Part shown: one piece after another, positions 1-64,000 of the stretch
How the letters are laid out: the number at the start of each line of letters is the position of its first letter
Numbering within the stretch: position 1 is the first letter of the stretch
Assembly: GCA_045541375.1 (NCBI GenBank)
Contig: JAZQJB010000087.1
Location: 6,327-70,326 of the forward strand
Reading direction: 5' to 3'
Source of the DNA: Eubacteriales bacterium
GTDB lineage: Bacteria > Bacillota > Clostridia > Oscillospirales > CAG-272
DNA: 64,000 nucleotides
Made by a program: the position numbers and the translations under genes
Notes under the pieces: generated by a model
Told to the model about the DNA's origin: nothing
Seen by the model: only the letters and a program-made list of their open reading frames with translations
Databases searched by the model: none

Positions 1-402
1 CTCGAATTCATCGAGTACACCGTTTGCCCCACGTCAAACAGAGGTGTTTGTTATCTCCCCGAAACCAATCAGTATCTCTTCGCAACCGGCTATACCTTCC
101 ACTTGACCGATGAAAATTTCAATACCATCAAGAGCACCACGGACGGATATGCAAAGCTTACCACGCAGGGATTCTACTGCGACGGCAAGTACATCTTCGA
201 TCCCCGTTGGCAGTCGGGCGCGAGATTCCAGACTATCACGATCAACACCCTTGACGGTCAGTTCATCGCTGCCGTACCGTTTTATAATGTTGACGGCGAG
301 CCCGAAAACATCTTCCGCGACGGTAACAGCTTTGTAATGGGCTGCAACAATTCGGATTCTGTTTTCCGTTTGATGCTTCTCTATAAGGATTGGTGGCAGT
401 AA
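1..402 (+). CDS. Hypothetical protein, 5'-truncated by the window edge
   Basis: Frame 1 is open from base 1 (LEFIEYTVCPTSNRGV...) through the 103..402 ORF to TAA; the stop overlaps the next ATG (TAATG). Confidence 0.7.
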   Translation, partial: LEFIEYTVCPTSNRGVCYLPETNQYLFATGYTFHLTDENFNTIKSTTDGYAKLTTQGFYCDGKYIFDPRWQSGARFQTITINTLDGQFIAAVPFYNVDGEPENIFRDGNSFVMGCNNSDSVFRLMLLYKDWWQ

Positions 403-932
403 TGGAAGCAAGAATAATTGCAGGGCAGATACTCGGTATCGTTGCCCCGATAATCACATTTGTGTCCTATCAGGTCAATTCAAAGAAAAAGCTGCTGATA
501 TTGCAGACCGCGGCGACTCTTTCGACCTGCATCAGCTACCTTCTGCTCGGCGCTTCCTCGGGATTTGCGCTTAACATCGTCTGCATCATTCGAAACGTTG
601 CATTCTTCTTCCAGGATTCAAAGTCGAAGATGAATATGATCTCGGCGTGCATTCTCGCCGCAGTAATGGGCGGACTCGGATTCCTCTCCTGGGAAGGCCC
701 GATCTCGCTGCTTGTTATAATCGCACTCGCGGCAAACACTATCTTTATGTCCTTCGGCGACGCCCAGCTTCTCCGCAAGAGCGTCATCTGCACCTCGTCG
801 ATGATATTGATCTACAACATCTTTATCGAAAATCCCACTATCGGCGGGATCATAAACGAAAGCGTTGCGATTGTTGCCTCGATAATCGGTATTATTACAT
901 TTATTAAGATGAAAAAGGAGATAACAAAATGA
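402..932 (+). CDS. YgjV-like inner membrane protein
   Basis: About 177 aa, hydrophobic throughout; 'AGQILGIVA..SYQ..KKKLLILQ..YLLLGA.SG' pattern; ATG coupled to the upstream stop. Confidence 0.7.
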   Translation: MEARIIAGQILGIVAPIITFVSYQVNSKKKLLILQTAATLSTCISYLLLGASSGFALNIVCIIRNVAFFFQDSKSKMNMISACILAAVMGGLGFLSWEGPISLLVIIALAANTIFMSFGDAQLLRKSVICTSSMILIYNIFIENPTIGGIINESVAIVASIIGIITFIKMKKEITK

Positions 933-1681
933 TGACTAAACGCGAATTACCGCCCAAGAGTGAACGTATCATCGAACCGTTCAGAATGTTTGGAAACGTA
1001 TATTTTGTAGGAACCTATGCCGAATCCTCGCACGTTATCGACACCGGTGAGGGACTCATTATGATCGACACCGGCTCGCCGTCAAATCTTGAAGTCATCC
1101 TTGCGGGACTTGAAAAGCTCGGATTTGCCCCCACCGACGTAAAATACATAATCAACTCGCATTGGCATTGGGATCATACCGAAGCCACGCGCGCAATGGT
1201 CGAGCTTTCGGGCGCAAAAACGCTGATCGGGCGCGAGGATTACGAAAAGGCAAAGAGATATTTTGATGCCGACATCCTCATCTCCGAGGGCGACACGCTT
1301 ACTCTCGGTAACACGACGATAAGCTTCATCGAAACACCCGGTCATACCAAGGGCACTATCTCATTCTTCTTCAACGTTGAAGAAAACGGCAGAGTCGTCC
1401 GCGCGGGAATGTTCGGCGGTGCGGGTGTAAATACACTCCATCAAGGCAAGTTCGATTACGAAGGCTGCCGCGAGGACTACCGCAATTCCGTAAACCGCCT
1501 TCTCGGCGAAAAGGTAGAACTCTTCCTCGGTAACCACAGCTGGAATAACCATACTTATGAAAAGTGGCTCGACCTCTGCGAATTTGGCGAAAACCACTTC
1601 GTCAGCGAAAGGGCGTGGACGAGATTCCTCGAATCCTGCCTGCGCAAGCTTGACGAGACTATAGCTAAAGATGTATTATAA
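929..1681 (+). CDS. Metallo-beta-lactamase fold hydrolase, subclass B3-like
   Basis: EPFRMFGNVYFVGT, HWHWDH, TPGHT and GNH zinc-ligand motifs; no signal peptide. Confidence 0.8.
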   Translation: MMTKRELPPKSERIIEPFRMFGNVYFVGTYAESSHVIDTGEGLIMIDTGSPSNLEVILAGLEKLGFAPTDVKYIINSHWHWDHTEATRAMVELSGAKTLIGREDYEKAKRYFDADILISEGDTLTLGNTTISFIETPGHTKGTISFFFNVEENGRVVRAGMFGGAGVNTLHQGKFDYEGCREDYRNSVNRLLGEKVELFLGNHSWNNHTYEKWLDLCEFGENHFVSERAWTRFLESCLRKLDETIAKDVL

Positions 1682-2162
1682 AAAAGAGGCTGGCTCATTT
1701 AACATAGATATTATTTGAGCTAACCGATAGTTTTGCGGGCTCCTTTCACCGCTTCCGCGGTCCCAAGCTGCGGGACGCAGGTAGTTCCTCACCGGAGGAA
1801 GGCTGATTGGTCAGCGCAAACTCCTTCGGATATTCAGCGAATATCGTTTTAGCTTAACCCATAAACAGTAAAAAGGAATATTTTATTGAAAAAAGTTTGC
1901 AATAACTCTATTACGAGTGCAAATTGATTCAAATAAAATATTCCTTTTTGGTATGCAAAATTATAAGTTTGAGCAAAATTCGCTGCACAAACAATGAAGG
2001 TTGCACGTACCATTTAGCCTTCCTCCGGGAGGAAGGGGGACCGCGGAAGCGGTGAAAGGAGAGCGCGCAACTTCATTTAATTGCAAATTACATTAAGGGA
2101 TAATTAATGATATTGTTAATATTACTTTATGCAAAATATATCATAATGAGTCAGACCCTTTT
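1681..2162. repeat. Nested long imperfect palindrome (REP doublet / REPIN-like element)
   Basis: Perfect 25-bp IR 1740-1764/2037-2061; IR 1785-1804/2016-2034; perfect 18-bp IR 1870-1887/1932-1949; outer imperfect IR ~1682-1699/2145-2162. Confidence 0.85.
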
Positions 2163-3229
2163 CAATACTTTTCAATACTGCAGATCCCACTTTTCATAAT
2201 CATCTTACGAAGCAGAGGAGAGCAGAGTATCTTCATTTTCGGGATCTTAAACAGTAGTTTAAGGCGCAGTTTGGCGGTTTTTCTCTTGTAGTATTTAAGT
2301 ACTTTATCGGGATCGCTTTCAGAAGCAAAGGCATCTGAAAGGTATTTTCCGCTCAGAAACGCGCTGCTGATTCCCTCGAAAGAGCTTGCGCTGATAAGAC
2401 CCGCGGCTTCTCCGATAAGAAAAACGTGTCCCTTTCCCGAAATAAAGTCGCGCGTCTTTCGCGGGCTTGTAAGCAGGCAGGCTTCGATCTTTACAGCCTC
2501 GCCAAAGGAGTGACCGAGGAATTCTTCAACTCTTGCTTTCTGCTTGAAATACGCCTCGCGACCGCTCTTTATATCAAATGCACCGCCGAAAATGAAGTAT
2601 CCGTCCTTGCGGATAGTCCATGAGCAGCTATCCGAGGTTTCGGGGTCATAGATGCAGGAGTAACTCGGCATATCTCCGCCGTCATCCTTGAAATGCTCCT
2701 GAATGGATATGTAAAGCTTGCTGGGAGAATCAAAATACGTGCGTCTGACTATCGAGGAGCCTCCGTCCGCACCGACGATAATATCTGTATAGAACTCGGC
2801 TTTTTCGCCATTCTCGTCAACCTCAACGCGCACCTTCCCGGTGGCTTGATCGGTCAGCGAATGGCATCTGCCTCTTATCACGTCCACATTTTCGGGAATG
2901 AGCGAGAGCAGCCACTCGTCGAATGCCGCGCGGTCCATATTCAGATAATGCCGCTGATAATTCCGCGTGATGCCCGTAGCAAGATCGATCGTTTTGACGT
3001 CAAATATCTGCGGGTCGGCAAGAATGCTTTTCGGAAGATCAAGATCGAACTGAGCGAGCACCTTCTGTGCATCGGGCGCAAGAAGTCCGCCGCAAACCTT
3101 CGATCCCGTCCTCGGCTTTTCATCAATGAGAACTATTCTTTTTTCGGGGCAGGATCTTGCGATTTCACGCGCAAAAGTCGCTCCCGCAGGTCCGCCTCCG
3201 ATGACGGCAATGTCGTAGTGGGTGTTCAT
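2162..3229 (-). CDS. FAD-dependent oxidoreductase, CbrA/geranylgeranyl-reductase family
   Basis: GGGPAG dinucleotide motif, KVCGGLL, GADGGSS, IGEAAG..SFEGIS; start set at MNTHY after an AAGGGAG RBS. Confidence 0.8.
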   Translation of the reverse strand: MNTHYDIAVIGGGPAGATFAREIARSCPEKRIVLIDEKPRTGSKVCGGLLAPDAQKVLAQFDLDLPKSILADPQIFDVKTIDLATGITRNYQRHYLNMDRAAFDEWLLSLIPENVDVIRGRCHSLTDQATGKVRVEVDENGEKAEFYTDIIVGADGGSSIVRRTYFDSPSKLYISIQEHFKDDGGDMPSYSCIYDPETSDSCSWTIRKDGYFIFGGAFDIKSGREAYFKQKARVEEFLGHSFGEAVKIEACLLTSPRKTRDFISGKGHVFLIGEAAGLISASSFEGISSAFLSGKYLSDAFASESDPDKVLKYYKRKTAKLRLKLLFKIPKMKILCSPLLRKMIMKSGICSIEKY

Positions 3230-3399
3230 AGAAATTTCTCCCTTGTGTGTTGAGTCTATTATACAATATAATCGTAGGAATGTCAACATAAATTTTAGAC
3301 TACTGTTTTGGAAAAAATTCTCTTGAATTATCGCATAACTATTGATTTTTTTGCAATTTTGTTGTATCATAATATCAATTAAAAATACGGAGGCACAAA

Positions 3400-4824
3400 A
3401 TGAGCAAGAACGTAAAAGATATTATTCGAATGATCGAAGAAAACGGTATCAAGATGATCGACTTCAAAATGGTCGATATCAACGGTCAGTACCGTCACGT
3501 ATCCATTCCCGCCGCAAACTTCTCCGAGGACACGATGAAGAGCGGAATCGGATTTGATGCATCCAACTATGGATATGCCGTGGTAGTGAAGAGCGACATG
3601 GTCTTCATCCCCGATCCCGACACCGCAGTCATCGACCCCTTCTGTTCCATCCCCACCCTTTCGATGACGGGTAACGCAATGATCATCGACACACCCGAAA
3701 ACCGTCCGCTTCCTCAGTACCCCAGAAACATCATCAAGGCGGCTGTTGCCGAGATGAAGAAGAGCGGCATCGCGGACGAGATGTTCATCCTTCCCGAATT
3801 CGAATTCTACCTCTTTGATAAAGCGGGCTGGCAGGTCAGCGGAAGCGAGATCAGTGCCTCCATCGATGCAAAGCAATCCTATTGGAACAGCGCCACCGAG
3901 GGTCTCGGAGTTGTTGTTCCCAAGCAGAAAAATTATCACATCGCAAAGCCCTTCGATATTTCATATGAAGCGCGCAGTGAGATGTGCCTTCTTATGAAGG
4001 AAATGGGCATCGAGATCAATTATCACCACCCCGAGGTCGCCGCATCCGGTCAGTTCGAGATCGAACCCCAGCTCGGCGAGGTCGTTCATATGGCGGATGC
4101 TACTATGATGATCAAGTACATCATCCACAACACCGCACTCAAGTATGGCAAGACCGCAACCTTTATGCCCAAGCCCATCTACGGCGAGGCGGGAAGCGGA
4201 ATGCACGTTCATATGCTCCTGATGAAGGACGGCAAGCCCGTGTTCTCGGATGACAACGGCTACGCGCATCTTTCCGAGACCGCGCATTACTTCATGGGCG
4301 GACTTCTCAAGCACATCGCATCCCTCTGCGCACTCACCAACCCCAGCACCAACTCCTTCAAGCGACTCGTTCCCGGCTTCGAGGCACCCGTTACGATCGG
4401 CTACGCGACCTCGAACAGAAGTGCGGTCATCCGTATCCCCGCATACGCAAAGTCGCCCGAGAAGCGCCGCTTCGAGCTCCGTAACCCCGATGCGACCTGC
4501 AATCCCTATTTCTGCTATGCCGCTATCCTTATGGCGGGACTTGACGGCGTCAAGAACAAGATAGATCCCCATGCAAACGGCTGGGGACCCTATGACTTCA
4601 ACCTCTTCCACCTTCCCGAGGAGGAAAAAGCAAAGCTCAAGGGACTTCCCACCTCGCTCGAGCAGGCTCTCACAGCGCTCGAGGAAGACCACGACTACCT
4701 CACCGCAGGCGGCGTATTCCCCAAGGAGCTTATCACTAACTTCATCAAGACCAAGCGCGCCGAGTGCAGCGAGATGTCCAAGATCCCGCACCCCGCTGAG
4801 TTTGATAAGTACTTCAATCTTTGA
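3400..4824 (+). CDS. glnA: Glutamine synthetase type I
   Basis: GFDAS, PEFEFY, HHPEVA..GQFEI, TFMPKP..GSGMHVH, NRSA.IRIP, RFELRNPD; GGAGG RBS. Confidence 0.95.
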   Translation: MSKNVKDIIRMIEENGIKMIDFKMVDINGQYRHVSIPAANFSEDTMKSGIGFDASNYGYAVVVKSDMVFIPDPDTAVIDPFCSIPTLSMTGNAMIIDTPENRPLPQYPRNIIKAAVAEMKKSGIADEMFILPEFEFYLFDKAGWQVSGSEISASIDAKQSYWNSATEGLGVVVPKQKNYHIAKPFDISYEARSEMCLLMKEMGIEINYHHPEVAASGQFEIEPQLGEVVHMADATMMIKYIIHNTALKYGKTATFMPKPIYGEAGSGMHVHMLLMKDGKPVFSDDNGYAHLSETAHYFMGGLLKHIASLCALTNPSTNSFKRLVPGFEAPVTIGYATSNRSAVIRIPAYAKSPEKRRFELRNPDATCNPYFCYAAILMAGLDGVKNKIDPHANGWGPYDFNLFHLPEEEKAKLKGLPTSLEQALTALEEDHDYLTAGGVFPKELITNFIKTKRAECSEMSKIPHPAEFDKYFNL

Positions 4825-4832
4825 TCGTGATT

Positions 4833-5120
4833 ATGGACAATATGAAATGTCTACGCTGCGGAGAGGATATGCAGTATCTGTCGCGTGAGAAGCTTCAGCT
4901 CGGCAAGACAGGATGGGTCCTCGGCGACCTCCCGAATCTATTGTCGGGCGCACTTGAAGTGCAGATATTGGTTTGCCCAAAGTGCCGAAAGCTTGAGTTC
5001 TTCCTCGCGGAAAACGAAACGCTCGACGATGATACCCCGAAAAAGACCTGTCCCAAGTGCGGCACTGTCCACGATTTCGATTATCCGAAATGCCCGAAGT
5101 GTAAGCACGAATATTTCTGA
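4833..5120 (+). CDS. Small double zinc-ribbon protein
   Basis: Four CxxC pairs (CLRC, CPKC x3) in ~95 aa, directly after glnA; exact start uncertain (4821/4833/4842). Confidence 0.7.
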   Translation: MDNMKCLRCGEDMQYLSREKLQLGKTGWVLGDLPNLLSGALEVQILVCPKCRKLEFFLAENETLDDDTPKKTCPKCGTVHDFDYPKCPKCKHEYF

Positions 5121-5126
5121 AATGAA

Positions 5127-5160
5127 ACAGAGCACCGCCCGCGCGGTGCTCTGTGATTTT
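5127..5160. terminator. Intrinsic terminator between convergent genes
   Basis: ACAGAGCACCGC-cc-GCG(C)GGTGCTCTGT hairpin followed by T-rich tail. Confidence 0.65.
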
Positions 5161-6481
5161 ATATTCTCTTTGATTTTTTGCCGTATGCTTTAATGAAATA
5201 AACGGTAGCACACGTGACAAGATCAATGCAAGCAAGCAGAATCAGCCAAGTAAGAATAGTTTCGCCAAGATACTGAGCATCCCAATAAGCATTATTCGTG
5301 ATTACTGTGACCGGCGTTCTGGTTCCTTTGCCCGAGAATTTGATGCTCTTATACAGTGTAGTATTGTAATCATACTCAAAAATGACATTATCGCGAGGGT
5401 CTGTTACAGTATTATGTTCAAGCATAAAATCATCTTCCATATCGGAATGCAAATATACCTTGTTTCCATCCTTGTCGTAATAATAAGTGTTGCGATGCCA
5501 TTCGACGTATTCTGCCTGATCCTCTTTCATAGCTTCGCCGAAGTCTTCAAGCGTATTGTAGACTTCTTTCTTAACAAATCCGTCAACACCGATCAAACCG
5601 ATAACGATTCCCGCGACGAGCAGAACAGAGAGTATAGATCCACCGATGGCTGTAATCTTAACAAGGATTCTTCTGCGGAATGTGATCTTGCGACATTTTT
5701 CTGTGGTAACAAAGATAAGTCCGCGCTTGATGAGTATCGGCTTGACAAACAATAAATGAATAAAACCGAATACGGCAAAGGTTGCCGGAATAAATAATAA
5801 ACTCAACAGCATCCATTCGTTAGGCTGAAGACATAAAACATCAATATTGAATCCGTTTGTTAAGTATAAAACATCAACATCCGAAAATGCAATAAGCAGA
5901 CAGAAAATGAATGTCGCTGTCATACCGTAAAAGAACGCGATTGCAACTCTGGTTATTTTGGAATTTGCCTGTATGATCTTTTCTGCATAAGTTTCGTCAT
6001 ACTCGTCCGAATGTATGATTGAATTTGAAGTTAAGCTGACCTGGCATATCGTGCCTGCCACAACAAAAAGCAGCGATACCCAAAATCCGAGCTTTGTTTT
6101 ATAAAACACAATGCCGCAAACTACTGCTGCTATCAGTCCTGCAAGCAACAAGCCCACAGAGATTAGCGAAAGATTCTTGTATTTTCTTACTCTCGCGCGA
6201 AGCATCGTTTTGAATTGTTTATCGCTTTTTGTACTTGGCTTGGGTTCTTCCGCAATCGCAGCTTCGAGGCTGTTGCGTTCCCCTCGCAAAAGCTCATCCG
6301 TCGTGATCCCGAATATCTCCGCTATCGCGGGTATCAGCGAAAGCTCGGGGTCGCATTCGTCGCGCTCCCAACGGCTGACGGTCTTATCCGAAACGAAAAG
6401 TCTGTCTCCGAGATCCTTTTGCGTCATGCCGTTCGCCTTGCGCAGAACGGCTATAAATTTGCCTATTGTTTTCTTTTCCAT
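5159..6481 (-). CDS. XRE-family HTH regulator with membrane-spanning C-terminus
   Basis: N-terminal IGKFIAVLRK..MTQKDLG...VSDKTVSRWE; about six hydrophobic segments; GGAGG RBS. Confidence 0.85.
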   Translation of the reverse strand: MEKKTIGKFIAVLRKANGMTQKDLGDRLFVSDKTVSRWERDECDPELSLIPAIAEIFGITTDELLRGERNSLEAAIAEEPKPSTKSDKQFKTMLRARVRKYKNLSLISVGLLLAGLIAAVVCGIVFYKTKLGFWVSLLFVVAGTICQVSLTSNSIIHSDEYDETYAEKIIQANSKITRVAIAFFYGMTATFIFCLLIAFSDVDVLYLTNGFNIDVLCLQPNEWMLLSLLFIPATFAVFGFIHLLFVKPILIKRGLIFVTTEKCRKITFRRRILVKITAIGGSILSVLLVAGIVIGLIGVDGFVKKEVYNTLEDFGEAMKEDQAEYVEWHRNTYYYDKDGNKVYLHSDMEDDFMLEHNTVTDPRDNVIFEYDYNTTLYKSIKFSGKGTRTPVTVITNNAYWDAQYLGETILTWLILLACIDLVTCATVYFIKAYGKKSKRI

Positions 6482-6724
6482 AACGTACCTCCATAAGGTC
6501 TGAATCAGCCGTGCCGGCTTGGCTGTGGCTACATTCTACCATAACGTCGGAGAAATTACCACCCCCGCGAGCGAGAATCACTCTCGGAAAGTGAGAATTT
6601 GGGGTTTACGACACTATTATAGCATATTTTGACCGCCTTTTCAATCGGAAATCGAAATTGCTATTGTAAAAAAGAGGAAAATATGCTATAATTAATTGAT
6701 TAAGTAAAAAATGGAGAAATATCC

Positions 6725-8185
6725 ATGGATAATAACTCTAAAGAAAAGAATAAAAGCCTGCGCCGCGCTATGACGGCGGAAAAGCTGACCGAAATGCTAC
6801 GCGAGATCGATATTTCCGCGGCTGTCGAAAGCGAGGGCACTTATACTGCCATGGCGCGCCTGACCGCGCTTTTCGACCACGGCACTTTCTCGCGCATCGG
6901 TGCATATATGAACCGCTCGTCCGATCCCGATGAGCCCGCGGGCGTCATCTGCGGCTACGGCTCTGTCGGAGGACGCCTTGTTTATGCCTTCGCGCAGGAT
7001 CGCGCCCGTATGAACGGCGCTTTCGATTCGACCTCGGGAAAGCTTATCTGCGATCTTTACGCTATGGCTCTGCGGGGCGGCGCGCCGATCGTCGGTATCT
7101 TCGACAGCGACGGCGCCTATATCTACGAGGGCGCAAAAATGCTTGCCGCACTTGGCAAAACCATAGCTGCGAACAGCTCTGCCGTCGGAATCGTCCCGCG
7201 AATCGCGCTCGTTCCCGGCGTTTGCGGAGGAACCCACGCAGTTCTCGCATCCTCTTTTGATTTCCTTATTTCTGTCAAGGAATCGACCGAGGTTTATGCC
7301 GTTTCTCCCTTTGTAAGCGGCGCAAGATCTGCACCCGCACCCGATGGAATTTCAGCTTATGAGGCGGAGGACGAAGGCGAGCTTTACCGCTTCGCGCGCA
7401 GCCTCATTGCTTTTCTTCCTTCTAATAATACCGAGGGAACCGCCATCGACCCCGATGTTCCCGAATTCGAGCTTCAGCGCGCCCCCGATCTTCGCTCTCT
7501 TTGCGGTGAGGCTCTGATCGCGGAGATCGCGGATAAGAAGAACTATGTCCGCCTTTTCGCCGAGTATGCTCCCGAAGTCGCGGTCGGATTTGCTTCTGTC
7601 GGCGGAGTCGGATGCGCTTTCATTTCATCCGAAAGATCGCAGAAAGACGGCGCACTCACCCCAGCCGCCTGCCGCGTTATTACAAAGATACAAAAATTCG
7701 CCGACGCATTCGGCTTGCCGATGCTCACCTTTGTCGATTGCCCCGGATTTGATAATTCCGTCACCGATAATGCCTTTTATCTCGAAAGTGCGTCGGCGAT
7801 GAGCGATGCCTTTGCGTTCTCGTCAAATCCGAAGATCACCACCGTTATCGGCAGAGCCTACGGTCCCGGATTCGTCTATATGGCTTCAAAGTCGATAGGC
7901 GCGGATGTCTGCTTTGCTCTTACCGATTCGATCATAAGCGCACTCTCACCCGAGGCTTCGGTCGCGTTCCTCTGGAACGATAAGATCAAGGAAGGTGATC
8001 TCACGTCAAGCCGCGAAATGCTTGAGCTCGATTGGCGCGAAAAGTATGCTTCGCCGAACGATGCCGCACTTTGCGGAGAGGTGGATGACATTCTGACGCC
8101 CTCAGAACTTCGCCCGAGGATCGTTTCCGCACTTTATATGCTTCTCGGCAAGCTGCGCGCGCAGCCTGTGCGCCGCAAGAGGTGA
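6725..8185 (+). CDS. Acyl-CoA carboxyltransferase (MmdA/PccB-like), divergent
   Basis: GVICGYGSVGGRLVYAFAQD, GIFDSDGA, FVDCPGF, GRAYG, GEVDDI; canonical GG oxyanion-hole motifs altered. Confidence 0.8.
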   Translation: MDNNSKEKNKSLRRAMTAEKLTEMLREIDISAAVESEGTYTAMARLTALFDHGTFSRIGAYMNRSSDPDEPAGVICGYGSVGGRLVYAFAQDRARMNGAFDSTSGKLICDLYAMALRGGAPIVGIFDSDGAYIYEGAKMLAALGKTIAANSSAVGIVPRIALVPGVCGGTHAVLASSFDFLISVKESTEVYAVSPFVSGARSAPAPDGISAYEAEDEGELYRFARSLIAFLPSNNTEGTAIDPDVPEFELQRAPDLRSLCGEALIAEIADKKNYVRLFAEYAPEVAVGFASVGGVGCAFISSERSQKDGALTPAACRVITKIQKFADAFGLPMLTFVDCPGFDNSVTDNAFYLESASAMSDAFAFSSNPKITTVIGRAYGPGFVYMASKSIGADVCFALTDSIISALSPEASVAFLWNDKIKEGDLTSSREMLELDWREKYASPNDAALCGEVDDILTPSELRPRIVSALYMLLGKLRAQPVRRKR

Positions 8186-8189
8186 CGAT

Positions 8190-8471
8190 ATGTTTATGCT
8201 TGAAAATACCGCAACTCTGCCACGCGAGGGCATCTTCGTCCTCATAGGTGTCGCGGTTCTGGTGGTTTTATATATCCTTTTGCGATTACTTAAAAGCAAA
8301 AGAAAAGAAGAAGTCATAGTACCGGAAGAAAATATTGATGAAGAAATTGCCGCAATCACGGCGGCAGTCGCAATGATACTCGAAGAGGAAGCCGAAAGGG
8401 AAGAGCGCAAACCCACACCCTTCCGTGTCGTATCCTTTAAAAGAACGAATAAACGCCGCATAGGAGAATAA
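8190..8471 (+). CDS. OadG/MmdD-like membrane anchor subunit
   Basis: One TM helix, EEIAAITAAVA, C-terminal FRVVSFKR, typical of decarboxylase gamma/delta subunits. Confidence 0.8.
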   Translation: MFMLENTATLPREGIFVLIGVAVLVVLYILLRLLKSKRKEEVIVPEENIDEEIAAITAAVAMILEEEAEREERKPTPFRVVSFKRTNKRRIGE

Positions 8472-8472
8472 A

Positions 8473-8595
8473 ATGAGAAAATTCAAGGTTAAAGTCAACG
8501 GCAAGGAATACGAAGTCGAGATCGAGGAGATCAAGGCTGAGGAAACCGAAAAGCCCGAAGAGAAAAAAGAAGAAACCGAAGAAGAAGATAAATAA
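8473..8595 (+). CDS. 40-aa truncated biotin-carrier-like peptide (N-terminal docking hairpin only)
   Basis: Translated by hand: MRKFKVKVNGKEYEVEIEEIKAEETEKPEEKKEETEEEDK*. AGGAG RBS; the stop overlaps the next ATG. Not in the ORF track. Confidence 0.8.
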   Translation: MRKFKVKVNGKEYEVEIEEIKAEETEKPEEKKEETEEEDK

Positions 8596-9656
8596 TGGAT
8601 AAGTCAAAAAGAGTACTTAACCTTTCGCACGCCGATATTGAAACCTTTGAGGAAAAGGATTTCAAAGGCTATGCGGCTATCGACATAACCGAATATTGCT
8701 TCGGCGAGCTCGAGGAGGACCCTTGGGACACTCTGCGCTCATTGCGCGCGCTTTTGAGGGATGCACGCCTGAAGCTGACCTTCGGCGGTCAGGCTCTCCT
8801 CGGATACCGCCATTATCCCGACGAGATCGTCGATGCTTTTGTTGCCGCGGCGATAGATAACGGCATCAACGTTATCAGGATATTTGATGCTCTCAATGAT
8901 GCCAGAAATCTCGAAACCGCCGCCGCTTCGGCAAAAAAATACGGAGCAGAACTCGAGATCGGTATGGTCTATGCCGAAAGCCCAGTCCACTCGATCCCCT
9001 ATTTCGCCGGCTACGCCTCTCAAATTGCCGCAATGGGTGCGGATGCGATAGGCATTATCGGAGTGTCAAACGAATTCGTCTGCCGCGAGCTGACGGAAGC
9101 AGTTATAAAAGCCGTACAACTTCCCGTAACCGTTTCGGCAACCGAAGAAAAGATTGCCGATATCGCCCTCGATTCGGGAGCGGTGACAGCAGAAGTATAT
9201 CTGCTTGAAGCCTACGGTGCCGATGTTGCAGAAGAAGCCGAGCAAGTGAGAAAAGACGCCGGATGTCCACCAATGGTTTATCCGATCTCGTTCATAATCG
9301 GCGCGCAGGCGATAAGAAATACGTTTTCTTCAAAGAGATATGAAACCGTCGGCGAGGATTTCAAAGATCTCGTTCTCGGCAAATTCGGCAAGCTCCCCGC
9401 GCCTCTTGCGCCCGAGTTCGTTTCCGAGATCGGCGGTGACGAACCTCTTGTGCTCGTCCGCCCCGCCGATCTTTTAGAGCCCGAATACGACCGCATCCGC
9501 GAATATACCGCCCCGTGGCTCGAGCAGGAAGAAGACATCCTCACCTACGCCATTTACCACGGCATTGCAATAGCATTCTTTGAAAAGCGCAAGGCAAAAA
9601 AGTACGCGCTTGATATGCCTCACGCGCACAAGCATAGGGGAATTCATACAGTATAA
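8595..9656 (+). CDS. Oxaloacetate decarboxylase alpha / pyruvate carboxylase CT-like protein lacking catalytic motifs
   Basis: Retains EDPW..LR, LLGYRHY, IRIFDALND.RNL, VRKDAG.PP, RPADLLEPE, EDILTYA; lacks RDAHQS, KDMAG and HxH. Confidence 0.8.
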   Translation: MDKSKRVLNLSHADIETFEEKDFKGYAAIDITEYCFGELEEDPWDTLRSLRALLRDARLKLTFGGQALLGYRHYPDEIVDAFVAAAIDNGINVIRIFDALNDARNLETAAASAKKYGAELEIGMVYAESPVHSIPYFAGYASQIAAMGADAIGIIGVSNEFVCRELTEAVIKAVQLPVTVSATEEKIADIALDSGAVTAEVYLLEAYGADVAEEAEQVRKDAGCPPMVYPISFIIGAQAIRNTFSSKRYETVGEDFKDLVLGKFGKLPAPLAPEFVSEIGGDEPLVLVRPADLLEPEYDRIREYTAPWLEQEEDILTYAIYHGIAIAFFEKRKAKKYALDMPHAHKHRGIHTV

Positions 9657-9759
9657 TTATTCATTTTTCATTATTCATCATTCATTATTCATTTGACCAA
9701 TATTGGTTTTTAATGAATAATGAATAATGAAGCCGCTTCGCTGATGAATAATGAATAAT
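9657..9759. repeat. Inverted heptamer tandem arrays (TTATTCA)n / (TGAATAA)n
   Basis: Five TTATTCA-like units 9657-9691, central palindrome ACCAATATTGGT 9696-9707, then about five complementary units 9711-9759. Confidence 0.85.
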
Positions 9760-9854
9760 TGTGGTAGCTTTTATCCCGTCGGTCAAAAAGCTTTTATATA
9801 ATAATGTATTGCATAATTGCAACGCAACGCTTCTGTAATTTGGAGGTCTATGTT

Positions 9855-10217
9855 ATGAAAGAGAATCTGCTTATTGATAAATCAGTTTTATTTGCTGTAC
9901 GAATAATTAAATTATATCAATATTTGACAAGAAATAAAAAAGAATCGATCATTTCTAAGCAAATTATTCGCAGCGGTACAAGTTTAGGCGCAAATATTAA
10001 CGAAGCAAATTACGCACAGAGTGTACGCGATTTTATATCAAAAATGCATATTGCACTTAAAGAAACCGCTGAAACTGAATATTGGCTCAGACTTCTTATT
10101 ATGTCGGAGTACTTAACAGAAGATATGGGACAATCAATACTAACCGATTGCTTGGAGATTAAACGAATTCTTATTGCGACAATTAATACGGCTAAGAAAA
10201 ATGAGAACAGACAATAG
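9855..10217 (+). CDS. Four-helix bundle protein (TIGR02436 / 23S rRNA-IVP family)
   Basis: KSVLFAVRII.LY, SKQIIRSGTSLGANINEA, DFISKMHIALKETAETEYWL; GGAGG RBS at 9842. Confidence 0.9.
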   Translation: MKENLLIDKSVLFAVRIIKLYQYLTRNKKESIISKQIIRSGTSLGANINEANYAQSVRDFISKMHIALKETAETEYWLRLLIMSEYLTEDMGQSILTDCLEIKRILIATINTAKKNENRQ

Positions 10218-10234
10218 AATAATAAAATAACTTA

Positions 10235-10280
10235 CCGCCGAGAGTGACCAAAAGGTTGCTCTCGGCGGGATTTCATTTAT
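10235..10280. terminator. Intrinsic terminator
   Basis: CCGCCGAGAG...CTCTCGGCGG stem between convergent genes. Confidence 0.65.
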
Positions 10281-10316
10281 TTCACGATGATTCTTTAAGA
10301 AAGGGCGGTAAACTCC

Positions 10317-11966
10317 TTATGGAATATAGATAAATGCCCCGAGAGAGGGAGACATATTCTCATCATATTTCAGCCAACCGCTTGCAAGTGCATATTTCGC
10401 AAGATAGCCGAAGGTGTGGTGTGCGGTGCAAAAAGATTCCAGTATCGCATCCATCACTGTATCCTGTGTGCGAATGCTTTCAGGCAGATCATCATACAGG
10501 ATTTCTCGAATTGTGTGGTTGATCTGATCCAGCAAAGTCATAATCTCGGCATGTAACTTACCCCTTCTGTCGCTATGCTCCTTAAATTCCGCGCTGAACT
10601 TATCTTTTTTGCATAATTTGACAAACATTCGAATGCTTTCGCCATTGATGACTGACACAGTCGGAACGTACTTCCCATCAATTTTAGCCGCATATCCGTG
10701 CTCAACAAGCTTGTCCGCTGACGAGAACTTTCGAGGAGATTTGTTTTTCACCATCAGCAACAATTCATGGGTGTCATCTTGTGAAAGATATACCGGTTTA
10801 CTGATCTGCTTTCCCTTATATCCGATTCGGTAATGATTAAAGCCGTTTGTTATACTATTTGGGACTATGGGGTCCGGCGTGAAATCGCAGATCTCATAGG
10901 CAAGAATATCCCAAATCCCGCCGTCCTTCCTCTTGGTGTGTCCAAGCTTGACTTTTGGCGAGCTTTTGCAAAGTTCATACAATCCTATGAAGAAATTCGG
11001 CAAAAGTATCCACTTTGCTTCCTCGTAGCTTTGATAGGAGCCATAGAAGGATAGCCCCGCCTCCTTATACTGAGCCATTAAACGGTCTGTATTCTCGGTG
11101 ATCAGATCGGTCAGGTGAGGGAGAATATCTTCATAATATAAATGTACTCTATGAAGAGCTTCACGGCTGATAATGGGAAAGTTTGTCTCATATCTCTCGC
11201 CATTTTTAATAAGTAACGTTTGTGCTGTCAGATGCTTCACTGTATCTTCAATATACGGCAAAGCAACGCCCACCTCGATGGCGAGCTCCTCTGCGGTCAT
11301 GGGATTGTCGTAACAGGAAAGGAAAATGTTTTGATTCAGCTTTGGATCCATCAAAGACCACGGCTGTCCAAGTTGCCCGGGGCACTCACAAATATTATTA
11401 TAGAAAATATTATCGGGGTTATAACTGCGTTTTCCAAATTCTCTTGCCATATCCATACCTTCTTTCAAAATTTGTCTTGCGCGGAGAAGCCGAGACTTCG
11501 CCGTGTTCGTGGAAAGCGAGAGCGATTCTGCAATTTCACGAAGGTTTTTGTTTTCGATGTAATAGGCAATGACGATATTGCGATAATCACTCTTAATGAA
11601 GGCGAGCTCGCGCCGAAGCAGAGCCATTTGCTCTGTATGTATCATTTCATCAAGGATATTATCGCACTCGTCCTCAATCTCATAATCGCCGATATCGGAA
11701 CCGGTTATCAATTCGTTTCGATTATGTTTTTCTTTAGCCCATACGGAATAACGGTTGCGTGCAACCTGCCATACCCACGCCGAAAAGTTTGCCGGAATCG
11801 TGCTTTTATTCAAAGCGGTAATGATTTGAAGTGCTATCTCTTGTGTCAGATCTTCAGCTTCAATATGACTTCCGGTCTTTTTCAAACAGAAGTAAAACAG
11901 CTTCTCCATATAGCTTTCGACAAATTCATTTATAAGCCTATTTCGCATTTCGTTCGTGTCTTGCAT
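10317..11966 (-). CDS. ECF sigma factor with ~380-aa C-terminal extension
   Basis: Region 2 (EAEDLTQE, FSAWVWQVARN) and region 4 (EIAESLSLS.NTAKSRL.RAR) followed by an HTH-like segment (MTAEELAIEVGVALPYIED); AAGGAGG RBS before MQDT. Confidence 0.85.
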   Translation of the reverse strand: MQDTNEMRNRLINEFVESYMEKLFYFCLKKTGSHIEAEDLTQEIALQIITALNKSTIPANFSAWVWQVARNRYSVWAKEKHNRNELITGSDIGDYEIEDECDNILDEMIHTEQMALLRRELAFIKSDYRNIVIAYYIENKNLREIAESLSLSTNTAKSRLLRARQILKEGMDMAREFGKRSYNPDNIFYNNICECPGQLGQPWSLMDPKLNQNIFLSCYDNPMTAEELAIEVGVALPYIEDTVKHLTAQTLLIKNGERYETNFPIISREALHRVHLYYEDILPHLTDLITENTDRLMAQYKEAGLSFYGSYQSYEEAKWILLPNFFIGLYELCKSSPKVKLGHTKRKDGGIWDILAYEICDFTPDPIVPNSITNGFNHYRIGYKGKQISKPVYLSQDDTHELLLMVKNKSPRKFSSADKLVEHGYAAKIDGKYVPTVSVINGESIRMFVKLCKKDKFSAEFKEHSDRRGKLHAEIMTLLDQINHTIREILYDDLPESIRTQDTVMDAILESFCTAHHTFGYLAKYALASGWLKYDENMSPSLGAFIYIP

Positions 11967-12102
11967 TTTCTCGCCTCCTTTCATCCATATAGTGTAGCGT
12001 TTTTGAATTTGGGTGCATCGATTTATAAAATTATATCATAAAATTGTGAATTAGTCTACATATAAATACTTGTTTTTGCCCGATGTGCGCTTATCAAGAA
12101 AA

Positions 12103-12133
12103 ATGGCAGAGGATATTTGATACCCTCTGCCCA
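12103..12133. terminator. Intrinsic terminator after the mscL operon
   Basis: GGCAGAGG...CCTCTGCC stem with a T-run on the minus strand. Confidence 0.6.
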
Positions 12134-12158
12134 CTTTACTGCTTTAGAATAATACATT

Positions 12159-12608
12159 TTATTTATCTTTTTTGTCTGCAAACCCTGCAATATACACCTC
12201 AAATCTGTGCGAGCAGCAAGGGCAACAGACCTTATGCTTGCCCGCCTTTTTGGGGAGTCTGAGAACGTTCTTGCAATTCTTGCAACGACGGTAAACGTGC
12301 GTTTTTCTGTCGCGGATGCGGTCGCGCTGAAGGCGGAAGAATCCGGTGAAATTCTTTACAAATCGCAAAAAATCAGCGTTTTCCTTGCGCCTTTTATATA
12401 GATTTTTGGAGAGATATCTGAAGAGCGCCCAAGAGATGATCGCAATATAAAGTGCGTTGACGATCAGCTTTGGGACACCTTGCAGAAAGATCGCAATAAT
12501 GATAAGGAACAGACAAACGATAAGCAAAAAATTATAAAGCGCATCAACGCCGTTGCGCCCTTGCATAAATTGCCATACCCGTTCGCGGAATGGAGTTTTG
12601 TTTTTCAT
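12159..12608 (-). CDS. Membrane protein with C-terminal zinc ribbon
   Basis: FMQGRNGVD, two TM helices, RC..C...LRLP...CPCC; GGAGG RBS before MKNK. Confidence 0.75.
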   Translation of the reverse strand: MKNKTPFRERVWQFMQGRNGVDALYNFLLIVCLFLIIIAIFLQGVPKLIVNALYIAIISWALFRYLSKNLYKRRKENADFLRFVKNFTGFFRLQRDRIRDRKTHVYRRCKNCKNVLRLPKKAGKHKVCCPCCSHRFEVYIAGFADKKDK

Positions 12609-12668
12609 TATTTCCTCCGGGGAATGCGCAGGGGACGACATTCTGCCGTCCCCACAGGTGAAATTAAA

Positions 12669-13205
12669 TTACTTCTTGAGAGAATCGCGGATCTCTGCGA
12701 GAAGCGCAGTCTGCTGAACGAGAGAAGCACGGAAAGCAGCCTCTTCTTCAGCCTTAGCCTTAGCAGCTTCAGCTTCAGCGGCAGCCTTTTCCTCTGCAGC
12801 CTTTGCAGCCGCAGCGTCAGCCTCTGCCTTTGCAAGGGCTTCCTTCTCATTTGCCTTGTCACGCATCTTGTTGATAACTCTTACAACGCAGAAGATGCAG
12901 AAAGCGATGATAAGGAAGTCGATGATGGTCTGAAGCCAAGTGCCCCAAAGGATTGCAACTTCTTTAACAAGAACTTCACCGGTAGCGGCGTCAAGCTCTT
13001 CGGGAGTAATAACGGTCTTGATGCTGTCAAGGCTACCGCTCTTGAGGAAGATACCAACGAAGGGGTTGATGATGTAGTTAACAAAACCGGTTACGATCTT
13101 GCTGAAGGCTCCGCCGACAACAACGCCGACTGCCATATCTACCACGTTACCGCGGGAGATGAACTTTTTGAAATCCGCACCAAAGGTGCTCTTCTTCTTT
13201 GCCAT
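12669..13205 (-). CDS. mscL: Large-conductance mechanosensitive channel
   Basis: FKKFISRGNVVDMAVGVVVGGAF; C-terminal LLAEIRD.L. Confidence 0.95.
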   Translation of the reverse strand: MAKKKSTFGADFKKFISRGNVVDMAVGVVVGGAFSKIVTGFVNYIINPFVGIFLKSGSLDSIKTVITPEELDAATGEVLVKEVAILWGTWLQTIIDFLIIAFCIFCVVRVINKMRDKANEKEALAKAEADAAAAKAAEEKAAAEAEAAKAKAEEEAAFRASLVQQTALLAEIRDSLKK

Positions 13206-13342
13206 AATAATACCTCCGGCATAAAACATTTAGTATGATATAATTATAAAACTATTTGCGCCCCGTGTCAAGAGAAAATCGAAATTTTCTGCATAATTCA
13301 ATGAAAATTAACAGTTATTTGAACTTGACTCCTCAAAAGTAC

Positions 13343-13371
13343 TTGACCTTTACTCCAAAATATTGTATAAT
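13343..13371 (+). promoter_or_regulatory. Sigma-A-type promoter
   Basis: TTGACC-N17-TATAAT upstream of the FAD oxidoreductase. Confidence 0.65.
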
Positions 13372-13411
13372 TAATCAGTATGAAAAAATATCTTCGGAGG
13401 AAATTATTAAA

Positions 13412-15256
13412 ATGAAGAGATTCAGAGAAGAACATTATTCTTTCGTCGTTGTCGGTGGCGGTATGTCGGGTCTTTGTGCTGCTATCGCGGCGGCTCGTGA
13501 GGGCGTTAAGACTGCACTCATCCACGCGCGTCCCGTTCTTGGTGGTAACGCATCCAGCGAGATCAGAATACATATCTCGGGCGCTGACCAGAGCCTTCGT
13601 CAGCCCGATTATGCAGAAAGCGGACTTGTTTACGAGCTTATGCTTGAGAACAAGGCTGTAAACGACTCCTTTAGCTATTCCACTTGGGATATGGTCCTTT
13701 TCCGCAAGGCAAAGGAAGAGCCCAATCTGACCACATATTTCAACACCGCAATGTACGATTGCGAGGTTGAGGACGACCGCATCGTTGCTATCAAGTGCTT
13801 CCAGGAAACAACCGAGCTCCGTCTCCGCATCACCGCTCCCATCTTTGCTGATTGCACCGGTAACGGTACTCTCGGTTACTTTGCAGGCGCCGAATTCAGA
13901 CAGGGAAGCGAATCCAAGGCTGAGACCGGCGAGCCCCACGCTCCCGAAAAGGCTAACAACGAGAGAATGGGTAACACCATCCTTATGAAGGCTGTCGACA
14001 CCGGCAAGCCCGTCAAGTTCACTCCTCCTCCTTTCGCAAAACACCTCACCGAGCATCAGCTTCGTTACAGAGTTCACTCCAAGACTATGAAGGTTGATGC
14101 TTCGATGGCTCCCGACCCCGAGGAATGGCTCCGTCTTTCCGCAAACTCCTGCGCAGCAGTTGACTACGGTTACTGGTGGCTCGAGCTTATGGGCGACGGC
14201 GAAGACATCATCGAGGATTACGAGAAGATCCGTGACGACCTCTATGCATATGCTTACGGTATTTGGGATCACATCAAGAACGGCGGCGAGCACGGCGCGG
14301 ACAACTTCGAGCTTATCTGGGTAGGCGCACTTCCCGGAATGCGCGAGAGCCGCAGACTTATGGGTGATTACATCCTCGACGAGAACGACATCCTCGACCA
14401 CAAGATCTTCGATGACGCAGTTATTCACGCAGGCTGGTGCGTTGACCTCCACGCCCCCCACGGTCTGCTTGACTTCGATATCCTTCCCTCCGATTGCAAC
14501 CACTTCGAGGGTATCTACACCATTCCTTACCGTTGCTACTACTCCAAGAATATCAAGAACCTCTTTATGGCGGGTAGAAACATTTCTACCACCAAGCTCG
14601 GACTTGCTTCGACCAGAATCATCGCTTGCTGTGCAAACGGCGGTCAGGCTGTCGGTGTTGCGGCTTCTCTCTGCGAGAAGTACGGCTGCGATCCTCGCGG
14701 CGTAATCGACCACATAACCGAGCTCCAGCAGATCATGCTCCGCGAAGACGGCTATCTCCCTCTGCCCTATAAGAACGAAGACGCAAAGGATATGGCACTC
14801 CAGGCAACCGTTTCCGCATCCTCCTACATCGCAGGCGGCGAGCCCGAAAAGGTCATCAACGGCGTTTCGAGAAAGATCGGCGAAGAGCACAATGCTTGGA
14901 TGACCGATTCGATCTCCGAGGGCGGCGAGACCCTTACCCTCAAGCTTGACGGCGCAAAGACCGTCAGCCAGGTAAGAGTGACCTCCGATTCCAACTTCGC
15001 ATACCCCATCCGTGTCACTATGTCCGCAAACAGACAGTCCCAGCAGAGAATCGGCGTTGCACCCGAGCTTCTCAAGGACTTCGACGTTGTTCTTTACAAG
15101 GACGGCAAGGAAGTCGGCAAGAAGGAAGTCCGCGGCAACTATCTCCGCCTTGCGGTTTGCGACGTTGAACCCACCGAGGCTGACGAGGTCAAGATCCACG
15201 TCCTTGCAACCAACGGCGCTCCCGCGATCAAGGTTTACGAGGTAAGAATTTATTAA
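13412..15256 (+). CDS. FAD-dependent oxidoreductase (PF12831-like) with C-terminal discoidin/F5-8-like domain
   Basis: VVGGGMSGLCAA, LGGNASSE, DCTG.G, RESRR, IPYRC, AGRNIS; C-terminal ATVSASS...EVRIY. Confidence 0.85.
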   Translation: MKRFREEHYSFVVVGGGMSGLCAAIAAAREGVKTALIHARPVLGGNASSEIRIHISGADQSLRQPDYAESGLVYELMLENKAVNDSFSYSTWDMVLFRKAKEEPNLTTYFNTAMYDCEVEDDRIVAIKCFQETTELRLRITAPIFADCTGNGTLGYFAGAEFRQGSESKAETGEPHAPEKANNERMGNTILMKAVDTGKPVKFTPPPFAKHLTEHQLRYRVHSKTMKVDASMAPDPEEWLRLSANSCAAVDYGYWWLELMGDGEDIIEDYEKIRDDLYAYAYGIWDHIKNGGEHGADNFELIWVGALPGMRESRRLMGDYILDENDILDHKIFDDAVIHAGWCVDLHAPHGLLDFDILPSDCNHFEGIYTIPYRCYYSKNIKNLFMAGRNISTTKLGLASTRIIACCANGGQAVGVAASLCEKYGCDPRGVIDHITELQQIMLREDGYLPLPYKNEDAKDMALQATVSASSYIAGGEPEKVINGVSRKIGEEHNAWMTDSISEGGETLTLKLDGAKTVSQVRVTSDSNFAYPIRVTMSANRQSQQRIGVAPELLKDFDVVLYKDGKEVGKKEVRGNYLRLAVCDVEPTEADEVKIHVLATNGAPAIKVYEVRIY

Positions 15257-15273
15257 TTTCTTATCATTGAATA

Positions 15274-15306
15274 AAACAACACAGCCCCGCGCTGTGTTGT
15301 TTTTTA
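15274..15306 (+). terminator. Intrinsic terminator
   Basis: AACAACACAGC-cccgc-GCTGTGTTGTT followed by Ts. Confidence 0.7.
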
Positions 15307-15380
15307 TTGAAAACTATTGACAAATCTTTCGATTTGTGATATATTTAACTTATCAAAATATCTGAAAGGAAATCAGACAA

Positions 15381-16373
15381 ATGAAAAAACTCGTTTCTAT
15401 CACACTCGCACTTGTTATGATCCTCTCCGTATCCGCATTCTGCGCATCGGCTGCTTCCTATGAGGAAAAGACCGTTGACGTAAACTGGAACTTCGGATAC
15501 GTCGGCTCCTCTACCAATAGCGGAGGATTTGTTAACATGCTCAACCCCAACGGCGGCAGCTATTCTTACTCCGACGTTATCGACATGGGCCCCGCAGGCT
15601 CCACTATCACTTTCGCTGACGATACATCCGGATTTGCATCCGCAGCAGCGTACGTTTTCTCCTTCTGGAAGAAGAACGGCACAGAGTATGAGCTTGACCT
15701 CGAAGCAAACAATATCCCCGGCGGAGTCGGTGCAGCTTCCAGAAGCTATGAGTTTGTAACCACCGAGGATAATCAGGCTATCCGCGTTACCTACCGCTCC
15801 GAGCAGAAGGCTGATATGACCCCCGAATTCGAGGAGATCTTCGTTGACGGCGTTAAGGTTGACACAAATTGGAACTTCGGTTACGTAAAGGCTGACGGCT
15901 CCATCGTTGCAAACGGCTCCGCTTATTCCTATACCGACGTTATCGTTGTTCCCAAGGCAGGCAGCAAGGTAACCTTCACCGATACCAACAAGAACGGCTC
16001 CGCATTCTGCTCCAACAGCGCATACGTTTTCTCCACCTGGACCAAGGACGGTGAAAACTGGGTATTCGCCAACGGCGTTAAGGGCGAAGGCGGCACCTTC
16101 GTAACCAATCCTCTTGTTTACTCCTACACCTCCACCAAGGATAACGAGCTTGTAAGACTTTGCTACCGTTCGGAAGAGAAGGCAGGCTCTCCCATCGATC
16201 CCGCACTCCGTCCCGTTGTTACTCTCAAGACTCCCGTAGCCGAGACTCCTGTTGAGCCTCCCGTAGAGCCTGAGAACCCCACCACCGGTGATGCTGTTCT
16301 TAATGCAGTAGCTGCAGTTCTTGCAAGCCTTGCAATCGCTGTAACCGTAATCAAGAAGAGAACTATTGCATAA
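15381..16373 (+). CDS. Secreted, probably sortase-anchored protein with two copies of an unrecognised ~110-aa module
   Basis: Signal peptide; Pro/Glu linker; NPTTG + hydrophobic stretch + KKR tail; two W-x-x-GYV...YSY.DVI...R..YRS repeats. Confidence 0.85.
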   Translation: MKKLVSITLALVMILSVSAFCASAASYEEKTVDVNWNFGYVGSSTNSGGFVNMLNPNGGSYSYSDVIDMGPAGSTITFADDTSGFASAAAYVFSFWKKNGTEYELDLEANNIPGGVGAASRSYEFVTTEDNQAIRVTYRSEQKADMTPEFEEIFVDGVKVDTNWNFGYVKADGSIVANGSAYSYTDVIVVPKAGSKVTFTDTNKNGSAFCSNSAYVFSTWTKDGENWVFANGVKGEGGTFVTNPLVYSYTSTKDNELVRLCYRSEEKAGSPIDPALRPVVTLKTPVAETPVEPPVEPENPTTGDAVLNAVAAVLASLAIAVTVIKKRTIA

Positions 16374-16409
16374 TTCGGATAGATCCGAACTCTTAATTTG
16401 GAGATCATT

Positions 16410-18287
16410 ATGAAAAAACACTCTTCAATCAGAATTCTTTCCTGGATTCTTTTATTGACTATGCTTACCTCTATCATCTGCGCGTGCTCTCCTTCGGGAA
16501 CAACCGAAGAAACCACTGCAGGCGAAACTGCACCTTCGACCGATGAAATCGTTGAAACCGAAGCTGCAACAGATGCGGAAACCACAGCTTCCGCAGAGAC
16601 CACAGCTCCCGAGGCAACGACCGAGGCTGAAGTAACAACCGCACCCGTCGCAGCAGAGAAGAAGGACTACGTTGTAACTCTCGAGTGGCATCTCGGCTAC
16701 GTAGGCTCCGATACCAACTCAAGCTGGAAGGAAAAGCTCAACAAAACGGGCGGAATGTATTCCTACAGCGAAGTCATCAACCTCGGTCCCGCGGGAAGCA
16801 CCGTGACCTTTACCGATGACAATACCAACTCCAACGGCGACACGAACTTCGCATCCGCCGCAGCTTACGTTTTCTCTTCCTGGAAGAAGGAAAACGGCAC
16901 GTGGGTCATCGACCTTTCGGGCTATAAGGCAAACGGCACTTATGCAGAGTATACCGATGCCGCAGGCGCAAGAACCTATACATACACATCCGAAAAGGAT
17001 AATGAATGCATCAGGCTCTGCTATCGCTCGGGTCAGTCCACTTCCTTTACCCCCGCGGCATATCCCACAGTAACTGTCAACTCGACCAAGACTCCCGTGG
17101 TTGAATTGGACGACCCCAACGCAGATGTGGTAACTACTGCTCCCGAAGTTCCGGCGGGCACAGCACTTGACGCCAAGTGGAACGCAGGTTACGTTGGTTC
17201 TTCTACCAACGGCTACGGTTTTGCAAATGCTATCAACCCGAGCGAGAATAATTACGCTTACTCCGACGTTATCGAGATAGCAAAGAAGGGAACAAAGGTT
17301 ACCTTCACCGATAAGGCAGCAGGCTCGACCTCGGGCAACGCTTATGTCGTTTCCTTCTGGAAGAAGGAAGGCGGCAATTGGGTCATCGACCTTTCCAAGC
17401 ACAATATCCCCGGCGGCGGACAGTACGTAATCACTTCAGGCTCATACGGCGTTGAGTATACTTATATTTCGAGCGAAGACAACGAATGTATCCGCTTCTG
17501 CTTCCGTTCGAACGGCCTTAACAACAGACCTACCATCTACTCATCCGAAACCAATGAGCCCGGTACGCTTCAGGATATAATTGATGCGGCTGCAGCTGCT
17601 GAAAAGTGGTTCGAGGACGATAAGGCACGGGCGTTCTATGACATCCTCAAGGGCAAGACTTTCACCGTCATCGGCGACAGCTATCTTGCAGGCAACGGAC
17701 TTGACAAGAACCTCGTTTGGCCCGCACTTCTTGCAAAGAAGTATGATATGGTCTTCAACAACTACGGTATGAACGGCTCGACCATGTCGAATTACGTTAC
17801 CAGCAATAACCCGATGGTTGTCAGATATGCCAATATGGCAAACAACAATCCCGACATCGTTATTATCGAGGGCGGACGTAACGACTATAACAAGAACGTT
17901 CCCATCGGAGAAAACGGAAGCACCGATACCAAGACGATGAAGGGCGCGGCAAGATTCCTCATCACCAAGATTCAGGAAAAGTATCCGAATGCTCTCATCA
18001 TCTGCCTCACCGTATGGGAGGTTGGCGGAAGCAAGAACTCCGCAGGCAATTATTGCAGTGATTACGGCAAGGCACTCCTTGAGGTTTGCGCCGATATGAA
18101 CGTTCCTTGCATCAACGCAATGGATCAGGCATACACCGGTGTCAAGATGACAGATGCCGCCTTCAGAAGCAAGTATTGCATGAAGGCAAACGACATCAGC
18201 CATCTCAACGAAGCCGGCATGAAGCTCGTATTCCCCGTATTCGAAAAGGCTATCGCTGATTTTTATGCGGCAAGCGTAAAACAGTAA
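16410..18287 (+). CDS. Lipoprotein with Thr/Glu linker, two copies of the same module and an SGNH/GDSL esterase domain
   Basis: Lipobox ICAC; GDSY (block I), GRND (block III), DISH (block V). Confidence 0.85.
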   Translation: MKKHSSIRILSWILLLTMLTSIICACSPSGTTEETTAGETAPSTDEIVETEAATDAETTASAETTAPEATTEAEVTTAPVAAEKKDYVVTLEWHLGYVGSDTNSSWKEKLNKTGGMYSYSEVINLGPAGSTVTFTDDNTNSNGDTNFASAAAYVFSSWKKENGTWVIDLSGYKANGTYAEYTDAAGARTYTYTSEKDNECIRLCYRSGQSTSFTPAAYPTVTVNSTKTPVVELDDPNADVVTTAPEVPAGTALDAKWNAGYVGSSTNGYGFANAINPSENNYAYSDVIEIAKKGTKVTFTDKAAGSTSGNAYVVSFWKKEGGNWVIDLSKHNIPGGGQYVITSGSYGVEYTYISSEDNECIRFCFRSNGLNNRPTIYSSETNEPGTLQDIIDAAAAAEKWFEDDKARAFYDILKGKTFTVIGDSYLAGNGLDKNLVWPALLAKKYDMVFNNYGMNGSTMSNYVTSNNPMVVRYANMANNNPDIVIIEGGRNDYNKNVPIGENGSTDTKTMKGAARFLITKIQEKYPNALIICLTVWEVGGSKNSAGNYCSDYGKALLEVCADMNVPCINAMDQAYTGVKMTDAAFRSKYCMKANDISHLNEAGMKLVFPVFEKAIADFYAASVKQ

Positions 18288-18293
18288 AAAATC

Positions 18294-18322
18294 AAGAGGT
18301 TGCCCTTGCGGCAACCTCTTTT
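18294..18322. terminator. Bidirectional intrinsic terminator
   Basis: AAGAGGTTGCC-cttgc-GGCAACCTCTT. Confidence 0.7.
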
Positions 18323-18330
18323 GCATTTGA

Positions 18331-19266
18331 TTATTTATCCTTATAAGTAAACACTTCGCCATCCGTGATGAAAATAAAACTTCCGAGCAGGTCGGTGCGG
18401 TAGATGTTTTCGCCAACGTAGGGCTTTATCCTCGCAAGAGCCTCCGCGTGAGGATGACCGTAAGAATTATCCCTTCCGCAGGAAATGATAGCTATAGTCG
18501 GTCTTACCGCCTCAAGCCAAGCCTCCGTCGATGAAGTTCTCGACCCGTGATGTCCCATCTTCAGAAGCATCGAGCCGAGCTCGGCTCCCGAGTATGTTCG
18601 AAGAATAGACTCTTCCGCGGGCTTTTCGGCATCGCCCGTCAGCATTGCCGTTGTCTTGCCCCACGTCGCCTTGATGACTATCGAGGAGTTGTTTGAGTCA
18701 AGCTCCTTGTTTTCGGGATCGGGGCCGAAAACGAACATATCAAATTCGCCGAGAGAGTAGGTCTCACCGGGAAGAGCGTTGTAAACCTTGCAGCCCTCCG
18801 CCGCGATGGCGTCCATCATAGCCTTATAAACTTTGGTCGTTTTCTCAAAATCGGGTTTGATTACGTTCAGTACCTCGTATTCCTCAAGCACCATATCCGC
18901 GCCGCCGATGTGGTCGGAATCGGGATGAGTGAAGATCGCGTAGTAAAGAACGTCAACTCCGCAAAGATCAAGATATGTTTTAAGATCTTCCTCTGCGCTG
19001 TTCTCGCCCGCGTCGATAAGAATATCGCCCTCGGGCGTGCGGATCAAGGTCGCGTCACCCTGACCGACGTCAATGAAGTGATATTCGACTTCACCAAGCT
19101 CGCCCGAGCTGTGCGTGACGCTGCTCGTGCTTTCGGTTGTGGTTTCAGGCTGTTTGTATTTTGCGTCTATGTACTGCGAAATGATATAAAGAGCGATTAT
19201 TATCAGCAGTATAACAAGTATCACCTTTATGTCAAGTTTCTTTTGCTTCTTCTTTTTCTTCGCCAT
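18331..19266 (-). CDS. Stand-alone ComEC-type MBL-fold nuclease with N-terminal TM anchor
   Basis: FIDVGQGDA, THPDSDHIGG, NNSSIV, TGDAE, GHHGSRTSS, NSYGHPH. Confidence 0.85.
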   Translation of the reverse strand: MAKKKKKQKKLDIKVILVILLIIIALYIISQYIDAKYKQPETTTESTSSVTHSSGELGEVEYHFIDVGQGDATLIRTPEGDILIDAGENSAEEDLKTYLDLCGVDVLYYAIFTHPDSDHIGGADMVLEEYEVLNVIKPDFEKTTKVYKAMMDAIAAEGCKVYNALPGETYSLGEFDMFVFGPDPENKELDSNNSSIVIKATWGKTTAMLTGDAEKPAEESILRTYSGAELGSMLLKMGHHGSRTSSTEAWLEAVRPTIAIISCGRDNSYGHPHAEALARIKPYVGENIYRTDLLGSFIFITDGEVFTYKDK

Positions 19267-19401
19267 GATCTCCTCCAAAGTACTTTTTTATAACATTATA
19301 CACTTTTTTTCTCCATCCTTCAATACTTTTTTTGAATTTTCAGTTGATTATTTCATAACTTCGTGGTAAAATAATTAGAGAAATTTTTTCGGAGATCTGA
19401 A

Positions 19402-20283
19402 ATGTTGAATATCAGGAATAAAAAAATCAAGCAAATCCTTTTGGATATATTGACACTGACAGCGGGCGCGGTCATTTTTGCTACAGGTGTTGCGTGTTTC
19501 CTCGACCCCAACAGCATCGCCCCCGGCGGTATTTCGGGTGTTGCGATCATTATAACCAAATTTTTCGACGTTATCCCGACGGGTACCTTGATAGCACTCA
19601 TAAACGTGCCGATACTCCTTGTCGGAACGCTGAAATTCGGATTTAAGTTTTTGGCATCAACCATGTATGCCGTGCTTGTTTCCTCGGTAGCGGTCGACAC
19701 ACTGGGCGCGCTAATCGGACCTTTGACCGATAACCTTCTCCTCGCCGCAGTCGGCGGAGCGGTTCTTGTCGGAACGGGCGTGGGACTCGTTTTCAGAACG
19801 GGAGCAACTACGGGCGGAACAGATGTTATCGTAAAACTCCTCCGCACAAAATGGCGTCATCTTCCGACGGGCATTGTGTTCGGATTTGTCGACGGTATGG
19901 TCTGTCTTACCTCGGGAATCGTATTCAAAAATATCGAGGTAATGATCTATGCGGGCATAGCTCTTATGCTGCAGAGCATGATAATGAACAAGGTCCTCTA
20001 TGGCGGCGACGGAGCGAGAATGATCTATATCATCAGCTCGGAAAACAAAGAGATCGCCAAACGCCTTATGAAGGACGTCGACGTCGGCGCAACCTTCTTC
20101 AAGGGAAACGGAGCATATTCGGGACAGAATTACGAGATCCTTATGGTCGTTATGAGAGCAAAACTCCTTCCTCAGGCGCGCGACGTTGTAAAGCAGGTCG
20201 ATGACGGTGCGTTTATGATCGTCACCAATGCGACCTCGGTCTTCGGAGAGGGATTCAAGAAATACGACTCGGAAGAGGTATAA
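19402..20283 (+). CDS. YitT family membrane protein
   Basis: APGGISG, GATTGGTD, GAT...G.GAYSG, AFMIV...VFGEGF. Confidence 0.9.
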   Translation: MLNIRNKKIKQILLDILTLTAGAVIFATGVACFLDPNSIAPGGISGVAIIITKFFDVIPTGTLIALINVPILLVGTLKFGFKFLASTMYAVLVSSVAVDTLGALIGPLTDNLLLAAVGGAVLVGTGVGLVFRTGATTGGTDVIVKLLRTKWRHLPTGIVFGFVDGMVCLTSGIVFKNIEVMIYAGIALMLQSMIMNKVLYGGDGARMIYIISSENKEIAKRLMKDVDVGATFFKGNGAYSGQNYEILMVVMRAKLLPQARDVVKQVDDGAFMIVTNATSVFGEGFKKYDSEEV

Positions 20284-20289
20284 TTATTT

Positions 20290-22635
20290 ATGAATATTTT
20301 CGGTGGAAGACCGGGAGTTTCGGCGGGGGTTCTGGCGGTCATAGCCACCCTCGCCGCCTTTTTCTTTGTCAAGGCTGTTGCTTTTGCCTTGCTCGCCGGT
20401 GCCGCCGTGTTGCTAATTATGCTCGTCATACTTTGCGCCTGCGGATATATCAAGCCCTATAGGCTTTTCGCTTCTGCTTTTGTTATGATCATATTCTGCA
20501 CAGCTCTTTTGCGCGGTTCTGTCTTTTTTGAGCGTAAACTACCAATCGCAGATAACTTTGCGGGAGAGGACCGCTATATTCACGCAACAGTAACAGAGCG
20601 ACGCGGAGCAGCGGATTATTTTGCCGTTTTCGTCCTACGCCTTCACTCGATCGACGGCGAAGAATACGAAGAAAAAGCCATTCTGAATTGCGAGTATAAC
20701 TCGGGATTTCAGGTCGGGTACGAAATTGTCCTGCGCGGAGCCGCTGTGACCTCTTTGGCAGCATATCAGAAGGACGAGGTCTATGACCTTTTATCCGAGG
20801 GAATAGTCCTTTCGATCGTTTTGGAGGACGAAAACGATTCTGCGGTTCTTTCAAAAAATAATCTTTCCTTTGCCGATAAATGCAGATCGTTGAATATGCT
20901 CTGCTCCGCAAAGCTGAAAAATTCAATAAAGGGCGACGGAGGAAAACTTGCCGCGGCAATGCTTCTTGGCGATAAAAGCGCGATCCCGTCTTATGTTTAC
21001 CGCGATTTCAGCCGCTCGGGTCTTTCGCATTATCTTGCCGTCAGCGGACTTCACGTTTCGATAATCACGGGTGTCGTATCCTTTATCCTTTTGAATCTGC
21101 GTATAAAACGCTCGTATCGCAATCTTTTGCTTGCTCTTTTTGCTTTCGCTTATCTTTGCCTTCTCGGATTTCCGATAAGCGCGATCAGGTCGGTCGTAAT
21201 GCTTATGACCGTCTTTATAGCATACTCTCTCGGCGACAGTTCGGATGCCCTGAACGCCCTCGGACTTGCCGCGGCAATGCTGACGCTAATAAATCCGTGC
21301 GTCGTTTTTGATAAAAGCTTTGTTCTGTCATTCTGCGCTACACTCGGTATAGTCGTTTTTATGCCCTTGTTCAATTCGTTTATCATAAAGATTTTTGAGG
21401 ACAGAAGCGAAGATAAAAGTGATGACGGAAAAGCTTGCGGCAAGCGTATACTGAGAAAATCCGTTTCGTTCGTTTTCGGAACTCTTTTGAGCATCGCCTC
21501 CGCACTTTCGCTGACTCTTCTACCCGTTATGTGCTTCTTCGGTGAGGTATCCATCCTATCCTTCAGATCAAACCTCACGGCAACCTTCGCCGCAACACCG
21601 CTTCTGGCGGCATCGCTGTTTTATCTTATCTTCGGCGGAATTCCTTACATAGGCGAATTACTTGAATGGGTGATAGACGCCTCGTCGGGTTATATGCTTG
21701 CCCTTGCCTCAAATCTCAGCAATACTCAAGGCGCACTTGTGTCACTTATATCAAAGCAAGCTTCGATCCTTGTGTTGACATTCAGTTTAGTTATATTTTT
21801 CTTCCTGATAATTAATCTAAAGCACAAGAAGCCCCTACTCGTTCTGCCTGCTTTATATCCTCTTGTACTTGCAGGACTTGTATTGATCTCGGTCGTCAAC
21901 CGCCCTGTAAACGCCGAATTCGAGATAATGTCAGTCGGATCAAGTGAAACGATATGCGTAACTAAGGGAGCAAGTTCCGCAATGATCGACATTACCGAAG
22001 GACATTATTCTCCTTTGTCATTAATGTATATGGAAGCGCAAGAAAAAGGCGTCACCGAGATCGACACGCTTATGCTGACACATTATCATTCGAAGCATCT
22101 TTCTGCCGTGTCGCGGTTTATTTCGAATGTTAAAGTGCGTCGCATATTGCTACCGTATCCTCAAAACGAAAACGACGCTTGGATCATGGCACAACTTGCA
22201 ACAACGGCAAGCTCTTCGAACGTAGCGGTCGAAATGATTCCTGAAAGCGGAATCGAGGTGATCAACGGCGTATTCGTTTCATATTCGGGTATCAACCGTA
22301 TCAAAAGATCAAATTCGCCGATCCTTTTCCTGTCGTTCGATAGCGGGGAAGAGCGGCTTACCTATCTTAGCGAGTCATCTTGGGAGGCGACCGGTGATCT
22401 CCGCGCGAAGCTTGATGCCGCAGTTGCGGAAAGCGAATACGTCTTTATCGGAGTTCAAGGCCCTGTCGCGAAGACCGTCTTTGACATTCCAATTGCCGAC
22501 GTGGAAAAAGTCTGCCTTTTGGGCGATCCTTGCGAAGAATATCTGATCCATCCCGATTCAAGTATTTTCAATGCAGCAGGCAAGTTGAATATCGAAGTCG
22601 GAGTATCCCGTAAAACCGTTATTTTGAACGAATAA
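20290..22635 (+). CDS. comEC: ComEC/Rec2 competence membrane protein
   Basis: AMLLGDK, FSRSGLSHYLAVSGLHV, S..RS..M, SF.LSF.AT.GI; C-terminal MBL domain degenerate. Confidence 0.8.
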   Translation: MNIFGGRPGVSAGVLAVIATLAAFFFVKAVAFALLAGAAVLLIMLVILCACGYIKPYRLFASAFVMIIFCTALLRGSVFFERKLPIADNFAGEDRYIHATVTERRGAADYFAVFVLRLHSIDGEEYEEKAILNCEYNSGFQVGYEIVLRGAAVTSLAAYQKDEVYDLLSEGIVLSIVLEDENDSAVLSKNNLSFADKCRSLNMLCSAKLKNSIKGDGGKLAAAMLLGDKSAIPSYVYRDFSRSGLSHYLAVSGLHVSIITGVVSFILLNLRIKRSYRNLLLALFAFAYLCLLGFPISAIRSVVMLMTVFIAYSLGDSSDALNALGLAAAMLTLINPCVVFDKSFVLSFCATLGIVVFMPLFNSFIIKIFEDRSEDKSDDGKACGKRILRKSVSFVFGTLLSIASALSLTLLPVMCFFGEVSILSFRSNLTATFAATPLLAASLFYLIFGGIPYIGELLEWVIDASSGYMLALASNLSNTQGALVSLISKQASILVLTFSLVIFFFLIINLKHKKPLLVLPALYPLVLAGLVLISVVNRPVNAEFEIMSVGSSETICVTKGASSAMIDITEGHYSPLSLMYMEAQEKGVTEIDTLMLTHYHSKHLSAVSRFISNVKVRRILLPYPQNENDAWIMAQLATTASSSNVAVEMIPESGIEVINGVFVSYSGINRIKRSNSPILFLSFDSGEERLTYLSESSWEATGDLRAKLDAAVAESEYVFIGVQGPVAKTVFDIPIADVEKVCLLGDPCEEYLIHPDSSIFNAAGKLNIEVGVSRKTVILNE

Positions 22636-22701
22636 TGTGCGCATTGTGTTCATACAATGAGTCGATTTTGTACGAATTCGTAATAATTTGCGAAAAAAGT
22701 G

Positions 22702-22730
22702 TTGACTTTTGCAAGAAAAATTGATATAAT
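22702..22730 (+). promoter_or_regulatory. Sigma-A-type promoter of the riboswitch/ABC operon
   Basis: TTGACT-N17-TATAAT. Confidence 0.7.
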
Positions 22731-22758
22731 ATATTCGTATTTGTTTACGATGTATTTT

Positions 22759-22827
22759 GCTTATATAATATCTGAAATAAGGTCAGAAAGTTTCTACCGG
22801 ATAGCCGTAAATCGTCCGACTATAAGC
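22759..22827 (+). ncRNA. Purine riboswitch aptamer (guanine-type)
   Basis: P1 GCTTATA/TATAAGC; P2 TCTGA-aataagg-TCAGA; core GTTTCTACCGG; L3 CCGTAAA; GACTAT gives C at the specificity position; upstream of a nucleoside ABC transporter. Confidence 0.92.
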
Positions 22828-22847
22828 TCCCATAAAGATTTTTGACG

Positions 22848-22888
22848 GGAGAAGAGTCGGATTGGCTCTTTTCTCGTTTTGTATTTTC
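22848..22888 (+). terminator. Riboswitch expression-platform terminator
   Basis: GAGAAGAGTCG...TGGCTCTTTTCTC hairpin followed by T-rich run. Confidence 0.6.
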
Positions 22889-22940
22889 GGCACAAAGTGC
22901 TGCAAATAAATTTTTCATTATTATTTTATGGAGGAAAACC

Positions 22941-24143
22941 ATGAAAAAGACACTGTCGCTTATCCTCGCAGTTCTTATGCTCCTTTCTGTCACTCTCGCG
23001 TTCGCATCTTGCGGCGATGCTAATGCCGATTTCAAAGTTGGCTTCATCTTCCTGCATGACGAGAACTCCACCTATGACAAGAACTTCATCGATGCTGCAA
23101 ATGCAGCATGCGCTGCTCTCGGTCTTACCGCAGATCAGATCATTATGAAGGTCAATATCCCCGAAGGCTCCGAGTGCTACGACGCAGCTTGCGAGCTCGT
23201 TGACGACGGCTGCGATCTCATCTTCGCTGACTCCTTCGGTCACGAGGACTTCATGATCCAGGCTGCAAAGGAATTCCCCGATGTTCAGTTCTGCCACGCT
23301 ACCGGTACCAAGGCTCACACCGAAAAGCTTGCTAACTATCACAACGCATTCGCTTCCATCTACGAAGGCCGTTACGTTGCAGGTATCGTTGCAGGTATGA
23401 AGCTCAACCAGATGATCGCTGACGGCAAGATCACCGCTGAGCAGGCTGTTATCGGTTATGTTGGCGCATGGCCCTATGCAGAGGTTAAGTCGGGTTACAC
23501 ATCCTTCTTCCTCGGCGCACGTTCCGTATGCCCCTCCGCTACCATGAAGGTTGAATACACCAACTCCTGGTTCGACATCGCTCTCGAGAAGACCGCAGCA
23601 GAGAAGCTTATCGGCGACGGTTGCGTTCTTATTTCCCAGCACGCTGACTCCGAGGGTGCTCCCAAGGCTTGTGACGCTGCAGGCGTTCCCAACGTTGCTT
23701 ACAACATCAGCACCAAGGATATCGCTCCCAACACCTGGCTCATCTCTTCCAAGATCAACTGGGAGCCCTACATGAAGCTCATCATCGAAAAGACCCGCGA
23801 CGGCAAGGGCAATGAGATCCCCTATGACTGGTGTGGTGGTATCGAGGAAGGTTCCGTTCAGCTCACCGAGCTCAACACCGCTCTCGCAGCTCCCGGCACA
23901 CAGGAAGCTATCGATGCTGCTATCGCTGCATTCAAGGCAGGTACTCTTAAGGTATTCGACACCGCTACCTTCACCGTTGGCGGTCAGAAGCTCGAGTCTT
24001 ATATGGCAGACGTTGATTCCGACGCTGCATTCACTCCCGATACCGAAGTTATCAAGGACGGTTACTTCAACGAGTCCGCTGACGGTCTCCGTTCCGCTCC
24101 TTACTTCGATCTTATCATCGACGGTATTACCGCTGCACAGTAA
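22941..24143 (+). CDS. BMP-family nucleoside ABC transporter substrate-binding lipoprotein
   Basis: Lipobox FASC; FADSFGH, YEGRY.AG..AG, IGYVGA, ISQHADS. Confidence 0.9.
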   Translation: MKKTLSLILAVLMLLSVTLAFASCGDANADFKVGFIFLHDENSTYDKNFIDAANAACAALGLTADQIIMKVNIPEGSECYDAACELVDDGCDLIFADSFGHEDFMIQAAKEFPDVQFCHATGTKAHTEKLANYHNAFASIYEGRYVAGIVAGMKLNQMIADGKITAEQAVIGYVGAWPYAEVKSGYTSFFLGARSVCPSATMKVEYTNSWFDIALEKTAAEKLIGDGCVLISQHADSEGAPKACDAAGVPNVAYNISTKDIAPNTWLISSKINWEPYMKLIIEKTRDGKGNEIPYDWCGGIEEGSVQLTELNTALAAPGTQEAIDAAIAAFKAGTLKVFDTATFTVGGQKLESYMADVDSDAAFTPDTEVIKDGYFNESADGLRSAPYFDLIIDGITAAQ

Positions 24144-24291
24144 TTTACAGTTCTAAAGCCTATAGGGGATGCCGAAAGCTCGGCATCCCCATGGGCGTTT
24201 TTCTGTATCCGAAGTTTTTATCCGAGCACAGAAGCTGTTCTGTTCCGGGATAAAAGTTTCGGAAGCTTGTTTATGAAAGGGAAGAGACCTA

Positions 24292-25836
24292 ATGAATAAC
24301 GTAGCAATAGAACTCCGCGGAATTACAAAGAGATTCGGAAGCGTTGTTGCAAACAGCAACGTAAATCTCACCGTTTGTAACGGCGAGATCCTTTCGCTAC
24401 TCGGTGAAAACGGAAGCGGAAAAACGACCCTTATGAATATGATCTCGGGTATCTATCACCCTGACGAGGGTCAGATCATCATTGGCGGCGAGGCGGTATC
24501 CATCAACTCGCCTCACGACGCATTCAATTACAAGATCGGTATGATCCATCAGCATTTCAAGCTGGTAGATCTTTTTACCGCAGCTGAAAATATCGTTCTC
24601 GGACTTGATGAAAAGGGCAAATTCGACATCAAATCGGTATCAAAAAAGGTTGCTGAGATCAGCTCGAAGTACGGCTTTGATATCGACCCTTCAAAGAAGA
24701 TCTACGAAATGTCGGTATCCGAAAAGCAGACGGTCGAGATCATCAAGGTTCTTTACCGCGGTGCCGATATCCTCATCCTTGACGAGCCGACAGCAGTTCT
24801 TACCCCTCAGGAGACCCGCAAGCTTTTCGACATTCTTCGACGTATGCGTGCGGACGGAAAGGCAATAATAATAATTACTCATAAGCTTCACGAGGTTCTT
24901 GATCTTTCCGATAAGGTTGCTGTTCTCCGCCACGGAGAATATGTCGGCACTATCAATACCTCCGAGGCTGATGAAAACATCCTCACCGAAATGATGGTGG
25001 GCAAGAAGGTCGAGCTCAACATCGAGCGCCCCGACCCCGTTGATCCCACCGACAGACTTGTCGTTGAGCATATCGACTGCAAGAACCGCGACGGCGTAAA
25101 GCTTCTTGACGACGTAAGCTTCACCGTTCGCTCGGGCGAGATCCTCGGCATCGCGGGTATCGCGGGAAGCGGCCAGCGTGAGCTTCTCGAGGCTATCGCA
25201 GGATTGCAAAAGCTTGATAGCGGTTCGATCCTTTACCATAACCCCAAAAACGGCAAGACCGAAGATCTGCGCGATAAGACCCCGCTTGAGATCCGCGAGC
25301 TCGGCGTTCGGCTTTCCTTCGTTCCCGAGGACAGACTCGGCATGGGTCTTGTCGGAAACATGAGCGTTGTTGACAATATGATGCTTCGTAGCTACCGCAG
25401 AGGTAAATCAGTCTTTGTTGACAAACACGGCCCCGAGGAGCTTGCGCAGAAGATCATCAAAGATCTTGAGGTCGCGACTCCCGACGCCGAGACCCCCGTC
25501 CGTCGTCTTTCGGGCGGTAACGTTCAGAAGATCCTTCTCGGACGTGAGATCTCTTCGTCGCCCACGCTTCTTATGGCGGCGTACCCCGTTCGAGGACTTG
25601 ATATAAATTCCTCGTACCTTATCTATGATTTGCTCAACGACCAGAAGCGCAAGGGCGTTGCCGTCATCTTCGTCGGCGAGGACCTTGACGTTCTACTTGA
25701 TCTTTGCGACCGCATTATGGTAATCGGTAGCGGTAAGATCACGGGCATTCTTGACGGCAGAAGCGCCACCAAGAACGAGGTCGGTTACCTTATGACCAAG
25801 ACAGACAGAGAGGAGGAGAGAAGCGATGCAGAATAA
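24292..25836 (+). CDS. Nucleoside/sugar ABC transporter ATP-binding protein (two NBDs)
   Basis: GENGSGKT, ILDEPT, LSGGNVQK, VRGLDI. Confidence 0.92.
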   Translation: MNNVAIELRGITKRFGSVVANSNVNLTVCNGEILSLLGENGSGKTTLMNMISGIYHPDEGQIIIGGEAVSINSPHDAFNYKIGMIHQHFKLVDLFTAAENIVLGLDEKGKFDIKSVSKKVAEISSKYGFDIDPSKKIYEMSVSEKQTVEIIKVLYRGADILILDEPTAVLTPQETRKLFDILRRMRADGKAIIIITHKLHEVLDLSDKVAVLRHGEYVGTINTSEADENILTEMMVGKKVELNIERPDPVDPTDRLVVEHIDCKNRDGVKLLDDVSFTVRSGEILGIAGIAGSGQRELLEAIAGLQKLDSGSILYHNPKNGKTEDLRDKTPLEIRELGVRLSFVPEDRLGMGLVGNMSVVDNMMLRSYRRGKSVFVDKHGPEELAQKIIKDLEVATPDAETPVRRLSGGNVQKILLGREISSSPTLLMAAYPVRGLDINSSYLIYDLLNDQKRKGVAVIFVGEDLDVLLDLCDRIMVIGSGKITGILDGRSATKNEVGYLMTKTDREEERSDAE

Positions 25837-26938
25837 TCACAAGACTCATAAAGAACCGCTTGTGTATATCACCAAGCGCGGCGAGCTTCCAAAGCTCAAG
25901 CAGATGCTCATCAAGGCGATCGTTATTCTCGTCGGCATCCTTTTCTGTGCGCTTGTAACCATCCTTATCACGGGCGAAAACCCCCTCAAGGTCTTCAGAG
26001 CAATGATCGTCGGCAGCTTCGGTACTCCCAGAAAGATCTGGAACCTGTTGCAGGCAACGGCGATCCTTCTCGGTATCTCTCTTGCCGTAACCCCCGCATT
26101 CAAAATGCGTTTCTGGAATACGGGCGCCGAGGGCCAGGTGCTTATCGGTATGCTTGCAAGCATCACCTGTATGATCTATATCGGCGACTCTCTTCCTTCG
26201 TGGCTTCTTATCCTTATTTCCTTTTTCGCCAGCCTTGTGGCAGGTGCTGTCTGGGCAGGCATTCCCGGATTCTTCAAGGCGATCTGGAATACCAATGAGA
26301 CCCTCTTCACACTTATGATGAACTACGTTGCGGCACAGCTCGTTTCGCTTCTCATTATGTATTGGGTACCCAGCGGATCGATGGTTCTCGGACTTGTCAA
26401 CTCCGATGGGCAGAACGGTTGGTTCCCCTCGATATTCGGTCAGAAGTATCTGCTCAATATCCTCATAGTTGCGGTTCTGACAGTAGCGGTTTACATCTAC
26501 CTTACAAAGAGTAAGCAAGGCTACGAGATCGCGGTCGTCGGCGAAAGCGAAAACACCGCAAGATACATTGGTATCAACGTAAAGAAGGTCATCATCCGCA
26601 CAGTCCTCATTTCGGGCGCGCTCTGCGGCATTATGGGTTGGATCCTTGCTGCAGGTACCGACCACTCCATCACTTCCTCAGCAGTCGGAGGCAACGGCTT
26701 CACAGCGATCATGGTATCCTGGATGTCGAAATTCAATCCCATCACAATGATCTTTTCCTCGCTCCTCGTTTGCTTCCTGCAGAAGGGCGCGGGCGAGATC
26801 GCATCGAATCTCGGTCTTAACTCGAGCGTTGGTGAAGTCCTGACCGGAATTATGATCCTCTTTATCATCAGCAGCGATTTCTTTGTAAATTATCAGATCC
26901 ACTTCCGCAAGAATGAAAGAAAGGAGAAGGACGCATAA
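25826..26938 (+). CDS. Nucleoside ABC transporter permease
   Basis: WNTGAEGQ, NETLFTLMMNY, GYEIAVVGE; multi-TM. Confidence 0.9.
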   Translation: MQNNHKTHKEPLVYITKRGELPKLKQMLIKAIVILVGILFCALVTILITGENPLKVFRAMIVGSFGTPRKIWNLLQATAILLGISLAVTPAFKMRFWNTGAEGQVLIGMLASITCMIYIGDSLPSWLLILISFFASLVAGAVWAGIPGFFKAIWNTNETLFTLMMNYVAAQLVSLLIMYWVPSGSMVLGLVNSDGQNGWFPSIFGQKYLLNILIVAVLTVAVYIYLTKSKQGYEIAVVGESENTARYIGINVKKVIIRTVLISGALCGIMGWILAAGTDHSITSSAVGGNGFTAIMVSWMSKFNPITMIFSSLLVCFLQKGAGEIASNLGLNSSVGEVLTGIMILFIISSDFFVNYQIHFRKNERKEKDA

Positions 26939-27930
26939 TGGGATTTTTTGCAAAAATAATGGCGTTTATCGCCGCAGCGATCATTCAGGGCACCCCTCTT
27001 CTTTTCGGAGCTACGGGTGAGATCATAACCGAGAAGAGCGGTAACCTCAACCTCGGTATTCCCGGTATAATGTATATAGGCGGTATCTCCGGAATCATCG
27101 GCGGATATCTTTACGAGCACTTCTGCGCCGAGCCCGTTCCGATCCTTTGCGTTCTCATTTCTCTGCTTGCATCGGTCATTGGCTCAACGTTTATCGCTTT
27201 TATTTACAGCTTCCTCACCATCACCCTCAAGGCAAATCAGAACGTCGTCGGTCTTGCGCTGACCACACTCGGTGTCGGTCTCGGTAACTTCTACGGCGGC
27301 TCGCTCCTCAAATTCTTCGGTGAAAGCGGCTCTATCTCGCTCTTTATCACGGGTAACGCTTATAAGACGAAGATCCCCTTCCTTTCCGATCATCTCGGAA
27401 TCGTGGGCGAAACCTTCTTCTCATTCGGTTTCCTTGTATATCTCGCAATCATCATCGCAATTCTTTCGCAGTGGTTCATCAACCGCACACGCGTAGGCCT
27501 TAACCTCCGCGCGGTCGGTGAAAACCCCGCAACCGCAGATGCTGCGGGCATCAACGTTTCACTTTACAAGTACGTTGCCACATGCGTTGGCGGTGCTATC
27601 GCGGGACTTGGCGGACTTTACTTCGTTATGGACTATACCACCGGCGCTTGGACCAACAATGGCTTTGGCGACCGCGGATGGCTTGCAATCGCAATCGTAA
27701 TCTTCGCGCTGTGGAAGCCGAGAAGCGCGATCTTCTCGTCCTACATCTTCGGCGGACTTTATATCGCCAGCGTATTCATCTCGGGACTTTCGGGCAGCAC
27801 CAAGGAGCTTATCAAGATGCTCCCCTATCTCGTAACCATCGCAGTTCTCGTCTTTACAAGCTCTCGTAAAAAGCGTGAGCACCAGCCTCCCGCAGCGCTC
27901 GGACAGTCTTATTTCAGAGAAGAAAGATAA
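26938..27930 (+). CDS. Nucleoside ABC transporter permease
   Basis: EKSGNLNLG, LRAVGENPATADAAGI, MLPY, PPAALG. Confidence 0.9.
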   Translation: MGFFAKIMAFIAAAIIQGTPLLFGATGEIITEKSGNLNLGIPGIMYIGGISGIIGGYLYEHFCAEPVPILCVLISLLASVIGSTFIAFIYSFLTITLKANQNVVGLALTTLGVGLGNFYGGSLLKFFGESGSISLFITGNAYKTKIPFLSDHLGIVGETFFSFGFLVYLAIIIAILSQWFINRTRVGLNLRAVGENPATADAAGINVSLYKYVATCVGGAIAGLGGLYFVMDYTTGAWTNNGFGDRGWLAIAIVIFALWKPRSAIFSSYIFGGLYIASVFISGLSGSTKELIKMLPYLVTIAVLVFTSSRKKREHQPPAALGQSYFREER

Positions 27931-27937
27931 ATTCTAA

Positions 27938-28660
27938 ATGGAAATATTCAGATTTGAAACAATAGACTCGACCTTCGTTGAAGCGGGCAGACGTATGCGC
28001 GAGCTTTCCGACGGCGCGTATCTGTTTACCTCACGGGAACAGACCGCAGGCAGAGGGCAAGGAACTCATACCTTCTATTCTCCAAGAGATAACGGTATTT
28101 ATGCTACGCTCCTTCTGGTAGGCGATTACGCCGACGTATGTATGCCTGCATTCTCATCCAAGCTCGGACCATTTGCAACGGTAACGATTACAAATGCCGT
28201 TCTTGATGCCTGCTCGGATTTCGATCAGCGACTCGGAATCAAGTGGCAAAACGACCTTCTTCTTGACGGAAAGAAGTATGGCGGTGTTATTACCGCAGTA
28301 ACGGTAAAGGAAGGCAAGCTCACAACGATCAGGATCGGTTTCGGGATCAACACGGGATATGCCGATATGCCCGACGAGCTTCGCGGCAGAGTGACCACTC
28401 TCGGACTTGACCCTGAGGATACCGAAAAGCTGATGATCGAGATCGCTGACAGGCTTTGCAACCACCTTCCCGAAGCCAAGCAAGAGGAGCTTTACAACGA
28501 ATACGTTAAGTATTGCACCACCCCGGGCAGAAATATCATGCTACCCGACGGCAGATGCGCCACGGCTATAAGCATTGCCTCTGATTTCTCGCTCATCTAT
28601 TCCGTCGAGGGCAAACGCCCCGAATTCACAAACACAACCGCGGGACTTATAATCCTATGA
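27938..28660 (+). CDS. birA: Biotin-protein ligase, group I (no HTH), divergent
   Basis: IDST, EQTAGRGQ...FYSP, IKWQNDL..GKKYGG, IGFGIN. Confidence 0.75.
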   Translation: MEIFRFETIDSTFVEAGRRMRELSDGAYLFTSREQTAGRGQGTHTFYSPRDNGIYATLLLVGDYADVCMPAFSSKLGPFATVTITNAVLDACSDFDQRLGIKWQNDLLLDGKKYGGVITAVTVKEGKLTTIRIGFGINTGYADMPDELRGRVTTLGLDPEDTEKLMIEIADRLCNHLPEAKQEELYNEYVKYCTTPGRNIMLPDGRCATAISIASDFSLIYSVEGKRPEFTNTTAGLIIL

Positions 28661-28663
28661 TAT

Positions 28664-28689
28664 AAAAGGGAGCTTTCGGGCTCCCTTTT
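28664..28689. terminator. Intrinsic terminator
   Basis: AAAAGGGAGC-tttcgg-GCTCCCTTTT. Confidence 0.7.
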
Positions 28690-28690
28690 C

Positions 28691-28717
28691 ACATTGAATG
28701 GAATTAATTCATATTAT
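28691..28717 (+). promoter_or_regulatory. Candidate sporulation sigma-K promoter
   Basis: AC-N17-CATATTAT matches the sigma-K consensus; spoVFAB is sigma-K-dependent in Bacillus. Confidence 0.55.
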
Positions 28718-28749
28718 GTAGTATAACTCTTATGATTGAGGACCTTAAT

Positions 28750-29649
28750 ATGGATAAAAATATAAAACTTGCACTACTCGGCGGCGATGCAAGGCAATGC
28801 TATCTTGCAAGAGAACTCGCCGCGCGCGGCTTTGAAACTGCCGTTTGGGGGCTCGGCAAAGAGTTTGATATCGACAAAGCCGTCAAATGCCGCGACGCCC
28901 GCAGCGCGATAGATTCAGCCTCCGCAGTCATTTTGCCCTTGCCCGCATCGCTTGACGGAATGACCGTTAATTGCAGCGACCCCGACTCCGACAAGCTCAA
29001 GCTTCTTACATTACTCGATTACATTGACGTACCAATCTTTGGCGGCAGACTCGGCGAGAGCTTCCGCCTTTCGGCATCCGCAAGAAAAAAGCACGTCATC
29101 GATTATTTTGAATCTGAAACGTTGCAGATAAAAAACGCCACCCCGACAGCAGAGGGAGCGATATATCTCGCAATGCAGAATATGAAGAAGACTCTTTTCG
29201 GCAGCCGCGTTGCTGTTGTGGGATATGGCAGAATCGGCAGAATGCTCTCCTGCCTTCTCGCAAAAATGGGCGCATCGGTTACGGTAGCCGCCCGAAATCT
29301 TCGCCAGCTTGCCGAGGCTTCTTCATTCGGAAACGATACAGTTCGCATTTCGTCATCCTACGCGCTCGGCGGTCTCGGACCTCTTTGTGAAGAAGGGGCT
29401 TTTGATGTAATATTCAATACCGTACCTGCCAGACTTTTCGATAAGGAAGTGATCGAGATGCTACCGAAAGATGTGTTGCTCATTGACCTCGCCTCCGTTC
29501 CCGGAGGAGTGGATTTTGCTGCATCCAAAGAGCGCGGAATAAATGCAATTTGGGCACTCTCGTTACCGGGAAAATACGCACCCGAAAGCGCGGGCAAGAT
29601 CATTGCCGACACGCTCGATGAACTCTTTGAAAGCGAGGGAATCGTATGA
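28750..29649 (+). CDS. dpsA: Dipicolinate synthase subunit A
   Basis: LGGDARQ, ILPLP, NATPTAEGAI, GYGRIG, DLASVPGGVDF, LSLPGK.APE.AG. Confidence 0.92.
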   Translation: MDKNIKLALLGGDARQCYLARELAARGFETAVWGLGKEFDIDKAVKCRDARSAIDSASAVILPLPASLDGMTVNCSDPDSDKLKLLTLLDYIDVPIFGGRLGESFRLSASARKKHVIDYFESETLQIKNATPTAEGAIYLAMQNMKKTLFGSRVAVVGYGRIGRMLSCLLAKMGASVTVAARNLRQLAEASSFGNDTVRISSSYALGGLGPLCEEGAFDVIFNTVPARLFDKEVIEMLPKDVLLIDLASVPGGVDFAASKERGINAIWALSLPGKYAPESAGKIIADTLDELFESEGIV

Positions 29650-30212
29650 AAATAGGTTTTTCTTTTTGCGGTTCCTTCTGCACCTTCGCGCCCGCCATCG
29701 AACAGCTTAAACGCCTTTCTGATTCGGGGCACGATATAGTTCCCATAATGAGCTTCAACGCATCTTCGATCGACACAAGATTCGGCAAAGCAAGAGAGCA
29801 TATCGAAAGAATTGAAGCGCTTTGCGGAAGAAAAGTCATAAAGACCATCGAGGACGCCGAACCGCTCGGACCCAAGGAAAAACTTGATATGCTCATCATC
29901 TGCCCCTGCACGGGCAACACGCTTGCAAAGCTCGCTCTCGGAGTTACAGATACGCCCGTCACAATGGCAGCCAAAGCGCACCTTCGCGGCGACCGACCGC
30001 TGCTGATCGCTCTTGCGACAAACGACGGACTTTCCGCAAATCTCTCCAATCTGAATGCTATGCAAAAGCGGAAGAGTGTGTATTTCGTGCCTCTGCGGCA
30101 AGACGACCCCGAGATGAAACCGCATTCCCTGGTTTGTGATTTTTCAAAGCTCGGAGAAGCATTTTATGCCGCCATCCGTCGCGAGCAGCTTCGCCCGCTG
30201 TTTCTTAATTGA
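29646..30212 (+). CDS. dpsB: Dipicolinate synthase subunit B
   Basis: CGSFCT, DTRFG, AEPLGP, PCTGNTLAKLA, QDDP..KP.SLV. Confidence 0.95.
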   Translation: MKIGFSFCGSFCTFAPAIEQLKRLSDSGHDIVPIMSFNASSIDTRFGKAREHIERIEALCGRKVIKTIEDAEPLGPKEKLDMLIICPCTGNTLAKLALGVTDTPVTMAAKAHLRGDRPLLIALATNDGLSANLSNLNAMQKRKSVYFVPLRQDDPEMKPHSLVCDFSKLGEAFYAAIRREQLRPLFLN

Positions 30213-30216
30213 TCCC

Positions 30217-30243
30217 ATCCTTCCCCTCGGGGAAGGATTTTTT
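30217..30243 (+). terminator. Intrinsic terminator
   Basis: ATCCTTCCCC-tc-GGGGAAGGAT followed by TTTTT. Confidence 0.7.
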
Positions 30244-30333
30244 ATATTATCTATTGAATTTTATTTCTCTTTGTGGTATAATTACTATGAATTATTATTG
30301 TTTGCGCACAAAATGCGCGAAAGTGAGGAAAAA

Positions 30334-31617
30334 ATGTCTGATTTCAAGATCGAAACAAAATGTATTCAGTCGGGTTACAATCCCGGAAACGGAGAACCCC
30401 GCGTTCTTCCCATATACCAGAGCACTACTTATAAGTATTGCTCCTCCGAAGAGGTAGGTGACCTCTTTGACCTCAAGGCAGACGGCCACATGTATTCCCG
30501 CATCTCCAACCCCACGGTTGCAGAGGTAGAGAAGAAGATCACAGACCTCGAGGGCGGCACAGGTGCCATTCTCACCTCGTCGGGTATGTCCGCGATCCTT
30601 CTTGCGGTTCTCAATATCACAAAGGCGGGACAGAACATCGTTTCTCTCTCCGCAATCTACGGCGGAACCGTCAATCTTTTTGCCGTAACCCTTAAGCGCT
30701 TCGGCATCGAGGTTCGCTTTGCAACTTCTGCAATGAGCGACGAGGAGATTGAATCCCTTATCGATGAAAACACCCGTATGCTCTTTGGCGAGACTATTGC
30801 AAATCCCGCGCTCGACGTACTTGACTTCGACCGCTTTGCCGCGCTCGCTCATAAGAACGGCATTCCCTTCGTCGTCGATAACACCTTCCCGACCCCCATC
30901 CTTTGCCGTCCCTTTGAGCACGGATGTGACATCATCGTTCACTCCACCACCAAGTATATGGACGGCCACGCTACCGTTGTCGGCGGTTGCGTAGTTGACG
31001 GTGGTAAGTTCGATTGGTCCGCAAACCCCGAAAAGTGGCCCGAGCTCAACGATCCCGATCCCTCCTACCACGGAGTTGCATACGTCAAGCAGTTCGGCAA
31101 TGACGTCGCATACATAACCAAGGCGCGCGTTCAGCTCGTCCGCGATATGGGTATCCCCATGACCGCAATGAGCGCATTCCTTCTCAACCTCGGACTCGAA
31201 ACCCTCCATCTCCGTATGGAAAGACATTGCTCGAACGCTCTTGCTGTGTCGAAGTATCTCTCCGCGCACGAGAAGGTCGAAAGCGTTTCCTATCCCGGAC
31301 TCGAGGGCGATCCTCAGTATGAGCTCGCACAGAAGTATCTTCCCGATGGTTGCGCAGGCGTTATCTCCTTCGTAATCAAGGGCGGCAGAGATGCAGCAGT
31401 TAAGTTTATGGATTCGCTCAAGCTCGCCGCAATCGTCGTTCACGTTGCAGACTCCCGCACAAGCGTGCTCAATCCCGCATCCACCACTCACCGCCAGCTC
31501 ACCGACGAACAGCTCGTTGCCGCAGGTATTCCCGCAGGTCTTGTCAGACTTTCCGTCGGCACGGAGCATATCGACGACATCATCGCCGATATCGAGCAGG
31601 CGCTTAAAAACGCTTAA
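30334..31617 (+). CDS. metY: O-acetylhomoserine aminocarboxypropyltransferase
   Basis: [34 protein letters not shown] (PLP Lys), [13 protein letters not shown]. Confidence 0.9.
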
Positions 31618-31631
31618 TCAAGGAGGCTCAA

Positions 31632-32549
31632 ATGCCTATTAAGATACCCAATCTTCTCCCCGCGACTCAGACTCTGCTTGACGAAAACAACTTCGTTATG
31701 ACAGAGACCCGCGCGATCACGCAGGACATCAGACCTCTGCATATCCTCATGCTCAACCTGATGCCGCAGAAGATCACCACGGAAACGCAGATCGCGCGCC
31801 TGATCGGCAATACACCGCTTCAGGTCGAGCTCGAGTTGCTCCAGACCGCAACCCACAAGGCGACCCACACGTCCGCCGAGCATATGCTCGCGTTCTACAA
31901 GACCTTTGACGAGGTCAAACACAAAAAATACGACGGAATGATCATCACCGGCGCACCCGTCGAGCAGATACCCTTCGAAGAAGTTACCTATTGGGATGAA
32001 CTCTGTGAGATCATGGAGTGGTCGAAAACAAACGTCACGTCCACCTTCCACATCTGTTGGGGCGCGCAGGCGGGGCTTGATTACCATTACGGAATCAAGA
32101 AATATCCGCTTGACTCAAAGCTTTTCGGCGTTTTTGAGCATACCGTAGACCGCCGTTCCTCGATGCTTTTCAGAGGCTTTGACGATAAGTTCTTCGTTCC
32201 TCATTCGCGCCACACCACCGTGCGCCTTGAGGACGTTGAGGCTTGCCCCGAGCTGAAGATCCTTTCAACCTCTCCCGTCGCGGGACTTTATGCCTGCGCA
32301 ACAGACCGAGGCAGACAGATATTCATCACGGGACATTCCGAATATGACGCCGGAACGCTTAGAGCGGAATATCTCCGCGATAAAAACGCGGGCCTCCCCA
32401 TCGAGATCCCCGTCAACTATTTCCCGAATGACGATGATACCCAGGAGCCCATCGTAACTTGGAGAAGTTGCGCAAATCTGCTTTATTCCAATTGGCTCAA
32501 CTATTTCGTATATCAGACCACACCTTACGACAGAGAACAGATTAATTGA
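31632..32549 (+). CDS. metA: Homoserine O-acyltransferase (MetA family, acetyl-specific signature)
   Basis: MPIKIP, LNLMP, TGAPVE (Glu = acetyl-CoA type), ICWGAQA, PHSRH, GHSEY, YQTTPY. Confidence 0.93.
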
Positions 32550-32560
32550 GGAGTTAAGTT

Positions 32561-33367
32561 ATGAAACTTGCATCCGATTTCAGACAGTCCGCTCGCGATG
32601 CCCTCAAGGGTAAATGGGGACTTGCCGTTGTAACGGGCATTGTCGCAAGCATTCTCGGTGCATCAACACACGGCGGAGGCGGAGTCAGTTTTGACTTTTC
32701 CGGATTTAACAATTCCGATGTCGAAACCGAAATCAATATCCCGTCTGATTTTAATTTTGAGGAATTTCCCTCGCTCGAGGAGTTCTTCCCGAGTGTTGAA
32801 CCTGCTTTTTGGGCAATCTTTGGCACAATATTTGCCGTGGGTCTGGCAATGGGTCTTCTTTTGGGAGTTGCTTTCTTCATCCTCGGAAGCATCGTATCTC
32901 CCGGATATGCAAAATTCAATCTCAATCTGATCGACGGCGAAACTGCCGAGGTCAACGATCTTTTCAAGTATTTCAAAAATTGGAGCAATATGGTTCTTGC
33001 GAATCTTCTTCGCTCGCTTTACATATTCCTTTGGAGCCTTTTGTGCTTTATCCCCGGAATTATAGCTTCTTATACCTATGCCATGGTGCCGTACATTATG
33101 GCAGAGAATCCCGAACTCACCCCAAAGGAAGCCTGCGAGAGATCAAAGCAGCTCATGGACGGAAACAGACTGCGTCTTTTCTGCCTGACTTTCAGCTTCA
33201 TCGGCTGGTCGTTCCTTTGCGCTTTGACTTGCGGAATCGGATATATTGTTCTTACCCCTTATATCGAAGCAGCCGTTGCCGATTTCTACCGTGAGATATC
33301 GGATACCCGTCCCGTTCCCGAACCCGACGAAAGTATCCCCGTTTACATCCCCGAATCACATATTTAA
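32561..33367 (+). CDS. DUF975 family membrane protein
   Basis: AR.ALKGKWG, LWSLL..IPGII..Y.YAM, SKQLMDGN, PY...A...FY. Confidence 0.85.
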   Translation: MKLASDFRQSARDALKGKWGLAVVTGIVASILGASTHGGGGVSFDFSGFNNSDVETEINIPSDFNFEEFPSLEEFFPSVEPAFWAIFGTIFAVGLAMGLLLGVAFFILGSIVSPGYAKFNLNLIDGETAEVNDLFKYFKNWSNMVLANLLRSLYIFLWSLLCFIPGIIASYTYAMVPYIMAENPELTPKEACERSKQLMDGNRLRLFCLTFSFIGWSFLCALTCGIGYIVLTPYIEAAVADFYREISDTRPVPEPDESIPVYIPESHI

Positions 33368-33369
33368 TC

Positions 33370-33398
33370 AAAAAACTCGCCGAAAGGCGAGTTTTTTT
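33370..33398. terminator. Bidirectional intrinsic terminator
   Basis: AAAAAACTCGCC-gaaa-GGCGAGTTTTTT. Confidence 0.75.
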
Positions 33399-33906
33399 AC
33401 GGCATAAGAAAGATCCTTCGCCTGATAAGATCGCAGAATAGAAAAAGCGGCATCAAGGTAAGATAATGATAAACAAACAGCCCGGGCAATTCGGTTGCAT
33501 AGATAACGGATATCGGCAAAAAGGAAGAGAAGAGCCCGATGATCAAAGAGTAAACGCAAGCCGCAATTGCCGCAAAAGCAGATTTAAGCGCAAGATGAAA
33601 TCTGCGGTAGAAAATATTTTTCTCGAAAAAATATATCAAAAGAGAAAATATGACCGAGAAGATAAATTCATATATCAAGCTTGATCTCAAAACCGCATCG
33701 GGTAGCCATGAGTGCAAGGGCGTGTGAAAAAACGGATATGTGAAAGGGTACAAGGTCTCCGAAACGAAAACGCAGAGCTTGACGAATAAGATCGAGGTGA
33801 ACGTTCTGAACATACCTCCGAGTATCGCGACGGTCGCCGCTTCTCCGTAACGTGATGAAAGAAAAATCTTTATCGGTGATTCTTCGCGAGGTTTGATAAA
33901 CGGCAT
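33397..33906 (-). CDS. Hypothetical membrane protein
   Basis: AAGGAG RBS before MPFIKP; about four hydrophobic segments; ends at a terminator. Confidence 0.6.
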   Translation of the reverse strand: MPFIKPREESPIKIFLSSRYGEAATVAILGGMFRTFTSILFVKLCVFVSETLYPFTYPFFHTPLHSWLPDAVLRSSLIYEFIFSVIFSLLIYFFEKNIFYRRFHLALKSAFAAIAACVYSLIIGLFSSFLPISVIYATELPGLFVYHYLTLMPLFLFCDLIRRRIFLMP

Positions 33907-34043
33907 TTTTTGTGACTCCTTTGAGGTTTTATAGAAATTATTGACAAAAACATTATGATTAATGCCCGAAAAATGCAATTTGCCTATTGAAAAAACAATA
34001 AATATTTGATATAATAATATAATGTATAACTATGGAGGTGCGC

Positions 34044-35198
34044 ATGAAGATCTTATTTGAAAATTGTAAAGTGTTCGATAGCTCAAACAGAATATTCAAG
34101 CAAAGGTCGATACTTGTTTCGGACGGTATCATCCTTGATCTTTTGCGCCACACCGACCGCCGTCCCGATGTCGATTCGGTCATAGATTGCGGCGGCAGAC
34201 AGGTGATCCCGGGGCTTATCGATATCCACACCCACGGCAGAGCCGGCGCAGACTTCAACACCGCCGATGCCGATGATATGAGAAATATGGCGAAGTCCTA
34301 TTCCGAATACGGAGTCACCTCGGTTTTCCCCACACTCGCCTCTGCGGAGTTCGAAAGCCTTTGCAATCAGGCAGAGCTTATCGACAGCCTCAAGGGCGAC
34401 ACCGACGGCGCTGAATTTCTCGGCGTTCATCTTGAGGGCAGATATCTCAATCCTTCCAAGGGCGGCGCACATAATCCCGATCTTCTCGTTCTTCCGAATG
34501 CATCGGAGCTTGAAGAATTCGCGGGATGTTCAAAACTCCCTCTGCGCGTCAGCGCGGCTTATGAGCTCGAGGGCGGAGACGCATTTGCGGAAAAGGCAAA
34601 GGAGCTCGGCGCAACTCTTTCACTGGCTCATACAGCGGCTACTTACGGAGAGGCAAAAGAGATCTACCGCAAACATAAGGTGGCGTTCACGCATCTTTAT
34701 AACTGTATGCCTCCCATTCATCACCGCGACGGCGGCACAGTCCTCGCCGCGTTCGAATCGGGCGGCTTCTGCGAGCTGATCTGCGACGGTCATCACATAT
34801 CTCCCGAGATGGTTGCGTTCACCTACCGTATGATCGGTATGGACAGGCTTGTGCTTATCAGCGACTCAATGGAAGCAACCGCGCTTTCGGACGGTGAATA
34901 CAGCATCGCGGGACTCCCCGTTTACGTTAAGGACGGCGTTGCACGAACCGCAAGCGGCAACCTCGCGGGCAGCACACTCTCGCTTGTTCACGGCGTTGAA
35001 AATCTTGCAAAATTCGCAAATATCCCCATCGAGGATGCTCTTATCTGCGCCACACTAACTCCCGCCCGCGCTGTCGGACTTGAAAATAAAGTCGGAAAGC
35101 TTGCGGTCGGAAACCGCGCGGATTTCATAATCGGTTCGGTAAGCGGAAAGCATATCGAAGTCGAGCAGGTCTTCGTCGGCGGCGAAGAAGTATTTTAA
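34044..35198 (+). CDS. nagA: N-acetylglucosamine-6-phosphate deacetylase
   Basis: PGLIDIHTHG, HLEG, GAH, THLYN.M, CDGHH, LAGSTL. Confidence 0.9.
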   Translation: MKILFENCKVFDSSNRIFKQRSILVSDGIILDLLRHTDRRPDVDSVIDCGGRQVIPGLIDIHTHGRAGADFNTADADDMRNMAKSYSEYGVTSVFPTLASAEFESLCNQAELIDSLKGDTDGAEFLGVHLEGRYLNPSKGGAHNPDLLVLPNASELEEFAGCSKLPLRVSAAYELEGGDAFAEKAKELGATLSLAHTAATYGEAKEIYRKHKVAFTHLYNCMPPIHHRDGGTVLAAFESGGFCELICDGHHISPEMVAFTYRMIGMDRLVLISDSMEATALSDGEYSIAGLPVYVKDGVARTASGNLAGSTLSLVHGVENLAKFANIPIEDALICATLTPARAVGLENKVGKLAVGNRADFIIGSVSGKHIEVEQVFVGGEEVF

Positions 35199-35237
35199 TT
35201 CTAAATTTGTAAAATAACGAAAGGACGGTCAAAAGGA

Positions 35238-37190
35238 ATGACTAAACCTAAGTATTATATAACAACAGCAATCGCGTATGCTTCTGCAAAGCCCCATATC
35301 GGCAACACTTATGAAGCGATCGCGACCGACGCCATCGCCCGCTACAAGAGAGCAAAGGGCTATGACGTATTCTTCTGCACAGGCACAGATGAGCACGGTC
35401 AGAAGATCGAAAACTGCGCCGCAGCCGCAGGCATCGCGCCCCAGGCATACGTTGACAACGTTGCGGGCGTCATCAAGGGTATGTGGGACAAGATGAACGT
35501 AAGCTACGACTACTTCATCCGCACCACCGACGACTATCACGTAAAGACCATTCAGAAGATATTCGAGCGCTTCCTCCGCCAGGGTGATATCTACAAGGGA
35601 TATTACGAGGGCTGGTATTGCACTCCCTGCGAGTCCTTCTTTACCGACACACAGGTAACCGACGGCAAGTGCCCCGATTGCGGCAGACCCGTCAAGCAGG
35701 CAAAGGAAGAGGCGTACTTCTTCAATATGCAGAAGTACGCTCCCCGTCTTATCGAGTATTTCGAGACCCATCCCGGATTCCTCGAGCCCGAGGCAAGAAA
35801 GAAGGAGATGCTCAACAACTTCCTCCTTTCGGGACTTCAGGATCTCTGCGTTTCACGTACATCCTTCACCTGGGGTATTCAGGTTCCCTCCGATCCCAAG
35901 CACGTCGTTTACGTATGGCTCGATGCACTCGTAAACTACATCACCGCAATCGGCTACGATCCCGACAAGTCCTTCGAGGAGCAGTCCGAGCAGTTCAAGA
36001 AGCTCTGGCCCGCTGACGTACACATGATCGGTAAGGACATCGTAAGATTCCACTCGATCTATTGGCCCATCTTCCTCATGGCTCTCGATCTTCCTCTCCC
36101 CGAAAAGATCTTCGGTCACCCCTGGTTCAACTTCGGCGCTGATAAGATGTCCAAGTCCCGCGGAAACGTGATTTATGCAGATAAGCTCTCCGAGTACGTT
36201 GGAGTTGACGGCGTTCGTTACTACGCCCTCGCTGAAATGCCTTTCGCATCCGACGGATCGATCACTTGGGAAAGCGTTCTCGCACGCTATAACACCGACC
36301 TCGTAAACACCCTCGGCAACCTCGTTAAGAGAACCCTCGATATGCAGAAGAAGTATTTCGACAAGAAGATCGAAGCTCCCACCGCTCCCGAGGCACTTGA
36401 CGATGACTTCAAGGCTGTTTGTGCAGAGGCTGTAAAGACCTATTACGAGGCTATGGACAGCTATCACATCGCCGACGCGATCGACGCGATCCTCTCGCTC
36501 CTCCGCCGCGCGAATAAGTATATCGACGAGACCCAGCCTTGGGTCCTCGCAAAGAACGAGGAAAGCCGCGCGCGCCTTGCAACCGTGCTTTATAACCTCC
36601 TCGAATCCATCCGTTGGGGCGCAGTAATGCTCGCTCCCATGATCCCCGAGACCGCAGCGACCATCTTCGCACAGCTCGGAACCTCCAACACCTCCTTCGA
36701 GAGCGTCGGCGGCGAGTTCAATGGCACCGAAGCAGGCGCTTCCGTCAATGACTCCGCAGTTCTCTTCGCAAGAATCGACGAAGCAAAGACCCTTGAGGGT
36801 ATCTATGCCGAGATCGAAGCAGCAAGAAAGGCTGCCGAGGCTCCCAAGATCGAAAAGCCCGAGGGATGCGCTATCATCGGCTTTGACGACTTTATGAAGG
36901 TCGAGCTCCGCACCGCGCAGATCACCGAGTGCGAGCCCGTTCCGAAGGCAAAGAAGCTTCTCAAGCTCAAGGTCGACCTCGGATATGAAACCAGACAGGT
37001 CGTTTCGGGCATTGCAAAGTTCTACAAGCCCGAGGATCTTATCGGAAAGAAGATCATCCTCGTTGCAAACCTCGCACCCGCAAAGCTTTGCGGAGTTGAA
37101 TCCGAGGGTATGCTTCTCGCATCGGGCGAGGAGACCGTTCGCGTTATCTTCCTTGATCCCGAGACTCCTCTCGGAGAGCGTGTTCGCTGA
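35238..37190 (+). CDS. metG: Methionyl-tRNA synthetase with C-terminal tRNA-binding domain
   Basis: HIGN, GTDEHG, YVWLDAL, KMSKS, C-terminal SEGMLLA. Confidence 0.97.
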   Translation: MTKPKYYITTAIAYASAKPHIGNTYEAIATDAIARYKRAKGYDVFFCTGTDEHGQKIENCAAAAGIAPQAYVDNVAGVIKGMWDKMNVSYDYFIRTTDDYHVKTIQKIFERFLRQGDIYKGYYEGWYCTPCESFFTDTQVTDGKCPDCGRPVKQAKEEAYFFNMQKYAPRLIEYFETHPGFLEPEARKKEMLNNFLLSGLQDLCVSRTSFTWGIQVPSDPKHVVYVWLDALVNYITAIGYDPDKSFEEQSEQFKKLWPADVHMIGKDIVRFHSIYWPIFLMALDLPLPEKIFGHPWFNFGADKMSKSRGNVIYADKLSEYVGVDGVRYYALAEMPFASDGSITWESVLARYNTDLVNTLGNLVKRTLDMQKKYFDKKIEAPTAPEALDDDFKAVCAEAVKTYYEAMDSYHIADAIDAILSLLRRANKYIDETQPWVLAKNEESRARLATVLYNLLESIRWGAVMLAPMIPETAATIFAQLGTSNTSFESVGGEFNGTEAGASVNDSAVLFARIDEAKTLEGIYAEIEAARKAAEAPKIEKPEGCAIIGFDDFMKVELRTAQITECEPVPKAKKLLKLKVDLGYETRQVVSGIAKFYKPEDLIGKKIILVANLAPAKLCGVESEGMLLASGEETVRVIFLDPETPLGERVR

Positions 37191-37981
37191 TGAGCGGCAT
37201 TTTCGATACACACGCCCACTATTGTGACAAAAGATTTGAAAACGAATTTGAGGGCGGCGCTTCGGCGCTGCTCTCTGCCGTTTTTGCGAACGGTGTTGAT
37301 AAAATAATCAACGTGGGCACCAACACCGCAAACTCTGTCGAAGTGATCGAGATGGCAGCAAAGTACGAAGGAATGTACGCTGCCGCAGGAATTCACCCAT
37401 CCGATGTTGACGAAGAGATATCGCTCGATGATGCGATAGCCAAACTCCGCGCGCTCCTTGATAAAAGAGAAGAGTATAAGATCGTTGCTCTCGGCGAGAT
37501 CGGACTCGATTATCATTGGAGACAGGATAACAAGGAAAAGCAAGCCGAGTTTTTTGAAGCGCAGCTTTTGCTTGCCGAGGAATATGATATCCCCGTAATA
37601 ATTCACGACCGAGAGGCTCACGGCGATACCTTTGACGCCGTCCTTCGCCACCCCAAAGTGCGCGGCGTATTCCATTGCTATTCGGGAAGTCCCGAGATGG
37701 CAAAGGATCTTGTCAGACGCGGATGGTATATATCATTCACCGGAGTTATCACCAATAAGAATGCGCCCGTAGTAAAAGCATCCGCTCAGGCGGTGCCGCT
37801 CGACCGCATACTTGTGGAAACCGACGCTCCATATCTTGCACCGATCCCCTATCGCAGCAAGATAAACAGAAGTGATTATATCGAATATACGATCCGTACA
37901 ATCGCAGAGCTTCACGGGCTTTCTGAGGAAGAGATACGCGATCGCACGCACGCAAATGCCTGCAAATTGTTCTCTATATAA
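37190..37981 (+). CDS. tatD: TatD family DNase
   Basis: DTHAH, GIHP, GEIGLDY, HDREAH, HCYSG, ETDAPYL. Confidence 0.93.
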   Translation: MSGIFDTHAHYCDKRFENEFEGGASALLSAVFANGVDKIINVGTNTANSVEVIEMAAKYEGMYAAAGIHPSDVDEEISLDDAIAKLRALLDKREEYKIVALGEIGLDYHWRQDNKEKQAEFFEAQLLLAEEYDIPVIIHDREAHGDTFDAVLRHPKVRGVFHCYSGSPEMAKDLVRRGWYISFTGVITNKNAPVVKASAQAVPLDRILVETDAPYLAPIPYRSKINRSDYIEYTIRTIAELHGLSEEEIRDRTHANACKLFSI

Positions 37982-38032
37982 TAAAAAATATAAATTTTTT
38001 TGCGAAAATCGTCAAAAATGACGAAAAAAGAC

Positions 38033-38061
38033 TTGCATTCGTGCGCGTTTTGTTGTATAAT
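38033..38061 (+). promoter_or_regulatory. Sigma-A-type promoter
   Basis: TTGCAT-N17-TATAAT with TG extension. Confidence 0.65.
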
Positions 38062-38153
38062 AAACATCGGGCGTGCAAAATCGCTCTATAAAAGTGTAAA
38101 TTAAAAAAAACATAAATGCCCCGTCCGCGGATGGGGCGAGGAAGGAAACCCCT

Positions 38154-40208
38154 ATGGCAACAATCGATACCAAATCCTTAAGAAACGTAGCTCTGCTCGG
38201 ACACGGCGGCTGCGGTAAGACCTCCATCGCTGAGGCTATGCTCTATCTCACCGGCGGAACCGACCGTCTCGGTAAGACTGCTGACGGTAACACCGTATGT
38301 GACTATGATCCCGAAGAGGTAAAGAGAGGCTTCTCTATTTCCGCATCTCTTGCTCCTATCGCTTGGAAGAATATGAAGATCAACATTTTCGATACCCCCG
38401 GTTACCTCGACTTCGTAGGCGAAGTGCACCAGTCTCTCCGCGTTGCTGACAGCGCACTCATCTGTGTTGACGCAAAGGCGGGCGTTGAAGTTGGAACCGA
38501 GCTTGCTTGGGACTATGCTACCGCTGCAGGTCTTCCCAAGGCATTCTTCATCAACAAGTGCGAGGATAACGACGCGGACTTTGAGAAGGTGTTCAACGAG
38601 CTTCACGATAACTTCGGCAACACCCTCTGCCCTGTATTCGTTCCCGTTAAGCACGGCGACAAGGTCACCATGATCGACCTTGTTGAAATGAAGGCGTTCG
38701 ACTATGACGCAAAGGGCAAGAGAAGCGAGATCCCCATGACCGACGATCTCAAGGATATCGCATCCAATTATAAGGAAGCTTTCAATGAGGCAGTCGCAGG
38801 TACCTCCGACGATCTTATGATGAAGTATTTCGACGGCGAAGAGATCACCAAGGAAGAAGCTGCAGAGGCTCTCCACCAGGGTATCTTCGAGGGCACCATC
38901 ACTCCCGTTTACTGCGGCTCTGCAGTTAATATGTGGGGTATCGTAGCTATCCTCGACGCTATCGTTGAGTCCTTCCCCAGACACACCGCTAAGGGCGCAG
39001 AAAAGTCCCTCGAGGGCGATGACGTTGCTATCGATCCCGCAGGCTCGACCAGCATCTTCGTATTCAAGACCGTCGCTGACCCGTTCGTTGGTAAGATGTC
39101 CTTCTTCAAGGTTATGAACGGTACTCTCAAGAAGGATATGACCCTCAAGAACCTCACCAACGGTACCTCCGAGAAGATGGCTCATATCTATACTGTTAAG
39201 GGTAAGACCCAGACAGAAGTTGAAGAGCTCGCTTGCGGTGATATCGGTATGATCGCAAAGCTTGCTAACACCAACACAAATGATACTCTTACCGCAGGCT
39301 CCGAAGTAGCTTACGCTAAGATCACATATCCCACTCCCTATATGAGCCAGGCTATGGTTCCCGCAACCGCAAAGGACGAGAGCAAGATCTCCCAGTCTAT
39401 GGCAAGTATGCTCGCAGAGGATCTCACCCTCAAGTACGTTACCGACCCCGAGACTCATCAGATGGTTCTCTCCGGTATCGGTGATATGCACCTCGCAGTT
39501 CTCTCCGCTAAGCTCAAGGCTCGCTATGGCGTAACCATCAACCTTGAAACTCCCAAGATCCCCTACCGTGAGAAGATCACAAAGACCGTTGATATCCACG
39601 CTCGTCACAAGAAGCAGAATGGTGGTTCCGGTCAGTTCGGTGACGTTTGGATCAAGTTCGGTCCCGGCGAAGATCCCGGTCTTACCTTCACAGTATCCGT
39701 TGTCGGCGGCGTAGTTCCCAAGAACTTCAACCCCGCAGTTGAAAAGGGTCTTCTCGAGGGTATGGTTAAGGGCGTAGCAGGATTCCCCATGACCTACCTC
39801 GCAGCAGACCTCCACGACGGTTCTTACCACCCCGTTGACTCGGATGAAATGTCCTTCAAGACCGCTGCTATCATGGCTTACAAGCAGTGCCTCGAGCAGG
39901 CAGCTCCTGTTCTCATGGAGCCTGTCGGCGATCTCGACATCACCGTTCCCGAGGATCTCGTTGGTGACGTTATGGGTGACCTTAACAAGCGCCGCGGCAG
40001 CATCATGGGTATGGATCCCGCTGCAAAGAAGGGCTACACCGTAGTTCACGCAACCGCTCCCAAGTCCGAGCTTGTTGACTATCCCATCGCTCTCCGCGCT
40101 ATGTCGCAGGGTCGCGGCTCCTTCGAGTTCAACGTAACCGATTACGCAGTTGTTCCCGGCAACATCTCCGCAAAGATCGTTGAAGAGTACAAGAAGTCTC
40201 TTGCATAA
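38154..40208 (+). CDS. fusA2: Elongation factor G-like protein (EF-G2)
   Basis: GHGGCGKT, DTPGYLDF, KKQ.GG.GQFG, DGSYHPVDS, DVMGDLNKRRG. Confidence 0.9.
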   Translation: MATIDTKSLRNVALLGHGGCGKTSIAEAMLYLTGGTDRLGKTADGNTVCDYDPEEVKRGFSISASLAPIAWKNMKINIFDTPGYLDFVGEVHQSLRVADSALICVDAKAGVEVGTELAWDYATAAGLPKAFFINKCEDNDADFEKVFNELHDNFGNTLCPVFVPVKHGDKVTMIDLVEMKAFDYDAKGKRSEIPMTDDLKDIASNYKEAFNEAVAGTSDDLMMKYFDGEEITKEEAAEALHQGIFEGTITPVYCGSAVNMWGIVAILDAIVESFPRHTAKGAEKSLEGDDVAIDPAGSTSIFVFKTVADPFVGKMSFFKVMNGTLKKDMTLKNLTNGTSEKMAHIYTVKGKTQTEVEELACGDIGMIAKLANTNTNDTLTAGSEVAYAKITYPTPYMSQAMVPATAKDESKISQSMASMLAEDLTLKYVTDPETHQMVLSGIGDMHLAVLSAKLKARYGVTINLETPKIPYREKITKTVDIHARHKKQNGGSGQFGDVWIKFGPGEDPGLTFTVSVVGGVVPKNFNPAVEKGLLEGMVKGVAGFPMTYLAADLHDGSYHPVDSDEMSFKTAAIMAYKQCLEQAAPVLMEPVGDLDITVPEDLVGDVMGDLNKRRGSIMGMDPAAKKGYTVVHATAPKSELVDYPIALRAMSQGRGSFEFNVTDYAVVPGNISAKIVEEYKKSLA

Positions 40209-40224
40209 TTAAAATATTAAATAT

Positions 40225-40253
40225 CATCGGGGCTGTTTTTGACAGCCCCGATG
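40225..40253 (+). terminator. Stem-loop after EF-G2
   Basis: CATCGGGGCTGT...ACAGCCCCGATG. Confidence 0.55.
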
Positions 40254-40269
40254 TGATTTGAGGAAATAT

Positions 40270-40749
40270 ATGAATAATTCAATTTTCTCCAAAACTCGTT
40301 TTGTGCGCATAATTGCGGCATCTTTGATGCTTTCGGTATATATTTGTACGGTGCTTGTTAATTACGCCTCAAGAGAGATAACCTCGGGCAATTTTATCGC
40401 AACTGTTATATTTTTGATTTCTATTGCTCTGGTTTTCTCATTTTCAAGCGAAAAAAAGCACCCTCCGCTGCTTTGGGCAGTAAGAGGGTGGCTTGTGTTG
40501 TCTGTGTTCTTTTGCTTCTTAGCGGCGGTCTTCACAGCCGCAGAAGCGGAAATAACCGGTTTCTTCGGCGACTTGATCGGATGTGGAATAATGCTATTTG
40601 TTTCGCCGTATTTCGGTCTGTTTTTCTTTATCGAAAATGCGATAATCGTCGGCTTGATCTCGATGCTGATAAGCTTCCTTATGCTGTTCCTTCCTATGTG
40701 TATGAAAAGAATTATCGAAAGAAGGAGACTTCTCAAGCAATACAAATGA
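40270..40749 (+). CDS. Hypothetical membrane protein
   Basis: GAGG RBS; five hydrophobic segments. Confidence 0.65.
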   Translation: MNNSIFSKTRFVRIIAASLMLSVYICTVLVNYASREITSGNFIATVIFLISIALVFSFSSEKKHPPLLWAVRGWLVLSVFFCFLAAVFTAAEAEITGFFGDLIGCGIMLFVSPYFGLFFFIENAIIVGLISMLISFLMLFLPMCMKRIIERRRLLKQYK

Positions 40750-41670
40750 TCAAAGCACAAACAACTTGATCGACTTGATCGCCAATCCGTTTTCGTAGTT
40801 CTTAACTTCGCCAAGCGCGAAGAAGCTGCCTTTTGAGTCAAGCACTCTGAGTCTTGTTCCTTCGGGAAACTCGGGGAGCTTGGCTTTTTTCAGATATATC
40901 TCGCATCCCGAGCGGAAAAGTCGCTCATAAAAGCTCGGCAGCTTTACGGCATCAAGCTCGTGGAAAATTTCCTCAACGGGGCGGAGAAGAGCAAACCTTT
41001 CCTCTGTCGAAAGCTCTTCGATTTCCTCGATCGTATGCGCTTCATCAATACTGAATCCGCAAGCCGCGCTTCTCTCAAGACTCGCCATCGCGCCGCCGCA
41101 TCCGAGAGCCTTGCCAATATCGGCACAAAGAGTTCTGATGTAGGTACCTGCTGAGCATTCCACAACAAGTTTGTAGTCATTATCATTGATATATTCTGCG
41201 GAAATCGAGTAGACTTCAATTTCTCTTGCCTCACGCTCGACCGTACCACCCTCGCGCGCAATGTCGCAAAGCTTCTTGCCGCCAACCTTTAGTGCGCTAT
41301 ACATCGGAGGGATCTGCTTGATCTTTCCTTTGAAAGATGAAAGTGCATTTCTGACATCACTTTCGGTCACGTTGACGGGATATTCTTTAAGAATTGCGCC
41401 CGTCGTGTCCTCTGTATCTGTTTCGATTCCGAGGCGAAGCGTAGCAGTATATTTCTTTCTGTCCGAAAGCGAATATTCGCAAGCCTTTGCCGCACGACCG
41501 ATAAGCACAACGAGAACACCCGTTGCCATCGGGTCAAGTGTACCCGTGTGACCGACTTTCTTTGTTGAATAAAGACGGCGCACGCGGTTGACAATATCAT
41601 GCGAAGTGGGACCTTGCGGCTTGTTGATTATCAGAACACCGCAGGGCTCGTTTATCATATCCGCCATCAT
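40750..41670 (-). CDS. truB: tRNA pseudouridine(55) synthase
   Basis: NKP.GPTSHD, GHTGTLDPMATG, PPMYSALK, CSAGTYIRTL. Confidence 0.96.
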   Translation of the reverse strand: MMADMINEPCGVLIINKPQGPTSHDIVNRVRRLYSTKKVGHTGTLDPMATGVLVVLIGRAAKACEYSLSDRKKYTATLRLGIETDTEDTTGAILKEYPVNVTESDVRNALSSFKGKIKQIPPMYSALKVGGKKLCDIAREGGTVEREAREIEVYSISAEYINDNDYKLVVECSAGTYIRTLCADIGKALGCGGAMASLERSAACGFSIDEAHTIEEIEELSTEERFALLRPVEEIFHELDAVKLPSFYERLFRSGCEIYLKKAKLPEFPEGTRLRVLDSKGSFFALGEVKNYENGLAIKSIKLFVL

Positions 41671-42332
41671 TCCGATTCCTTTACGGGAAACTTAACGTGA
41701 GCGGAGAAGATCTTTTGTCCCAACTCGGTGAATCTCTTCTCGTATTCGGTCACTATGTTCGTTGCTGCGAGCTCGCTTGCGTGCAGGTCGCGGGTATAGA
41801 AGATTATCTCAAGTCCGTATTCCTTGAACTGCTCGATCGACCAATCGAAAAGATCCTCATTGTCGGTCTTGAAGTGAAGTTCACCGCCGGGGACGAGAAG
41901 CTTCTCGTATCTTGTAAGGAATCCGGGTGCGGTCAGTCTGCGCTTGTGCTGACCCTTCTTCGGCCACGGGTCGGAGAAGTTGGCATAGATACACTCAAAG
42001 GTGTGCGGAGCAAACCAATCGTTCAGGTATTCCGCATTTCCGATAATAAATCTGAGGTTGTCGGGACGTTCATCGGCAGTTGCCTTTGCCTTTTCGAGCG
42101 CAAACATAGCAACGTCCGGCACTCTCTCGAGCGCGATAATGCCGTGTTCGGGATACATTTTGCTCAGTCCGCGGGCAAAGTCACCCTTGCCGCAACCGAT
42201 CTCGAGGAGCATCGGACACTTTTTGCCGAAGATTTCTTCCTCTTTTTCGAAGCACTCAATGGGATTTTTAAGCAAAAATTCGGCACATGCTTCAATTCTT
42301 TCTGCCGAATGCTTCTTTTTTCTCATTCGCAT
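41667..42332 (-). CDS. trmB: tRNA (guanine-N7)-methyltransferase
   Basis: MRMRKK, EIGCGKG, NFSDPWPK, KRRLT, FKTDN, TEYE. Confidence 0.95.
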   Translation of the reverse strand: MRMRKKKHSAERIEACAEFLLKNPIECFEKEEEIFGKKCPMLLEIGCGKGDFARGLSKMYPEHGIIALERVPDVAMFALEKAKATADERPDNLRFIIGNAEYLNDWFAPHTFECIYANFSDPWPKKGQHKRRLTAPGFLTRYEKLLVPGGELHFKTDNEDLFDWSIEQFKEYGLEIIFYTRDLHASELAATNIVTEYEKRFTELGQKIFSAHVKFPVKESE

Positions 42333-42504
42333 CTTGAAATCTCTCTTAAAATCTGCTATAATATAATATAAGTATGTGCAAAAATGGCTTTTTGCCCTGC
42401 ACGCATATATTATATCACAAATATTTGAATTTTTCACCTGTTTTTTCAAAAAAACAGAAAAAATTAGCAAAAGCCCCAAAGCATTCAAAGATCCGGAGAA
42501 TATT

Positions 42505-43563
42505 ATGAAAAAAGATGAATTTTTGAAGTTATTGCAGGCTCGCCTTGTCGAACGAGGTCTTACTCAAGCTGCGGCTGAAAAGGAGACCGAGCACGTTCGA
42601 ATCTATCTTGCCGAATCGAGTATGGACGACGTCGATATTTCGATTGACGAGATGGCGGAGGGAATCCTATCAATGCTCAGCGACAGCTCTGAGAACAATC
42701 ACGAGGATATCGATATCTCGCCCGTCCCGATGGTGAGCGATGATAATGACGAAAGCGTTTCGGATGAGCTCAGCGCCGCGATCGCCGCTATCGATTCCCC
42801 AGAGCCCGCAAAAGAGCCAACCAAAGCTATTGACGAAGAGGAAGAAAAGCCCGAAACAGTAGCTATCCCAATCGTCATCGAGCCCGAAGCAGAAGCTCAG
42901 GATGAACCCGTAGAAGATGTTGCCGCAAATGAGGAAACCCCTGCACAAGCAGAACCTATGCCTGCAGAAGATATTCCCGAGCCACCCGCAGCGGTGCGTG
43001 AGTCTGCGCTCGAAGAAACTCATCCTGAAAAATTGAAAGAAGCTCCCTCGGATGAACTGACGTCTGACGAAGAAAATGAAGATATAGAAAAATATATCCC
43101 GTACAATCAAAAGGTAAGAATGAAAAAGATCGAAAACAGTAAAAAGGGCGGAAACGAGTGGCTTTACGTATTGCTTCTCGTCATAACGATACCGATTGCT
43201 GTAGCCCTCATCCTGACGGCAGCCGTGCTCTATCTCGGATTCTGGGTCGTACTTGCGCTTGCCATGATCGCGTGCATCGCGGTTCTGGTGGTATTCGTAG
43301 CCGTATTCGCATTAATATCAATAGTCGGAATAGTTTACGGCGTTGTTGAACTGATAACCGGAAATGTGCCTGTCGGTCTGTTCGAGATCGGACTCGGAGT
43401 AATGGTCGGCGCAGCGGTTATGTTCATCGGCATTCTCGTTTATAATTTTGCGGTAAGATTCATTCCCTTTATTATGAAGCTTCTCGCGCGTCTCTTCCGT
43501 GCAGGATTCAGAGCGATCCGAAACGGATATCAAGTATTGAAAGGAGCTGTGGAAGAATTATGA
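42505..43563 (+). CDS. DUF1700/HAAS-like membrane protein with long acidic linker
   Basis: MKKDEFL..L...L N-terminus; Glu/Pro-rich middle; long hydrophobic C-terminus. Confidence 0.65.
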   Translation: MKKDEFLKLLQARLVERGLTQAAAEKETEHVRIYLAESSMDDVDISIDEMAEGILSMLSDSSENNHEDIDISPVPMVSDDNDESVSDELSAAIAAIDSPEPAKEPTKAIDEEEEKPETVAIPIVIEPEAEAQDEPVEDVAANEETPAQAEPMPAEDIPEPPAAVRESALEETHPEKLKEAPSDELTSDEENEDIEKYIPYNQKVRMKKIENSKKGGNEWLYVLLLVITIPIAVALILTAAVLYLGFWVVLALAMIACIAVLVVFVAVFALISIVGIVYGVVELITGNVPVGLFEIGLGVMVGAAVMFIGILVYNFAVRFIPFIMKLLARLFRAGFRAIRNGYQVLKGAVEEL

Positions 43564-44672
43564 AGCCTACCTCGGTAATATTTCTTATAGTATCAATATT
43601 GCTTGCCTGCGTTGGATTTCTGCTCTGCATAACAGCTTCTTCAATGGCTACCGAGCAGGGAATAGGACTTTTCTCGCTGATCGGCGATGAAGACGACAAC
43701 TACGTTGCAACCCGGGAATTCACCGAAGAAGATCTCAAGAAGATAGTCGTTAAGGTCAGCGACGTAAACGTTAACGTCATCGGCGGAGCAGAAGCAAGCA
43801 AGATCGAACTTGTAAACTTCATGAATAACTCCTATAACATTCAGGCAGGCCGTTCAACACTGCAGATCTCGGATAATTCGGGAATCACGGGTATCATCGA
43901 CCTCGAAAATTTCAAGATCAACTTCAGCGGCTTCCGCGATTATCTGCACTACCTCTTTGATTTCATCGAGGGCAATGAGAAAAAGGAACAGATACTCAAC
44001 GTTTATCTCACAGATGAAGCCGATCTCGTTAACTTTAACATTACAGTCGGCGACGGTGACATCACCCTTTCCCATATGCAGACCGAATGTGACTACAAGA
44101 TCGTTCTTGCAAACGGCGTTGTTGAGATCGACAACGTAAAGACAGATTCTTCCATTCAGATCGAATCGACGGTAAGCTCGAACATCGAGATCAGAAACAC
44201 AGTAACAGACGAGCTCCGCATTATGTCCCCCAAGAGCGAATGTTACATCGAGATCTCCGATACGACCTTCTCTCGTGCAATGTATGTTGAAGCAAAATCG
44301 GGCGATATCGTTTACGACCGCGTTGAGGCTGATTTCGCGGGACTTGACGTAAAGCTCGAGGCACTCGGAAACACGATCAGCGTTTACGGTGAGAACCACG
44401 CGGATTCCTACGTTGAATTCAACGCCCCCATAACCGGCGATCCTTCAACGACTCCTTCGGTTCCCGGAACCGAGGAAACACTCCCCGAGGAGAATGAAAC
44501 AACTGCACCCGCAGAGGAAGAAACTTCAGAAGACGAAACAACCGCAGAGGAAGAAACCACCGAGCCCGAAGATATCGGAGATATCGACGAGGAAGAGAAC
44601 AATACCTCTGTTACCATCCCCGCAAATTCGCTTACGATCATTATCGAAGACGGTAAGATCGAGGTTAAATAA
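43560..44672 (+). CDS. DUF4097-like (putative adhesin / beta-solenoid) membrane-anchored protein
   Basis: N-terminal TM; repeated G.I.v motifs (GDIT, GVVE, GDIV, GKIEV); acidic Thr/Glu linker. Confidence 0.6.
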   Translation: MKPTSVIFLIVSILLACVGFLLCITASSMATEQGIGLFSLIGDEDDNYVATREFTEEDLKKIVVKVSDVNVNVIGGAEASKIELVNFMNNSYNIQAGRSTLQISDNSGITGIIDLENFKINFSGFRDYLHYLFDFIEGNEKKEQILNVYLTDEADLVNFNITVGDGDITLSHMQTECDYKIVLANGVVEIDNVKTDSSIQIESTVSSNIEIRNTVTDELRIMSPKSECYIEISDTTFSRAMYVEAKSGDIVYDRVEADFAGLDVKLEALGNTISVYGENHADSYVEFNAPITGDPSTTPSVPGTEETLPEENETTAPAEEETSEDETTAEEETTEPEDIGDIDEEENNTSVTIPANSLTIIIEDGKIEVK

Positions 44673-44676
44673 AAGA

Positions 44677-44710
44677 ATCGCCGAGGCGGAATGCCTCGGC
44701 GATATTTTTT
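44677..44710. terminator. Bidirectional terminator
   Basis: ATCGCCGAGGC-ggaat-GCCTCGGCGAT followed by Ts. Confidence 0.7.
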
Positions 44711-44711
44711 A

Positions 44712-45806
44712 TTATACGTTAAATCTGAAGAGGGTAACGTCTCCGCCCTTCATGACGTATTCCTTGCCCTCGCTTCGAACAAGACCTGCTTCCTTTGCGG
44801 CAGTCATGCTGCCAAGCCGCATAAGATCATCGAAAGCAACGATCTCGGCACGGATGAATCCACGCTCAAAGTCGCTGTGGATCTTGCCCGCAGCTCCGGG
44901 AGCCTTTGTGCCCTTGCGGATAGTCCATGCACGAACCTCCTTGGGGCCTGCAGTCAGGAAGCTGATAAGACCGAGAAGATCGTAGCCTGCGCGGATGAGT
45001 CTGTTAAGACCGGATTCTGCAAGTCCCATGTCCTCAAGGAACATCTGCTTTTCCTCGCCGTCAAGTTCTGCAAGCTCTGCTTCAAGTCCGCCGCAGATCG
45101 AAACGATTCCGGAATTTTCGCTTGCCGCAAACTCCTTGAGAGCTGCATAGTGAGGGTTCTGTACGGGATCCTCGTCAAGGCTGTTCTCGTCAACGTTCGC
45201 AACGTAGATGATGGGCTTTGCCGAGAGGAGAGGCATGTCCGCAAGCATCGCGCGCTCGTCGTCATTCATATCAATACCGCGCGCGGATTTGCCCTCGCCG
45301 AGATGCTCGATAAGTCTTTCAAGGAAAGCTGCTTCGGGCGCAAGGGACTTGTCCGCTTTCATCGCCTTGCGAGTGCGGTCGAGTCTTCTTTCTGCAACTT
45401 CGATGTCGGAAAGGATAAGCTCGTAGTTGATGGTCTCAACGTCGGAGATGGGGTTGACTCTTCCGTCAACGTGAATGATGTTGTCATCTTCAAAGCAACG
45501 GACAACGTGCAGGATGGCGTCGCATTCGCGGATGTGAGAGAGGAATTTGTTTCCGAGACCTTCGCCCTGGGAAGCGCCCTTGACAAGTCCCGCAATGTCA
45601 AAGAATTCAACAACCGCAGGAGTGTACTTCTCGGGTGTATACATTTCTGCCAGAGCATCAAGTCTGGGGTCGGGTACGGGAACGACACCGACGTTAGGTT
45701 CTATGGTGCAGAAAGGGTAGTTAGCCGAGTCTGCGCCGCCGCCGCAAAGGGCGTTAAAAAGCGTACTTTTGCCCACATTGGGCAGTCCAACAATACCAAG
45801 TTTCAT
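44712..45806 (-). CDS. ychF: Redox-regulated ATPase YchF
   Basis: [52 protein letters not shown]. Confidence 0.97.
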
Positions 45807-46040
45807 GTGTAACTCCGATAAAAAATAGTTTAGCCCTAATATTATATAATAAAATTGTGAAAAATTCAAGCAAAAGTGCAAAAAATACTAAAAAAATGCG
45901 AAAAATATGAACATTTTTTTGAAAAAAGTATTTGCAAAATCGAAATTATGTGATATAATATAAGGGAAAGTATAAAAATGCCGAAGTTTGCCCAAATGCG
46001 GAAATATTCGGCAAGTCCAAAATTAACATAGGAGGAAAAA

Positions 46041-46733
46041 ATGTATACCAAAATTCTTGTTGTCGATGATGACAGCTATATTTGCGACCTTCTGAAGACA
46101 TCTCTCGAAAAGGAAGGCTATGAGGTACGCACCGCACCGGACGGTTATCAGGCTATCGATGTATTTAAGAAATACGAGCCCGATCTTGTTCTCCTTGATA
46201 TTATGCTTCCCGGTAAGAACGGCAAAGACGTTTGCACAGAACTCCGCAAGTTTACAAACAAGCCTATCATTATGATCACCGCTAAGGGCGAGGTCGTTGA
46301 TAAGGTCGTATGTCTCGAGCTTGGCGCCGACGATTTCGTTGTTAAACCCTTTGATATGAGCGAACTCTTCGCACGCATCAAGGCGGTTCTCCGCCGTTGC
46401 AATACCCATGACGATCCCGATGACGATGAGGTTATTAAGTTCGAAAACATCGAGATCAGCAAGCAGAAGTATGAACTCAAGCTCAACGGCAAGAGCGTTG
46501 ATATCCCCCCCAAGGAGCTTGAACTGCTTTACTTCTTGGCTTCCAACTATAACCGCGTTTTCACAAGAGATCAGCTTCTCGACAAGGTTTGGGGCTTCGA
46601 TTATCTTGGTGACTCGCGTACTGTTGATGTACATGTTAAGCGCCTCCGCGAAAAGCTTGAAGGCGTATCCGATAAGTGGGTGCTCAAAACAGTTTGGGGC
46701 GTAGGCTACAAGTTTGAATTGACAGGCAACTGA
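46041..46733 (+). CDS. OmpR/PhoB family response regulator
   Basis: VVDDD, LLDIMLP, GADDF..KPF, RTVDVHVKRLR, TVWGVGYK. Confidence 0.95.
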   Translation: MYTKILVVDDDSYICDLLKTSLEKEGYEVRTAPDGYQAIDVFKKYEPDLVLLDIMLPGKNGKDVCTELRKFTNKPIIMITAKGEVVDKVVCLELGADDFVVKPFDMSELFARIKAVLRRCNTHDDPDDDEVIKFENIEISKQKYELKLNGKSVDIPPKELELLYFLASNYNRVFTRDQLLDKVWGFDYLGDSRTVDVHVKRLREKLEGVSDKWVLKTVWGVGYKFELTGN

Positions 46734-46742
46734 TCCTGAACA

Positions 46743-46773
46743 AGAATACGCCCGAAGAGGGCGTATTCTTTTT
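46743..46773 (+). terminator. Terminator-like hairpin between response regulator and kinase
   Basis: AGAATACGCCC-gaaga-GGGCGTATTCT followed by TTTT. Confidence 0.65.
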
Positions 46774-46802
46774 AAAATTAAAAAATCGGAAAGGAGAAGG
46801 AA

Positions 46803-48293
46803 ATGTTTAAAAGTATTTACGTTAAATATATCGTGACGTTTATGGTAATAATAGGAACAAGCCTTATCCTTCTTCTTGCCATCATAGGTACGCTCGTTGA
46901 CGAATATTCCGAAACGTCAAAAAACGAGGCAGTCTCCGCCGCCGCAGGAGCCATCGGGCAGGGAATACAGACGAAATTGCAAAAATTCGGTTCAAGCGGA
47001 AGCTTTGCAACCTTTTGCGACCATTACGAAAACGACATCGACGTGCAGATAAACACCGTCAAGGCAATGGCAAATTTCCCTGTAACGGTATTTATTGCAG
47101 ATAGTGAAGGAAGCATACTCCTTGCGCGACCCGATGAAAACTGCGACTATCAGAATGGCGCGCAGATTCCGCGTTCTTTAATGGATGAGATAAACAACGG
47201 CGTTGAGCAGTCCGTTCTCAACAACCTCGAAGGAATATTCGATACTCCGCACGTTATAAGCGCCACTCCGATCTATCTGCGCAACAATTATGTCTGCGGA
47301 ACCGTTATCGTTTGTTGCGATATGGAATCCATCAGTGATTTCGCAGAGGTCCTTATCAAAACAGTAGCCATTTCCAGCCTTTGGGTAATGCTCGCGTCTT
47401 TGATCGCGATATTCTTCATCAGTGAAAGAATAATCAGTCCCCTTCGCGGAATGAGCCAGGCGGCAAAGAGCTTTGCAAAGGGAGAATTCAGCGTCCGAGT
47501 TCCCGTTGTCGGAAACGACGAGGTAGCACAGCTTGCCTCGGCATTCAACAACATGGCGCAAAACCTTGAGTCGCTCGATGAAATGAGAAATAACTTCATG
47601 TCGAGTGTTTCCCACGATATGAGAACCCCCATGACAACGATCTCGGGCTTCATAGATTGCATTTTAAGCGGTGCCATTCCTCCCGAAAAACACGAGTATT
47701 ATCTCAAGATCATCCGCGACGAAGTGCTAAGACTCTCCCGCCTTGTTGCAAGCCTTCTTGATATTTCAAGAATCCAGGCGGGCGATAGAAAGTTCGTTAT
47801 GGAACCCTTTGACATCTGCGAGATGGGACGCCAGGTCCTTATATCCTTTGAACAAAAGATCGATAAAAAACGCCTCGAGGTCGAATTTATCTGCGACGAT
47901 GACAATATGTTCGTAACAGGCGACCACGACGCGATCTATCAGATATTCTACAACATTACCGATAACGCTGTAAAATTCGCACACGAAAGCGGACTCCTTC
48001 GCATTTCGCTCACCAAAGATGAAAAGAACAAGGTCAAGATCTCCGTTTACAACGAGGGCGACGGAATCCCCTATGACGATCAGCCTTACATTTTCGAGCG
48101 ATTCTATAAGAGCGACCGCAGCAGAGGCAAGGATAAAACCGGCGTCGGACTCGGTATGTTTATAGCAAAAACCATTATTGAAGCGCACAAAGAGGTCATA
48201 GCTCTTGAGAGTGAGCCGGGCAAGTACTGTGAATTCTATTTCACTCTGCCGATCACTCCCGAGGACAAATTGCCTCAAAAGTCCCGCGAATGA
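46803..48293 (+). CDS. HAMP-domain sensor histidine kinase
   Basis: Two TMs, HAMP (DEVAQLASAFN.M), SHDMRTP, NAVKF, IFERFYK, GVGLG. Confidence 0.95.
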   Translation: MFKSIYVKYIVTFMVIIGTSLILLLAIIGTLVDEYSETSKNEAVSAAAGAIGQGIQTKLQKFGSSGSFATFCDHYENDIDVQINTVKAMANFPVTVFIADSEGSILLARPDENCDYQNGAQIPRSLMDEINNGVEQSVLNNLEGIFDTPHVISATPIYLRNNYVCGTVIVCCDMESISDFAEVLIKTVAISSLWVMLASLIAIFFISERIISPLRGMSQAAKSFAKGEFSVRVPVVGNDEVAQLASAFNNMAQNLESLDEMRNNFMSSVSHDMRTPMTTISGFIDCILSGAIPPEKHEYYLKIIRDEVLRLSRLVASLLDISRIQAGDRKFVMEPFDICEMGRQVLISFEQKIDKKRLEVEFICDDDNMFVTGDHDAIYQIFYNITDNAVKFAHESGLLRISLTKDEKNKVKISVYNEGDGIPYDDQPYIFERFYKSDRSRGKDKTGVGLGMFIAKTIIEAHKEVIALESEPGKYCEFYFTLPITPEDKLPQKSRE

Positions 48294-48302
48294 GGAAAAT
48301 TA

Positions 48303-49613
48303 ATGAACGAACACGATGAAAAGATTATCGGCGAAGAAGTGACCGAACAGAAGGAAGAGCCGACCTCTGAATCTTCCGGTGAAACTCTTCCCGAAACCAA
48401 TACTGAACAGAAAATCGAACCTGTGACAGAACCGGAACCCACAGCAGAAGTTTCCGCTCCACCCGCGCCTGTTGCAGATGTAAAGGAATACTGGAGCTTT
48501 TCCGAGCAGGTGAAGGCAGATAAAGCTGCACAGAAGAAAAAAGGTCGCCGCGGCGCGCTTGCCTACGCGATCATTATGACTTGCCTTTTTGTCGTCTGCT
48601 TTGCGCTCCTTGCAGTCCTGCTTATCACGGGATTCGGAACGGATAAGAATGTCGTTGAGGTTCCCACCGACGGAGCCTCACTTGCAGATCTTGTTGACAG
48701 CGTTATAGATTCCGTCGTTACGGTCGTTGTTGCCAAAGATGGCGGCACGGGATTCGGCAGCGGATTCGTCTACACCGATGACGGTTATATAATCACCAAC
48801 TACCACGTTATCGAGGGTGCGAAGAGCATCAAGGTAATGTGCACCGATGGCAGAGAACGCCCCGCAGAGCTGATCGACGGTGATGAACTTTCCGACGTTG
48901 CAGTCATCCGTGTCCTCAACCTTGGACTCACACCTCTCGCAATAGGCGATTCGGATACTCTTCGCGTCGGCGAGGACGTCATAGCAATCGGTACTCCCGT
49001 TGACACCGATTATGCGGGCACAGTAACAAAGGGTATCGTTTCGGGTATTAAGAGAACGGTACGCGTTTACGAATCTTCGGGTCTGCTTGAAAAGACTATG
49101 GAGATGATCCAGACCGATACCACCCTCAACCACGGCAACTCGGGCGGTCCGCTTCTCAATATGCGCGGCGAGGTCGTCGGAATCAATACGATGAAGTATT
49201 ATGCCTCCGACGCGGGCGATACTCTTTATTTCTCGATCCAGATCAATGATGCTGTTGCCATTGCCGACGATATAATCGAGGACGGCAAGTACTCGGGCAA
49301 CAAGGGCAGCGCAACACAGGGCGTACAGCTTGGAATTCAAGGCGGAACAGTATATAAGGGCGTTGAAACTCAAGTTGCGGTCGGTGTGGTTATAACCCCC
49401 GAGGTTGACGGCGTTTACATCTCCGCCGTAACCGAAGGATATCCCGCGCACGGCAAGATCGAGGCAAACGATATCATCGTTTCCTTCGGCGGCGTAAAGA
49501 CAGAAACGATCGAAGAACTCCGCGCCGAGCTCTTCAAGCATAAGGTCGGCGATACCGTTACTGTCGAAGTATGGAGAAACGGCAAGATAATTTCCGTTGA
49601 AGTTACTTTATAA
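48303..49613 (+). CDS. htrA: HtrA/DegP-family serine protease with PDZ domain
   Basis: TM anchor, GSGF, TNYHV, DVAVI, GNSGGPL, C-terminal PDZ. Confidence 0.9.
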   Translation: MNEHDEKIIGEEVTEQKEEPTSESSGETLPETNTEQKIEPVTEPEPTAEVSAPPAPVADVKEYWSFSEQVKADKAAQKKKGRRGALAYAIIMTCLFVVCFALLAVLLITGFGTDKNVVEVPTDGASLADLVDSVIDSVVTVVVAKDGGTGFGSGFVYTDDGYIITNYHVIEGAKSIKVMCTDGRERPAELIDGDELSDVAVIRVLNLGLTPLAIGDSDTLRVGEDVIAIGTPVDTDYAGTVTKGIVSGIKRTVRVYESSGLLEKTMEMIQTDTTLNHGNSGGPLLNMRGEVVGINTMKYYASDAGDTLYFSIQINDAVAIADDIIEDGKYSGNKGSATQGVQLGIQGGTVYKGVETQVAVGVVITPEVDGVYISAVTEGYPAHGKIEANDIIVSFGGVKTETIEELRAELFKHKVGDTVTVEVWRNGKIISVEVTL

Positions 49614-49619
49614 AATAAG

Positions 49620-49652
49620 ATCCGCAGAGCGTTTTGCTCTGCGGATTTGCTT
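49620..49652. terminator. Terminator between convergent genes
   Basis: ATCCGCAGAGC-gtttt-GCTCTGCGGAT. Confidence 0.7.
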
Positions 49653-51253
49653 TATCTGTTTATCTTTTTCATAATCGACTCGTGCGAGAGTCCGTATTTG
49701 TTTGCGATGTCGCGTGCATAGCTCTTGCCGTCGGGCTTTGCGCGATAGATCTTGAAGGAACGCTTGCCTTCGTCGATTCCCGCAACGAGCGTGTCGATCG
49801 GCGCACCGCCTTCAGCCGCGCATTTTTCGTTGATGTCATCAAGCATTGCGGCAAGCTCGTGAAGGTGGGTGGAGAAGAGTGTGCGACACTTTACAGCCGA
49901 GAAGCCCGTAAGGATCTCTGCGGCGATGTAGGAAGCCTCGTAAGAGCCCGTGGAGGAAAGCGATTCGTCAAGCAGAACGAGCGAATGCGATGTCACGCTG
50001 TCGAAGATCTCGCCAAGACGCGCGCATTCCTCACCAAGTCTACCTTTGTCGATAGTGTCGTCAGCACCGGTGGGGAAGTGGGTGTAGATGGCGTCAACCG
50101 GCGAGATGGTCGCACTTTTTGCGGGCACGAAAAGACCAAGCTGCATCATTACCTGAGCCATACCGAGCGCGCAGGTGATGACCGATTTACCGCCTCGGTT
50201 AGGTCCCGAGAGAATGTATATCGTCGCCTTTTCGTCAAAGATAAGGTCGTTTGTAACGATCTCATCGTCGATCTTGAGCGCAACTGCGGGGTTGTAAAGA
50301 CCGATTGCTTTGAAAGCTCTGTCATCTGCGGGAGCAAGCACAGGAACGCAAAGGTCGCATCCCTTTTCGCGCAGACGGCTCATAAGGCGAGTACCCTTGA
50401 TGAGAAATTCGATCTCGGGCATCAGGTTAAGCAGGAAGTCTGTGTTCTCGAGAACGTACTGCTGAACGATCTTCTTCCAGGAGCGGAGCGAGGACTTATA
50501 AACCTCGTTGATCGCTGTGTTGAAAGCAAGCGAAAGCGCGGTCTTCTGGCTTTCCGACTGCTTCTTGCCGAAGGGAACAAGACTCGCGATGCAAGTGTAC
50601 TCGTCATCCTTGAAATTGAGACGAAGTATCTTTTCAAGCACCTCTCCCGAACGGAAGGATTCGGAATTGATCGAAAGCACGCCCGCCGAGGAGGGACGAA
50701 GCTGCGCGTCAAGGTTGACACCCATCGTCACGCTCTTGATCTCGCGCACACGCTTTGTAAGCTCGCAGAGCTTCTCGTTGAGTTGGGCGTAGTAATCGCT
50801 CTCCGCAAGCTCGCTGATACGGTCACAGAGCGTTCTGAAGGCCTGTCCCTTAAGGTTGTCGCGAACTGCGTTAAGTCCGTCGTCAAGCGTGTCGATGCAG
50901 GAAATATAAAGCTCAATTTCGGTTATGCTCGAAAGATAATCATTGGGGTCACCGCTGTCAGCCTCCAGACGTCGAAGCTCCATAATATCCGAAAGGATGG
51001 GGAGCAGATCATTGAGTGTACGGATAAGCTCGGGGTTGTCAAGCATATCTCCGAAAGTCTCGCGGCGGTAATTGATGACCGCTTCGTCTGATGTAAAGAA
51101 TTCGGAAAGAGAGCCGTTCTTCAGATCAAAGATCTGCGAAAAGCCCATTTCGTCAAGAGTGAAATCCGAAATATCGGGGCGCACGCCCTCCGACATGTGT
51201 CGGCTGATGCTTTCGGCATTCGGATAAAGCAAAGAAAAATTAGTAAGATCCAA
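49652..51253 (-). CDS. MutS-related protein (domain V ATPase, no mismatch-binding domain)
   Basis: GPNRGGKS, GRLGEE, LLDESLSST, FSTHLHEL, SYARDIA; TTG start with AAAGGA RBS. Confidence 0.85.
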   Translation of the reverse strand: MDLTNFSLLYPNAESISRHMSEGVRPDISDFTLDEMGFSQIFDLKNGSLSEFFTSDEAVINYRRETFGDMLDNPELIRTLNDLLPILSDIMELRRLEADSGDPNDYLSSITEIELYISCIDTLDDGLNAVRDNLKGQAFRTLCDRISELAESDYYAQLNEKLCELTKRVREIKSVTMGVNLDAQLRPSSAGVLSINSESFRSGEVLEKILRLNFKDDEYTCIASLVPFGKKQSESQKTALSLAFNTAINEVYKSSLRSWKKIVQQYVLENTDFLLNLMPEIEFLIKGTRLMSRLREKGCDLCVPVLAPADDRAFKAIGLYNPAVALKIDDEIVTNDLIFDEKATIYILSGPNRGGKSVITCALGMAQVMMQLGLFVPAKSATISPVDAIYTHFPTGADDTIDKGRLGEECARLGEIFDSVTSHSLVLLDESLSSTGSYEASYIAAEILTGFSAVKCRTLFSTHLHELAAMLDDINEKCAAEGGAPIDTLVAGIDEGKRSFKIYRAKPDGKSYARDIANKYGLSHESIMKKINR

Positions 51254-51285
51254 AACTGATCATTCCTTTCTATCGGTTTGGTCAA

Positions 51286-51454
51286 TTAAGGCAATACCGC
51301 ACAATTCTGATGGTGCAATTGCGCCGTCAGAAATTTCGTCAGGGTGTACAAAATTCCGCAGGCAATAGTAGACCTATTGACAAGGGATTTTGTGCAGCTT
51401 GACGGAATTTATGCAAGCAAGTGTGCCGTCACGAATTGTGTGGTATTGCCTTAA
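51286..51454. repeat. 169-bp hairpin element bounded by TTAA (MITE-like or structured RNA)
   Basis: TTAAGGCAATACCGCACAATTC ... GAATTGTGTGGTATTGCCTTAA terminal IR plus internal paired arms. Confidence 0.8.
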
Positions 51455-51499
51455 ATATTATATCATATAAATTCCGAAAAGTATATAGCAAAATGTAAA

Positions 51500-52576
51500 T
51501 TAGTTGATCTTTTTGACGTTATCGAGCGTTCCGATATGCACCGTTTCCTCTTTTTCGTCCTTTTTGGGCTCTGTGGGAGTAAGTCCGGCAAGCGGATTTT
51601 TCGCCATTGCCGCCTCAACCTCGCTGTTGGAAACGTGAGTGTATATTTGCGTGGTGTTCAACTGCTCGTGACCGAGTATCTCCTTGAGCACGCGCACGTC
51701 AACGCCGCCCTTTGAATACATAAGCGTCGCCGCGGTATGACGCAGCTTGTGCACCGAAAGCCCGCGGTTGCCAAGCCCCGCCGCATCAAGGTACTTATAC
51801 ACCATCTTTTGCACCATACGAACGTCTATGCGCTTGCCAAGACGCGAGAGAAACAGCGCATTTTCATTCACGGTCGCAACCTTTTGCTCCTCACGCAGAG
51901 GAATATATTCTTCAAGTGACGCACGGCAGGCATCGTTGAAGTAAAGAATTCGTTCCTTATTGCCCTTACCGAGAATACGCACCGATCGCAAGAATCTGTC
52001 AACGTCATTTATGCTTATTCCCACAAGCTCCGAAAGACGCATACCGCAGTTGAGAAAGAGCGTGACGATGCACCAATTTCGAATTCTGATAAAATCCGTC
52101 TGCGATGTGTCGTTGTGCACGGTTTCGATGAAGTAAACGGCTTCTTCGTAAGACATATATCTCGGCAAACTTTTTTGCTTTTTCGGAGATTCAACCTTTT
52201 CTGCGGGGTTGTTGTCTATCATCATTCGTGTCTTGCAGTAGTACTTAAAGAGTGCCCTGATAGCACAAAGCTTTCTAGCCCTGACGTTTACTTTGTTGCC
52301 AAGCTCTCTTTCGCAGAAAAAGAGATAATTATATATGTCAGATACCTCTACCGACCGAAGAAAATCAAAGTCTATCTTGTCGATTTTTATCTTTTTGCCT
52401 TCTTCCGAAGTAGGATCTATACCGCTTCTGTCAGCAATAACAAATTGGAAAAACGCACGAATATCGCGCATATATTCGTTTACAGTCTGATGTGAGCATC
52501 CCGCAATGGTAGCCTTGTAGCTCGCAAAGTCCCTAAGTATCGGGGAGTACTCTTTGGGATTGTATTCTGTACTCAT
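51500..52576 (-). CDS. xerC: XerC-like tyrosine recombinase
   Basis: GMRLSEL, GKGNKER, HKLRH, LGHE.L.TTQIY catalytic set; no mobile-element context. Confidence 0.75.
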   Translation of the reverse strand: MSTEYNPKEYSPILRDFASYKATIAGCSHQTVNEYMRDIRAFFQFVIADRSGIDPTSEEGKKIKIDKIDFDFLRSVEVSDIYNYLFFCERELGNKVNVRARKLCAIRALFKYYCKTRMMIDNNPAEKVESPKKQKSLPRYMSYEEAVYFIETVHNDTSQTDFIRIRNWCIVTLFLNCGMRLSELVGISINDVDRFLRSVRILGKGNKERILYFNDACRASLEEYIPLREEQKVATVNENALFLSRLGKRIDVRMVQKMVYKYLDAAGLGNRGLSVHKLRHTAATLMYSKGGVDVRVLKEILGHEQLNTTQIYTHVSNSEVEAAMAKNPLAGLTPTEPKKDEKEETVHIGTLDNVKKIN

Positions 52577-52758
52577 TATATCACCTCGAAGAGATTATAT
52601 ATAATATTATACAACATTTCGCAAGATTTTAGTGGATAAAATGTAAATTTTCAGTTTTTTGTGTTGAATATTATTAGATAAAAGTATATAATTTATACGC
52701 TTGCGTTTCTGCAAGTCCCAAATTCGCAATTTACACAGCTTTTACGGAGGAATACACA

Positions 52759-53367
52759 ATGCGTGAATTTATGCAAAAACACTCATATAACGCAGTTCGT
52801 CTGTTTATTAATCAGATCGCGATATCGATATTCGGCCTTGTTCTCGCCATTGCTTGCGGCAGGGTTGAAAACGATACGCTCAAAATAATCACCAGCGGCG
52901 GCGCCATCATGTTTTATCTCTTCCTGACCTACGCTGCAATGTGGGAGGTCGGCTCAAAGGATAAGTTCGGCATCGACAACGGAACGAAGAAGGCAATGCC
53001 TCTTGCGGGACTTTACGTTGCTCTTCTTTCAAACAGCCTCAATCTCCTTCTTGCGATCGTGATCCTCGCTTGCAGCTTTGTACCCGAAGGAACCGCGCTT
53101 TACACAGCAGGCGCACTTGCAAAGGTCATCGCGCTCTTTATCGAGGGTATGTATACCGGTCTTCTTTCAATCGACGTCGGCGGTATGTCGCTCAACAACT
53201 ATTGGCTCTCTTATTTTGTAATAATCATCCCCTCGCTCATCACCTCTGCGCTTGCTTATTGGTGCGGCACGAAGGGCTATCACTTCTCGAAGATCCTCAT
53301 CCCCGAGAATCCCGAGGACGCTGAAATCAGAAGAGAAAAGAAAAAGGCAAGGAAAAAAGAACAATGA
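52759..53367 (+). CDS. Hypothetical membrane protein
   Basis: GGAGG RBS; about five TM segments; overlaps the next start codon. Confidence 0.7.
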   Translation: MREFMQKHSYNAVRLFINQIAISIFGLVLAIACGRVENDTLKIITSGGAIMFYLFLTYAAMWEVGSKDKFGIDNGTKKAMPLAGLYVALLSNSLNLLLAIVILACSFVPEGTALYTAGALAKVIALFIEGMYTGLLSIDVGGMSLNNYWLSYFVIIIPSLITSALAYWCGTKGYHFSKILIPENPEDAEIRREKKKARKKEQ

Positions 53368-53981
53368 ACTACAAGCACTTGATCTACGACTTCGACGGAA
53401 CTCTTTCCGATACCTACCCCTGTTTCACCGAAACTGTACTCGAGCTTATCAAAAAGTACGGCATTTCGGATACTTACGAAAACGTCTATTCGAATCTCAA
53501 GGTTAACGTCGGATATGCTCTCAAGCAGTATGATCTCGGCAAGGATGCTGCAGAGGCAAGACGCGATTTCCACGTTATCCACGACGAGCTTGCGCCGAAG
53601 ATCCAGAAGCCCTATCCCGAGGCAGAGGAGATCCTTCGCTATGCAATGGCACAGGGACACAAAAACTATCTTTACACCCATTCGGGCAAGATCGTAAAGA
53701 TCCTTCTCGAGCAGTGGGGAATTGCCGATTGCTTCGAGGATATCATCGACTCGACAATGAAATTCCCGACCAAGCCCGCTCCCGACGCACTCAATTACCT
53801 TTGCGAAAAGCACGGACTTGATAAAAAGGATTGCCTGATGATCGGTGACCGCGATATCGACACCGACTGCGGACGCAATGCGGGAATGAAGGGATGTCTT
53901 TTCGATCCCGATCATTACTATGATAAAGCGGACGTTGATTACCGCATCGAAAACCTTCTCGAACTGAAAAACATTATCTGA
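53364..53981 (+). CDS. HAD-family hydrolase (subfamily IA)
   Basis: DFDGTL, KPAP, IGDRDID. Confidence 0.9.
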   Translation: MNYKHLIYDFDGTLSDTYPCFTETVLELIKKYGISDTYENVYSNLKVNVGYALKQYDLGKDAAEARRDFHVIHDELAPKIQKPYPEAEEILRYAMAQGHKNYLYTHSGKIVKILLEQWGIADCFEDIIDSTMKFPTKPAPDALNYLCEKHGLDKKDCLMIGDRDIDTDCGRNAGMKGCLFDPDHYYDKADVDYRIENLLELKNII

Positions 53982-54006
53982 TTATAAATTTGAAAGGACA
54001 AATAAA

Positions 54007-55059
54007 ATGTCACAGAACATCGCAGAACTGAAGCAGGAATTTGCGGCAAAGCTTGCTGCCGCAGAATCTATGCAGACGCTCGAGGAGATCCGTGTTGATT
54101 TCCTTGGCAAGAAGGGAAGCGTGACAGAGCTTCTCAAGTCTATGAAGGACCTCAGCCCCGAAGAAAAGAAGACCTTCGGCCAGGAGGTAAACGTGCTCAA
54201 AAACGAGCTCGCACAGGCTATCACCGCGAAGGGCGAAGAGCTTCGCCGCGCAGAGCTTGAGCGCGAGGTCGCATCCATGCCCGAATTTGACGTTTCGATG
54301 CCCGCAGAGCTCGATCGCGGTTCCTTCCACCCCATCACACTCGTTCAGCGCGAGTGCGAGACTATCTTCAAGTCGATGGGCTTCCACGTTGAGGACTACG
54401 CCGAGATCGTAAGCGACTACGAATGCTTCGAGGCTCTCAATATCCCCAAGCACCATCCCGCAAGAGATATGCAGGATACCTACTACCTCACAAACGGTCA
54501 GCTTCTCAAGACACATACCAGTGCCGCACAGAACGCTATCTATAAGAAGTACCGCGATGACCTCGTAAACAACGGCGTACCGATCAAGGCGATCTTCCCC
54601 GGACGTTGCTTCAGAAACGAGGCAACCGACGCTTGCCACGAAAACACCTTCTTCCAGATGGAGGGCGTTATGGTCGATAAGAACATTTCGATCTCGAACC
54701 TCATCTTCTTCATGAAGACAATGCTTTCCGAGGTCTTCAAGCGCGACGTCAAGGTACGTCTCCGTCCCGGATTCTTCCCCTTCGTCGAGCCCGGATTCGA
54801 GCTTGACATCTCCTGTGCTATCTGCGGCGGAGAGGGCTGCCCCTCTTGTAAGCATTCCGGATGGCTCGAGCTCTGCCCCTGCGGTATGATCCACCCCGAG
54901 GTACTCAAGGCTGGCGGAATCGATCCCGAGGAGTACACCGGTTTTGCATTCGGTCTCGGACTTACCAGACTTGCAATGATGCGCTACGGCGTCAAGGATA
55001 TCAGAGACCTCAACAGCGGAAGCCTTAAGGTTCTTTCGCAGTTCAAGGAAGACAAATAA
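54007..55059 (+). CDS. pheS: Phenylalanyl-tRNA synthetase alpha subunit
   Basis: HPARDMQDT, THTS, FRNE, FFQMEG, FPFVEP, GFAFGLG. Confidence 0.97.
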   Translation: MSQNIAELKQEFAAKLAAAESMQTLEEIRVDFLGKKGSVTELLKSMKDLSPEEKKTFGQEVNVLKNELAQAITAKGEELRRAELEREVASMPEFDVSMPAELDRGSFHPITLVQRECETIFKSMGFHVEDYAEIVSDYECFEALNIPKHHPARDMQDTYYLTNGQLLKTHTSAAQNAIYKKYRDDLVNNGVPIKAIFPGRCFRNEATDACHENTFFQMEGVMVDKNISISNLIFFMKTMLSEVFKRDVKVRLRPGFFPFVEPGFELDISCAICGGEGCPSCKHSGWLELCPCGMIHPEVLKAGGIDPEEYTGFAFGLGLTRLAMMRYGVKDIRDLNSGSLKVLSQFKEDK

Positions 55060-55077
55060 GAAAGGACGGAAAGAAAA

Positions 55078-57438
55078 ATGTTTTTATCTATGAATTGGAT
55101 ATGCGATTACGTTGACCTTTCCGGTCTTGACAAGCTTTCGCTCATCCACAGATTCTCTCTTTCGACCGCAGAGGTTGAAAACGAAATTTTCATGAAGGGT
55201 AGCGACATAAACGGTATCGTTGTTGCCGAGATCAAGTCGGTAGAGGAGCATCCCGAATCGAGAAAGCTCCACCTTCTCAAGGTTGACATCGGCGAGGCTG
55301 AACTCGTTGACGTCGTTTGCGGCGCTCCCAACGTTGCCGTAGGACTCAAGGTTCCCTTCGCCAAACTCGGCGCGCAGATCGGTGACATCACCATCGCACC
55401 CCGTAAGCTCGCAGGCTACACCTCCAACGGTATGTGCTGCTCCGAAAAGGAACTCGGCATCAGCGACAACAACGACGGTCTTATGATCCTCGACCCCTCT
55501 TTCGTAAACGGTACCGACATCAAGACCCTCTTTGACATCGACGACATCATCTTCGAGGTCGATAACAAGTCGCTCACCAACCGCCCCGACCTTTGGGGTC
55601 ACTACGGAATCGCGCGCGAGTTCGCGGCTATCTCGGGCAGAGAGCTCAAGCCCCTCGATTGCGCGGATCTTAACAAGTATGCAGATCTTCCCGCAGTTGA
55701 TATGAAGATCGAGGACCCGCTTTGCCAGAGATATTCCTGCCTCCAGGTTGAGAACATCACCCGCAAGGTCAGCCCCGTAAATATGCGTATCCGTCTCTAC
55801 TATTGCGGTATGCGCGCAATCAACTTCCTGACCGATATTACCAACTACATCATGCTCGAGATGGGTCAGCCCATGCACGCATTCGACTCGCGCAAGGTTG
55901 AAAAGCTCCGCATCAAGAGATATGACCACAAGTTCTCCTTCAAGACCCTCGACGGCGTTGACCGCAACATCGACGAGGATATGCTCATGATCTGCAACGG
56001 TGACATCCCCGTTTGTATCGCAGGCGTTATGGGCGGTCTCGATTCCGAGATCGTTGAGGATACCACTAAGCTCACCCTCGAGTGCGCTACCTTCGATGCA
56101 GTTTCTGTTCGTAAGACCACAGTTCGTCTCGCACACAGAACCGATGCTTCCCAGCGTTATGAGAAGTGCCTCGACCCCGAGATGACTCCCACTGCAGTCG
56201 CTCGTTTCGTCAAAATCATGCAGGATGCTGACGAGGGTGCAAAGGTTATCTCCTCCCTCACCGACGAGCAGGCATATAAGTATCCCACCATCACCTTCTC
56301 CTTCGATAAGTCCTTCGTAAACCGCTATACCGGCATCGAGATCTCGGATGAGCACATTCTTACAACTCTTTCCGCGCTCGGCTTCGGCATTTCTCTCGAA
56401 GGCACCACCTTCACCGTAACCGTTCCTTCCTGGAGATCCACCAAGGATGTAACAATGAAGGCTGACATCATCGAGGAGATCACCCGTATCTACGGCTACG
56501 ATAACTTCGATATCAATACCGTTTATGCTCCTTCCTATCCCATCCGCGCAAGCCTCAAGAAGAGCGTCGAGGAGCAGATCAAGGACCTCCTTGTAAAGAG
56601 ATTCTCCTGCCACGAGCTTCATTCCTATATCTGGACCTATAACGATGAATATAAGGAGCTCGGTATCGAGGTTGAGGATAATGTAAAGATCGCGGGCGCA
56701 GCCAACCCCAACATCGAAACTCTCCGCAAGTCAATCATCCCCACCCAGCTCTGTCAGGTCAAGTACAACACCGCTTATGCGCCCGAATTCGGCGTATTTG
56801 AGATCGGTTGTGTTGTTGACGGACTCAAGGAAGACGGACTCTGCAACGAAAAGAAGAAACTCGCGATCACCCTCTTCTCGAAGACCGAGAGCATGGAGAC
56901 CGTCTACGGCAAACTCTGCAACATCATCGCAGTCCTCGCCGACGACATCAAGCACGCTCCCGTTAAGTTCTTAAAGAAGGATGCAACTCATTCCTATCAG
57001 CATCCCAGAAACCTCAACGCAGTTTACTGCGGCGAGACCGAGATCGGCGAGATCGGTATCGTATATCCCACCGTATCCAAGAAGATCGACAAGAAGGCGT
57101 CCATCGTTTACGCCGAGATCGACGTTGAGGCATTCGCAAACTGCGATAAGGTCGCACTTGTTTACGATGAACCCTCCAAGTATCCCGAAATGGATATCGA
57201 CCTCACCTTCATGACAGAGATCTACGCCCCCATCGGCGAGTCCGTCAAGGCACACGGAGGCGCTCTCGTCAAGAATGTCAAGGTCACCGACAGATATGCA
57301 GACGAGTCCGGCAAATCCGTCACCGTCCGCATCACATTCGCTGACAAGACCAGAACCCTCACCCGCGACGAAGTCATGGCAATCGCCGACAAGGTAATCG
57401 CAGACCTCGCAGAAAAGGGAATTGCGCTTAAGTCTTAA
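55078..57438 (+). CDS. pheT: Phenylalanyl-tRNA synthetase beta subunit
   Basis: VCGAPN, NRPD, GQPMHAFD, DIIEEITRIYGY, C-terminal FDX-ACB domain. Confidence 0.96.
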   Translation: MFLSMNWICDYVDLSGLDKLSLIHRFSLSTAEVENEIFMKGSDINGIVVAEIKSVEEHPESRKLHLLKVDIGEAELVDVVCGAPNVAVGLKVPFAKLGAQIGDITIAPRKLAGYTSNGMCCSEKELGISDNNDGLMILDPSFVNGTDIKTLFDIDDIIFEVDNKSLTNRPDLWGHYGIAREFAAISGRELKPLDCADLNKYADLPAVDMKIEDPLCQRYSCLQVENITRKVSPVNMRIRLYYCGMRAINFLTDITNYIMLEMGQPMHAFDSRKVEKLRIKRYDHKFSFKTLDGVDRNIDEDMLMICNGDIPVCIAGVMGGLDSEIVEDTTKLTLECATFDAVSVRKTTVRLAHRTDASQRYEKCLDPEMTPTAVARFVKIMQDADEGAKVISSLTDEQAYKYPTITFSFDKSFVNRYTGIEISDEHILTTLSALGFGISLEGTTFTVTVPSWRSTKDVTMKADIIEEITRIYGYDNFDINTVYAPSYPIRASLKKSVEEQIKDLLVKRFSCHELHSYIWTYNDEYKELGIEVEDNVKIAGAANPNIETLRKSIIPTQLCQVKYNTAYAPEFGVFEIGCVVDGLKEDGLCNEKKKLAITLFSKTESMETVYGKLCNIIAVLADDIKHAPVKFLKKDATHSYQHPRNLNAVYCGETEIGEIGIVYPTVSKKIDKKASIVYAEIDVEAFANCDKVALVYDEPSKYPEMDIDLTFMTEIYAPIGESVKAHGGALVKNVKVTDRYADESGKSVTVRITFADKTRTLTRDEVMAIADKVIADLAEKGIALKS

Positions 57439-57444
57439 TATATT

Positions 57445-57475
57445 AAAAGGAGTCTGTTGCGGCAGACTCCTTTTT
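57445..57475 (+). terminator. Intrinsic terminator after pheT
   Basis: AAAAGGAGTCTG-ttgcgg-CAGACTCCTTTT. Confidence 0.75.
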
Positions 57476-57548
57476 CAATGATAATGGTTTTCCGTCTTGC
57501 AGAACGAGTGCTTATTATACGTTTTATCAGCAATATTATCACGAGTTT

Positions 57549-57574
57549 GTAGGGGACGGCGCCCTCGACGTCCC
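57549..57574 (+). repeat. GTAG-type REP sequence
   Basis: GTAG followed by GGGACG-gcgccctcga-CGTCCC hairpin. Confidence 0.65.
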
Positions 57575-57748
57575 AAACCCAATGAAATTATTGATGTGTA
57601 TTTTATTATGTATAAACATTCAATATTTGATTTATTCAAACGCCGCTTGAATAATATAAATAGCGCAGTTATTGATTTTTACCGCAATTTGTGTTATTAT
57701 ATTATCAAAAGATGCGCAACTTTGAATAATGATGTAACGGGGGTTATT

Positions 57749-58900
57749 ATGGCAGATTTGAAGATAGGGGAAGTAATTTTTCGTGAAAGAAGGAAACTGA
57801 AAATGACGCAGGAGGAACTGGCCCGCTCTCTTGATGTTTCCGCGCAAGCCGTATCTAATTGGGAACGTGGTGGTTATCCCGATATAACGCTTCTGCCAAG
57901 AATTGCGAATTACTTCAAGATTACGGTTGATGAGCTTATCGGGAATGATGAGGCAAGCAGACAAACTGAGATAGAAGGTTTTATGGAAAAATACAATAAA
58001 TCTGCTCCTGCCGAGCAGTTGTCATTGTCAAAAGAATATTACAAGAAATATCCAATGGATTATACGGTTTGCGAATCTCTTGCATTGGCAATTTTGCGAA
58101 ACAAACATTGTTGGAAAGATGATTATCCGCTTCTCAAAGAAGCGTGCGAAAAGATACTATCGGAGTGCACATGGGAATATGCTCGCCAAAATGCAAGAGA
58201 ATGTATGAGTATTGTCTGTCCCGATGAAGAATGGGAAAACTGGAAGTATAAGAGCGAACAGTTTTATTCTTCCTGTCAGAATGAGCGCATCGAAGAACGC
58301 TTTTGGCAGAGAGAAAAACAAGAAGAGTATAAAAATCATAATACGGCGAACAATCTTTTGAGCTTAATGCATTTCTTGGGGCGCGAATATATGCGGTATT
58401 TTGAGAAAGACAATTATATGATATTTGAAGATCCGCAGAGGACGGCAGCGCTGATGAAATACAGGATGAAAATAATCGAATGTATTTCGAATGACGGTGG
58501 GGTACCCGAGGCTTGGAGCGGATGTTATGCCGACCTATGTTTGAAAGCAGCTGGAGCACTGATAGGAGCGGGAGAGCTTGATGAAGGATACGCTTATCTC
58601 GAGAGCGCTTTTGAACTTTTTGAAGTTTGGCAGAGAATACCTAACGGAGCAAAAATGGAAGTAGGCAATCCCGCACTTTTCGGGAATGCAAAAATTTCAA
58701 AGATAGAGAAGAATTGTGAAGTCAATATATTTCTCGAGAATGGTACGAAAGTCTGGATTCCCTACCTTTGGCTTTTTTGGCAAAATTCAAATGATATTTT
58801 GCACGCAATGACGAATTGGCCGTGGTTTGACGGTGTGCGAGAGGACAGAAGATATATTGAATTGCTTGAACGAGCGAAAGAACTTGCTGGTACGAAATGA
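57749..58900 (+). CDS. XRE-family HTH regulator with helical (TPR-like) C-terminus
   Basis: MTQEELA..L.VSAQAVSNWERG.YPDITLLP.IA..F..TVDELIG. Confidence 0.85.
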   Translation: MADLKIGEVIFRERRKLKMTQEELARSLDVSAQAVSNWERGGYPDITLLPRIANYFKITVDELIGNDEASRQTEIEGFMEKYNKSAPAEQLSLSKEYYKKYPMDYTVCESLALAILRNKHCWKDDYPLLKEACEKILSECTWEYARQNARECMSIVCPDEEWENWKYKSEQFYSSCQNERIEERFWQREKQEEYKNHNTANNLLSLMHFLGREYMRYFEKDNYMIFEDPQRTAALMKYRMKIIECISNDGGVPEAWSGCYADLCLKAAGALIGAGELDEGYAYLESAFELFEVWQRIPNGAKMEVGNPALFGNAKISKIEKNCEVNIFLENGTKVWIPYLWLFWQNSNDILHAMTNWPWFDGVREDRRYIELLERAKELAGTK

Positions 58901-58933
58901 AAATAGGGGAGGCAAAAAGCTTCCCCTGTTTAA

Positions 58934-59704
58934 TTAATAGTATTCCTCCGGAATATCCTTCAGCTCTTCGCACAGATCGTAATCAGCCTTCTCCCATAGC
59001 ATACTTATGACCTCTGTTCCGCGTACCGCGTCAAATATTCCTATCGTAGCATTTCCGAGCTTATCGTTTTTCAAAGCTCCAAGTGTCTCAAGCGGCTTTC
59101 TGTATACTTCAAAATTACTTGAGCCCGTATTCTTTCCGTGCTTTCGATAAGTCAGCGAATATCGCTTTCCATCGTAGTCAATCACCGTAAGCTGTATAGG
59201 CTCTGCCAAGCGACCCGGAAGATCGATCATTTCGTCAATAGAGTGTATGTAGGTATTGCGGTCAAGACCTACACCGATCAAAAGTACTTTTGCCTTTTCA
59301 TCATAAAGCCTGCGCCAAACGCCACCCTCAAAACATGGGGAAGTGGCAAGCTCCTCACCCTTGACAAATTCTGCCGCGCGCCTACCGAAAGCCGCAACAG
59401 AGTGAGTCGGATGCAACGATCGCACGCCGTCCTTTCTGAACGCCGCAACGGTCGGAAGTGCGCCAATGCAAGGCTCTGTGACAGAAACGTCATAGACAGG
59501 CTGATTTTTGCCGACGTTGCTCCAGGTGTGCGTCGGAACTAAAAACAGTCCATCGGTAAGATATGAGGTGAAAGCATCTATCAACCCATCGCAACCGCCC
59601 TCAACCTCTCCGAGTGAACGCATAGAAGTATGAACCAAAACGGTATCGTCACGCTTGATGCCGATCCGTTCCAAAAATGCATGAATATCTGCTCGTGTCA
59701 GCAT
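58934..59704 (-). CDS. AAC(3)/YokD family N-acetyltransferase
   Basis: GI...DTVLVHTS, PTHT, RSLHPTHSVAA, LIGVG...NT.IH. Confidence 0.88.
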   Translation of the reverse strand: MLTRADIHAFLERIGIKRDDTVLVHTSMRSLGEVEGGCDGLIDAFTSYLTDGLFLVPTHTWSNVGKNQPVYDVSVTEPCIGALPTVAAFRKDGVRSLHPTHSVAAFGRRAAEFVKGEELATSPCFEGGVWRRLYDEKAKVLLIGVGLDRNTYIHSIDEMIDLPGRLAEPIQLTVIDYDGKRYSLTYRKHGKNTGSSNFEVYRKPLETLGALKNDKLGNATIGIFDAVRGTEVISMLWEKADYDLCEELKDIPEEYY

Positions 59705-59718
59705 TGTCCAACTCCTGA

Positions 59719-60438
59719 TTAGACCGGAAATCCCCCGTCAACGGGAATGCAAGCGCCGGTGATAAACGAGGCATTATCCGAAGCCAAAAATCCGATAACC
59801 GCGGCAACTTCTTCAGCTTTTCCAATTCTGCAAAGAGGCGTAGCCTCCGCAAGCTCCTTCATAGCCGCCTCATCGAGCATTGAATTCATATCGGTATCAA
59901 TAACACCCGGCTCAACGCAGTTGACGGTAATGCCCGAAGGACCAAGTTCCTTTGCAAGCGCTTGCGTAAGTCCGCGAAGTCCCGCCTTCGATGCCGAATA
60001 ATGAACCTCGCAGGAAGCGCCCATACGTCCCCAAACCGAACCGACATTTATAATTTTACCGCTTTTTTGCGATACCATCAACTTTGCCGCCTCACGCGAG
60101 AGGGTAAAAGCCGATGAAAGATTCGTGTCGATCATACGCCGCCAAGCCTCGTCCGAAATATCGGTAAAGAGTGAAAACTCCGCAATTCCCGCGCAGTTTA
60201 TCAGAATGTCAATGCCTCCAAGCTGATTGGTAGCCTCCACGAACGCCGATTTTGCGCTCTGTGCGTCCGAAACGTCCGCTTTGATCGGGAAGGCACCTGT
60301 GAGATTCGCGATCTCTTGGGCTTTTTCATCGGCTCTGTGATAAATAAAGGCAACACGGTCGCCTTGCTCTGCAAAATATTTAACCGTCGCCGCGCCGATC
60401 CCGCGCGCGCCGCCGCTTATCAAAACTCTCTTGTTCAT
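59719..60438 (-). CDS. Short-chain dehydrogenase/reductase (FabG/YmfI-like)
   Basis: GGARGIG, NCAG, SVWG..GASCEV.YSASK, PGVIDT, VDGG. Confidence 0.88.
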   Translation of the reverse strand: MNKRVLISGGARGIGAATVKYFAEQGDRVAFIYHRADEKAQEIANLTGAFPIKADVSDAQSAKSAFVEATNQLGGIDILINCAGIAEFSLFTDISDEAWRRMIDTNLSSAFTLSREAAKLMVSQKSGKIINVGSVWGRMGASCEVHYSASKAGLRGLTQALAKELGPSGITVNCVEPGVIDTDMNSMLDEAAMKELAEATPLCRIGKAEEVAAVIGFLASDNASFITGACIPVDGGFPV

Positions 60439-60561
60439 AATGCACCTCGGTGTTTTTCTATATGAATTATATCATAAAATAATAAAATCTGCAAGAGAAA
60501 TATTTACTTTCTTTTGTCTTTGTGATATAATTAAGATAGAAAACTATTCCGAGGTGACGAA

Positions 60562-62850
60562 ATGTACGGTGAAAGTGGCAATCCGAGCACAATAGAAAAA
60601 TACCGCCCCTTCGTTTTTTGGCGCGATTCGGGTCAGAGCAGAGAAGAGGTCAGAGAGCAGGTAAGGCTTTCCGCCGCAGCAGGTGTGGGAGGCTTTATTC
60701 CGTTGCCTATTATCTCCGATGAAATGTCACCCGAGGAAATAACAGAGCAGTTCAAGGTATTCTATTCAAGACTTCTGCCTGCTTCTGCCGAGTACAGTCT
60801 TCCCGTGGCGTTCACTCTTGCAGATTGTATTGAAAAGACAGTCGTTCTTGCTGAAGATGCGATCTGGGAGGATACCATCCGCTCTCGCAAGCTTGTCCGC
60901 CACACACACTATTGCAAGCAGGATGAATCGGTCAATTGGCAGATATTCCCCGGTAAGCTCCTTTCCGTCGTTGCTTACAACGAGGAACGCGACGAAGTTA
61001 TCGATCTCCGCGAATACATTGATGAAGACAGAGTCGTCTATAAATGCCCGCGCGGAAACTGGCGCATCGTGCAGTATGTTTCTCTGCCCGATAACGACGG
61101 CAACCGCCCGAATATCCTTTCTCGCGAGTCGTCGGATGCCTATATCAACGCCGCATACAGAATCTTCGCCGACGTTTTTGAAGGCTATATGGGAACCACG
61201 GTAACGCATCTTTACTATTCGGGTCTGGCGTTTAAGGCTATCAACCGCCACGACTGGAGCGATGATTTCAACGAGGTCTTCGAGGCTCGCTACGGCTTTG
61301 ATCCCGCACCCTTCTATCCTTATCTATTCACACTCGGAGGAAAGGATGCCCCTCGCTTCAAGGCTCATTTTTCCGATTGCCGCGCCCGTATGCTCCGTGA
61401 AGGATATATTGCCGCGGCAGAATGCTTCGCAAAGGCAAACGGACTTTCCCTGATCGGAACTCTTTCCGAATCAAAATCAACTCAATGTTCTCCCATTATG
61501 GGCGACGCTATGCTCAATAATACCGCTACCCCCGGCGCAGTCCTCGACCGCGGATATCTTTACGGCATAAATTCCGTAAAGCTTGCTGCAGGAGCAGCAT
61601 TCGGTCGCGCGATAAACGATATTTTTGTTGAGCTTTATAAGAACTACAAGGAAAACAATTTTGATATAATGATGCGCGATGCCGCTCACGCATTCGCAAG
61701 AGGAGCCAACCTTCCCGCGCTCCATCTGCCCACCCCAACCGCGGCAAATCACGAGCAGACTTCAAGGCTTTTGCGCTTTACCGCAGCTATGCGAACCTGT
61801 CTCAAGGGCGGCCGTCAGGTATCGGATATCGCTGTGATCTATCCGATCTACTATCTCCATTCCTGCGTCAATATGTATAGCGCGGACATCGAGGGCTTTG
61901 AGTACTCGGATACCCCTTCTGATGCCGATTATATGTCCGTCATCAACAGCATCTGCCTCTGCGCAGGTCATGACGTGACTCTTCTGCATCCCGACGTTAT
62001 TGCGAGAAGCGCCAAACCCGATAAAGACCGCCTTCGCCTCGCCGATATGAACGACTCGGGCGGCTTCCGCGTTGTCGTACTTCCGGCGCAAAGAGTAACT
62101 TCTCTCGCTTGTATGCGTGTTCTGCGCGACTATTTCGACGCCGGCGGAAGAATTATCGCAACCGGAGTTCTGCCTACTAAGGCGTTTGAATATGATCCTA
62201 CCGATCCCGATAAGAATGATAAAGAGGTCAGAGAGATCTCCGAATACATCTTCGGCAAGGACGCGCTTGATCCTTCGGTCATCAAGGAATATTGCACAAA
62301 CACATCCCCCGCGGGTGGAAGATCCTTCTTCCTTTATTTCTCAAAAACGGGTATCGATGGCGTAAGTATGGTCAACAGCCTTGACCTCCGCCGCGCGCTA
62401 TCTGTGTTCAAGATCGGTTTCGACGTCTTTGCACCGCAGATGCCGAAGTATGAAACTACGGGTGCCCTTAACGCAAGCTTCAACGAATATACCCGACTCG
62501 GGCTTCTCAAGCACCTTCCCGACGGTGGAATGTTCAACCACATACATAAGCGCATCGGAGGCAAGGATATATATTTCTTTGCCAATACCGCAAACAGAGT
62601 GTCGCACACACCGATATTTATCAGAGGTGCGCATATCCCGATTTGTTATGATCCCGAAACGGGCGCAAAATGGCGAGAGGAGTATGAATACGTTTCGGTC
62701 TACGGCAGGGTCTATACCAGATTTGAGGTATCGATGAGCCCCACCACCTCTCTTGTTGTTGTCAGCGAGGGCGGAGCAGAAAGAAAACTCAGCATTGCCC
62801 CCTCCGATCTGCGTGATTGCACCGATGAAGCTCTCGGAACAGCAAAGTAA
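60562..62850 (+). CDS. GH106 (alpha-L-rhamnosidase)-like protein, divergent
   Basis: RP..FW, GVGG, W.DDF...F...YG.D, DIAVIYP, YFFAN, YDPETG pattern; no signal peptide. Confidence 0.55.
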   Translation: MYGESGNPSTIEKYRPFVFWRDSGQSREEVREQVRLSAAAGVGGFIPLPIISDEMSPEEITEQFKVFYSRLLPASAEYSLPVAFTLADCIEKTVVLAEDAIWEDTIRSRKLVRHTHYCKQDESVNWQIFPGKLLSVVAYNEERDEVIDLREYIDEDRVVYKCPRGNWRIVQYVSLPDNDGNRPNILSRESSDAYINAAYRIFADVFEGYMGTTVTHLYYSGLAFKAINRHDWSDDFNEVFEARYGFDPAPFYPYLFTLGGKDAPRFKAHFSDCRARMLREGYIAAAECFAKANGLSLIGTLSESKSTQCSPIMGDAMLNNTATPGAVLDRGYLYGINSVKLAAGAAFGRAINDIFVELYKNYKENNFDIMMRDAAHAFARGANLPALHLPTPTAANHEQTSRLLRFTAAMRTCLKGGRQVSDIAVIYPIYYLHSCVNMYSADIEGFEYSDTPSDADYMSVINSICLCAGHDVTLLHPDVIARSAKPDKDRLRLADMNDSGGFRVVVLPAQRVTSLACMRVLRDYFDAGGRIIATGVLPTKAFEYDPTDPDKNDKEVREISEYIFGKDALDPSVIKEYCTNTSPAGGRSFFLYFSKTGIDGVSMVNSLDLRRALSVFKIGFDVFAPQMPKYETTGALNASFNEYTRLGLLKHLPDGGMFNHIHKRIGGKDIYFFANTANRVSHTPIFIRGAHIPICYDPETGAKWREEYEYVSVYGRVYTRFEVSMSPTTSLVVVSEGGAERKLSIAPSDLRDCTDEALGTAK

Positions 62851-62865
62851 ATCAAGGAGAAAAAT

Positions 62866-64000
62866 ATGTTTAATAATAAAAAAATAAGAGCCGGCATTGC
62901 GTGGCTCTTGGTGATATTTCTTTTGGTCCCGCTTACCGGATGCGGTGGCGAAGGGCTCGACATCATCGATGAGATAATAAATTCTTCCACAGGATCGCAC
63001 GGCGGCTTGCAGATAGCGGGTAAAAACACAGATTACAAAGAGCCGCAAAGAAAGAGCTTGTATTATCTTGAGCTTGATGAGGTGTCAAAGAGAATTTATG
63101 ACGCCGCATATACCGCGCAAAGCAAAGAAGAGAACGAATTTACTATCACGGGTATAGAGCTTACACCGTATTGCGATTCATATGCATATACTCTGACGCT
63201 GTTTATAAACGATCACCCCGAATTCTTCTGGCTTAACGGATACGTTGAAATAAGCACCACCAGAATGAGCAACAGCGACAACGGAAATATGACAGTTACC
63301 CTCGGAGCTTACGAGTACTGGAACAATAATGATATAAAGAAAGCCAAGGGCGAGCTCGAAGATGCGCTTGAATCGGTCGTTGCACAGGCAAAAGAGATTT
63401 CTGATGAATATGAAAAGATCAAGTTCGTGCACGACTATATTATCGAATTCAATACGTATGATTTCGAGGCTTACGAGCTCGGCGACTCGGTCGATGCAGA
63501 AACCGACGCAAGGGTAAGCTCTGCTTACGGCGCTCTTGTCTTGGGCGACGTAATGTGCGCGGGATACACACGCGCATTTGATCTTGTCATGCACGAGCTT
63601 GGATATGAATCGTTTTACGTTTCGGGTGCAACAAAGTCGGGATCACACGCGTGGAACCTCTTGAAGATAGGTGAGGATTTTTACCACATCGATCTCACGT
63701 GGGACGATCTCGACGGCGATCCCGCAGAGGTAAGATATAATTATTTCTGCCTGACCGACGAGGAGATCACAAAAACACATTCTGTGGATAAAGGAATTGC
63801 TTATCCCAAGGCAAACGCCACCGAATATAACTATTTCGTCAGAAAAGAAATGCTTCTTGACTATTACAGCTTTGCTGCGGTGACCAAGCTTGCGAAAAAA
63901 TATGACGGTAGCGGCGTCTTTGCGTTCAAATGCTATGATGCAAAGGTAATGGCTGATGCAGTCGAAGAACTTGTTAATAATAATATGATATTCAAGCTTG
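62866..64000 (+). CDS. Transglutaminase-like lipoprotein, 3'-truncated by the window edge
   Basis: AAGGAG RBS; lipobox LTGC; MCAGY, HAWN, HIDLTWDD Cys-His-Asp triad; frame runs off the window. Confidence 0.85.
   Translation, partial: MFNNKKIRAGIAWLLVIFLLVPLTGCGGEGLDIIDEIINSSTGSHGGLQIAGKNTDYKEPQRKSLYYLELDEVSKRIYDAAYTAQSKEENEFTITGIELTPYCDSYAYTLTLFINDHPEFFWLNGYVEISTTRMSNSDNGNMTVTLGAYEYWNNNDIKKAKGELEDALESVVAQAKEISDEYEKIKFVHDYIIEFNTYDFEAYELGDSVDAETDARVSSAYGALVLGDVMCAGYTRAFDLVMHELGYESFYVSGATKSGSHAWNLLKIGEDFYHIDLTWDDLDGDPAEVRYNYFCLTDEEITKTHSVDKGIAYPKANATEYNYFVRKEMLLDYYSFAAVTKLAKKYDGSGVFAFKCYDAKVMADAVEELVNNNMIFKL

Follow-up and report, generated by a model that had tools for sequence, protein, structure and literature searches.

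What can a biotin-dependent enzyme complex still be doing after it has lost the parts that carry biotin? Biotin-dependent decarboxylases and transcarboxylases are multi-subunit machines, every part of which is explained by the swinging biotin arm. In the window (the whole stretch of 64,000 nucleotides that was analysed) there is an operon in which selection keeps a carboxyltransferase (CT), a membrane anchor, the first 21 residues of a carrier and a catalytically empty OadA barrel, with neither carrier nor pump found. The operon is what has stably remained of a membrane-bound biotin-dependent decarboxylase or transcarboxylase. The answer towards which we lean, without being convinced of it, is that the carboxyltransferase, here called CT', would be its working part and the other three products would be structural. 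The features concerned are as follows.

6725..8185, plus strand: CT', carboxyltransferase of the 12S/MmdA/PccB fold, 486 aa (PF01039, 197 bits)
8190..8471, plus strand: Delta' anchor, OadG/MmdD-like, 93 aa (motifs common with full-operon anchors)
8473..8595, plus strand: stub, N-terminal segment of a biotin carrier, 40 aa (PRK06549/MmdC positions matched)
8595..9656, plus strand: OadA', OadA/5S/PycB-like protein, 353 aa (PF02436, AlphaFold2 model, Foldseek)
5159..6481, minus strand: XRE-type HTH protein with a membrane/C-terminal part, 440 aa, divergent (HTH_3, 38.9 bits)
6664..6692, plus strand: promoter-like site TTGTAA-17-TATAAT, TG-extended (consensus match only)
6644-6616, minus strand: promoter-like site of the HTH gene, divergent (consensus match only)

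Operon layout and selection

First of all, positions 6725-9656 of the plus strand hold four open reading frames with zero internal stops. Direct reading of the junctions gave a 4-nt gap between CT' and the anchor (TGA-cgat-ATG), a 1-nt gap between the anchor and the stub (TAA-a-ATG) and a 1-nt overlap between the stub and OadA' (TAATG). An earlier sequence-only reading had described this order of carboxyltransferase, anchor, carrier-like peptide and OadA-like protein, with gaps of 4 bp or less and neither frameshifts nor internal stops, and the reading frames and junctions agree with it. The four genes are translationally coupled. The promoter-like site of the operon lies about 33 nt 5' of the CT' start, and no riboswitch or leader match was found near the operon in an Rfam search. 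Metatranscriptome contigs from two runs of one study cover 6604-8248, 6655-8213 and 8265-9625; since DNA, too, can give rise to contigs in an RNA library, they are a weak hint of expression, and the contig starts at 6604 and 6655 are no proof of a transcript start.

The HTH gene adjoins the operon in 10 of 12 related loci and was not found next to L021, the closest full operon, and the C-terminal part of its protein shows only about 45-55% DNA identity among close relatives. It is a conserved neighbour and a possible regulator. No pathway hint comes from the neighbours MscL, FAD oxidoreductase, tRNA synthetases and EamA. The idea of a defence system was dropped: PADLOC gave no matches for the four proteins, and generic HTH matches only for the HTH neighbour.

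The four-gene order is intact in 12/12 related loci (L009-L020), 11 of which have the stub, and it also occurs in the genomes G151 and G070, making a total of 14 other genomes, 13 with the stub. In none of 15 loci is a frame broken, and lengths are kept down to 37-45% identity. Selection was estimated as Nei-Gojobori dN/dS, with GlnA as the control (0.02-0.03), and all four genes are under purifying selection: dN/dS is 0.05-0.12 for CT', 0.07-0.18 for OadA', 0-0.19 for the stub (at dS of 0.1-1.3) and mostly 0.05-0.24 for the anchor. The medians of canonical operons are 0.089 for CT and 0.025 for OadA (first 40 of 102 pairs). That is to say, the range of CT' spans the canonical CT median, so that constraint at the full level of an enzyme has been kept, while OadA' is relaxed about 3-7 fold. 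OadA distance divided by CT distance gives a median of 2.43 over 66 pairs of reduced loci, as against 0.34 over 1482 pairs of canonical loci. Moreover, sequence divergence is unevenly spread: even close relatives can have strongly differing forms of the anchor, OadA' and the HTH protein. The sequence-only reading had named dN/dS near 1, or frameshifts, as the outcome that would speak against it, and had held that the operon is not decaying at random; dN/dS was found far below 1 and the frames intact, and the purifying selection on OadA' and the stub across 15 loci upholds the latter view.

The four subunits and their origin

CT' gives a full-length, two-domain match to the Carboxyl_trans profile (PF01039; 197 bits, cutoff 22.3; profile positions 3-490 of 493), and it is matched in the PDB to 1vrg (E about 1e-55 to 7.6e-55) and 1on3 (1e-53). 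Against TIGR01117 (MmdA) it scores about 230 bits (229.9), below the curated cutoff of 998.8; since the CT of a complete operon on C14, a separate contig of the same assembly, also falls below this cutoff with 252 bits, the low score is a trait of the subfamily. The active site of the 12S/PccB type has two Gly-Gly/Gly-Ala oxyanion-hole motifs, the residue roles being derived from work on PccB. Where 1vrg reads CAGGAV and AYGGAY, CT' reads VCGGTH and AYGPGF; the equivalent of the oxyanion-hole Gly is Pro or Val, and the Pro is shared by L021, the CT of which reads AYGPSF. In the sequence-only reading these altered motifs (CGGT, AYGPG) were taken as a sign that the carboxyltransferase had been disarmed. 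The letters are confirmed, but the deviations recur in 22 canonical CTs of the subfamily, including those of complete operons with a biotin carrier (BCCP) and OadB; because they are subfamily-wide and CT' has the same dN/dS level as canonical CTs, its disarming is unsupported. CT' retains 44 of the 59 columns conserved across 55 canonical CTs, and at six columns that the family conserves its residue is radically different (E57R, K107L, Y143L, S154V, A220L and H485K). Its active-site motif blocks are near-identical to those of the L021 CT, which is 66% identical to it overall, and are retained in the distant copies of G151 and G070. CT' is the most constrained of the four genes and is likely to be the functional core.

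OadA' matches only PF02436 (PYC_OADA) in Pfam (73.8 bits, cutoff 27), with no match to the HMGL-like PF00682, and it scores below the cutoffs of both TIGR01108 (249, cutoff 756.5) and PRK12331 (266, cutoff 718), whereas the canonical OadA of C14 passes (758 against 718). Alignment with canonical OadA bears out the motif losses that had been read from the letters: LRDxHQS is absent (a 15-aa gap), IIGVS stands at IKDMAG with Ile155 at the Lys position K184 of 5S, HTHYT is deleted, a deletion of about 85 aa takes in PGGM, and MVYPISF stands at LVTPSSQ. The metal ligands (the Asp of RDxHQS, and HxH) and the carbamyl-Lys of KDMAG are missing in 13/13 lineage-A sequences and also in G151 and G070; in V. 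cholerae OadA, Lys178 is described as the carboxyl acceptor (PMC2881705). OadA' retains 59 of 210 canonical conserved columns, and it keeps C-terminal-face residues of canonical barrels (DPW, GQ..LG and DALND.RN). Its AlphaFold2 model (pLDDT 78) has eight strands within residues 1-201 (block pLDDT 67-96), by which a half-missing barrel is ruled out; on this model, OadA' is predicted to be a complete, minimal (beta/alpha)8 barrel in which the metal ligands, the carbamyl-Lys and the funnel are all missing, together with a conserved C-terminal PYC_OADA domain. The top Foldseek match is 5ks8_C (E 1e-24, TMq 0.74), with TMq of 0.73-0.75 to 5ks8, 1u5j and 2nx9, and the best sequence match is again 5ks8 (PycB, 1.9e-57). 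Among the best 120 matches there are 39 clusters of full-length (349-369 aa), shortened OadA-like proteins, down to 44% identity. Further full-length OadA-like proteins with degenerate motifs are present in the sequence library, and dead OadA subunits may be a wider, undescribed theme.

The anchor is composed of a single N-terminal transmembrane helix, a EEIAAITAAVAMILEEEA helix and a C-terminal FRVVSFKRTN motif. Its transmembrane segment, AAITAAV helix and FRVVSFKR motif align with the anchors of the full operons L021, L022 and L086. It has no match at E < 0.1 to the OadG-family HMMs TIGR01195 and NF047902, the first of which the C14 anchor passes, and it matches ACC_epsilon weakly (E 0.0085). 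The stub consists of a carrier N-terminus followed by an acidic/Lys-rich tail. Its matches are confined to PRK06549 positions 1-31 and MmdC positions 1-24, and with the N-terminus of the L021 BCCP it shares 76% identity. Neither a PF00364 match nor a biotinyl domain with its MKM lysine was found in these 40 aa, as had been claimed from the letters, and the full biotin carriers of relatives have EAMKME. Residues 1-13 and 15-21 are invariant in 12/12 sequences, with E or V at position 14, and the tail residues K31, K32, E33 and E34 are equally invariant. L018 is without the stub, and its anchor has lost the AAITAAV helix as well. The stub aligns to the association-domain region of fused OadA/PycB models, and the N-terminus of the C14 BCCP, which belongs to the stub's family, matches PRK09282 from position 465 on; the association domain of OadA is described as binding the C-terminal part of the gamma subunit and ensuring assembly (PMC2881705). 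In the reduced operon the assembly parts, namely the carrier N-terminus, the anchor helix and tail and the OadA C-terminal domain, are separated from the catalytic parts, which makes it a natural minimal construct for structural work.

As for the origin, L021 has the order CT-anchor-BCCP-OadB-OadA and is followed by p160-MscL genes, as is the reduced locus. From this partial synteny, the reduced operon appears to have arisen by in-place reduction. In quick trees, the groups of which were named after the trees had been seen, the CT tree places lineage A beside L021 and rejects A and B as a single clade (AU p 3e-8), while the OadA tree joins A and B on long branches and rejects A with L021 (AU p 0.0034). 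The complete CT-OadG-BCCP-OadB-OadA operon of the window's own assembly (G000) lies on C14. Only a multi-copy repeat connects C14 with lineage-typical DNA (96% identical to G001), and C14 lies beside a REP-associated transposase gene. The contig may be a chimera, or else it may have been acquired by this strain alone.

Missing components and the explanations weighed

The sequence-only reading had noted that OadB is absent from the window, and had proposed that the genome be searched for oadB and for biotin domains. No OadB is found in the window or on its contig, and the only copy in the assembly is that on C14. In the related genomes (0/10 and 0/2) OadB is absent, and a biotinyl carrier, a canonical OadA or another carboxyltransferase was found in none of the 12 searched; G070 and G151 are 98% complete, and the other related genomes are MAGs of unstated completeness. 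In G001-G010, the sole PYC_OADA match and the sole Carboxyl_trans match of each genome are the genes of the reduced operon. Biotin_lipoyl matches in the related genomes are the E2 lipoyl protein and RnfC only; three genomes gave weak matches, and the two that were scanned (G007 and G010) are RnfC. No other carboxylases were found in the related genomes, and methylmalonyl-CoA mutase (0/11 genomes) gives no substrate clue. FabD is absent from the reduced lineage (0/11), and it is found in only 17 of 60 other genomes of the family, most of which keep canonical OadA; a link to fatty-acid synthesis through a lost need for malonyl-CoA is unsupported, FabD being scarce in genomes with canonical OadA too. 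BioY was found in 0/11 genomes. A BirA homologue that retains the GRG and KWxND motifs, encoded in the window at 27938-28660, is present in 11/11 lineage-A genomes (dN/dS about 0.026-0.05), and lipoylation does not explain it, because a separate LplA-like ligase adjoins E2; in G070 and G151, which have the reduced operon, there is no BirA match. Such a constrained BirA, with no acceptor found, may mean that the system is less biotin-free than it appears.

In the reading we favour, the ancestor would have had CT, anchor, biotin carrier, OadB pump and OadA. The pump gene is gone, the carrier has been cut to its assembly segment of about 21 N-terminal residues, and the OadA-like subunit is left with its barrel and C-terminal domain after losing every residue of the metal/carbamyl-lysine site. 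CT' would still bind acyl-CoA at an essentially unchanged active site and would most likely catalyse without protein-bound biotin, for example by decarboxylating a carboxy-acyl-CoA directly or with the help of free biotin. Anchor, stub and dead OadA' barrel would be structural subunits that CT' cannot do without, needed for its assembly and for holding it at the membrane, in parallel with the assembly of oxaloacetate decarboxylase by its association domain and gamma subunit. A complex prediction of CT', OadA', the stub and anchor residues 35-93, with the anchor as the partner, gave 0.17 and 0.20 against a mark of 0.32; it was run without controls and counts neither way. Against the favoured reading stand the genomes, which offer CT' no obvious carboxy-acyl-CoA substrate, the radical changes in CT' with the replaced oxyanion Gly, and the constrained BirA of lineage A; moreover, three non-catalytic partners and a membrane anchor would be odd for a plain decarboxylase of soluble type.

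A second explanation, which is judged rather unlikely, is the idea of the sequence-only reading, which had suggested a membrane-anchored acyl-CoA/pyruvate sensor or scaffold: that the whole complex, CT' included, is a non-catalytic, membrane-tethered ligand sensor or scaffold controlling another process, in which CT' binds acyl-CoA and the barrel perhaps an oxo-acid. It would account for the missing substrate pathway and carrier, for the retention of anchor, stub and dead barrel with residues common to canonical barrels on its C-terminal face, for a divergent neighbour that is a membrane HTH regulator, and for the patchy divergence of the anchor, OadA' and the HTH protein. However, CT' has the constraint and active-site blocks of working CTs, no partner or output was identified, and the full operon has no HTH gene next to it, nor do 2 of 12 loci. 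Ligand-binding pseudoenzymes mimic the signals of enzymes, so that sequence data do not discriminate between enzyme and sensor. It is likewise doubtful that a complete four-subunit pseudoenzyme complex has here been kept over genus-level or deeper divergence, an end state reached twice independently if the CT tree is right.

The BirA homologue leads to a third, improbable explanation, in which it would biotinylate a non-canonical acceptor, such as a lysine in the Lys/Glu tail of the stub, and CT' would work with a protein-bound cofactor. The constraint on BirA in all 11 lineage-A genomes (dN/dS 0.026-0.046), its motifs, the ligase by E2 that accounts for lipoylation separately and the invariant KKEE of the stub would fit; however, G070 and G151 have the reduced operon and no BirA match, BioY is absent, and with OadA' dead and OadB gone a single station is left for any carrier. 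To our knowledge, no natural bacterial enzyme is biotinylated anywhere but in a biotinyl domain, which counts against it as well. Still more improbable is that CT' serves as an extra substrate module in trans, borrowing carrier and OadB from a complete operon elsewhere: C14 supplies such an operon, but OadB and biotin carriers are absent (0/12) where the reduced operon occurs in other genomes, and C14 itself is possibly chimeric or strain-specific. Finally, decay towards pseudogenes, suggested by the lost pump, biotinyl domain and catalytic residues and by an OadA' whose rate of evolution, taken relative to CT, is about 7 times that of canonical operons, is refuted by the intact frames and kept lengths, by dN/dS far below 1 in all four genes, by a stub whose synonymous sites vary while its first 21 residues stay fixed save E/V at 14, and by a locus divergence that excludes a single recent clone.

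If the favoured reading holds, a carboxyltransferase of the 12S/MmdA type may have physiological carrier-independent activity; alternatively, the complex may have a second, non-catalytic role that has outlived its chemistry. A literature search brought up no paper that combines pseudoenzyme, carboxyltransferase and biotin.

Comparison with known systems

In malonate decarboxylase, the carboxyltransferase fold of MdcD/MdcE decarboxylates a malonyl thioester without biotin. CT' has weak NCBIfam similarity to it (TIGR03133, E 8e-4, far below the cutoff), but it is a fused two-domain protein of the MmdA/12S type and not an MdcD/E pair, and neither the Mdc acyl carrier nor other mdc genes were found near the operon. 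PycB, the beta subunit of two-subunit pyruvate carboxylase (5ks8), is the best match of OadA' in both sequence and fold, whereas OadA' lacks about residues 1-51 and 206-319 of 5ks8_C (by sequence alignment), the catalytic residues and the C-terminal BCCP.

With the Na+-translocating decarboxylases (MmdABCDE and OadGAB), the reduced operon shares the gene order CT, small anchor, carrier, (pump), OadA, as it stands in the full operons C14 and L021 of relatives. CT' has the MmdA fold, the anchor has motifs in common with the MmdD/OadG-type anchors of these full operons, and the stub matches the MmdC N-terminus. The differences are that there is here no OadB/MmdB/GcdB pump, no biotinyl domain and no metal site or carbamyl-Lys in OadA', and that all equivalog scores of the operon proteins are far below cutoff.

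The transcarboxylase of Propionibacterium, with its 12S core, 5S OadA-like dimers and 1.3S carrier, draws on the same three protein families. The best PDB matches include 1on3 and 1rqb/1u5j, and 52 of 68 canonical loci in the family are pump-less, transcarboxylase-like CT-BCCP-OadA sets. In contrast to it, the 5S-like site is destroyed here and the carrier is without biotin, so that no transcarboxylation is possible, and a membrane anchor is present. It is the 1.3S N-terminus that keeps 12S and 5S joined in the transcarboxylase, and the stub would have this role in the reduced complex.

Gene Content and Selection on the Reduced Operon

The reduced operon is composed of four ORFs of 486, 93, 40 and 353 amino acids without internal stops, and its junctions, as read from the sequence in operon order, are TGA-cgat-ATG, TAA-a-ATG and TAATG. 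The operon and the features around it in the window are as follows:

5159–6481, − strand: XRE-type HTH protein; long membrane/C-terminal part
6725–9656, + strand: reduced operon
gene 1, CT′, 486 aa, + strand: carboxyltransferase (PF01039, 197 bits)
gene 2, anchor, 93 aa, + strand: one N-terminal hydrophobic helix; weak ACC_epsilon match only
gene 3, stub, 40 aa, + strand: match limited to the first 24–31 positions of BCCP/MmdC models
gene 4, OadA′, 353 aa, + strand: Pfam match confined to the C-terminal PYC_OADA domain
9656–9770: short multi-copy repeat, directly 3′ of the OadA′ stop
9804–11984: gene of a 23S rRNA intervening-sequence protein (PF05635) and a sigma-70-like gene (555 aa, long C-terminal extension)
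22741–22842, + strand: purine riboswitch aptamer (RF00167, 77 bits)
27938–28660, + strand: BirA-like biotin-protein ligase homologue, 240 aa (TIGR01121-type match; TIGR00121 71.9 bits, short of the 83.1 cutoff)

CT′ reaches 230 bits against TIGR01117 (mmdA), the cutoff of which is 999, and among solved structures it is closest to 1vrg and the 12S subunit 1on3. OadA′ scores far under every OadA/PycB/5S cutoff. In alignment with canonical OadA proteins, OadA′ has no LRDxHQS segment, lacks HTHYT as well as about 85 residues including PGGM, and reads MVYPISF against LVTPSSQ; the position of IKDMAG is taken by IIGVS, and therefore Ile155 occupies the lysine site corresponding to K184 of 5S (the numbering offset was checked against the M186I entry). 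It keeps 59 of the 210 columns conserved at ≥95% in 62 canonical OadAs. In the AlphaFold2 model, residues 1–201 form a complete eight-stranded barrel rather than a half barrel (pLDDT 78, pTM 0.75), matched in Foldseek by PycB 5ks8, 5S 1u5j and OadA 2nx9 (TMq 0.73–0.75). The ORFs, junctions, family profiles and OadA alignment thus bear out all the sequence features listed by the sequence-only reading. Full-length OadA/PycB-like proteins of 465–591 aa with degenerate RDxHQS, KDMAG, HxH and PGGM were also observed (P0126, P0129, P0144 and P0175), one of them still fused to a biotinyl domain, and dead OadA-like subunits may be distributed more widely than the reduced operon.

A homologue search gave, among the best 120 matches, 39 full-length clusters of 349–369 aa with PF02436 only, down to 44% identity, and five fragments. 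The short form is present at 12 loci (L009–L020) from species-representative genomes, all of them herbivore-gut Clostridia MAGs, and 12/12 show CT–anchor–(stub)–OadA′ in this order, every frame being intact. In the databases the system is rare: 1.84 billion representatives include no more than a handful of its clusters at 50% identity. Pairwise Nei–Gojobori dN/dS was 0.05–0.12 for CT′, 0.07–0.18 for OadA′, 0–0.19 for the stub and mostly 0.05–0.24 for the anchor (a single value of 0.63 at dS 0.11), and 0.02–0.03 for the neighbouring GlnA. With frames intact throughout and all four ratios well under 1, the operon is not decaying, in line with the sequence-only reading. In 12/12 sequences the stub shows no change at residues 1–13 and 15–21 (MRKFKVKVNGKEY, followed by VEIEEIK) and has E or V at position 14, while its synonymous sites vary. 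The stub gene is found in 11 of the 12 loci; at the exception (L018, 6730–8077) the anchor has also lost its AAITAAV helix and kept the FRxVxF tail, and this joint loss, seen once, is a hint of binding between the stub and the lost helix.

It had also been proposed that the carboxyltransferase was disarmed, from its altered oxyanion motifs. CGGT and AYGPG of CT′ do depart from PccB/12S, but so do all 22 inspected canonical CTs of its subfamily (C[SAGF]G.. and AxG[ASGPTM]..), including AYGPSF in the closest full operon, L021. CT′ keeps 44 of the 59 columns conserved at ≥90% in 55 canonical CTs, and the changes are mostly conservative. Canonical dN/dS medians, taken from the first 40 of 102 eligible pairs, were 0.089 for CT and 0.025 for OadA, and the median protein-distance ratio d(OadA)/d(CT) was 0.34 in canonical loci (1482 pairs) versus 2.43 in reduced loci (66 pairs). 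Therefore, the constraint on CT′ is that of working CTs, and OadA′ is relaxed several-fold, yet still selected; no disarming of the CT is visible.

Origin and Surroundings of the Operon

In L021, the CT shares 66% identity with CT′, the BCCP N-terminus 76% with the stub, and OadA 57% and 48% with the two aligned parts of OadA′, and the same p160-MscL genes lie 3′ of this operon as in the window. The reduced operon therefore corresponds in position to a pump-type operon and, judged by these sequences, derives from one that has shed OadB, the biotinyl domain and the active site of OadA. Among the 68 canonical loci (L021–L088), 52 are pump-less, transcarboxylase-like CT-BCCP-OadA operons, 7 also have OadB (the anchor being detectable by BLAST in 5 of these) and 9 are partial (7 OadA only, 2 BCCP-OadA). 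FabD was seen in only 17 of 60 sampled genomes of the family harbouring these loci.

A much more diverged reduced version occurs in G151 and G070, two 98% complete genomes that the genome tool assigns to the genus of the window's genome. In G151 and G070, respectively, the CT is 497 and 510 aa long, the anchor 135 and 130 aa, the stub ORF 54 and 76 aa and the OadA-like protein 408 and 413 aa; the last is again without RDxHQS, with ILDPE for IKDMA and no HxH. The CT tree and the OadA tree conflict on a single origin of the two reduced lineages.

Between genomes with 97–99% identical GlnA, very divergent forms are seen of OadA′, of the N-terminus of the anchor and of the HTH membrane protein next door, which points to recombination or fast evolution of these parts. 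The HTH end of the latter protein has 80–92% DNA identity between relatives and the remainder only about 45–55%, as if the non-HTH part had been swapped between allelic forms. The PF05635 and sigma-70-like genes sit between the operon and p160-MscL in the window and L010, and were not found beside the operon in other related loci (e.g., L012, L017). The repeat at 9656–9770 has a depth of 100–300 in gut metagenome contigs versus about 8 in its flanks, and many contig ends fall at 9655/9656, 9693/9694 and 9760.

Partners Sought Across Genomes

The search for a biotin carrier and oadB was extended beyond the window, and neither was found in G001–G010, which hold ten of the reduced loci, or in G070 and G151. 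In profile searches, OadB (PF03977) was found in 0/10 and 0/2 of these genomes, respectively. PYC_OADA and Carboxyl_trans each gave one match per genome in G001–G010, namely the genes of the reduced operon. For Biotin_lipoyl, 9 of the 10 gave a match of about 430 aa, taken as an E2 acyltransferase from the Pfam scan of the copy in the window's genome; of three more weak matches, both of the two scanned are RnfC. G070/G151 gave one E2-sized frame only, in G151. Searches for BioY, for FabD and for methylmalonyl-CoA mutase were each negative in 11/11 genomes.

One contig of the window's own assembly (C14) carries a complete CT-OadG-BCCP-OadB-OadA operon (L004, 61–5022, − strand), with a Nudix gene and the gene of a REP-associated tyrosine transposase beside it. 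The contig meets lineage-typical DNA, which has 96% identity to G001, only across a multi-copy repeat, and the operon is absent from 12/12 related genomes. C14 is possibly a chimera at a repeat, or else the operon is a strain-specific or recent gain, and it was not counted as a partner of the reduced operon. A multi-copy repeat at about 8555–8843 of L004, where relatives' contigs break, differs from that at window 9656–9770.

The BirA homologue, with motifs GRGQGTHTF and KWQND, is present in all 11 lineage-A genomes (the window's and G001–G010), and in at least six of them it shares a contig with the operon, at a distance of about 18–20 kb. Its dN/dS is 0.026–0.046, and its score resembles that of BirA in L021 and L023, relatives with a full operon. 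No biotinyl-domain acceptor for it was found in lineage-A genomes, where a separate LplA-like ligase adjoins the E2 gene, and G070 and G151 gave no BirA match. This conserved orphan leaves a small chance of cryptic biotin dependence.

Possible Function and Comparison with Known Systems

What has been lost is the pump, the biotinyl domain and the catalytic site of OadA; selection retains CT′, the anchor, the N-terminus of the carrier and, from OadA, the barrel with the C-terminal domain. The pseudoenzyme complex of the sequence-only reading thus holds for the OadA-like protein and the carrier, which are pseudo-parts under selection, and is not supported for the CT. CT′ would be the functional core, and it is tentatively taken as most likely still an acyl-CoA enzyme independent of protein-bound biotin. 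Alternatively, and somewhat less probably, the whole four-protein complex may be a non-catalytic sensor or scaffold; the sequence data fit both readings alike. An assembly module would be made up of the stub, the helix and tail of the anchor and the OadA′ C-terminal domain.

Isolated GcdA is able to use free biotin, and in transcarboxylase 12S and 5S are joined by the N-terminus of the 1.3S carrier. For oxaloacetate decarboxylase, it has been described that the alpha association domain binds the C-terminal part of gamma and secures assembly, and that Lys178 and the Zn site perform carboxyl transfer (PMC2881705). Beside these systems, the reduced operon represents a new variant of the biotin-dependent decarboxylase type.
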